Origin: a virus
Taxonomy: Duplodnaviria; Caudoviricetes
Length of the DNA stretch: 34,942 bases
Virus record (IMG/VR): IMGVR_UViG_3300005611_000102
Span: 1 to 34,942 of that record
Direction: 5' to 3' (one strand)
A model generated the notes under the pieces. The model ran no database searches and was not told the origin of the DNA. It worked only from the letters and a program-made list of their open reading frames with translations. Both the position numbers and the translations under genes were made by a program. Positions 1 through 34,942 of the stretch are shown here, piece after piece. Numbering within the stretch: the stretch's first letter is position 1; every line of letters starts with the position of its first letter.

Positions 1-77
1 TTAGATAAGATACGGTTTTTCAAAACGCCAAGATATGACGCTTTGCATTTTCACAGCAAAGAGTTTGGGTTCTTCAA
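1..77. repeat. 77-bp exact terminal repeat (copy 1), circular assembly overlap
   Basis: TTAGATAAGATACGG...GGGTTCTTCAA at 1-77 is identical to 34866-34942; a CDS reads in frame across the junction. Confidence 0.95.
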
Positions 78-252
78 CAGCAAGTCGTGGGATTACACTG
101 TAAGTACAGGCGATTTGATTTTGTTCCCATCATCTACAACTCACAGTGTAATACAAAAGAAAGGCAAAAATGTAAGAACAAGTTTGGCTTTCAATACCTT
201 TGTTAAAGGTCATTTAGGTGATGAGCGAATGTTGACGGAGCTAAAGTTATGA
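1..252 (+). CDS. 2OG-Fe(II) oxygenase-like protein (TIGR02466-like), 3' part
   Basis: GDLILFPS..H.V....R.SLAFN is the typical C-terminal half of the jelly-roll fold; joins 34500-34865. Confidence 0.85.
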   Translation, partial: LDKIRFFKTPRYDALHFHSKEFGFFNSKSWDYTVSTGDLILFPSSTTHSVIQKKGKNVRTSLAFNTFVKGHLGDERMLTELKL

Positions 253-830
253 GTGTTACTTTAGATTACTTTGTCAAAAAACTTGAGGGTAGACTACCTG
301 AAAGCCTGTGCGACAGAACGGTGCAAGAGTTAGATGCCCAGCCAGAAAATTTTTGGGAAGAGCATAAATTTCTTAATCGCCTTACTGGTGAATTGACGCA
401 ACCATCAGGCGACCAAGAACTTTCAACAGCATACACAGATTTAATATCTACCAGAGATGAGATTATGGATGTGTATTGGCAAGCAATACATGATTACATT
501 ATTCACCATATAAACAAACATTACTTTGATAGCTGGCAAGGTTTTAGCAATATCCGCTTTAACAAGTATTCATCCAACAAGAAAATGGCAGAGCATGTTG
601 ACCACGTTTCACATATTTTTGATGGCGAAAGAGCGGGGATACCAATCTTAACAGTGTTAGGATGTTTGAATGATACATACACTGGCGGCGAGTTTATGAT
701 GTTTGAGGATTGCCACATAAAGTTTAATAAGGGCGATGTGTTGGTATTCCCATCCAACTTTATGTTTCCTCACAGGGTTGAGCCAGTAAAGAGTGGCACG
801 AAGTATTCTATTGTTTCTTGGGTATGGTAA
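249..830 (+). CDS. 2OG-Fe(II) oxygenase, prolyl-4-hydroxylase-like
   Basis: HVD (HxD), LNDTYTGGEF, GDVLVFPSNFMFPHRV, KYSIVSW. Confidence 0.9.
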   Translation: MSVTLDYFVKKLEGRLPESLCDRTVQELDAQPENFWEEHKFLNRLTGELTQPSGDQELSTAYTDLISTRDEIMDVYWQAIHDYIIHHINKHYFDSWQGFSNIRFNKYSSNKKMAEHVDHVSHIFDGERAGIPILTVLGCLNDTYTGGEFMMFEDCHIKFNKGDVLVFPSNFMFPHRVEPVKSGTKYSIVSWVW

Positions 831-1396
831 TGAGAAGCCACGCTGTAAATGAACAAGATACCTTTATAAAAGGTTGGTATATAGATGAATCGCTTTGTGA
901 TTTAGTTGTTAATTACTTTGAAAGTAACAAAAGCTTACAAGCAGCAGGGACGCTGGACACAGGGCCAAGTGATATGAAGAAATCTATGGATGTGGCTGTT
1001 TCAGCAGAACATGAAGCAATTTTACCGTATTCACATGCACTAAAGCTATGTGTAGACGAGTACAAAAAGCTATACCCTTGTTTAGATAAAAGCATTTCTA
1101 CTTGGTCAATGACTGAGCCAATGAACATTCAAAAGTACAAACCAAAAGAGGGGTTCCTTGAGTGGCATACAGAGAACTCAAATCCGCTATCTTCACTCAG
1201 GATGTTGGTGTTTATGACATACTTAAACACTGTTGATGATGGCGGCGAAACAGAGTGGTTGCATCAATCTGTAAAGTTAAAGCCGCAGAAAGGTTTGACT
1301 GTGCTTTGGCCTTCGGATTGGACACATATGCACAAAGGATGCGTTTCTAAAACACAAAAAAAATACATCATCACTGGATGGTTTTCCTATACATAG
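830..1396 (+). CDS. 2OG-Fe(II) oxygenase, prolyl-4-hydroxylase-like
   Basis: QKY..EGFLEWHTE (HxE), YLNTVDDGGETEW, WPSDWTHMHKG, KYIITGW; start coupled to the upstream stop (TAATG). Confidence 0.9.
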   Translation: MRSHAVNEQDTFIKGWYIDESLCDLVVNYFESNKSLQAAGTLDTGPSDMKKSMDVAVSAEHEAILPYSHALKLCVDEYKKLYPCLDKSISTWSMTEPMNIQKYKPKEGFLEWHTENSNPLSSLRMLVFMTYLNTVDDGGETEWLHQSVKLKPQKGLTVLWPSDWTHMHKGCVSKTQKKYIITGWFSYT

Positions 1397-1407
1397 GAGT
1401 AAAGAAG

Positions 1408-1632
1408 ATGGAAATGTCCGGCCTCATAGATATGCTTATCGGACTGGTCATCGCTGGCGGTGGCTGGTGGGTTAACCGTATGGCTGATGAGCAAAAGAGG
1501 CTGGAGATTTTACTTAACCGCACCCGCGAGGACTACGCCACAAAGATGGAACTGCGGGATGACATGCGTAATGTTATGGATGCGCTCAATCGTTTAGACG
1601 CCAAGCTGGATAAGCTAATGGGCCGCGACTAA
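1408..1632 (+). CDS. small membrane-anchored coiled-coil protein (lysis-region hypothetical)
   Basis: AGGAG RBS before ATG 1408; N-terminal hydrophobic helix followed by coiled coil. Confidence 0.75.
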   Translation: MEMSGLIDMLIGLVIAGGGWWVNRMADEQKRLEILLNRTREDYATKMELRDDMRNVMDALNRLDAKLDKLMGRD

Positions 1633-1633
1633 T

Positions 1634-1825
1634 GTGGTTCATGCTTTCTTACTTTTTGTGTTCGTGGGTCTTGCCGAAGACCAAAGACTTGTCAGCAATG
1701 ACATGTATTTCAGAGACTTGAACGACTGCGTTTGGTACGCCAGAACGCTTCATCAGCAGGGTCAAAAGATAACGTCATATTGTTTACCAAGGTTAGTGCC
1801 AAAAGGAACCCCGATATATGATTGA
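1634..1825 (+). CDS. hypothetical protein with hydrophobic N-terminus and two Cys
   Basis: Tightly packed ORF, GTG start, overlaps next gene. Confidence 0.65.
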   Translation: MVHAFLLFVFVGLAEDQRLVSNDMYFRDLNDCVWYARTLHQQGQKITSYCLPRLVPKGTPIYD

Positions 1826-2291
1826 CCCAATCTCTGCCGCCGCTACAGCTAGTGCGGCGTTCACCACAATCCAACGAGGCTTTCAGGTTGCACGTTCCAT
1901 TGAAGAGATGGCGAGTGACCTGTCACGCTGGATGGGTGCGCTGTCTGACTTAGAGCAGGCAGAGAAAGAGGCGAAGAACCCGCCCATCTTCAAGAAGCTG
2001 TTTGCTGGGCAGTCTGTCGAGGCTGAAGCGATGGAGGCTTTTGCTGCTAAAAGCAAGGCTGAAGAACAGAGGGCGCAGTTAAAGCAGTACATACAATACA
2101 GCTACGGCCAATCAAAATGGGATGAGCTTGTTAAGATGGAAGGCTCCATCCGCAAGCAAAGGCAGGAGACGATATACAAACAACGTGAACGCAGGCGTAA
2201 GTTTATTGAGATAGCCGCTATTATAATAGCTGTTATAACAGGCGTAGGTGCGCTGGTTATGCTGGTTATGTGGTTGAAGAGCCTAACCTGA
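1818..2291 (+). CDS. hypothetical protein with C-terminal transmembrane helix
   Basis: 157 aa, MIDPISAAATA N-terminus and a C-terminal TM segment. Confidence 0.75.
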   Translation: MIDPISAAATASAAFTTIQRGFQVARSIEEMASDLSRWMGALSDLEQAEKEAKNPPIFKKLFAGQSVEAEAMEAFAAKSKAEEQRAQLKQYIQYSYGQSKWDELVKMEGSIRKQRQETIYKQRERRRKFIEIAAIIIAVITGVGALVMLVMWLKSLT

Positions 2292-2292
2292 C

Positions 2293-2715
2293 ATGTCCAC
2301 GAGGACCGGACTAGCTGGGGAGTTTATAGTCTGTTCTTCAATCCTTCAATTAGAGGGTGACTGGAAGGTTGTGCATACGCCGCAGGATAAGATAGATATA
2401 CTTGCCTTCAATGATGAGGGCATTTTTTTACGGGTACAGGTGAAGACCAGTACGCTCAAGACAAATAAGGCTCATCACCGGCCTTTCTACCACTTTCAGA
2501 ATGGCAGCGGTTGCAAGAACAAGAGTCTGCCTTGTGTAAAGGATATGGACATTGTGGCACATTGTTTTTTGGATGACAGAAGGGTTGCCTTCTACGCGAC
2601 AGAACAGGTGCGTCAGTACAGCCAAAGGCGTCCGATGCACTACGCCAATGCGAAAGGGCTTGAGCAGGATACTTGGGATAAGGCTTTGCAGATTGTGCTG
2701 GAGAGAATAAAATGA
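2293..2715 (+). CDS. PD-(D/E)XK endonuclease
   Basis: G..GE helix, then D.IDIL and RVQVKT motifs. Confidence 0.75.
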   Translation: MSTRTGLAGEFIVCSSILQLEGDWKVVHTPQDKIDILAFNDEGIFLRVQVKTSTLKTNKAHHRPFYHFQNGSGCKNKSLPCVKDMDIVAHCFLDDRRVAFYATEQVRQYSQRRPMHYANAKGLEQDTWDKALQIVLERIK

Positions 2716-2766
2716 AGATATGGGGATTGCACCAACAAACAACTGAAGAGCAAGCGAGGAAGAACC

Positions 2767-2967
2767 GTGAGTCTAGCAATGGAAAGAATCCTAGCGTGGA
2801 AAATACTGCCCCGCTTGATGATGATTATGATGTCAATATCCGCTTGGCGGGTAGTGGAGTGGTTTATGACGTTACCAGACCCAACAACACAGCAGTCAGC
2901 TCTCGTAAGTGTAGTCACGGGGGCCATGACAGGTGCATTTGCGGTCTGGATGGGGCATGAAAAATGA
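2767..2967 (+). CDS. two-TM membrane protein (holin/antiholin-like)
   Basis: Two hydrophobic segments, WKILPR motif, directly upstream of holin-like gene. Confidence 0.7.
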   Translation: MSLAMERILAWKILPRLMMIMMSISAWRVVEWFMTLPDPTTQQSALVSVVTGAMTGAFAVWMGHEK

Positions 2968-3341
2968 TACAGATGTTAATCCCAGCGATAAGTGAACTAG
3001 CCGGTGGCTGGCTCAAGGGCAAGGCAGCAGAGAAGGCGGCACAAAGCCAAGTCAAAGTAGCCAAGGCCGAGGCAGAAGCCGAGGTAATGCGTGTTGCTGC
3101 TACGCATGAAGCTGGCTGGGAAAAGATTATGGCTGAGGCCAGCAAGGATAGCTGGAAGGATGAGGCGTGGACCATCTTGTTTATTGCCATTATTGCTATG
3201 TGTTTCATCCCGCCTCTACAGCCATATGTTGAGCGCGGGTTCGATGCCTTGGCCCGTACACCGGATTGGTTCCAGTGGGCAATGTATGCTAGTATAGCTG
3301 CATCATTTGGATTAAGAGGGTTGAGGGGTTTGAAGAAATGA
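2964..3341 (+). CDS. holin-like membrane protein (3TM-holin type)
   Basis: SWKDE motif, TM helices, basic C-terminus (FGLRGLRGLKK), near endolysin. Confidence 0.7.
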   Translation: MIQMLIPAISELAGGWLKGKAAEKAAQSQVKVAKAEAEAEVMRVAATHEAGWEKIMAEASKDSWKDEAWTILFIAIIAMCFIPPLQPYVERGFDALARTPDWFQWAMYASIAASFGLRGLRGLKK

Positions 3342-3490
3342 AACGTGGGTTATATGCAAACATTCACGCTAAGAGGGCAAGAATTAAAGCTGGTTCCGGT
3401 GAGAAGATGCGGAAGCCTGGGGCCAAAGGTGCGCCCACGGCCGCTGCATTTCGCAAGGCTGCTAAGACAGCGAAAAAGAGGAAGAAGTGA
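3338..3490 (+). CDS. small highly basic protein (50 aa)
   Basis: MKRGLYANIHAKRARIKAGSGEKMRKPGAKGAPTAAAFRKAAKTAKKRKK; ATGA overlap with holin stop; below ORF-track cutoff. Confidence 0.75.
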   Translation: MKRGLYANIHAKRARIKAGSGEKMRKPGAKGAPTAAAFRKAAKTAKKRKK

Positions 3491-3633
3491 TGCCGCTAGT
3501 ACAGGGCTACAGCAAAAAGTCCATATCAAAGAACATCCGAACAGAGATGAAGAAGGGTAAGCCGCAGAAGCAAGCGGTAGCTATCGCAATGTCAACGGCA
3601 CGCAAGGCCAAGAAGAAACGGAAGAAGGCATAA
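3490..3633 (+). CDS. small highly basic protein (47 aa)
   Basis: MPLVQGYSKKSISKNIRTEMKKGKPQKQAVAIAMSTARKAKKKRKKA; TGATG coupling. Confidence 0.75.
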   Translation: MPLVQGYSKKSISKNIRTEMKKGKPQKQAVAIAMSTARKAKKKRKKA

Positions 3634-3634
3634 C

Positions 3635-4081
3635 ATGCACCTTTCACAAAACTTCACGTTGCGTGAACTTACGAAAAGCCAGACAGCAGAACGTAAGGGC
3701 ATCCCTAACGAGCCAACACAAGAACATATTGAGGCTATGACTGAGCTGTGCCACAAGATATTGCAGCCGGTGCGTGATGAGTTTGGGCCGGTGACTGTGA
3801 CATCCGGCTATCGCAGCCCTGAGTTGTGTATTGCTATTGGCAGTAGCATTGACAGCCAACACGCCAAGGGCGAGGCCGCAGACTTTGAGGTGGCTGGCGT
3901 GGACAACATGACAGTGGCTCAGTGGATTGCTGATAACCTAGAGTTCGACCAACTTATTCTTGAATGTTATACTGGCGGCAACAGCGGTTGGATTCATTGC
4001 AGCTATGCGCCGGAACCACGCGGTGAGAAGCTGACATATGACAAGGCAAATGGCTACAGGCACGGATTGATTGATGGCTAA
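3635..4081 (+). CDS. endolysin, peptidase M15A family
   Basis: LSQNFTLRE, TSGYRS, SQHAKGEAADF, WIHCS zinc-peptidase motifs. Confidence 0.9.
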   Translation: MHLSQNFTLRELTKSQTAERKGIPNEPTQEHIEAMTELCHKILQPVRDEFGPVTVTSGYRSPELCIAIGSSIDSQHAKGEAADFEVAGVDNMTVAQWIADNLEFDQLILECYTGGNSGWIHCSYAPEPRGEKLTYDKANGYRHGLIDG

Positions 4082-4358
4082 GAAGGCAGACCCAAGACTG
4101 AAACGTGCTGGCGTTAGTGGCTACAACAAGCCCAAGCGCACACCTAGCCACCCGACTAAAAGCCATGTGGTTGTGGCTAAGTCTGGCGATAAGATAAAGA
4201 CCATCCGCTTTGGACAACAGGGCGTGAGCGGGGCTGGCAAAAGCCCGAAGACTGCCAAGGAAAAAGCGCGGCGCAAATCTTTCAAAGCACGCCACGCTAA
4301 AAACATTTCTAAGGGTAAGATGTCTGCCGCTTTCTGGTCCAGCAAGGTTAAGTGGTAG
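4071..4358 (+). CDS. basic hypothetical protein
   Basis: K/R-rich 95 aa with IRFGQQG and RKSFKARH..W motifs; last gene of the late operon. Confidence 0.8.
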   Translation: MMAKKADPRLKRAGVSGYNKPKRTPSHPTKSHVVVAKSGDKIKTIRFGQQGVSGAGKSPKTAKEKARRKSFKARHAKNISKGKMSAAFWSSKVKW

Positions 4359-4478
4359 CTAGAACAGTTCTGTCACTCCCGTGTAGTAGCAATCAACGCA
4401 AGATGTGCGCTTGTTGCCTAGTATCACCCAGCCTCCGGTATCTATGCAAACTCGACTGTCGCAGTAATCACAGTTCAT
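4359..4478 (-). CDS. small zinc-finger protein (39 aa)
   Basis: CxxC...CxxC (CDYC, CVDC); overlaps stop of upstream gene. Confidence 0.55.
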   Translation of the reverse strand: MNCDYCDSRVCIDTGGWVILGNKRTSCVDCYYTGVTELF

Positions 4479-4881
4479 GTATCTGAGAGCCGAACTTTTT
4501 CTCCTTGATGATGTCGATTTCTTTTGAGGCTTCCTCCCAGATTTTTTCAAACGCATCTGAACGCTCCCGATTAGATAGACTCATTATGCTTGTACGGTCT
4601 CTGTTTAAGGTGATGCCAATCGTAACAAAACTATAAGGCGTATGTTCAAGACAGAGCAAAACCAAAAGCTGTCGCGCATCAACCATTCCTTTTTTTCGAG
4701 AGCCTCTTTGATAACTCCGCATTTGGGCCAAAGTATAGCCAGTGACTTCGGTCACTATCGGAATGATGTCCATCACTGATAGTTCACGGCAGTATGCTTT
4801 CCAGAAATGCGGTGAACGAATCCGTGCCTCCTCCCAGTGGTTAATATCCCTCTCTGCCTTCAATGCGATAAGACGCTGCAT
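4468..4881 (-). CDS. DnaA domain IV (C-terminal HTH)-like DNA-binding protein
   Basis: IVTEVTG...QMRS..R....VDARQ...L....T.YSFVTIG..LNRDRTSIM resembles the DnaA domain IV pattern ARQ..MYL....T..SL..IG..F.RDHTTV; GGAGG RBS before ATG 4881; no AAA+ domain. Confidence 0.75.
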   Translation of the reverse strand: MQRLIALKAERDINHWEEARIRSPHFWKAYCRELSVMDIIPIVTEVTGYTLAQMRSYQRGSRKKGMVDARQLLVLLCLEHTPYSFVTIGITLNRDRTSIMSLSNRERSDAFEKIWEEASKEIDIIKEKKFGSQIHEL

Positions 4882-5050
4882 CGACTTCTTCCTCCCATCG
4901 TTGGACCGATAGCCCTGCCTTGAGGCATTGTTGGGCCAGGTCAAAATACTGTTTCGATGTCATGTGCTTGTAGTGGCACACGCCGTCTATGGTTATTAGC
5001 AGCCCGTCATCACGGGCCGCTAACAGTATCATTTTATCGACAGGTTCCAT
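4841..5050 (-). CDS. hypothetical protein
   Basis: 69 aa, coupled to the SSB stop. Confidence 0.65.
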   Translation of the reverse strand: MEPVDKMILLAARDDGLLITIDGVCHYKHMTSKQYFDLAQQCLKAGLSVQRWEEEVDAASYRIEGREGY

Positions 5051-5379
5051 TAGAACGGAATGTCGTCATCTAGGCTGATTGCACTGTCCGGCACATGCTT
5101 TTGTTGTAATGCCTGCCCGACTTGCTTCATGCCTGGTTGTGAAATGCCATCGGTGATGTCATCGGTGCCGTGATATTCAGTCACCTCTGAGATTTGCACT
5201 CCAAGAGAGCCATCGTCATTCTCAAAAGCGCGAACACTGTACTGCGTGTCGCCTCTGAAATTAACGTCAGCAGCAGCGCCATCTCTGTATGGCGTCCACT
5301 TTGAATTGCTGAACTTGGCTGCACCATCGCTATTAGGGAACAGCCGAATAGTGGTGATTTTATTGTATCTACGAGCCAT
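5050..5379 (-). CDS. single-stranded DNA-binding protein-like
   Basis: Acidic C-terminal tail LDDDIPF; downstream of annealase; AGGAG RBS. Confidence 0.7.
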   Translation of the reverse strand: MARRYNKITTIRLFPNSDGAAKFSNSKWTPYRDGAAADVNFRGDTQYSVRAFENDDGSLGVQISEVTEYHGTDDITDGISQPGMKQVGQALQQKHVPDSAISLDDDIPF

Positions 5380-5389
5380 TTGTTTCTCC

Positions 5390-6067
5390 TTATGAATATT
5401 TGGCTTCTGCGGATTTGAATAGGTCTATGATAGGTGCGGCACGTTCAGGGCTTCTGTCTTTCAGCTCCTTGATACGCGACTTGTTCTGCATGAAATATTC
5501 AGTGACCTGGCTTTTGGTCTTGCAGTTGTCCAGCCGCATACGAACCTCTTTGTAGAAGTTCACATCCTTGGCCTTGTTTGGGTCATCTGGCGTGGAAGGC
5601 TCAGGGGGTGCAGCCTCGCCAGCCGGAGGGTGCTGGGTGGGAGTGGGCGCACCGCCCTGATTCGATGATTTTAACGCCTCCTCCTTGCGAGGTACAGCAG
5701 CCATTTCGTTTGCTGACGCATATTCACCGCCAGCAAGCCCGATACAGGCCAATGCCCTTCCTATAGCAGATGTCTCGCAGTTTTCCAAAGCCGATGTTTT
5801 GTTGACATTGCCTTGGCCTCTGATTTCCTCAGCCATGCCAGAGCCGATACAGATGCCATTGCTATCTGTGATAGTGGCTTTGATAACGACACGTTGTCCG
5901 TCATCGACCATGATTTGCGTATCAACGCCCATATCTGTGCCGAACACAGTTCTGAACGCCTCCATCCGGTGTACGACTTGCGTGTACTTTTTGCCGCCAC
6001 GCTGGGCCACACCGTGCGACTTGTTCAAGTCATTCACAAGCCCCATTGCATCTATTAATTTACTCAT
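5390..6067 (-). CDS. Rad52/Sak-like single-strand annealing protein
   Basis: KKY..V..R...FR and ALENCETSAIGRAL..IG motifs; Pro-rich linker and helical C-domain; lies between exonuclease and SSB. Confidence 0.7.
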   Translation of the reverse strand: MSKLIDAMGLVNDLNKSHGVAQRGGKKYTQVVHRMEAFRTVFGTDMGVDTQIMVDDGQRVVIKATITDSNGICIGSGMAEEIRGQGNVNKTSALENCETSAIGRALACIGLAGGEYASANEMAAVPRKEEALKSSNQGGAPTPTQHPPAGEAAPPEPSTPDDPNKAKDVNFYKEVRMRLDNCKTKSQVTEYFMQNKSRIKELKDRSPERAAPIIDLFKSAEAKYS

Positions 6068-6249
6068 TGCTTATTCTCCACTGAAAAGATGGTGTCAAAC
6101 ACTTGGTTCACTGACCGGATTTCCTTGTTGTGGATGCCGTCCATCAGCCGGATATGCTTGGTTAGCAGCTCCACCTGAGTTTCCAGCTTGTCCACCTTAG
6201 CAGTCAGCTCATCAATCGCCTGTGCGTGATACTGTTCTGTCTCTGTCAT
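6064..6249 (-). CDS. small coiled-coil hypothetical protein
   Basis: GGAGG RBS before ATG 6249; heptad pattern; overlaps both neighbours. Confidence 0.7.
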   Translation of the reverse strand: MTETEQYHAQAIDELTAKVDKLETQVELLTKHIRLMDGIHNKEIRSVNQVFDTIFSVENKQ

Positions 6250-7136
6250 ATCCTCCAAGCCTCCTTTGCAATCTTGAGAATGTCGGGCCCGTGTCGCTGA
6301 GCTATCTGCCCAAAGTCCGGCTGGACCAGGCCGAACAGCGTCCTCCAAGAACCGTTGGCAGCTTTCAACAGATTTTGTTGCACCATCCAACGCATTACTA
6401 TTGTGTTGTACACCTCTTCCAGTCGTTCAGGCTTCATCATCTCGCAGTTAGTCTCGTCCACGATGTTAAAGCCAGCCGCTGTAACGAACAGTAAGGCCGG
6501 TTTGTCACCTGTGGCCTTCCAATACACCGCCTGTTGCATTAACTGCTGCTCAGTAGGCTCTGAGCGCGGTTTTGGTACACGCCAAGTGCGGGTGCCGTCC
6601 TTTTTTACTGGGTTACGCAGTGGAAAAGAGCATTTAAGGTCGATTTGTTTGCCGTCACCGGCATAATCTTGATACAGCATGATAGGCACATCCAGCCGGT
6701 CATCTTTATGCCACCGCTGGAACTCGCCTTCTATCTCGCCGTCACCAAAATACTCATTGAGGCCATCGACAGCGTGTTTCGCCATCTCGCCAAGGTATTC
6801 TTTGAAGCAATCATATTCTTCAAGGTCTTTGCCATCATCCCACTGGCGGGGCTGATAGTTCATATATTCTGTAAGGCCATACCTTACAGCTTCCGGCAAT
6901 CCAATGCCTTCTTTGCGCCCATAAATGGGGCTGTAGTCATGCAAACCTAGTGCATGGTCTGCGATTTCCTGCACAATCTGTCCTGCCCTTGGTCTTGCAC
7001 CAAAGGGAAAGTTCATCTTGTATTCTTTTCGCAGTAATAGTTTCAGGATGTATTCATCAATGGGCTGGGTGCCGCTTGATGCGCTCAGATGCGTGGCCCC
7101 GAAGGGTTCACGATAGGCGGGTACTTCAAATTCCAT
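6246..7136 (-). CDS. PD-(D/E)XK exonuclease (RecB/lambda-exo-like)
   Basis: HLSASS, E..., YQDY...IDLK, QQAVY motifs; GGAGG RBS before ATG 7136. Confidence 0.75.
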   Translation of the reverse strand: MEFEVPAYREPFGATHLSASSGTQPIDEYILKLLLRKEYKMNFPFGARPRAGQIVQEIADHALGLHDYSPIYGRKEGIGLPEAVRYGLTEYMNYQPRQWDDGKDLEEYDCFKEYLGEMAKHAVDGLNEYFGDGEIEGEFQRWHKDDRLDVPIMLYQDYAGDGKQIDLKCSFPLRNPVKKDGTRTWRVPKPRSEPTEQQLMQQAVYWKATGDKPALLFVTAAGFNIVDETNCEMMKPERLEEVYNTIVMRWMVQQNLLKAANGSWRTLFGLVQPDFGQIAQRHGPDILKIAKEAWRI

Positions 7137-7215
7137 GGGTTCCTCCGTTCTCAACTCCCGTGCTATGCTTAGCAGTCCACTTGCCAACGTGTCAACTTTT
7201 ATTTATGGTGAACTT

Positions 7216-7410
7216 ATGCCAACGATTATTTTTACATTTGATGACGAGATTGATTGCCCTGAATGTGGCGGTGAGGGCCGTGTTGAGTACGAGTTCAACG
7301 TGATTGACCATATTCGCGGCGGCGAGGTAGTCGGGCTGGTTAGAGAGTGCCGGATGTGTGAGGGCAGCGGCGTGATTTATGTGGAGCCTGCTGATGATGA
7401 AGCTGGGTAA
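7216..7410 (+). CDS. DnaJ-type zinc-finger protein
   Basis: Two CxxCxGxG motifs (CPECGGEG, CRMCEGSG). Confidence 0.75.
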   Translation: MPTIIFTFDDEIDCPECGGEGRVEYEFNVIDHIRGGEVVGLVRECRMCEGSGVIYVEPADDEAG

Positions 7411-7522
7411 GACATATCTATGCCGATACGCTCATCAGGATGAGGATGTGCCGGTAGGCTGGGCTTCTCAGCCTATGGGTGGGCATCACGGGGCCAATGG
7501 CTATGTTTTGTGGAGTAAAGAG

Positions 7523-7912
7523 ATGACTAACGGGCGTATGAAGGGTGCAAATTTCGAGCGTGAATGTGCGCGGATGCTGTTCGAGCGCACCGGATTAGAG
7601 GCCAAGCGCGACTTGGAACAATATAGAGCCAGTGACCACGGCGATTTGATAGGGGTGCCAGGCTGGACTGTGGAGTGCAAACGTCATGCACACGGCACGA
7701 CTTGGAAAAAAAGCTGGTGGGAACAGGTGGAGGCAGCAAGCAATGCGTCAGGTACAGAACCTGTATTGATATATAAGTATGACCGCTGCCCGATTCGATG
7801 CGTTGTCCGGCTGTCGAGCATATCCCCTGTGTATATACAAAAGGATAACGTGGCTGAGGTCGATTTCGATACTTGGTGTATGCTAGTAGCAGAAAGTATG
7901 TGTGATGTATGA
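7523..7912 (+). CDS. Holliday junction resolvase-like PD-(D/E)XK nuclease (possible in-frame N-terminal extension from about 7394)
   Basis: KGANFERE...GDL......VECK...WWEQ...PVLIY; GGAG RBS before ATG 7523. Confidence 0.8.
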   Translation: MTNGRMKGANFERECARMLFERTGLEAKRDLEQYRASDHGDLIGVPGWTVECKRHAHGTTWKKSWWEQVEAASNASGTEPVLIYKYDRCPIRCVVRLSSISPVYIQKDNVAEVDFDTWCMLVAESMCDV

Positions 7913-8126
7913 GACAATCTTGGCAGTTTGTTTTGCCATAACACTGGGCGGTCAGCCGGCGAATCCATGCTGGATGGCTAAAGAAGAGACACGGTTTAGC
8001 ACCATCGAGGAGTGTCAGTTTTACGCTGAGAAGCGCGAGGCATATGTCACGCAGGATGTGGCAAGAAACTATGAGGTGCCGCCAGTCGTTTCTGTTCAGT
8101 GTACTGCGGTCAAAGGCCGGTTCTAA
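7902..8126 (+). CDS. hypothetical protein with signal-peptide-like N-terminus and 4 Cys
   Basis: 74 aa, overlaps resolvase stop. Confidence 0.65.
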   Translation: MMYETILAVCFAITLGGQPANPCWMAKEETRFSTIEECQFYAEKREAYVTQDVARNYEVPPVVSVQCTAVKGRF

Positions 8127-8131
8127 AAAGA

Positions 8132-8160
8132 CTTGAAATCTGCAAAGGCAGCACTAATAT
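8132..8160 (+). promoter_or_regulatory. putative sigma70 promoter
   Basis: CTTGAA-N17-TAATAT, close to the alphaproteobacterial CTTGAC-N17-CTATAT consensus. Confidence 0.5.
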
Positions 8161-8164
8161 ATTC

Positions 8165-8238
8165 AGTGATACTTAGCGGCCCGAAAGGGTTGTCCAAAGA
8201 AAAGGATAGGCCAAATCTGTCGTGCCTATCCTTTTTTT
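8165..8238 (+). ncRNA. candidate small RNA (about 70-75 nt)
   Basis: No ORF between promoter and terminator; GCGGCCC-GAAA-GGGUUGU hairpin (8176-8193) whose G-U pairs work only on the + strand. Confidence 0.4.
8200..8238. terminator. bidirectional rho-independent terminator
   Basis: AAAAGGATAGGC/GCCTATCCTTTT stem with T7 run and upstream A-run, between convergent genes. Confidence 0.8.
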
Positions 8239-8242
8239 GTAT

Positions 8243-9130
8243 CTACTTAATACCAGCTAGAATGTGCGCCACTACGTCCACAGTCCAGCCATTGCCCAGC
8301 ATCCGGTAGCGTTGTGAATTGCTGACGCCTTCTGTGTAGTTATCTGGCACGGTTTGCAATCGTTCACATTCAATGGGGGTTAGCTTTCTCCAAGCTGTTT
8401 CAGAGACAGCGGTCTTTGGCTCAAGGTTGCCGCCACTAGCGGCGCACAAGCTGGGTGCTTTGCCTTCAGGGTGATAGACTCTGCGATTGTAGCCGTGGCC
8501 CTTGATGTCGGCGGCGTGACCAGCAAGGATAAGACCGCTTGCTCTCTCCTTCTGGCTTTTGTTTTTCTGCCTCTCTATAAACCTGTTAGACATCACAGTG
8601 AAGTCCTGCGGCGCATCTAGTATGTCACGCATCACCAAGCCCTTGTCTGCTGGCATGTCAAAGGGGATATTGGTCCAGTAGAGTCGGTAACGGTTCTGCG
8701 CTGAGACCAGACTGCTATTGATTGCTACAGGGGCGACGCCAAGCATCTCGCTGATGACATCTTGGCTTTCTTGTTTCATTCGGACGTTTTCCAACAAGAA
8801 CCAGCGCGGTTGCGCCTCTTTCAACAGCCGGACATATTCAAAGAACAGTTTGCTTCGAGGGTCATCAAAGTTCAGTTGCTTGCCAGCAAAGCTGAACCCT
8901 TGGCATGGACTGCCGCCGATAAGCAGGTCTATCTTCTCGCCATCGAATGTCTCAGGCCACATAACATCCTGCACATTTCCGATGTGTACAATGTCGGGCC
9001 AGTTCTTCCTGGCTATCTGTATGGCGTACTTGTCTATCTCGCTGGCAAAGTATCGGCGCGGTGTTATGCCGCACCTGTCCAGAGCAATACGCCCACAGGC
9101 CATTCCATCAAATAGTGACAATACGTTCAT
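8243..9130 (-). CDS. DNA (cytosine-5)-methyltransferase
   Basis: Motif I (LSLFDG), IV (GGSPCQGFS), VI (LENV), VIII (Q.R.R), X (LGNGW). Confidence 0.95.
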   Translation of the reverse strand: MNVLSLFDGMACGRIALDRCGITPRRYFASEIDKYAIQIARKNWPDIVHIGNVQDVMWPETFDGEKIDLLIGGSPCQGFSFAGKQLNFDDPRSKLFFEYVRLLKEAQPRWFLLENVRMKQESQDVISEMLGVAPVAINSSLVSAQNRYRLYWTNIPFDMPADKGLVMRDILDAPQDFTVMSNRFIERQKNKSQKERASGLILAGHAADIKGHGYNRRVYHPEGKAPSLCAASGGNLEPKTAVSETAWRKLTPIECERLQTVPDNYTEGVSNSQRYRMLGNGWTVDVVAHILAGIK

Positions 9131-9151
9131 AGTTTCCCTCCATTTTCTGTA

Positions 9152-9181
9152 TTGACAGAGTTATCCACAGGTGATTAAAAT
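9152..9181 (+). promoter_or_regulatory. putative sigma70 promoter with a DnaA box in its spacer
   Basis: TTGACA (9152-9157)-N18-TAAAAT (9176-9181); points antisense to the flanking - strand genes. Confidence 0.6.
9161..9169 (+). promoter_or_regulatory. perfect DnaA box TTATCCACA
   Basis: Exact consensus 9-mer in an intergenic region. Confidence 0.7.
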
Positions 9182-9187
9182 CGCGTA

Positions 9188-9362
9188 GCGACCACGCAAA
9201 GCATCGCAGCAATCCACTGCTGTGATGCAGTCGCAGTGAAAGAACAAAATCTTTTGATATAAAAAAAGAAGCACAGCTACAAAGCAATGCACTGATGCAC
9301 AGCTATACTGCAATGCAATGCTACATAGCACTGCATTGCGTTTTTCTTTTTTATTTTGTTTT
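9188..9362. repeat. candidate replication origin / structured RNA: hairpins, 26-bp tandem repeats, A- and T-tracts
   Basis: GCATCGCAGCA/TGCTGTGATGC stem (9201-9228); GCACAGCTA....GCAATGCA repeated at 9271 and 9297; GCAATGCA..TGCATTGC hairpin (9310-9339) followed by T-tract. Confidence 0.55.
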
Positions 9363-9536
9363 TTATCTTTCATCCAGTTCTATTGCCTGCAATAGCAGTT
9401 CGACTGTGCGGTTGATTGGCACCTCTTCTGATTCATAGTACCGGATGGTGCGCGGTGACAGGCCCAGCTTCTTGGCAAACTCAGCTTGTGAGTAGCCAAG
9501 GAACTCGCGCCTTTCTCTGAAATCTTTACCTGTCAT
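9363..9536 (-). CDS. XRE/Cro-like HTH transcriptional regulator
   Basis: FRERRE.LG.SQAEFAKKLGLS.RTI.YYE. Confidence 0.9.
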   Translation of the reverse strand: MTGKDFRERREFLGYSQAEFAKKLGLSPRTIRYYESEEVPINRTVELLLQAIELDER

Positions 9537-9721
9537 TACTCGCTCCAATCTGCCCACTTTGTCGATACAGTGTCCTGCTCATATGTTTCAGGCCATTCAT
9601 CAACCACGGTTGTGAACATCTCGTGAGCCGTCCGCTCTGCATTGTCTACGCTGTCAGCTTTGACATGAATCGTCTTTGTCAGGGATGCGCGGATTGTCAC
9701 CGCATAATCTTTTTGTTCCAT
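9536..9721 (-). CDS. hypothetical early protein
   Basis: GGAGG RBS; coupled to the XRE gene. Confidence 0.75.
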   Translation of the reverse strand: MEQKDYAVTIRASLTKTIHVKADSVDNAERTAHEMFTTVVDEWPETYEQDTVSTKWADWSE

Positions 9722-9723
9722 AG

Positions 9724-9948
9724 CTAGTCCTCCAAGCCCATAGGTTCACTGCCCATCCAATGCGGCTCTGTTGCCTCCTCGATGCGGCCTATGCCGCCGC
9801 AATAGAAGTTCTCCGCGCTGATAGTCTGCACCTTTTGCAGCAGAGCTTGTGCGTCCTCTCTGCTCTTTACTATTTGATAGGTGTCTTTGCTTGTCGGTTC
9901 TCCGCTGACACCAGCATCGAACTTCAGTGTGTAAAATACTGCGTACAT
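9724..9948 (-). CDS. hypothetical early protein
   Basis: AGGAGG RBS; 74 aa. Confidence 0.75.
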   Translation of the reverse strand: MYAVFYTLKFDAGVSGEPTSKDTYQIVKSREDAQALLQKVQTISAENFYCGGIGRIEEATEPHWMGSEPMGLED

Positions 9949-9966
9949 CTCTATGCCTCCTCTCTG

Positions 9967-10023
9967 TCAGGCAGTGAGGGGCAGCACCGCGCTGCCCCTT
10001 TCTCTGCTAGCTGCTTTTGCCAT
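9967..10023 (-). CDS. candidate mini-ORF / leader peptide MAKAASRERGSAVLPLTA (18 aa)
   Basis: Strong AGGAGGG RBS and the same leader motif as gene 10780-11115; contains a 9-bp GC hairpin (9977-9999). Confidence 0.4.
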   Translation of the reverse strand: MAKAASRERGSAVLPLTA

Positions 10024-10132
10024 TGTACAACCCTCCTATGGTTATGGCGTTATCGGTGACACTATGCCACCGCATAGACTGCCGCCATGCGGCAAGCTAT
10101 GCAGGGGCAGGGCCATTGCTGGCCCGTGCCTG

Positions 10133-10315
10133 CTAGTTTGCTTCCAACACTGCGAGCGGATAACAAAACTCTGCCAGACCTTCGCGCCAATCTGCGGCGG
10201 TGTAGTCCTGCCATTCCTCTGAGCGGTCTCTGTTTATCTCATCCAAAATTGCCGGAATCGTCATTAGCCGCTTTTGGCCTGTCTCTATGTCAATTATCGT
10301 GTATTTTTTCTGCAT
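10133..10315 (-). CDS. hypothetical early protein
   Basis: AGGAGGG RBS; EINRDRSEEW.DY...DWREG motif. Confidence 0.75.
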   Translation of the reverse strand: MQKKYTIIDIETGQKRLMTIPAILDEINRDRSEEWQDYTAADWREGLAEFCYPLAVLEAN

Positions 10316-10422
10316 TGTTTTTCCCTCCTATGCCATTTATGGCGATTCAAAGCCCATACAGGGCCGGTGATGCCTGGCAGGTGGTTTTTACCTGCCAAGC
10401 GGTTAAAGCCTGTCAGTGGCCT

Positions 10423-10551
10423 TTATAGGCCGATAAAATAGGCGAATAACTGCCAAAGCCATGCCTCGGCCCCCATCAAGCCCCATATGACTAGGCCCAT
10501 AAGTATGATGAACAGAATGTTCGCGCATATCTCGGTTGTTTGCTCGGTCAT
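10423..10551 (-). CDS. small membrane peptide (42 aa)
   Basis: MTEQTTEICANILFIILMGLVIWGLMGAEAWLWQLFAYFIGL; GGAGG RBS; below ORF-track cutoff. Confidence 0.65.
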   Translation of the reverse strand: MTEQTTEICANILFIILMGLVIWGLMGAEAWLWQLFAYFIGL

Positions 10552-10552
10552 G

Positions 10553-10768
10553 TTACTGCCTCCGCATGAATGGCTTGCAATACTTGTTGAAGAACGCACG
10601 TTCTAGGCGTTTGTACTTTGTAGGGCGTCCGCCTCGGTACTGGTCAAGCCACCGTCTGCCGTTCTTATCGGTGGTGGCGTATCGCCGCGCCAGCCAAGCA
10701 TTGATTGCCAAGAAGCGGTCTGCATTGCGCTGTGCGTCATCCGCTGTAATTGTGAAGTATGGTTTCAT
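10553..10768 (-). CDS. basic hypothetical early protein
   Basis: AGGAGG RBS before ATG 10768. Confidence 0.75.
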   Translation of the reverse strand: MKPYFTITADDAQRNADRFLAINAWLARRYATTDKNGRRWLDQYRGGRPTKYKRLERAFFNKYCKPFMRRQ

Positions 10769-10779
10769 TGTGTTGCCTC

Positions 10780-11115
10780 CTACTTGCTCGCCCATAATTC
10801 AGCCAATGCGTCATCTAGGCCTAGCGCATCATCATAGTAATACGCCTCCGCTCTATCGGACCACCAATAGCCCTCAATGGTTTTGGTGCGTGTATTAATC
10901 CAAATATTAGGGCCGCCATAGGCGACCAGCACCCTTGCCCCTAAGTATTCGCCATGGCTGCTGACGGTGTACTCTATGTCAAGCGCATCCGACAAATAAT
11001 CATAGGCGTTGCACGGTTCATCATTGTCGTGCGTTTCGTATTCGCCTGAATTGATTTGGTCTGCAATGTGTTTGCATTGCTGAAACAGCTGTTCTTGTGT
11101 GTTAATCTTTGCCAT
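10780..11115 (-). CDS. hypothetical early protein (acidic, GGPNIW motif)
   Basis: AGGAGGG RBS; 111 aa; lies immediately downstream of the hammerhead. Confidence 0.85.
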   Translation of the reverse strand: MAKINTQEQLFQQCKHIADQINSGEYETHDNDEPCNAYDYLSDALDIEYTVSSHGEYLGARVLVAYGGPNIWINTRTKTIEGYWWSDRAEAYYYDDALGLDDALAELWASK

Positions 11116-11146
11116 TGCGTAACCCTCCTATAATGGCGTTTCTGAT

Positions 11147-11209
11147 GGCCTCATCAGTACCGGCCTCACCGGTAGACCAAGCCCGATATTATCGGGCAAG
11201 GTTTCGGCC
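11147..11209 (-). ncRNA. type II hammerhead ribozyme
   Basis: Minus strand reads GGCC-GAAAC-C-UU-GCCCGAU-AAU-AUCGGGC-UU-G-GUC^-UACCGG-UGAGG-CCGGUA-CUGAUGA-GGCC: complete catalytic core, closed stems I and III, open 4-bp stem II. Confidence 0.9.
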
Positions 11210-11436
11210 TAGTTAATTGTTGCCGCAAAGTCTGGTTTGGTTGCCATATCAACCTTGCCAATGCGCCAATCTCGTACAGTGTCAAGCTGGCCCTGGTCTA
11301 TCTTTGATTGCCAGTACTTAATAACGGCCTCAGCTTGCGCCAGGGTGTGGATGTAATCGCCATTCACAGTTTCGATTAAAAGCGATTCCAGCTTGTCGGT
11401 GGCGTACTTGCCCCATATTACGTAGTGGTGTGTCAT
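11209..11436 (-). CDS. hypothetical early protein
   Basis: GGAGG RBS before ATG 11436; its TAG stop overlaps hammerhead stem II. Confidence 0.75.
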   Translation of the reverse strand: MTHHYVIWGKYATDKLESLLIETVNGDYIHTLAQAEAVIKYWQSKIDQGQLDTVRDWRIGKVDMATKPDFAATIN

Positions 11437-11438
11437 GA

Positions 11439-11615
11439 TTAAGCCCTCCGGTTTTTTGTTGCTGTCAGATACACGATAGACGATAGGCCTTCGCCCTCTG
11501 CATAAATCCATTTCGCGGCGTGTGCTGAGCTTGCGCGGACATATGCACCGTTGCGTGTGCCACGATAGCTGACAAAGAATAGCGGTTCTGTGTTGTATTT
11601 TGTTTGATATGACAT
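11439..11615 (-). CDS. hypothetical early protein (first gene of the early operon)
   Basis: GGGAG RBS before ATG 11615; 58 aa. Confidence 0.7.
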   Translation of the reverse strand: MSYQTKYNTEPLFFVSYRGTRNGAYVRASSAHAAKWIYAEGEGLSSIVYLTATKNRRA

Positions 11616-11652
11616 TGTGCAATACTCCCGAATTGCGTTGTTGATAGGTCCG

Positions 11653-11680
11653 ATATAGGCAAGCATTGCCGCCCTGTCAA
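11653..11680 (-). promoter_or_regulatory. early sigma70 promoter
   Basis: Minus strand TTGACA-N16-CTATAT (i.e. GTTGAC-N17-CTATAT), near-perfect alphaproteobacterial consensus, with an upstream AT-rich tract. Confidence 0.75.
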
Positions 11681-11843
11681 CACATAAAAAGCACTTAATG
11701 TAAAAAAAGTTTACAGCAACGCGAGCTGGTGTATATATTATAAAGCATTGGAAACATTGGAGCGGAATGGGTTGGGGCATATCTCACAACACACAACACG
11801 TTGTCGCGTTCCCCGCGTGCATTGTATGCCGAGCCTATCACAG

Positions 11844-11880
11844 TGTGGCAAAAATGCAACAGTGTGGCAGCCAGGCAACA
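11844..11880. promoter_or_regulatory. tandem quasi-palindromic operator-like sites
   Basis: TGTGGCA-AAAA-TGCAACA and TGTGGCA-GCCA-GGCAACA at a 19-bp period, upstream of terS. Confidence 0.45.
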
Positions 11881-11999
11881 GTACAAGGCATGGGGGGGGT
11901 CTCGCGGCACCGTCACCCCCAGCAGGCGCGGCCACTCTACATATGTGTTAATTGCCCCTGCAAAACACACAGACTAAACACACAGCCTACGGAGCAAAC

Positions 12000-12377
12000 A
12001 TGACGAAGCTAACGAAGTTCACAACCCAGCAGATACTCAGCGACCTTGCTGACGGCTACACGATGGTCGATGCTTGCAAGAAAGCTGGCATTACCAGACA
12101 GGCTTTGTACAAGCGCATGAAGGGCAATGCAGAGCTAGACGCTTCTGTGCGCATTGCGCAACAGTACAGCGCTGAGAAGGCTCTTGAGGAGCTTGATAAG
12201 CTGTACGATGATGCTTTGAACAAAGTGAAAGACTATGACCCGCATGTATTGCGTGACTATGCGCATCATGTGCGCTGGAAGGTGCAGAAGATTATACCGG
12301 AGCGCTATGGTGAGCAGAAGAACAAGGCTGGCGTTGAGGTGACTGACGGCGGTATTCGCATCATGTGGGAAAGCTAA
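12000..12377 (+). CDS. terS: terminase small subunit
   Basis: N-terminal HTH, RW.....P..YG motif, GGAG RBS, directly upstream of TerL. Confidence 0.8.
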   Translation: MTKLTKFTTQQILSDLADGYTMVDACKKAGITRQALYKRMKGNAELDASVRIAQQYSAEKALEELDKLYDDALNKVKDYDPHVLRDYAHHVRWKVQKIIPERYGEQKNKAGVEVTDGGIRIMWES

Positions 12378-13663
12378 TGAACGTCAAGATACCTTACAAG
12401 CCTCGTGCGCTCCAAGCTGAGATGCACAGCAGCTTGAAGCGCTGGAACGTCTTAGTGATGCACAGGCGCTTTGGCAAGACTGTATTTGCGGTAAATCATT
12501 TAATTAAACACGCACTCACTTGTGAGCTACCAAGGCCCAGAGTTGCGTTCATTGCGCCTACCTTTACGCAGGCCAAGCGGATTGCTTGGGATTATGTGAA
12601 GTATTACGCGTCCGTGATTCCTGGCGTTTCTTTCAATGAGACTGAACTCAGGGTGGACTTTCCTAATGGCGGCAGGCTGATGCTATTGTCTGCTGAGAAC
12701 CCTGATGCCTTGCGCGGTATTTATCTGGATATGGCTATCTTCGATGAATTTGGTATGCAGAATCCGAGGGTATGGGGGGAGGTTGTAAGACCGGCCCTGT
12801 CTGACAGAGAGGGTGCGGCTATTTTTCTTGGCACCCCAGCCGGACATAATCATTTTTTTGACCTTCTGGAGCAAGCCCGTTCAGAGATGGAGAATGGTTC
12901 CGACCAGTGGTACTGGAAGGTTGTGAAGGCCAGCGAGAGTGGGCTGGTGAAGGATGTCGAGCTAGATGCTGCTCGTGTGCAGATGACGCCTGAGCAGTAT
13001 GAGCAGGAGTACGAGTGTTCCTTCACGGCGGCAATTATTGGGGCGTATTACGGCAAGTTAATGGCTGAGGCTGATGATGAGGGGCGGATTACGCGGGTTC
13101 CATATGACCCAGCCTATCCGGTGCATACGGCTTGGGATTTAGGCGTGAACGACTCAACAGCCATTTGGTTTGCTCAGGTGTTCCGTGGTGGCGCGGTTAA
13201 TGTGATTGATTATTACGAAAACGGTGGTGTAGGCCTCGACCATTACGCTGATGTTATAAATAGGAAGGATTACACTTATGGCGACCACTTGGCTCCGCAT
13301 GACATTGAGGTGCGTGAGCTTGGCAGTGGCAAGTCGAGGTTAGAGACTGCTGCGACGCTTGGATTAAGGTTTAAGGTAGTTCCTAAGATGAAGGTAGCGG
13401 ATGGCATTAATGCTGCGCGTATGTTATTACCTAAATGCTACTTTGACAGAGATAAGTGTGTGACGGGCATTGAGATGTTGCGTCAATACAGGCAGGAATG
13501 GGATGAGCGTAGAAAAATGTTTAGAGACCATCCGAGGCATGATTTCACAAGTCATGCAGCAGATGCGTTTAGGTATCTTGCTGTTGGCCTCGAAAATCGA
13601 CAGCGCCTTACAAAGCCTCCGCAATCGGTTGCACAAATGGAGTACAATCCTTTCACGCTATGA
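12377..13663 (+). CDS. terL: terminase large subunit
   Basis: HRRFGKT Walker A, LRG....AIFDE Walker B, GTP motif, AWDLG..D nuclease, HAADAFRY. Confidence 0.95.
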   Translation: MNVKIPYKPRALQAEMHSSLKRWNVLVMHRRFGKTVFAVNHLIKHALTCELPRPRVAFIAPTFTQAKRIAWDYVKYYASVIPGVSFNETELRVDFPNGGRLMLLSAENPDALRGIYLDMAIFDEFGMQNPRVWGEVVRPALSDREGAAIFLGTPAGHNHFFDLLEQARSEMENGSDQWYWKVVKASESGLVKDVELDAARVQMTPEQYEQEYECSFTAAIIGAYYGKLMAEADDEGRITRVPYDPAYPVHTAWDLGVNDSTAIWFAQVFRGGAVNVIDYYENGGVGLDHYADVINRKDYTYGDHLAPHDIEVRELGSGKSRLETAATLGLRFKVVPKMKVADGINAARMLLPKCYFDRDKCVTGIEMLRQYRQEWDERRKMFRDHPRHDFTSHAADAFRYLAVGLENRQRLTKPPQSVAQMEYNPFTL

Positions 13664-14079
13664 TGATAAATAACGATTTCCATTACGACACTGCGCATTT
13701 AATGATGCAACACAGCCCGTATCATATGGGTTATAGTCGCGTTGAGCGCATGACGTATATTGACCCGCCCTTGTCTATGGGCAATTACATCTTTGGTGTT
13801 GATGCTGAAGGTGTGCCGTACTTGTTTGCAACCTGGGCGTTTCCTGAGAAGAAACATATTGATGAATATTTGGAAACAAATCAGTTCCCACCTGCCGCTT
13901 GGCGTGGTGATGGCGATAGTCCTTGGATTGTTGATTTTATCTGTTTTGGGGGCAAGCGGGGCATATTAGAGGGCTTTCGCTCTTTGAAAGACATTTTTAT
14001 GGAAATGGGCTATAGTGACTGCTATTGGCTAAGAACGGAAACCGGAAAGCTGGGTTTCCACAAATTGAAGGAGAATTAA
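13660..14079 (+). CDS. HlyC/RTX toxin-activating lysine acyltransferase-like protein
   Basis: SPYH (cf. HlyC SPLH), PPL..GNY, FATWAF, W...GD.PWIVDFICFGG match the family pattern as recalled. Confidence 0.65.
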   Translation: MMINNDFHYDTAHLMMQHSPYHMGYSRVERMTYIDPPLSMGNYIFGVDAEGVPYLFATWAFPEKKHIDEYLETNQFPPAAWRGDGDSPWIVDFICFGGKRGILEGFRSLKDIFMEMGYSDCYWLRTETGKLGFHKLKEN

Positions 14080-14080
14080 G

Positions 14081-15064
14081 ATGGGTTCAGGTGGAGGCAC
14101 CCCTGGCGGCGGCGCTGGTGACAGAAATCGTGGTGTAGAGCGGGGCAGAACAAAACAGCCTCCTGTAAGTGTTAGCAGGCCAACACCTCCACCTGTTGTG
14201 ACTGGCGGTGGAAGAGGTGATGGCGCTGCTCCAAAGCCTGACTTTGGCGTAGTTAAACGCCAAGTGTCTACTGTTGCGCCAGCGCCGGCACCGAAGCCCG
14301 CGCCGAAAGTAGTGCCAGAAACAGCTGGGCCTAAAGGCTTTACTAGAAAATCTACAGTGCCAACAGCTAAGGTTGGTTTTGGAACTGAAGTTATAGATAC
14401 CGCTGCGGCACAAGCGCAGTTATCTGCTAGGCAGAAAACAATAACAGAAAGCCCACTTGCAAAGATTCCTACTATTGGGGGCGTAGCCGCTAGGATTATG
14501 GGTGAGTCTAATATTGAGCGGCAGAAAAAAGCGCTTCGGGAAGGCGGTGCGGCTGTTGCCGTTCCTGGGACATCTTTTGCGCCACAAGGTCAGCGTTATA
14601 CAGAAGCTCCTGGCATGAGGTCAAGTGCTGAGTTAGCTGGTCAAAGGTTTGCTGTTGGCACTCAAGGCGGCGAAGCTAAGCGAGGCCCATCTGGAAAGAT
14701 TGGTCAAATTAGCGCAACGAAACCTGCGGCTGGTTCTGGGATGGGGTACGTTGGTGACGTTGCTGGTGTTGTTAGAACAACAAACATTATGGGAATCCCC
14801 GTAACAACTTTTTCCGGCAAGTCTGGATACGGTCCAACTGGCGTAAAAGAGAGTAAAACAATAATGGCAGCGGGTGAGCCAGAGCCAGTTCGGGCAGATG
14901 TAACGCCAGAAATCACACCGGAGATTACACCAGAGGTTACAGCGCTTGTTGATGAGACAGTTCTTGGCCGTGGTCGCAGACGTACAAAACGTGCTGGACC
15001 TGCCGGAACTATGGAAGAGGTTGGCGTTTTGGTTCGCGGCGGTAGCCCAAGAGCTACGGTATAG
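14081..15064 (+). CDS. Gly/Pro/Lys-rich low-complexity putative virion protein
   Basis: 327 aa, AGGAG RBS, PAPAPKPAPK and (V/I)TPE repeats, basic C-terminus. Confidence 0.75.
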   Translation: MGSGGGTPGGGAGDRNRGVERGRTKQPPVSVSRPTPPPVVTGGGRGDGAAPKPDFGVVKRQVSTVAPAPAPKPAPKVVPETAGPKGFTRKSTVPTAKVGFGTEVIDTAAAQAQLSARQKTITESPLAKIPTIGGVAARIMGESNIERQKKALREGGAAVAVPGTSFAPQGQRYTEAPGMRSSAELAGQRFAVGTQGGEAKRGPSGKIGQISATKPAAGSGMGYVGDVAGVVRTTNIMGIPVTTFSGKSGYGPTGVKESKTIMAAGEPEPVRADVTPEITPEITPEVTALVDETVLGRGRRRTKRAGPAGTMEEVGVLVRGGSPRATV

Positions 15065-15073
15065 GAGATAGTT

Positions 15074-15286
15074 ATGGGTTCATTATTTAAGGCACCTTCA
15101 ATTCCGGCACCACCTCCACCTCCAGAGCCACCAGCACAAGCTGATTACGAAAGAGCTGCGGCTTTGTCTGAGGAGGCAATGGCTGAAGAGCGCAAACGCC
15201 GCAAGGGGCGGGGCGCTACTATTGTTGCTGGGGCTTTGGGTGAACAGGCCGCGCCTACAGGCGGCACACCAACATTATTGGGGTAA
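15074..15286 (+). CDS. small proline-rich protein preceding portal
   Basis: AGGAG RBS; PPPPP tract; ..TLLG C-terminus. Confidence 0.8.
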   Translation: MGSLFKAPSIPAPPPPPEPPAQADYERAAALSEEAMAEERKRRKGRGATIVAGALGEQAAPTGGTPTLLG

Positions 15287-15289
15287 GAC

Positions 15290-16879
15290 ATGCAAGACAT
15301 AGCTAAAAGCCTGATAAGCCGTGCCAACAGTATTATTGCGCGGCGAGATAACTGGGATACGCATTATCAGGAATTGGCTGATTACATGCTGCCCCGCAAA
15401 GCGGACATTGTTAAGAAGCGCTCACGCGGTGAAAAGCGCATGGAGCTTATCTTTGATGGAACAGCCCTGCAAGCAATCGACTTGTTGTCTGCAAGTTTGC
15501 ACGGGATGTTGACTAGTGGCGCTACGCCTTGGTTCCATTTGGATATGAAAGAAACAGACATTGGCCGTGATGATGATGTGCAGGAGTGGCTGCAAGACAC
15601 ATCAATGCGGATGATTAGGGCGTTTAACCAGTCAAACTTTGAAACAGAAATCCACGAGATGTATGTGGACCTAGTTGTGTTTGGCACTGGCTGTATGTTT
15701 GTGGAGATGGACAACGGTCAGCTACGTTTTAGCACCCGCCACATTTCTGAGTTCTACCTACAGGAAAACCAGTACGGTTTGGTTGATACTGTATTCCGCA
15801 AGTACAAGCAGCCTGCACGTCAAGCAGTACAACGCTTTGGCTTAGAAAATGTAGGTACATTTATTCAGAAGACTTACGATAAAAAGCCTGATGAAGAAGT
15901 CGAGATTATGCACGTTGTGATGCCACGGGCAGAGCGTGATACGTCAAAGCGTGACAACAAGAACATGCCATTTGCCTCATACTACATTTGTATGAACTCA
16001 AGCATGTTGATTTCCGAAGGTGGTTTCCAAGAGTTCCCATACATCGTTCCTAGATTCTTGAAGGCAACAGGGGAGATTATGGGGAGGTCGCCAGCAATGG
16101 TGGCGTTGCCGGACGTTAAGATGCTTAATCTGATGTCTAAGACAATCATTCAAGCTGCTCAGAAACAAATAGACCCTCCCTTGCTTGTTCCTGATGACGG
16201 GTTTCTTCTCCCAATCCGCACACAGCCTGGTGGCCTCAATTTTTATCGTGCCGGTTCACGCGACACAATTACGCCATTAAACACTGGCGCTAACATTCCG
16301 ATTGGCTTGAGCATGGAGGACCAGCGGCGGCAAGCAATTCGGTCTGCGTTTTATGTTGACCAGTTGCTTGTTGGCGGTGCGCCAAACATGACAGCGACAG
16401 AGGTTGTTCAAAGGCAGGAAGAGCGCATGAGGGTGATTGGCCCTGTTCTTGGCAGGCTGATGAATGAAATGTTGCGTCCATTAATTGACCGTGTGTTTGC
16501 GCTGATGTTGCGTGAAGAGATGCTGTCTATCCCGCCTGAGATTTTGCAAGGCCGTGATATTGACATTGAGTATGTCTCCCCGCTTGCAAGAGCGCAAAAG
16601 TCCAGCAGCCTAAACAGCACAATGCAGGCGCTGGAAATCCTGCTGCCATTGGCGCAGGCGTTGCCGGTAACTGACCACCTTGACCCTGACGGTTTGGTGG
16701 AGCATGTTACTGATTCTCTTGGTGTTCCTAAGACGACACTGCGCTCTAGCCGTGAGGTTGCGCAAATGCGTCGGGAGCGTGCCGCCGCTGAACAGCAAAT
16801 GATGCAGCGCCAGCAAGACCAAGAGGATGTATATACGGCAGCGCAAGCAGCTCAGGCAGTTAGGATGGTGGGGCAGTGA
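15290..16879 (+). CDS. portal (head-tail connector), T7 gp8-like
   Basis: 529 aa; DLVVFGTG, YG/MGRSPA, MTATEV..R..E, IEYVSPLA motifs. Confidence 0.92.
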   Translation: MQDIAKSLISRANSIIARRDNWDTHYQELADYMLPRKADIVKKRSRGEKRMELIFDGTALQAIDLLSASLHGMLTSGATPWFHLDMKETDIGRDDDVQEWLQDTSMRMIRAFNQSNFETEIHEMYVDLVVFGTGCMFVEMDNGQLRFSTRHISEFYLQENQYGLVDTVFRKYKQPARQAVQRFGLENVGTFIQKTYDKKPDEEVEIMHVVMPRAERDTSKRDNKNMPFASYYICMNSSMLISEGGFQEFPYIVPRFLKATGEIMGRSPAMVALPDVKMLNLMSKTIIQAAQKQIDPPLLVPDDGFLLPIRTQPGGLNFYRAGSRDTITPLNTGANIPIGLSMEDQRRQAIRSAFYVDQLLVGGAPNMTATEVVQRQEERMRVIGPVLGRLMNEMLRPLIDRVFALMLREEMLSIPPEILQGRDIDIEYVSPLARAQKSSSLNSTMQALEILLPLAQALPVTDHLDPDGLVEHVTDSLGVPKTTLRSSREVAQMRRERAAAEQQMMQRQQDQEDVYTAAQAAQAVRMVGQ

Positions 16880-17076
16880 GAGAGCTAGAACAACTCAAAC
16901 ATATGTATAAAACAACCTTCGATAGCGAAAGCGGTCAGAAGGTGTTGCGAGACCTTGAGGGGCGCACAAACTGGCGTGCCTTGAGTTATGTGGCAGGCGA
17001 TGCCAATGCCACAGCCTTCGAGGAAGGAAAACGTGCTGTTATCCTTCACATTCACAACATGCTCACAGAGGAGTAA
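16876..17076 (+). CDS. small conserved podovirus protein following portal (Bbp19-like)
   Basis: F.S..GQKVL.DL...AF.EGKRAV motif. Confidence 0.75.
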   Translation: MRELEQLKHMYKTTFDSESGQKVLRDLEGRTNWRALSYVAGDANATAFEEGKRAVILHIHNMLTEE

Positions 17077-17078
17077 TT

Positions 17079-17915
17079 ATGTCAGAGGAAGCTATCGAAC
17101 AGGTAGCCCAGCCTGAAGCTGTGCTGGAAACACCAGCAGAAGTAGCGCAAGGCGGGTCTGGTAACGATTTCTTGCAAATGATACCAGAGGAGTTGCGGGA
17201 GCATCCCAGCATCTCACCTATCAAAGACGTAGAAAACTTGGCGCGGTCATATGTAAATGCCCAGCGTCTTATCGGAGCGGACAAAATTCCAATGCCGCAC
17301 AATCCTACAGACGAGGATTTGGACCGGATTTATTCGAGGCTTGGGCGGCCAGAGTCGCCTGACCAATACCAGTTTTCTGTAGATGGAAACATCGTGACAG
17401 AAGAGGTTGCACAACAATACGCAGACATTGCACATCAACTGCGGCTAACACCAGAACAAGCCAGTGGTGTGCTTGATTACTACAAGAGTGTCGTTGAGAA
17501 CACAGGTGTTGCAAATATGCAACAGGTTGAAGCTCAACGTGCGCAAGCAGAAGAAGCGTTACGGCAAGAGTGGGGCAACAACTATGATGCCATCGTCACC
17601 CGTGCCGCAAAAACTGCGCAAGAGTTTGCCGACCCAGAGGTGTTTGACCTGGACTTGGCTGACGGAACGAAACTTGGCAACAACCCTGAATTTATAAAAG
17701 CATTTGCAAAAATTGCAGAATTTAGGCAGAGTGTGACAAGTGAAGACACAGTTTCTGAGCCATCCCAAACGTCTTACATGACACGGGAACAGGCACAGGC
17801 TGAAGCCAACGCAATTATGATGTCTCCGGTCTACACGGATAAATCAAACATTGTGGCACGGCAACAGGCTGTAGAGCGTGTCCAAGAGCTTTATAGGTTC
17901 ATTCATGGAGAATGA
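17079..17915 (+). CDS. capsid scaffolding protein
   Basis: Acidic, helical; LGRPE.P..Y, L..EWG..YD, LGNNP; lies between portal and capsid. Confidence 0.8.
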   Translation: MSEEAIEQVAQPEAVLETPAEVAQGGSGNDFLQMIPEELREHPSISPIKDVENLARSYVNAQRLIGADKIPMPHNPTDEDLDRIYSRLGRPESPDQYQFSVDGNIVTEEVAQQYADIAHQLRLTPEQASGVLDYYKSVVENTGVANMQQVEAQRAQAEEALRQEWGNNYDAIVTRAAKTAQEFADPEVFDLDLADGTKLGNNPEFIKAFAKIAEFRQSVTSEDTVSEPSQTSYMTREQAQAEANAIMMSPVYTDKSNIVARQQAVERVQELYRFIHGE

Positions 17916-18129
17916 TGTAGATATTCGCCTTGAGTGCCTAAGACTAGCGGTTGAGTTTGGAACTCAGCGTGATGTCGTGAATCCGGCCCATCTTGCAGAT
18001 TCTTACTACAAGTGGGTCACACAGGGTAGCGAGTCATCTCGTCCTGTTGGCAGTCGGGAAGACGACAGCCCCAAAAGGGCTAATAAAGCTAGGGGTGTCC
18101 GCAAGGGTAGCACACCGCAACTCGTGTAA
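17905..18129 (+). CDS. hypothetical protein
   Basis: IRLECLRLAVE motif; overlaps scaffold stop. Confidence 0.65.
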   Translation: MENDVDIRLECLRLAVEFGTQRDVVNPAHLADSYYKWVTQGSESSRPVGSREDDSPKRANKARGVRKGSTPQLV

Positions 18130-18156
18130 ATGTAACCGTGAAAAAGGAGGACAGAA

Positions 18157-19050
18157 ATGTCCAATCAAGTAACCACGGCATTTGTACAACAGTACTCTGC
18201 AAATGTGCAGATGCTTGCACAGCAGATGGGTTCCCGTCTGCGTGATGCGGTGCGCATTGAGAATATTGTTGGTAAAAATGCCTTCATCGACCAAGTTGGT
18301 GTAGCTACGGCGCAGCTTCGCTCGTCACGCCACGCTGACACTCCACAGATGGACACGCCACATGCACGGCGCCGTTTGTCTCTGGCTTCATATGAGTATG
18401 CAGACCTGATTGACGACCAAGACAAGGTTCGTATGCTTATCGACCCAACCTCATCCTACGCAATGGCCGCAGCAGCAGCTATGGGCCGCGCAATGGATGA
18501 TGTCATCATCACTGCTTTTGATGCAGCAGCAAGCACAGGTGAGACAGGTTCAACCAGCACATCTTTCGACACTAATCAGGACGTTGCCGTTTCTGTTGGT
18601 GGTGCTGACACTAACATGAACCTGACAAAGCTGCGTGAAGCTAAGAAGCTGCTTGACGAAGCTGATGTTGACCCATCAATCCCACGTTACATCGTTGTAG
18701 GCCCAAGCCAGATTCATGCGCTTTTGGCTGACACCAGCGTTACTTCAGCGGACTTCAACACCGTGAAGGCTCTGGTACAGGGTGAAATCAACGAGTTCAT
18801 GGGCTTCAACTTCATCATGTCTAACCGTCTTTCTGTAGACGCCAGCAATGTCCGCACATGCTTTGCATGGGCACAAGAGGGCATGGCTCTGGGTGTCGGC
18901 AAAGATGTTTCTGCAAGAATTGATGAGCGTGCTGACAAAGGCTACGCGACTCAGGTCTACTACTGCATGGACATCGGTGCTACCCGTATGCAGGAAAACA
19001 TGGTTGTTCGCATCAAGTGCGATGAAGACGACCTTGACGGCTCAGCTTAA
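18157..19050 (+). CDS. major capsid protein
   Basis: AAGGAGG RBS; AFVQQY, QQ.GSRLR, SADF..VKALV.GE...FMGF.F; strongly biased codon usage. Confidence 0.9.
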   Translation: MSNQVTTAFVQQYSANVQMLAQQMGSRLRDAVRIENIVGKNAFIDQVGVATAQLRSSRHADTPQMDTPHARRRLSLASYEYADLIDDQDKVRMLIDPTSSYAMAAAAAMGRAMDDVIITAFDAAASTGETGSTSTSFDTNQDVAVSVGGADTNMNLTKLREAKKLLDEADVDPSIPRYIVVGPSQIHALLADTSVTSADFNTVKALVQGEINEFMGFNFIMSNRLSVDASNVRTCFAWAQEGMALGVGKDVSARIDERADKGYATQVYYCMDIGATRMQENMVVRIKCDEDDLDGSA

Positions 19051-19066
19051 AGAAAGGGATTGAGAG

Positions 19067-19546
19067 ATGACAACAAAGAACTCTGACCTCATTGCCAATC
19101 TTGAGGCACTTCCACAAGTCGCTAACCCAGCTTCTGAGCTTGGCGGTCGTATCCGCGTGGCACAGGGCAACGTGGCTCTGGCGGCTGGTGACAGCACCGA
19201 TGACGACATCGTAATGCTGGCACCTGTTCCAACAAACGCAACTCTTGTTTCAGTTCGTGTTGGCTCAGATAACCTTGGCGGCACATGCACATACAATGTC
19301 GGATTCTATACGAATGACGGCGTTGTTGTGGATGAGGACGCTCTGGCTACTGACGTTGCCGATGCTGCTGGCGTAGCGGAACTCCGTTACGAAGTGGCTG
19401 ACCTCAACACAACTGGTCAACAGGTTTGGGAACTGGCAGGCCAGTCTTCAGACCCAAGTGATGTGTACTATGTAGCGGCCACCTTCAGTGCAACTGGCGG
19501 TTCGGCTGGCGACATGGCGTTCATCATTGAGTACGTTGTGGACTAA
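19067..19546 (+). CDS. putative capsid decoration / minor structural protein
   Basis: Acidic, beta-rich 159 aa, between the capsid gene and the terminator. Confidence 0.7.
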   Translation: MTTKNSDLIANLEALPQVANPASELGGRIRVAQGNVALAAGDSTDDDIVMLAPVPTNATLVSVRVGSDNLGGTCTYNVGFYTNDGVVVDEDALATDVADAAGVAELRYEVADLNTTGQQVWELAGQSSDPSDVYYVAATFSATGGSAGDMAFIIEYVVD

Positions 19547-19550
19547 CATT

Positions 19551-19580
19551 GAGGGGGCGGGAAACCGCCCCTTCTTTCCT
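19551..19580 (+). terminator. rho-independent terminator after capsid genes
   Basis: GAGGGGGCGG-GAAA-CCGCCCCTTC followed by TTTCCT. Confidence 0.75.
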
Positions 19581-19591
19581 TGGAGGGAAGG

Positions 19592-19957
19592 ATGGAACAA
19601 AACAGCGATTTTCGCTGGGATTTGAAGGTTGGCCAGCTACACGAAAAATGGTTAGGCGAACTTTTAGAAAACGTACCCATAGAGGTGAAACGTGATTTTA
19701 GAGCTTCACAGACAGGTAATGTGTTTGTGGAGTTTTTTAGTAGGGGAAAGGCATCAGGTATAGCGACTAGCGAAGCATTGTACTGGGCGTTTATACTTGG
19801 AGAACAAACTGTGGTATTATTGCCCACAGACAAGCTAAAGACGCTGGCTAGGCAGGCGCATAAGAACGGCCATATAGTAAATGGCGGGGATGCAAATACA
19901 AGTCGAGGCGTATTGATAAGTGTAGAGAGGTTGGTACGAGATGCCATCAGTAGTTGA
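19592..19957 (+). CDS. PD-(D/E)XK-like nuclease
   Basis: G...E, IEVKRD, TGNVFVE, SGI.TS.A.YW; GGAGG RBS. Confidence 0.65.
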   Translation: MEQNSDFRWDLKVGQLHEKWLGELLENVPIEVKRDFRASQTGNVFVEFFSRGKASGIATSEALYWAFILGEQTVVLLPTDKLKTLARQAHKNGHIVNGGDANTSRGVLISVERLVRDAISS

Positions 19958-20537
19958 TATTTGTAACGAGGCGATGGACCTTTTGGGTGCGGCTACTATC
20001 ACCTCACTAACAGAAAACTCAAAAGAAGCCAGACTGTGTAACCGCCGGTATGAGACGGTGCGTGACGCAGTGTTGCGTGCGCATCCTTGGAACTCAGCAA
20101 TTACACGCACAACACTGCCGCAAGATTCTGATGCTCCGGCGTTTGGCTTTACCTATCAATATACACTTCCGACCAATCCGTACTGCTTGCGTGTGCTGTC
20201 ATTCTGGAACAGTAATGTGGATAGCGAAATTGCGGCGTATGATAGTCAGGTTATGTACAAGATTGAGGGCCGGAAGATTTTGAGCAACGAAGGCACATGC
20301 AAGATTACCTATGTTGCCCGTGTTACTGACACAGAACAGTTCGACCCATTGCTTTCCAACACGATTGCACATCGTTTGGCATCAGAAACAGCTTACGCTA
20401 TTACCGGCAGTAATAGTGTAGCGCAACAAATGTTCCAGCTTTATGAGAACAGATTGCGTGAAGCTAGGTCTATGGATGCTATGGAAGGTATGCCTGATAA
20501 GATTATCTCGGACGATTACATCAACATAAGGTTCTAA
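19941..20537 (+). CDS. tail tubular protein A (adaptor), T7 gp11-like
   Basis: ICN.A..LLG...I, R..VLR.HPWN.A, Y.LP...LRV. Confidence 0.85.
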   Translation: MPSVVDICNEAMDLLGAATITSLTENSKEARLCNRRYETVRDAVLRAHPWNSAITRTTLPQDSDAPAFGFTYQYTLPTNPYCLRVLSFWNSNVDSEIAAYDSQVMYKIEGRKILSNEGTCKITYVARVTDTEQFDPLLSNTIAHRLASETAYAITGSNSVAQQMFQLYENRLREARSMDAMEGMPDKIISDDYINIRF

Positions 20538-20538
20538 G

Positions 20539-23178
20539 ATGGCGCGAGTATCCACCATTGTTACCAACTTCCGCGCTGGGGAACTGTCACCGCGTTTGGA
20601 AGGCCGCATTGACTTGCAAAAGTACAATGAAGGCGCTCAGACTTTGACTAATATGCTGGTGTTTCCGCAAGGCGGCACAACACGCAGGCCTGGCACCAAG
20701 TTTGCTGGCCGGTCAAAAGATGGTGGCAAAGTTCGGCTGATTAACTTTGAGTACAGTGACGAGCAAGCATATGTGCTTGAGTTCGGCGCTAACTATATCC
20801 GTTTCTTCAAAGACGGTGGCATCCTCACAGAAGCTACAATAGCTATTTCAGCTATTACGCAAGCAAACCCAGCGGTTGTAACGGCAACAAGCCACGGCCT
20901 GTCTAATGGCGACAGGGTGTTTATTACTGGCGTTGGTGGAATGACAGAGGTGAATAACCTTGAGTTCACTGTGGCAGGAGCAACAACAAATACGTTTGAG
21001 CTATCGGGCATAGATAGCAGCGCTTATGAAGCGTACACATCTGGTGGCACAGTAGGCAAAATAGTCGAAGTAGCTACTTCTTACAGCGTAACAGACATCT
21101 TTGAAATTAATCACGCTCAGTCTGCTGATGTTTTGTACTTGGCGCATAAGGACCACGAGCCAGCCAAGTTGACCAGAACAACGGCAACGAGCTTCACGCT
21201 CACCGACATTGATTTTGTCGATGGGCCATATCTTGATGAAAACATAACAGAGACAAAACTAGAGCTTTCGTCATCAGCACCTGGCACTGGTGTCATAATG
21301 ACATCAACAAGTGACTACTTTGTAGCTGACCACGTTGGGGCATTGTTCCGGTTTAGAAAGCTTGTTGAAATCAATCACGAGGCTTGGGCCGCTGGCGAAA
21401 CCTATGCTAACGGTGATAATGTTTATTATAATGATAATGTTTATAAGAACGTAACAGGTTCATCGACAACAACAGGCAATACACCACCTGTGCATCTTGA
21501 AGGCACTGAGTCGTATCACGACAGCACGACAGGTTTTACACAGTGGGAGTTTCAGCATAATGGAAGTGGTTACGTTAAAGTCACTGGCGTTACATCTGGA
21601 TATATCGCTACTGTAGAAGTAGTCGAAAGAGTATCGGACAACCACGTTGCAGACCTGACCGCAACGATAACGAACATCACCCAAGCAAATCCGGCAGTTG
21701 TAACAGCATCTTCGCATGGCTTTACTAACGGCGAAAAGATTATCATTAGAAATGTTGTTGGCATGACAGAGGTCAATAACCTTGTATTTACCGTTGCTGG
21801 CGCAACTACCAACACATTTCAACTTTCTGGCATCAACTCTACAAGCTACACAGCGTACACGAGTGGTGGCAGTGCTGGGCTGTCAGCAGGCGTAAAAACG
21901 TGGTCAGAGGGAGCGTTTAGCGTAAAGAACGGTTATCCAAGAGCAGTTGCTTTTTATGAGGAACGCTTGTATTTCGCAGCGACGCCTAATCAGCCACAAA
22001 CAATTTATGGCTCTGTGACAGCAGATTTTGAGAATCACAAGCCTGGCACAGAAGATGATGCAGCGGTAAATATTACGATTGCTTCTGACAAAGTGAATGT
22101 CATTAAGCACTTGTTGCCAGCTCGTTTCTTGCAAATCTTGACTACCAGCTCTGAGTTCACGCTATCTGGCGGTACTGGAACAACGCCGGTTACGCCAACC
22201 AACGTCAATGTTTTGCGTGAAACAACATTTGGCTCATCAGATGTGCGTCCATTACGAGCAGGAAACAGCACAATATTAATTCAAAAAGGACAGGAAAAGG
22301 TTAAGGAAATTACCTTTGACTTAGATACTGATGGCTTGCTGGGTGTTGATTTGTCCATCTTGGCAGACCATTTGCCACGCGGCGGTCTGACCGACATGGT
22401 TTGGCAGCAAGAGCCAGAGCTTATCCTTTGGTTTGTGCATACAGATGGCGGCTTGATTGGCCTGACATATGACCGCGCTAATGGTGCTATTGGCTGGCAT
22501 GACCACGATTTAGGTGGCACTGGTATAGTTGAAAGCATTACGTCCATTCCTAGTGGCGCAGAGGACCAAGTTTATGCGTCTGTACAGCGCACTATTAATG
22601 GTGGCACTGTCCGGCACATCGAGTATCTGACTACGATTGATTTCGGTGATGACGTTACTGATGCGTTTTATGTAGATAGCGGCCTGACATATGACGGCAG
22701 CGCGACCACCACAATTAGCGGCCTGAACCACCTTGAGGGGGAGACAGTCACTATCTTGGCTGATGGCGCAGCACATGCTGACAAAGTGGTAAGCGGTGGC
22801 CGTGTCACACTGGACCGCAGTGCTTCAAAGGTACATGTAGGTTATGGATACACATCTATCGTTGAGACACTGCGCCTAGAGGCTGGTGCGGATGATGGTA
22901 TTGCTCAAGGCAAGATAAAGCGTATCCACGGGGTTACAGCGCGGTTTTATAACTCAGTGGGTGCAGAGATTGGCCCTGACACAAACAACTTGGACCGATT
23001 ACCCTTCCGTGACAGTAGCATGTCTATGGATGAGGCAGTGCCATTGTACAACGGGGACAAAGAGATATTCTTTCCATCGGGGTATGATAATGATGCCAGA
23101 GTGGTTATCAGGCAAAACCAGCCATTGCCTATGACTATTTTGGCTATTATGCGGAGGTCAAATACATTCGATGCTTAG
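20539..23178 (+). CDS. tail tubular protein B (nozzle), T7 gp12-like, with two inserted repeat domains
   Basis: NF..GELSP.L.GR.D, GG..RRPG, YP..V.F...RL.F; 879 aa. Confidence 0.88.
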   Translation: MARVSTIVTNFRAGELSPRLEGRIDLQKYNEGAQTLTNMLVFPQGGTTRRPGTKFAGRSKDGGKVRLINFEYSDEQAYVLEFGANYIRFFKDGGILTEATIAISAITQANPAVVTATSHGLSNGDRVFITGVGGMTEVNNLEFTVAGATTNTFELSGIDSSAYEAYTSGGTVGKIVEVATSYSVTDIFEINHAQSADVLYLAHKDHEPAKLTRTTATSFTLTDIDFVDGPYLDENITETKLELSSSAPGTGVIMTSTSDYFVADHVGALFRFRKLVEINHEAWAAGETYANGDNVYYNDNVYKNVTGSSTTTGNTPPVHLEGTESYHDSTTGFTQWEFQHNGSGYVKVTGVTSGYIATVEVVERVSDNHVADLTATITNITQANPAVVTASSHGFTNGEKIIIRNVVGMTEVNNLVFTVAGATTNTFQLSGINSTSYTAYTSGGSAGLSAGVKTWSEGAFSVKNGYPRAVAFYEERLYFAATPNQPQTIYGSVTADFENHKPGTEDDAAVNITIASDKVNVIKHLLPARFLQILTTSSEFTLSGGTGTTPVTPTNVNVLRETTFGSSDVRPLRAGNSTILIQKGQEKVKEITFDLDTDGLLGVDLSILADHLPRGGLTDMVWQQEPELILWFVHTDGGLIGLTYDRANGAIGWHDHDLGGTGIVESITSIPSGAEDQVYASVQRTINGGTVRHIEYLTTIDFGDDVTDAFYVDSGLTYDGSATTTISGLNHLEGETVTILADGAAHADKVVSGGRVTLDRSASKVHVGYGYTSIVETLRLEAGADDGIAQGKIKRIHGVTARFYNSVGAEIGPDTNNLDRLPFRDSSMSMDEAVPLYNGDKEIFFPSGYDNDARVVIRQNQPLPMTILAIMRRSNTFDA
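20854..21870 (+). repeat. two copies of a 65-aa domain in the nozzle (20854-21048 and 21676-21870)
   Basis: ITQANPAVVTA.SHG..NG....I..V.GMTEVNNL.FTVAGATTNTF.LSGI.S..Y.AYTSGG occurs twice. Confidence 0.9.
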
Positions 23179-23593
23179 TGTTACATATTTCCAAAAAGGC
23201 GATATAGACGAGATTGAATTAAACTACGAAATGTCACCGGCAGAGCGTGCCAGCTTTGAGAACTATAGAAACATTGTAGGATTTACAGCCCGTAAAGATA
23301 GCAAGATTGTGATGATGGGCGGTGCGCATGTTATGTGGCAGGGTGTCGGTGAGGGTTGGCTGATTATGTCTAAATATGGCTATGACATACCAAAGACCGT
23401 TGCTAGATATGCGGATGAGTTCTTTGATGTTATTATGACCGAAGCAAATCTTCAGCGTGTGCAGGCAAGTGTCAATGCTTTGGACCCGCGCTCAGTTAGA
23501 TTTGCACGTTGGTTGGGATTTGAGAATGAGGGGCTAATGCGTAAGTACGGTCCTGATGGAACAGATTATTATAGAATGGCGAGAGTAGCGTAA
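23171..23593 (+). CDS. GNAT acetyltransferase-like protein (T7 gp13 position)
   Basis: W.GVGEGW, RVQA.V, RFARWLGFENEG.MRKYG.DG.DY. Confidence 0.75.
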   Translation: MLSVTYFQKGDIDEIELNYEMSPAERASFENYRNIVGFTARKDSKIVMMGGAHVMWQGVGEGWLIMSKYGYDIPKTVARYADEFFDVIMTEANLQRVQASVNALDPRSVRFARWLGFENEGLMRKYGPDGTDYYRMARVA

Positions 23594-24093
23594 TGGACCC
23601 AGCAACCGCAGCAGTAGTAGGCAGTTCTGTCCTTAGCTTCAAAGGCAACATGCAGGCCGCAAAGTCTGCACGGCAAGTTGGTGAGTACAACGCTCAAGTT
23701 GCAGAGAATGAGCGTGTGCTTTTGCTTCAGCGTAAGGCAGCAGAGGAAGCGGCTATTCGGCGTAACTCTAAACGTCTTATATCTTCACAACGAACCGCCA
23801 TTAGTAAAGGTGGCGTTCAAATTACAGGAAGCCCATACTTAGCGTTAGCTGACGCATACTTTGCCACAGAAAAAGACGCATTGAAAATACAGTATGCCGC
23901 AGATGTAGAATCAACTGCAAAGATTGCAGAGGCTGCGATGTCTAGGGCATCAGGCCGCACTAGAGCTGCTGGTTATGAGACCGCCGCCTTTGCAAGTATC
24001 CTCGGTGGTTATGGCTCATATTCACAACAGCAAATGCAGAACGACACCTTTGCATTGCAAAAAGAGTATTATCAAAAGGAAATTAAGAGCTAG
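23593..24093 (+). CDS. internal virion protein (gp14-like position)
   Basis: Ala/Gln-rich helical protein; position after the GNAT gene. Confidence 0.7.
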   Translation: MDPATAAVVGSSVLSFKGNMQAAKSARQVGEYNAQVAENERVLLLQRKAAEEAAIRRNSKRLISSQRTAISKGGVQITGSPYLALADAYFATEKDALKIQYAADVESTAKIAEAAMSRASGRTRAAGYETAAFASILGGYGSYSQQQMQNDTFALQKEYYQKEIKS

Positions 24094-24095
24094 CC

Positions 24096-26717
24096 ATGCC
24101 AAAAATACCGCTTTATGGAGAAGGTGCCGGCACCGTTGTTCAAACGCCTACAGCTAGACTAGGGCCAAGGGCTACTGATGTTTTTGCTGCTTCAGGTCAA
24201 GCACTGGCTCGTGCTGGCGCGGAGGTTGGCAGGGTAGGGTCACAATATGCGGCTCAAAAGCAACGGTTTGATGCAACAAAAGCAAAGCTAGAATTTGACT
24301 TTGCTATGGCCCAAAAGAAAGAGCAGACAGATAACTTTGTCAGCGATTACACAACTCGCGCATATGAGCAAGCAGATAACTTCATTATACAAGACACGCA
24401 GATTGACACCGAAAAGTCTGCGGCTGGACTTATAAGTAGTGTTCAAGAGCCTATTCTTAATGAGATTAATGGGCTTGATTTAACTGATAGTCAAAAGAAA
24501 ACAATATCAAGCGCTGTAAAACGTCAGTTGTTGCCTAAAGTTGGGCAGGCAAAGCAACAGGCCTTCAATAGAGGGCTTGTTGACGGGGCGATAAAGACTA
24601 ATTCAAAACTTGAATCAACGCTTGGCGACATTGCATCAGAGGCAGACCCAGAAATACGGGCAATGAAACATGCCGAGGCGAACCAGTTAATTAGAGACAA
24701 AACACTAGCTGGTCAGCGCTTAAACTACAGTATCAAAACATTTGGCACAGAAGTTACTAAGCGCATTTTTGACACAGACATCGCGTCTGCAACGTCTTTC
24801 CCAGATATAAATCGCTTAAAGAATGAGCTAGAAAAATCTGAACTTAGCGCCTCCACAAAATCAGGAATACGCAGAGCTATAAGCACTAAAGAATCTGAGC
24901 TTACTCAAAAGGTACATGATGACGCCTTAAATCAGCTTATTTTTGCCGACCTATCGGACTCTGAGCAAGTTGAGGCTTTGGCTCAAATGAGGGACGAGAA
25001 GAAGCTTGGCGTCATTGTTATTGAGCGCGATGATGATGAGGACGTAATTATTGATTTGGCTGGGGCATCAGGTGCGTTCAGAACAAGACTTGCCTCAATG
25101 TTTGAGGCAGAAGCAGATGCCTTAAAGAAGTCGGGGGAAAAGGAGCTGGTTGAAACACTCGCAAGAGACGCCGCCGATATGGACAGGTCTCAGTTGCAGC
25201 AGCTTATTCGAGATGCAGACCGGCTAGAGGGGCAAGCAGATGGTTTGGGCCTTGTTGCTGCGCAAAGTTTAAAAAGGATTGCCAATGGATTCCTAGACCG
25301 TTTTGACCGCGCTCTTACCAGTCAAATAGAAAACGATACTGAAGTTTTGACAGTTTCGCTTGAAGCCAATAATGGCATGATGACACCCGAAAATAAATTG
25401 TTGCGGAACAGCATCGTTGAGAACATTTCAAAACTAAACCCAAGCGACCCTGTTCCAGGGGAAAGATTCCTAGATAAAACCCGCGCCATCGCCGATGCTG
25501 GTGTTGCGTTTTCTGGTGTGCAGTTTTCGGGGCCAAGCGACATTATCTCTATTCGCAATGAAATGCAGGAGAGTGTCCGCACCGCAAGTCCAGAAGATAC
25601 ATTGTACCATAAGCAAGTACTAGACAGCTTTAACACTATGGTTCAAAACCGTGATAATCTCATCAAAAAGGATGCTGTCAAATACTTGCAAGATGATGCA
25701 ACAAGGAGGGATTTGCCAGCTTTAACAACCGAGCAACTTATTAGAAAGCAACGTGATATGGGCGTTGCGGAGGTAGACATACGCATTGCATCAAATGCAG
25801 AGATAGCGGCTTTTCAAGCTCAGTATTCTGACCCATCGCTTTCTTATCAAGATAAGTCTGAGATAGGAAATGCGTTCATCACAAAGTTTGGTGCAGAAAA
25901 TGAAGGCCGTATTTTGCGCAATCTTGTCAAACAAGATGTTCTCAGTCTTGTTGATAATATAATCATTGCCAACCCGAACAATGCTCAGATGTTTGCGGTT
26001 GATGCTGGTAATACACAGCAGTCAATAAAAGACGCTAAAGCAACCCTTGGCACCAAAACGATGAACGAAATCACTGAAGCTGTGAGGCTGTCTAACGACA
26101 GATATGCGCAGAGTGTGATTGGCGGCGTGGTTGGGGATATACTCGGCAGGGGCGCGACTTCTGCGAGAATGTCGCATGTCAACGCCTATAACGAGGTTAT
26201 TAAGAATACGGCTGCATATTATATGATGGCTGGCGAGGCCGATGTACAAAGGGCCGTTGATAAGGCGATAGATACTGTTGTTAATAGTCAATTCGCCTTT
26301 GCTGAAGGCAACTTAAATAGGCCGCTACGCTTGCCTAAAGGCCTTGAGAACGATGCTGGTCCAATATCAGACATTCTTAGCTTCTATGTCAGTAATGATA
26401 AGAACAAGGATTATCTTTTATCAATCATAGACCCGCCAATCGCCGCTGGCCTTACGGTTGAGGAGTCCAAAGCTCAACTAAAGAAAAAGCTATCTGATGC
26501 CTATTGGGTGACTACCACCGATAACAAGGGCGCATACCTCGTGTTTGATAACGGGGAAATGGTGAGGCGCAAACAGGCCGCCGTTCCTGGCCCTATAGGA
26601 CCACGCAATGCTTTTGTTATGATTCGGTTCAATGAGCTGGCTCCACAGATAAGAGATTTGGAGCAGGAGCGCTCCCCAGCCGGACGTGCAAAAATTAAAC
26701 AGCGGCAGATATTCTAA
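24096..26717 (+). CDS. internal virion / ejection protein
   Basis: 873 aa helical, MPKIP.Y N-terminus, position. Confidence 0.7.
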   Translation: MPKIPLYGEGAGTVVQTPTARLGPRATDVFAASGQALARAGAEVGRVGSQYAAQKQRFDATKAKLEFDFAMAQKKEQTDNFVSDYTTRAYEQADNFIIQDTQIDTEKSAAGLISSVQEPILNEINGLDLTDSQKKTISSAVKRQLLPKVGQAKQQAFNRGLVDGAIKTNSKLESTLGDIASEADPEIRAMKHAEANQLIRDKTLAGQRLNYSIKTFGTEVTKRIFDTDIASATSFPDINRLKNELEKSELSASTKSGIRRAISTKESELTQKVHDDALNQLIFADLSDSEQVEALAQMRDEKKLGVIVIERDDDEDVIIDLAGASGAFRTRLASMFEAEADALKKSGEKELVETLARDAADMDRSQLQQLIRDADRLEGQADGLGLVAAQSLKRIANGFLDRFDRALTSQIENDTEVLTVSLEANNGMMTPENKLLRNSIVENISKLNPSDPVPGERFLDKTRAIADAGVAFSGVQFSGPSDIISIRNEMQESVRTASPEDTLYHKQVLDSFNTMVQNRDNLIKKDAVKYLQDDATRRDLPALTTEQLIRKQRDMGVAEVDIRIASNAEIAAFQAQYSDPSLSYQDKSEIGNAFITKFGAENEGRILRNLVKQDVLSLVDNIIIANPNNAQMFAVDAGNTQQSIKDAKATLGTKTMNEITEAVRLSNDRYAQSVIGGVVGDILGRGATSARMSHVNAYNEVIKNTAAYYMMAGEADVQRAVDKAIDTVVNSQFAFAEGNLNRPLRLPKGLENDAGPISDILSFYVSNDKNKDYLLSIIDPPIAAGLTVEESKAQLKKKLSDAYWVTTTDNKGAYLVFDNGEMVRRKQAAVPGPIGPRNAFVMIRFNELAPQIRDLEQERSPAGRAKIKQRQIF

Positions 26718-28519
26718 TGGTTGATGTCTACATCCCAGAGCAAAAAGCAGATAAGAACTCTTATGACAATTATCTGAACACGACCACGTTTGGAACACTG
26801 GACGTTCTGGGCGCGACTCTTGACGAAACCTTTTACTACAATCCACTAAGTGCGACTAACAGGTTCTTTGAGCAGAACTTGGGAGAGGGGCGCACAGGTA
26901 GGAAGTTATCGCCTGATGAATGGAAGGAGAGCAAGTATTTCCGCGAAGGCATAGATGTCGGGGAAGAGGGAATCACTGAGGGTCTCGCCAACTTGCTGGC
27001 CGAAAGAAAGGACCGTAGAGACTCTATCAAATTTACCTTAAACCGCTCTCAGGGTGGCTTTGGTCTTGGGGCTTTGCAGTTTGGAACAGCTTTGGCTGGT
27101 TCATTCTTAGACCCATTAAACGTAGCTTCCGCTTTTATACCTGTTGTTGGGCAGGCAAGAATGGCAACGATGATGGCTAGGTTCGGAAAGACTGGCGGTA
27201 GGTTTGTTGCTGGCGCAATAGATGGCGCAGTGGGCGCAACACTATTGGAACCACTGGTAGTCGGGCAAGCGTATTTAGAGCAAGATACAGACTATGGTTT
27301 AATGGATAGCTTCCTGAATGTGACTATTGGTGGCGTTTTAGGTGGCGGTCTTCACGTTGGTTTCGGGAAAATATCTGACCGTATTGAGGCTTCAAAGGCT
27401 AAAGATGAGGCATTGATAAGGGCCGTGGCCCAAGCCGTTAGTGATGAAGAAATAAGTGTCGCTAATTTACATAGGCAGGATGCTAAGGTCACGGAGGCTG
27501 AAAGCATACAAAGGTCTAATGAAAAATTAGCAGAACAATCTGACGTTGTTAGTGTTGAGCGTAGAATTGACCCAGAAACAGGCGAAATTATTGAAGAAAA
27601 AGTCACAAGAAAGCCTGATTATGTTCCTGTTTATAAAAGAAAAGGCAAAAGAATACCTCCAAGCCTAAAGGCAAAAAAGCCAAAGTCACTTGTCGAATAC
27701 ATTAAGTCAAAAGGTGGCATTGACCCTGAAAGCCAAGGCGCTGCTGACTTGCAAGAAATCATCCCGCGCAGAGGCAATGATAAAACATCAAAAAGATTAC
27801 GGGCTTTCTTTTATGTTAGCGCCGCCAGAGGTGGCAAAAGTGTTGACGACATGCTCACAGCGGCTCGTGAAGATGGCTACTTGCCAGCAGAAATAGAGGG
27901 TATGCCGGACGAAATAGGTATTAATGACCTGATAGACGCAGTTAGGGAAGATGTTGGGGGCAACACACAATACTCTGCTGCTGATGCGGATGCTGTAGAT
28001 GCTTATGAGATGGCTCAGAGCAAACTAGCAGAAGCAGAACGCCGTGGCATAGATTACACGGGCATGGATGATGAAACCCTTGACAGGGCGCTGGCTGATG
28101 CTGCGCAGGATGAAGATTATTATGATTACAACACGGCCACTTTGTTCGGAGATGTCGAAGGCAAAAATTTAGAGCCAGTCATTGATGGTGCGCCTCTAAC
28201 AGAACAAGAAATGTATGACCTTCAAACAGAAGCTCAACTGCAAGATTATAACTTGGGCATTATGCGTGATGAAAAGCCGGTTTTGGACGAGATGGATGAG
28301 GCTGGCTTGTCCGTTGAGGAGCTTGAGTTAAATGCGTTGGCGTCAGAAAACGAGCTTCTTGAAGAAGACTTGGCTGTATTTGTTAATGAAGAGCTGATTC
28401 CGCAAGACATGCTTGATGACGTTGCGGCGGCAGACGAAGCTGTTCGCAGAGCAGAAACATCATATGACGAGCTGACCCGCACAGGCGCGGTCTGCATGAA
28501 CAGGAACGCACCAAGATGA
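26717..28519 (+). CDS. internal virion / ejection protein
   Basis: 600 aa; Gly-rich hydrophobic hairpins (DPLN, GGVLGGGLH), very acidic C-terminal half. Confidence 0.7.
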   Translation: MVDVYIPEQKADKNSYDNYLNTTTFGTLDVLGATLDETFYYNPLSATNRFFEQNLGEGRTGRKLSPDEWKESKYFREGIDVGEEGITEGLANLLAERKDRRDSIKFTLNRSQGGFGLGALQFGTALAGSFLDPLNVASAFIPVVGQARMATMMARFGKTGGRFVAGAIDGAVGATLLEPLVVGQAYLEQDTDYGLMDSFLNVTIGGVLGGGLHVGFGKISDRIEASKAKDEALIRAVAQAVSDEEISVANLHRQDAKVTEAESIQRSNEKLAEQSDVVSVERRIDPETGEIIEEKVTRKPDYVPVYKRKGKRIPPSLKAKKPKSLVEYIKSKGGIDPESQGAADLQEIIPRRGNDKTSKRLRAFFYVSAARGGKSVDDMLTAAREDGYLPAEIEGMPDEIGINDLIDAVREDVGGNTQYSAADADAVDAYEMAQSKLAEAERRGIDYTGMDDETLDRALADAAQDEDYYDYNTATLFGDVEGKNLEPVIDGAPLTEQEMYDLQTEAQLQDYNLGIMRDEKPVLDEMDEAGLSVEELELNALASENELLEEDLAVFVNEELIPQDMLDDVAAADEAVRRAETSYDELTRTGAVCMNRNAPR

Positions 28520-31014
28520 CAGTAGAAGTTTGCGCACAAGAGCTACTTGATGTTGCCGCTAAAAACGGCACAGCAATAAGCAAAGAGGAAATAGACGGCA
28601 TCCTATCATTTGTGCAGGGGAAGATTGATTCGCGTGGTCGTGTTGTTGGCGAGGCTGACCTTAACAAGCTGATTGACGAAGCCAGAGAGTTTTCGACACA
28701 AGCAAAAATAAATGCGTCGATTGAAAAACGTAACCGCCTAATTAACGCTCGTGCTTACGGCAACATTATGAGCGCACTAAAAGCGGAGCCTGATAACCCA
28801 GGTAAAGCGTTATCTGCCATACTTGTCGGTGATGCGCGGCGTGGATTGTTTAGCATAGATGCCAAGCAGAAAAGTATATTTTTAGACCACAGTGCAGCTT
28901 TAGCGGCAGAGTTAAAGCGAAATGATTTGCTGGCCATATTCCGTACAAACGAGCTTGACGGTGAAATTTATCAGGAGCTGTTTGATGGCTTTGGCACAAG
29001 CGGCAGCAAAGAGGCGCGGCAAATAGCCGAAGCAATTAGCAAGGTTCAAAAGAGGCTTCTGGACAGGAAGAATAGAAATGGAGCCAATATTGGCGAACTG
29101 AGCAATTACGTTGTCCGGCAGAACCACGACCCACTGCTTTTGCGTGGCAAGGGAACGCAAGAAGACAAAGACAACTGGATTAACACCGTTCGTGAATTGC
29201 TGGATGCAGAAAAGACTTTTGCAAATAAGCCAAGTGATAAGACAGAGATAGAGTTCTTGTCAGACATCTATGACAACTTGGTTTCCGGCAACCACATGAA
29301 AGCCGATAGTCTTAATGGGGCTGATGGCAGTACTGTTGCCTTCACAGGTCCGGTCAACTTGGCAAAGAAAATGAGCGCCCAGCGTATTCTACATTTCAAG
29401 GATGGTAAATCTGCGTTTGCCTACGCCAACAAGTATAGCCGGATGAAACTATCTGAGGCTGTTTATCAGGGCATATCCCACGATGCTCAGAACATTGGCT
29501 TGCTGGAAACCTTCGGCACAAACCCAAAGGCTATGTTTGACCGGATTATAAAAGAAATAAAGCCAAAGGGCGTGGCAAAGCCATTAAAGGAAGGAACGCT
29601 GCGCAACCAGTTTGCAGAACTTGATGGCACTACAAGGGCGCTTGGAGCCACACAACCCATATTAAACACAAGCGTTACATTTGCTGGTATAGCCGGTGGA
29701 TTTAGAATGATTCAATCAATGGCTAAGTTGGGCTTCGCCACAATATCATCATTTTCTGACATAGCTACAAAAGCATCATTCATCAACGCCAATACGGAAC
29801 GTAATATATTTGGCTCTTATGCCGCAGCGTTGGCCGATACATTCCGTCTTTTCAACAGTAAGGAGCAGAAAGAGCTTGCGTACTTATTGAATGTTGGCGT
29901 TGAAAACGAACTGGCAGACGTACACGCTAGGTTTAGCGCAAATGACAGTGGCCCAGGCATGATTTCAAAGTTGCATCAAGTTTATTTCAAGCTGAATGGT
30001 ATGCAGTGGTGGAACAGCACACAGAAAGTTGGTGTTGCTCGTATGCTTGCGGCAGATTTAGCAAACTATTCCAATCGCAGTTTTGACAGTGTGCCTATGG
30101 AAACACGCAGGCTGTTAGAGCTGTATGACATTCGTGAGGCAGAGTGGAGTTTGTTTCGGGGGCTAGATATGACCGCTGCCGATGGAAGGAAGTACTTGGC
30201 CCCAGAGGTTGTTGACGGCATTGATGACGCTAAAATTGACGTAATAATATCAGAGCGCACGGGCCGCCTCGATATTACCGATGGTATGCGCCAACAGTTT
30301 AAGGATGATTTGCGCACAAAAATATCTGCCTACTATGCCGACAGCGCAGATGCTGCAATACCTACACCTGGCGCTCGTGAGCGTGCAATTATGAACCAAG
30401 GTTTACCTCGTGGCACCGTGGCTGGCGAGGCCATTAGAATGATAATGCAGCTCAAAGGATTCCCAATCACTTATGTAACCAAAGGCTTATCCAGACAAAA
30501 AGTTATGGGCGGGTATAGCGGTGTTGCAAAAATGATGGTTGGGACCACAATGATGGGCTACTTATCGACTGTGACAAAAGACATACTCAAAGGCAAAGAG
30601 CCTATGAGCGTGTTCAACGATGACTACACGCTAGACACAAAGACTTTGTTTAGGGCTTTCACACAAGGCGGCGGCGCTGGTATTTATGGTGACTTTATAT
30701 TTGGAGAGTTCAATAGGTATGGGCAATCGCCGCTTGAGACTTTTGCTGGCCCTACGCTTGGCGCAGCAGGAGACCTACTAAAGCTGTATGCCAAGTTTAG
30801 AGATGGTGACGATGCGGCGGCAGAGACATTGCGTTTAGCTATGCGAAACACGCCATTTATGAACCTGTTTTACAGCAAACTAGCCTTGGATTATTTGTTT
30901 GTTTATGAGCTTACAGAGTTTGCAAATCCAGGGTATTTCGAGAGAATGGAACGGCGCATGAAAAAAGACACCGGACAAGAGTTCTACTTCTCACCAAGTC
31001 AATATGTACGATAG
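28516..31014 (+). CDS. internal virion / ejection protein
   Basis: 832 aa; GT..GE..R...Q.K.FP and GG..GIYGDF motifs typical of large podovirus core proteins. Confidence 0.72.
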   Translation: MTVEVCAQELLDVAAKNGTAISKEEIDGILSFVQGKIDSRGRVVGEADLNKLIDEAREFSTQAKINASIEKRNRLINARAYGNIMSALKAEPDNPGKALSAILVGDARRGLFSIDAKQKSIFLDHSAALAAELKRNDLLAIFRTNELDGEIYQELFDGFGTSGSKEARQIAEAISKVQKRLLDRKNRNGANIGELSNYVVRQNHDPLLLRGKGTQEDKDNWINTVRELLDAEKTFANKPSDKTEIEFLSDIYDNLVSGNHMKADSLNGADGSTVAFTGPVNLAKKMSAQRILHFKDGKSAFAYANKYSRMKLSEAVYQGISHDAQNIGLLETFGTNPKAMFDRIIKEIKPKGVAKPLKEGTLRNQFAELDGTTRALGATQPILNTSVTFAGIAGGFRMIQSMAKLGFATISSFSDIATKASFINANTERNIFGSYAAALADTFRLFNSKEQKELAYLLNVGVENELADVHARFSANDSGPGMISKLHQVYFKLNGMQWWNSTQKVGVARMLAADLANYSNRSFDSVPMETRRLLELYDIREAEWSLFRGLDMTAADGRKYLAPEVVDGIDDAKIDVIISERTGRLDITDGMRQQFKDDLRTKISAYYADSADAAIPTPGARERAIMNQGLPRGTVAGEAIRMIMQLKGFPITYVTKGLSRQKVMGGYSGVAKMMVGTTMMGYLSTVTKDILKGKEPMSVFNDDYTLDTKTLFRAFTQGGGAGIYGDFIFGEFNRYGQSPLETFAGPTLGAAGDLLKLYAKFRDGDDAAAETLRLAMRNTPFMNLFYSKLALDYLFVYELTEFANPGYFERMERRMKKDTGQEFYFSPSQYVR

Positions 31015-31051
31015 CCCACAAATAAGGTATAAAGGCTCTAAGGAGTAAGAC

Positions 31052-33214
31052 ATGACAGTAAGCAGCACCACCACGCGGAACAGCTACACAGGCGATGGCA
31101 CCACCACCGTCTTTGCGTACACATTCAAGATTTTCGATGATGATGACATCACGGTTATCCTCCGTACTGATGCTACTGGCGGTGAGACTGTCCAGACCAA
31201 GACAACAGATTACACTGTTTCTGGCGTAGGCAATACTGCTGGTGGCAACATCACCTTTGGAACTGCCCCCGCATCTGGCATTACTGTTGTTCTCATCCGC
31301 GAAACAGCACAGACACAGACTACTGACTACACTCCTAACGACCCATTCCCTGCTGCCAGTCACGAAGATGCGCTAGATAAGCTGACATTAATCGTACAAG
31401 ACCAGCAGGAAGCGCTTGACCGTTCTATTAAGATTTCCAAGACTAACACAATCACATCCCCAGAATTTACTGTCGGTGCGTCTACTCGTGCCAATAAAAT
31501 CTTTGCTTTTGATAGCAATGGTGACTTAGCTGTTACTCAGGAAATCGGCACATACCAAGGCACAGATGCCACAACAACTACATCTGCATATGCTGAGCGT
31601 GACATTGTTAAGTCCACCACGGCAGGGCAGTTAAACAACGTCTATATTTGTATTCAGACTTCTCCCGCTGGCACATTACTAACAAACACATCTTATTGGC
31701 AGTTACTAGTAGATGCGGTGACTGCGGCCACGTCTGCTACAAACGCTGCGGCATCAGCAACAGCGGCAGCGGCAAGCGAAACAGCAGCAGCAGCAAGTGA
31801 AAGTGCAGCGGCTACATCAGAGACTAACGCCGCTACGAGCGCAAGTAATGCTTCAACAAGTGCAACAAACGCTGCAACAAGCGCAACAGCATCTGCAGCA
31901 TCAGCTAGTGCTGCATCCACATCGGAAACAAATGCCGCTACATCAGCAACAAACGCATCCACCTCAGCCACGGCTGCGGCTTCTAGCGCAACAGCAGCGG
32001 CTGCTAGCGAAACTGCTGCGGCTGCATCTGAATCTGCTGCGGCAACAAGCGAGACTAACGCTGCGACAAGCGCCACTAATGCTGCGACTAGTGAAACCAA
32101 TGCGGCGACTAGCGAGACAAACGCCGCAACATCTGCGACAAATGCGGCGACATCTGCTACCAACGCCGCCACTGCACAAACTGCGGCTGAAGCGGCTAGG
32201 GATGCTATTCAGCAGTTCTATTTAGGCGCACAGTCATCCAATCCAACCGTTGATGGTAATGGCGACCCAGTAACTGCTGGTGACTGGTATTTTAATACGA
32301 GCGACAATACCACTAGAATTTATGATGGCTCTACTTGGAATACTATTTCGCCTGACTTAGTGGGTGATGCCACGCCCCAACTAGGCGGCAACCTCGATAC
32401 CAACGGCAACGACATCAATTTCGGCGACAACGACAAGGCCGTGTTTGGTGCTGGGTCTGACTTGCAGATTTATCACAGTGGTTCTGCTTCTTTCATTGAT
32501 GATGTTGGTACAGGCAACTTAAATCTGAGAGCAGATACGGCTATCGCATTTCAAAATTCAACAGGCACAGAAGAATTTGCAAGATTTATTTCAAATGGTG
32601 CTGTTCAATTAAATTATGATGACTCAATCAAACTCGCCACCACCGCCACTGGCATTGACGTAACTGGCACAATTACTCAGGGTGGTTCTGCTGTTAAAAC
32701 TGTCGGTAAAGAAACTATATGGGTTCCAGCAACAGCTATGTACCCAGAGACAACATCTGGTTGTGCTGACTTAGACCAAGTTGAACTTGGCAATGGTCCA
32801 GAATTAAAGTGTCTTGACTTTGACCCTTCATCAGATGAACAAGCGCAATTTAGTGTGGCATTTCCTAAGTCGTGGAACGAAGGAACAATTACATATCAGG
32901 TGTTTTTCACAGTAACAGGAACAGACACTGGAACAGTTGTGTGGACACTATCTGGTCTTTGCACTGGCGATAACGACAGCATCAACACAGTCTTTGGTAC
33001 GGCAGTTGCCACATCTGCAAAGGCACACTCTGGTACATCTAACGATTTGAACATTACCGCAGAAAGTTCTGCTGTCACAATTTCTGGTGCGGCATCAGAA
33101 GAAATGACCATATTCCGAATTGGACGCGATGTTTCAGAGGACACGCAAACAGGTGATGCTCGTTTGCTGGGTGTAAAAATATTCTTCACAACAGATGCGG
33201 CAACAGACGCATAG
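31052..33214 (+). CDS. tail fibre protein
   Basis: T7 gp17-like N-terminus (YTGDG.TT.F.YTF...HEDALDKLT), Ala/Ser/Thr heptad stalk, PQLGGNLD motif. Confidence 0.88.
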   Translation: MTVSSTTTRNSYTGDGTTTVFAYTFKIFDDDDITVILRTDATGGETVQTKTTDYTVSGVGNTAGGNITFGTAPASGITVVLIRETAQTQTTDYTPNDPFPAASHEDALDKLTLIVQDQQEALDRSIKISKTNTITSPEFTVGASTRANKIFAFDSNGDLAVTQEIGTYQGTDATTTTSAYAERDIVKSTTAGQLNNVYICIQTSPAGTLLTNTSYWQLLVDAVTAATSATNAAASATAAAASETAAAASESAAATSETNAATSASNASTSATNAATSATASAASASAASTSETNAATSATNASTSATAAASSATAAAASETAAAASESAAATSETNAATSATNAATSETNAATSETNAATSATNAATSATNAATAQTAAEAARDAIQQFYLGAQSSNPTVDGNGDPVTAGDWYFNTSDNTTRIYDGSTWNTISPDLVGDATPQLGGNLDTNGNDINFGDNDKAVFGAGSDLQIYHSGSASFIDDVGTGNLNLRADTAIAFQNSTGTEEFARFISNGAVQLNYDDSIKLATTATGIDVTGTITQGGSAVKTVGKETIWVPATAMYPETTSGCADLDQVELGNGPELKCLDFDPSSDEQAQFSVAFPKSWNEGTITYQVFFTVTGTDTGTVVWTLSGLCTGDNDSINTVFGTAVATSAKAHSGTSNDLNITAESSAVTISGAASEEMTIFRIGRDVSEDTQTGDARLLGVKIFFTTDAATDA
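31720..32195 (+). repeat. 7-aa (21-bp) degenerate tandem repeats AATS(A/E)TN in the tail fibre stalk
   Basis: Translated sequence shows more than 20 heptads; DNA copies are synonymously diverged. Confidence 0.9.
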
Positions 33215-33228
33215 GAGAGATTTAGCAT

Positions 33229-34089
33229 ATGACTATGTTTGGGTATAACGTGTTGGGGTTTGGCGGCCATACTGCTGGCGGTACTGCGTATCCATTCAAT
33301 GCAGATTTTCTTGTAGTCGGCGGCGGGGGCGGCGGAGGTGTTGCTAACGGCGGCGGCGGCGGCGCTGGTGGATTTAGACAAAGCACAGGCATAACATTTT
33401 CTGCAAAACAAACCATAACAATAACTGTGGGTGCAGGTGGCTCATACTCTAATGGTAATGGCGTAGCATCTTCCTACTCTTCTCCTGCTATTGGCACCTT
33501 TACATCTGCTGGTGGCGGTGGTGGTGGCAATGGCAACACCTCCAATGCTGGCTCTGGTGGGTCCGGAGGCGGCGGGGGCAATGGTGGTAGTGGCTCCGCA
33601 GGAAACACACCATCTGTTTCTCCATCTCAAGGAAACAGTGGGGGCAGTTCGACAAGCCCCGGCGGACCATATTACGGCGCATCCGGTGGCGGTGGGGCTG
33701 GTTCCGCTGGTTCTGGTAACGGAAGTAATAGCAATACTGGCGGTGCTGGTGGCAACGGTAGTTCTAGTTCTATTGGCGGTAATGCCGTGACCTATGCTGG
33801 CGGTGGCGGTGGTTCATCTCATAATCCTTCAGCGTCATCTGGTGGCTCTGGCGGTGGCGGCAACGGTGGATTCGGCGCCACTTATTCTGGTGGACAAAAC
33901 GGCACAGCCAATCTTGGCGGTGGTGGCGGTGGCAATGGCGGTTCTGGTGGGGCTGGTGTTGTTATTATAAAAATACCAAATGCCGCTTATGCCACTAACG
34001 GCGGCATAACTGGCTCGCCAACCATTACAAGCGATGCGTCTTACACCTACCTAAAATTTACAGGTAGCGGAACATATAACACAGGTTGA
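33229..34089 (+). CDS. glycine-rich tail-associated protein
   Basis: LVVGGGGGGG, GGGGAGG, YAGGGGG, GG.GVVII repeats; AGGAG RBS. Confidence 0.85.
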   Translation: MTMFGYNVLGFGGHTAGGTAYPFNADFLVVGGGGGGGVANGGGGGAGGFRQSTGITFSAKQTITITVGAGGSYSNGNGVASSYSSPAIGTFTSAGGGGGGNGNTSNAGSGGSGGGGGNGGSGSAGNTPSVSPSQGNSGGSSTSPGGPYYGASGGGGAGSAGSGNGSNSNTGGAGGNGSSSSIGGNAVTYAGGGGGSSHNPSASSGGSGGGGNGGFGATYSGGQNGTANLGGGGGGNGGSGGAGVVIIKIPNAAYATNGGITGSPTITSDASYTYLKFTGSGTYNTG

Positions 34090-34090
34090 T

Positions 34091-34492
34091 ATGGCACATT
34101 TTGCAAGATTAAATGACGACAATGAAGTCTTGTATGTAGTTGTCGTAAGCAACGACATTCTGCGCCACGAAAACGGCGAAGAGCAAGAGAGTATGGGTGT
34201 GCAGTTTTTGCGCGATTTGTACAAAGAGCAAGCATCTGTTTGGAAGCAAACCTCATATAACACTAGAGAAAACACGCATATCAAAGGTGGCGTTCCTTTT
34301 AGAAAAAACTTTGCTGGTGAAGGTTTTGTGTATAGCGAAGAGCTTGATGCGTTTATTCCACCAAAGGTGTTTGGGTCTTGGGTATTGAATACGGACAAAT
34401 ATATATGGGAACCGCCTGTTCCTAGACCTACAGAACACCCGCCATCAGCTTATGTTTGGAATGAGTCAGCAATAAGATGGGATTTAACTTGA
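34091..34492 (+). CDS. conserved hypothetical protein partnering the glycine-rich protein
   Basis: MAHFA, WKQTSYN, FRKNFAG.G..Y....DAFIPP, W..P.P.P. Confidence 0.8.
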   Translation: MAHFARLNDDNEVLYVVVVSNDILRHENGEEQESMGVQFLRDLYKEQASVWKQTSYNTRENTHIKGGVPFRKNFAGEGFVYSEELDAFIPPKVFGSWVLNTDKYIWEPPVPRPTEHPPSAYVWNESAIRWDLT

Positions 34493-34499
34493 GCGGCAC

Positions 34500-34942
34500 A
34501 TGACAAACGCAACCATTGAAGGCATTTTTCCTGTGCCTATTTACACATCTAACATAGGCAGAGACTTTTCTGAACATGAACTGCTGTGTTTTAATGAGTT
34601 TAAGAAAAGTGTTCATAAAAACGAAGGCAACACTAACACTGTTAACAGCTATGTTCTAAAGGAATTTGGGCTAAGCGTTTTGCATGACCAAATTTTAGAG
34701 CATGTTAATTGTTTTTTTGAAAAAGTGTACATGCCGGATTACGAAATAAAGCCATACATAACTCAGTCGTGGCTTAACTTTACAGAAGAGAACCAGTATC
34801 ACCATCAGCATGAGCATCCCAATTCCATAGTGTCTGGTGTCTTGTACATAGATGCAGATAAAGAATTAGATAAGATACGGTTTTTCAAAACGCCAAGATA
34901 TGACGCTTTGCATTTTCACAGCAAAGAGTTTGGGTTCTTCAA
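34500..34942 (+). CDS. 2OG-Fe(II) oxygenase-like protein (TIGR02466-like), 5' part; continues at 1-252 across the circular junction
   Basis: ATG at 34500, MTNATIEGIFPVPIY...QSWLN...HHQHEHPNSIVSGVLYI; in frame with 1-252; not in the ORF track. Confidence 0.85.
   Translation, partial: MTNATIEGIFPVPIYTSNIGRDFSEHELLCFNEFKKSVHKNEGNTNTVNSYVLKEFGLSVLHDQILEHVNCFFEKVYMPDYEIKPYITQSWLNFTEENQYHHQHEHPNSIVSGVLYIDADKELDKIRFFKTPRYDALHFHSKEFGFF
34866..34942. repeat. 77-bp exact terminal repeat (copy 2)
   Basis: Identical to 1-77; 77 is a common assembler k-mer length. Confidence 0.95.

Follow-up and report, generated by a model that had tools for sequence, protein, structure and literature searches.

Engineered RiboJ-type insulators place a ribozyme cut, and then a hairpin, before a ribosome-binding site, and the hammerheads of viroids have stable inactive alternative folds that hide the core. 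The closest described systems to the element reported here are the bacterial and prophage type II hammerheads (Perreault et al. 2011, PMC3088659; Rfam family RF02276), which, in the available excerpts of that paper, have an open stem II, lie in intergenic regions of phage operons and are proposed to process mRNA; their published consensus includes a pseudoknot, and tandem prophage hammerheads cleave both in vitro and in E. coli. A minimal tertiary contact, a Hoogsteen pair between U1.7 and an A of loop II (O'Rourke et al.), is described in the accessible part of PMC11875169, which also states that U7 was not essential in that paper's own constructs. Protein-dependent cutting is known from the early polycistronic RNA of phage T7, in which RNase III cleaves between genes (PMC4858673, available in part). 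According to the accessible text of PMC6765202, the purpose of self-cleaving ribozymes in phages is still open, and the logic of shared genomic context led to the twister, twister sister, pistol and hatchet classes.

A type II hammerhead between two putative early genes

The DNA analysed here (the window) is a complete virus record of 34,942 bp with direct terminal repeats at its ends and a G+C content of 48%. Its plus strand carries terminase, head-tail, capsid and tail genes from position 11952; the capsid protein is 65-69% identical to that of HTVC010P-type pelagiphages. On the minus strand, beginning near 11615, lies a series of small genes without PHROG families, which we infer to be the early operon. 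The hammerhead sits between genes 2 and 3 of this putative operon, with the following layout.

11652..11680, minus strand: candidate early promoter (TTGACA, 17 nt, TATATC), found by eye and absent from the consensus scan
11209..11436, minus strand: upstream early gene (75 aa, without a PHROG family), whose in-frame UAG stop contributes A11210 and the opening G of stem II
11211-11209, minus strand: UAG stop of the upstream gene (sequence)
11210, minus strand: A directly 5' of stem II, corresponding to the final A of loop II and predicted partner of U1.7 (conservation)
11206..11209, minus strand: 5' strand of stem II, GGCC (sequence)
11202..11205, minus strand: core GAAA, G12-A13-A14-A15.1 (sequence)
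11176..11202, minus strand: stem III hairpin with UU/UU internal loop (folding, descriptor); would close the 3' end of the upstream product after a cut
11174..11175, minus strand: predicted scissile bond after GUC, C17 being 11175 (hammerhead consensus)
11158..11174, minus strand: stem I, 6 bp (UACCGG/CCGGUA) with the 5-nt loop UGAGG, U1.7 being 11168 (compensatory changes)
11151..11157, minus strand: core CUGAUGA (sequence)
11147..11150, minus strand: 3' strand of stem II, GGCC (sequence)
11142..11147, minus strand: core-covering tail CAUCAG (covariation with N7, folding)
11116..11141, minus strand: leader with Shine-Dalgarno GGAGGG (11128-11123), repeat family D2
10780..11115, minus strand: downstream early gene of 111 aa, without a PHROG family, with relatives at 38 viral loci

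The leader at 11116-11141 resembles those preceding the ATG at 10315 and the AUG near 10023, which belong to the same repeat family. Relatives of the upstream 75-aa protein were sought by pattern in viral contigs, where none of 14 matches was confirmed. Sequencing runs were searched for 9900-11700 and no RNA dataset was listed as containing it, a result with no bearing on expression. Elsewhere in the window, a non-coding stretch on the minus strand (9199-9345) before a DNA methyltransferase gene is rich in repeats and palindromes (families D1 and D6), gave a weak Rfam match (E 0.38) and may be an origin or terminator region. The plus strand carries two 2OG-Fe(II) oxygenase genes in tandem at 249-1396.

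We confirmed from the sequence that the minus strand from 11209 to 11147 holds a complete type II hammerhead core and its three stems, a known class in a known context. The core agrees with the class consensus (CUGANGA, GAAA, NUH), and the permutation is that of type II, with stem II open and stems I and III closed by loops. Each element named by the earlier note (core nucleotides, stem I, stem III with its UU/UU loop, open stem II) lies where it had been placed, and the 75-aa ORF from 11436 to 11209 does end in frame at a UAG (11211-11209) that overlaps stem II. The Rfam search proposed in that note gave a divided answer, as Hammerhead_II (RF02276) was found at 11139-11209 on the minus strand with E = 0.0034 for the 601 nt searched (4.7e-5 per genome), at a score of 26.6 bits that falls short of the 37-bit cut-off. 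Searched whole against Rfam at the gathering score, the window gave no hits, and positions 4000-12400 searched at E up to 5 showed no other ribozyme family. The full type II descriptor had a single match in the window and none in 300 second-order Markov genomes; the loose primary pattern alone is a weak discriminator, with matches in 12 of 100 shuffles. Folding of 11142-11211 gave a z-score of -3.76, and a blastn search of GenBank phages with the hammerhead region returned no match.

Covariation in related phages, another check that had been suggested, bore the assignment out. In eight close copies 99.5% of the alignment cells were paired and four pairs were changed on both sides (two in stem I, one in stem III and one in the hairpin formed by tail and core), so that three stems with covariation surround the core. 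Stem II was invariant within these eight copies; different sequences for it are found in L340, L408 and L466. The AUG within the core was considered as a start codon (an 8-codon frame ending at the downstream Shine-Dalgarno) and rejected, since it is lost in relatives with CUGACGA such as L268. The element shares core, open stem II, intergenic place in a phage operon and proposed mRNA processing with the type II hammerheads of PMC3088659 and RF02276, and differs from them, as far as the available part of that source goes, in a stem II of 4 bp against 2 bp in the model and a score below the Rfam cut-off.

Wider sampling relied on two pattern scans of viral contigs, which returned 126 of about 160 and 125 of about 280 matches. 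These at least 251 viral loci gave 242 distinct matches, of which 218 had intact stems I and III; the stem filter removed 24 of the 242 viral matches and 9 of 58 matches from bacterial genomes. Because the search pattern itself prescribed the core and the GGCC of stem II, their conservation is no evidence. It left free the base preceding stem II, which was A in all 218 listed viral members, and position 1.7, which was U in 211 of the 218 and in 190 of 191 listed members of the main 17-nt class. The bacterial-genome scan agreed (A in 49/49, U1.7 in 48/49). This conservation fits the known U1.7:A tertiary contact between stems I and II, the putative partners being the same U1.7 and an A right before a 4-bp stem II strand. 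Compared with the system described in the available part of PMC11875169, the window's stem II has no loop, the A precedes an open stem and in many members belongs to a stop codon, and the contact is deduced from conservation. Between three and six hammerheads of the window-type subfamily were found clustered within a few kb in L002 (a 67.6-kb contig), L033/L035, L036/L037, L590/L591 and L622/L623.

The tail over the catalytic core

Just past stem II, CAUCAG (11147-11142) can pair with CUGAUG (11157-11152) in a 6-bp hairpin spanning 11157-11142 that excludes the active fold. UCAG occurred within 16 nt past stem II in 77 of the 213 listed members with a full tail region, compared to 12 and 10 in the following two 16-nt windows. 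The base before it follows position N7 of the core: among the listed members with U at N7 it was A in 32 and G in 3 (n=35), and among those with C at N7 it was G in 40 and U in 1 (n=41). The covariation persisted when each of 34 clusters was represented by a single sequence (Fisher p ~1e-7), both states being present inside four clusters, and L268 differs from the window by exactly such a double change, from U7-A to C7-G. Opposite G8, in the members whose base there can vary, the pairing was preserved in 29/30: C stood there in 19/19 members with the tail at offset 2, and a pyrimidine (C or U) in 10/11 with larger offsets. The alternative fold that the earlier note had read from the window alone thus has the marks of selection at both N7 and G8. 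We conclude from these comparisons of sequence that the tail is under selection and that it probably folds back to cover the catalytic core. The pairing between tail and core was 6 bp in 69 of the 79 listed tail-bearing members, a narrow range of strength.

The tail accompanied 11 of 11 distinct type II hammerheads from loci gathered without the hammerhead pattern, which are related and hence not independent. They include L340 (366-428) and L466 (775-837), in which the tail overlaps the 3' strand of stem II, and between these two loci stem II, N7 and tail all change together. The tail is optional, being present in 79 and missing in 139 of the 218 listed viral members; in bacterial genomes UCAG was found in 5 of 49 members (4 in agreement with N7) and the tail was missing in 44. 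Listed members with a tail have the next start about 30 nt away and a spacer richer in A and C (72% vs 58%). In many of them (L217, L225, L231, L233-L246 and similar) the leader is rich in A and C and shows no evident Shine-Dalgarno ahead of the following AUG. That the tail blocks use of the core as a Shine-Dalgarno was tried as an explanation and rejected (6/74 vs 23/128, p 0.06; the starts of the six appear to be wrongly called). In the literature searched, at title and abstract level, no phage hammerhead with a tail over its core came up, and tail strings had no match in the six supplement files of PMC10690425 that were searched.

The same tail could in principle serve the opposite end, with its UCA and loop I forming the activating pseudoknot of classic type II hammerheads, as the published consensus (PMC3088659, in the part available) would suggest and as the earlier note had offered as a tertiary contact. 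Three pairs are possible in the window copy, fewer than the at least 4 bp between loop I and 3' tail that characterise the RF02276 pseudoknot. Loop I began with UGA in 16 of 78 listed members with a tail and in 29 of 113 without, and loop/tail pairing of at least 4 bp was seen in 21.6% of 190 listed members against 23.2% in shuffles, so complementary loops are not enriched. Close copies carry the same tail beside the loops UGGGG and UAAGG, and the tail covaries with N7 instead. The proposed contact with loop I was accordingly abandoned, and we regard an activating pseudoknot as improbable in the extreme. The window element differs from the hammerheads of PMC3088659, within the available part of that source, in having no supported pseudoknot of loop I with the 3' tail and in a covarying core-covering tail that has no counterpart there.

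The upstream stop codon and the slot behind it

Stop codons of the preceding gene were frequently found close to the ribozyme. With the upstream register taken as the end of the longest upstream ORF (automatic start and stop calls, some of them wrong), the stop lay at register 0 or +1 in 97 and within -12 to +1 in 162 of the 218 listed viral members; with one sequence per cluster, about 40% lay at 0 or +1. In the close lineage of the window UAG stands at +1 in five copies behind three different genes. Such proximity would be expected of a ribosome-gated switch, in which a ribosome arriving at the stop would open stem II and let the tail pair with the core, cutting thus hinging on translation of the upstream gene, and the raw association of tail and stop at 0 or +1 (43/79 with tail vs 54/139 without, p 0.03, among the matches listed) points the same way. 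However, the association was lost with one sequence per cluster (p ~0.3), and the other six lineage members have their stops at -1, -2, -3, -3, -5 and -9; the register is -3 in L439 and -9 in L438, though their ribozymes are nearly the same. A conserved link between stop position and competing helix, as in a translation-coupled switch, was thus not found. M2, a second motif described below, also begins a few bases past stops, which points to genome packing, and the invariant A by itself favours stop triplets. We therefore consider ribosome gating unlikely, and the dependence of cleavage on terminating ribosomes that had been suggested for this locus did not withstand the varying register. Close gene packing explains the spacing of stop and ribozyme. 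From ribosome geometry, a terminating ribosome would presumably melt stem II and block cleavage, not trigger it.

The gap between stop codon and ribosome-binding site is not always filled by a hammerhead. Of the 14 loci with the closest relatives of the downstream gene (86-94% identity), two had a hammerhead in front, 11 (seven distinct sequences) had a different motif, which we call M2, and one had neither; none of the 24 more distant loci had a hammerhead in this slot (2/38 in total). Replacement of the hammerhead by M2 in the same slot is a new observation. It recurs behind the same gene in L027 (hammerhead) and L172 (M2), and between the same two gene families in L408 (hammerhead) and L550 (M2). 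M2 lies just past the stop codon and ahead of the ribosome-binding site, and was found at L131-L141, L197, L431, L501, L502, L511, L515, L519, L530, L550, L554 and L560. The window has its own copy.

10042-10135, minus strand: divergent M2 copy (25.3 bits, E ~4e-4, with a model built without the window copy)

By model search of the collected loci, M2 was confined to the phage lineage of the window. Its fold is a three-way junction with z-scores of -4.4 to -7.1 (-5.9 in L431); the copies of the window and L170 have no closing stem and carry a third hairpin at the end. Compensatory changes were seen in 6 of 16 pairs among 20 related copies, in which the motif was partly fixed by the pattern and the closing stem was not counted, and in this set only the junction G-N-A and the pairs flanking the junction look conserved. 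Against Rfam 15, M2 had no match in five loci or in L431, and the window copy gave only a chance-level snoRNA match (E 2.6); blastn against GenBank phages returned short chance-level pieces only. Twister sister, pistol and hatchet were rejected as identities, no Rfam match having been obtained, and to our knowledge M2 does not fit the consensus features of any of the three. M2 strings were absent from the six supplement files of PMC10690425 that were searched, and M2 may be listed in files 1, 2 and 4.

Other structures share the position. Before a related gene family the slot holds a hammerhead of another permutation (L420, L402), long hairpins (L407, L493) or, often, no structure. The hammerheads at about 290-350 of L420 and 1420-1470 of L402 were read as type I, with a weak Rfam type III match. 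The long intergenic hairpins in the equivalent slot (L407:1890-1990, L493:1400-1490, L341:1895-1995) are possible RNase III sites. A third structured intergenic region of the window (10320-10430, minus strand, z -3.95) has a central hairpin with paired changes in L128, L129 and L170. By analogy with the RNase III sites of T7 early RNA, as far as these are covered in the available part of PMC4858673, the slot fits a processing or stabilising site. The further proposal that this gap is an exchangeable processing slot and M2 an undescribed class of self-cleaving RNA appears doubtful to us, and the few conserved unpaired bases of M2 argue against a ribozyme. M2 may instead be a target of a host nuclease or a passive element.

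Predicted folds and the role of the cut

According to ViennaRNA, in a model that leaves out tertiary energy, covering of the core makes the uncut RNA with its tail more stable than the hammerhead fold by about 4-6 kcal/mol, and in the window RNA the probability of stem II was at most 0.001 and that of the core-covered fold at least 0.98. Across the family, the median energy gap in favour of the core-covered fold was 2.1 kcal/mol and the median probability of stem II 0.04 with the tail compared to 0.77 without it, both among the matches listed. The predicted 3' product consists of two adjacent hairpins, with four of the five Shine-Dalgarno bases mostly unpaired.

Our preferred reading, to which we assign a probability of roughly 0.55, is that the hammerhead cuts the early polycistronic mRNA 34 nt past the upstream stop, the tail over the core serving mainly to provide a double-hairpin cap at the new 5' end. 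Stem III would fold first, followed by stem I and then by stem II, the assembly being held by the U1.7:A contact with no pseudoknot. After cutting, the stem III hairpin would close the 3' end of the upstream message, which would carry a cyclic phosphate, and a 5'-OH on the stem I hairpin would mark the start of the downstream message. The tail would then pair with the freed core and bury the single-stranded RNA beside the fresh 5' terminus; between this hairpin and the ribosome-binding site a spacer rich in A and C would remain. Before cleavage the same pairing would compete with stem II, and cutting might be slowed or partial. End-dependent decay is slowed by a 5'-OH (10.1101/2020.07.22.216051, available in part), and the net job of the element would be akin to RNase III processing of T7 early RNA. 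We infer RNase III-like processing that leaves a double-hairpin cap with a 5'-OH, as the earlier note had proposed. The ribozyme with tail is probably still active, because selection on A(-1) and U1.7 is equally strong with and without the tail (A(-1) in 79/79 and U1.7 in 77/79 listed tail-bearing members). The presence of other strong structures in this slot of relatives also speaks for the reading. Several points weigh against it: tertiary energy may not offset the 4-6 kcal/mol preference for the core-covered fold, the tail emerges 1-5 nt past stem II and so would leave cleavage almost no head start, adjacent helices swap rapidly in vivo (PMC2817708, in the part available), the tail is optional, and orthologous loci mostly lack the hammerhead. 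With only 4 bp joining the two cleavage products, there would also be hardly any need to lock them against re-ligation.

An alternative explanation is that the tail was selected mainly for its action before cleavage, as a brake that sets the fraction or timing of cutting and tunes expression of the flanking genes, possibly in response to Mg2+, temperature or transcription pausing. The drop in stem II probability and the narrow pairing strength would both follow, and in vivo the folding of a ribozyme can be blocked by competing helices downstream of it (PMC2817708, in the part available). However, no signal or partner was identified, simpler changes could presumably weaken a ribozyme, and the cap fits the same data. 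We rate the brake, which is the main rival, as rather unlikely and favour the cap as the selected role of the tail, with slower cleavage as a consequence, a distinction that sequence alone cannot make.

A more radical form of inhibition, in which the tail silences the ribozyme almost completely and leaves a passive hairpin stack like the non-hammerhead structures of the slot, would agree with the predicted dominance of the core-covered fold in the window and with a slot that also accepts M2 and long hairpins. It is hard to reconcile with A(-1) and U1.7 being near-invariant in tail-bearing members and with the joint changes of stem II, N7 and tail between L340 and L466, which keep both folds possible, and we judge it highly improbable.

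Read as a capped cleavage product, the locus resembles the T7 system in a predicted intergenic cut within an early transcript; it differs from it, as described in the available part of PMC4858673, in that the cut would be protein-free, would leave 5'-OH and cyclic phosphate ends and would occur at a single site of the window genome. The window element is, on the strength of its sequence features, a hammerhead of known class, in a variant whose core-covering tail is under selection, accompanied by the lead of M2. In contrast to RiboJ-type insulators and viroid hammerheads, its second hairpin is built from the ribozyme's own core and a tail of 5-6 nt.

With 70 nt, the element would allow a direct test of the role of a phage ribozyme, for which natural variants are on hand: members with and without the tail, a compensatory double change, varied stop positions and a ribozyme replaced between the same genes. 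The exchange of hammerhead and M2 also names a concrete candidate RNA, by the same logic of shared context that is described, in the accessible text of PMC6765202, for earlier ribozyme classes.
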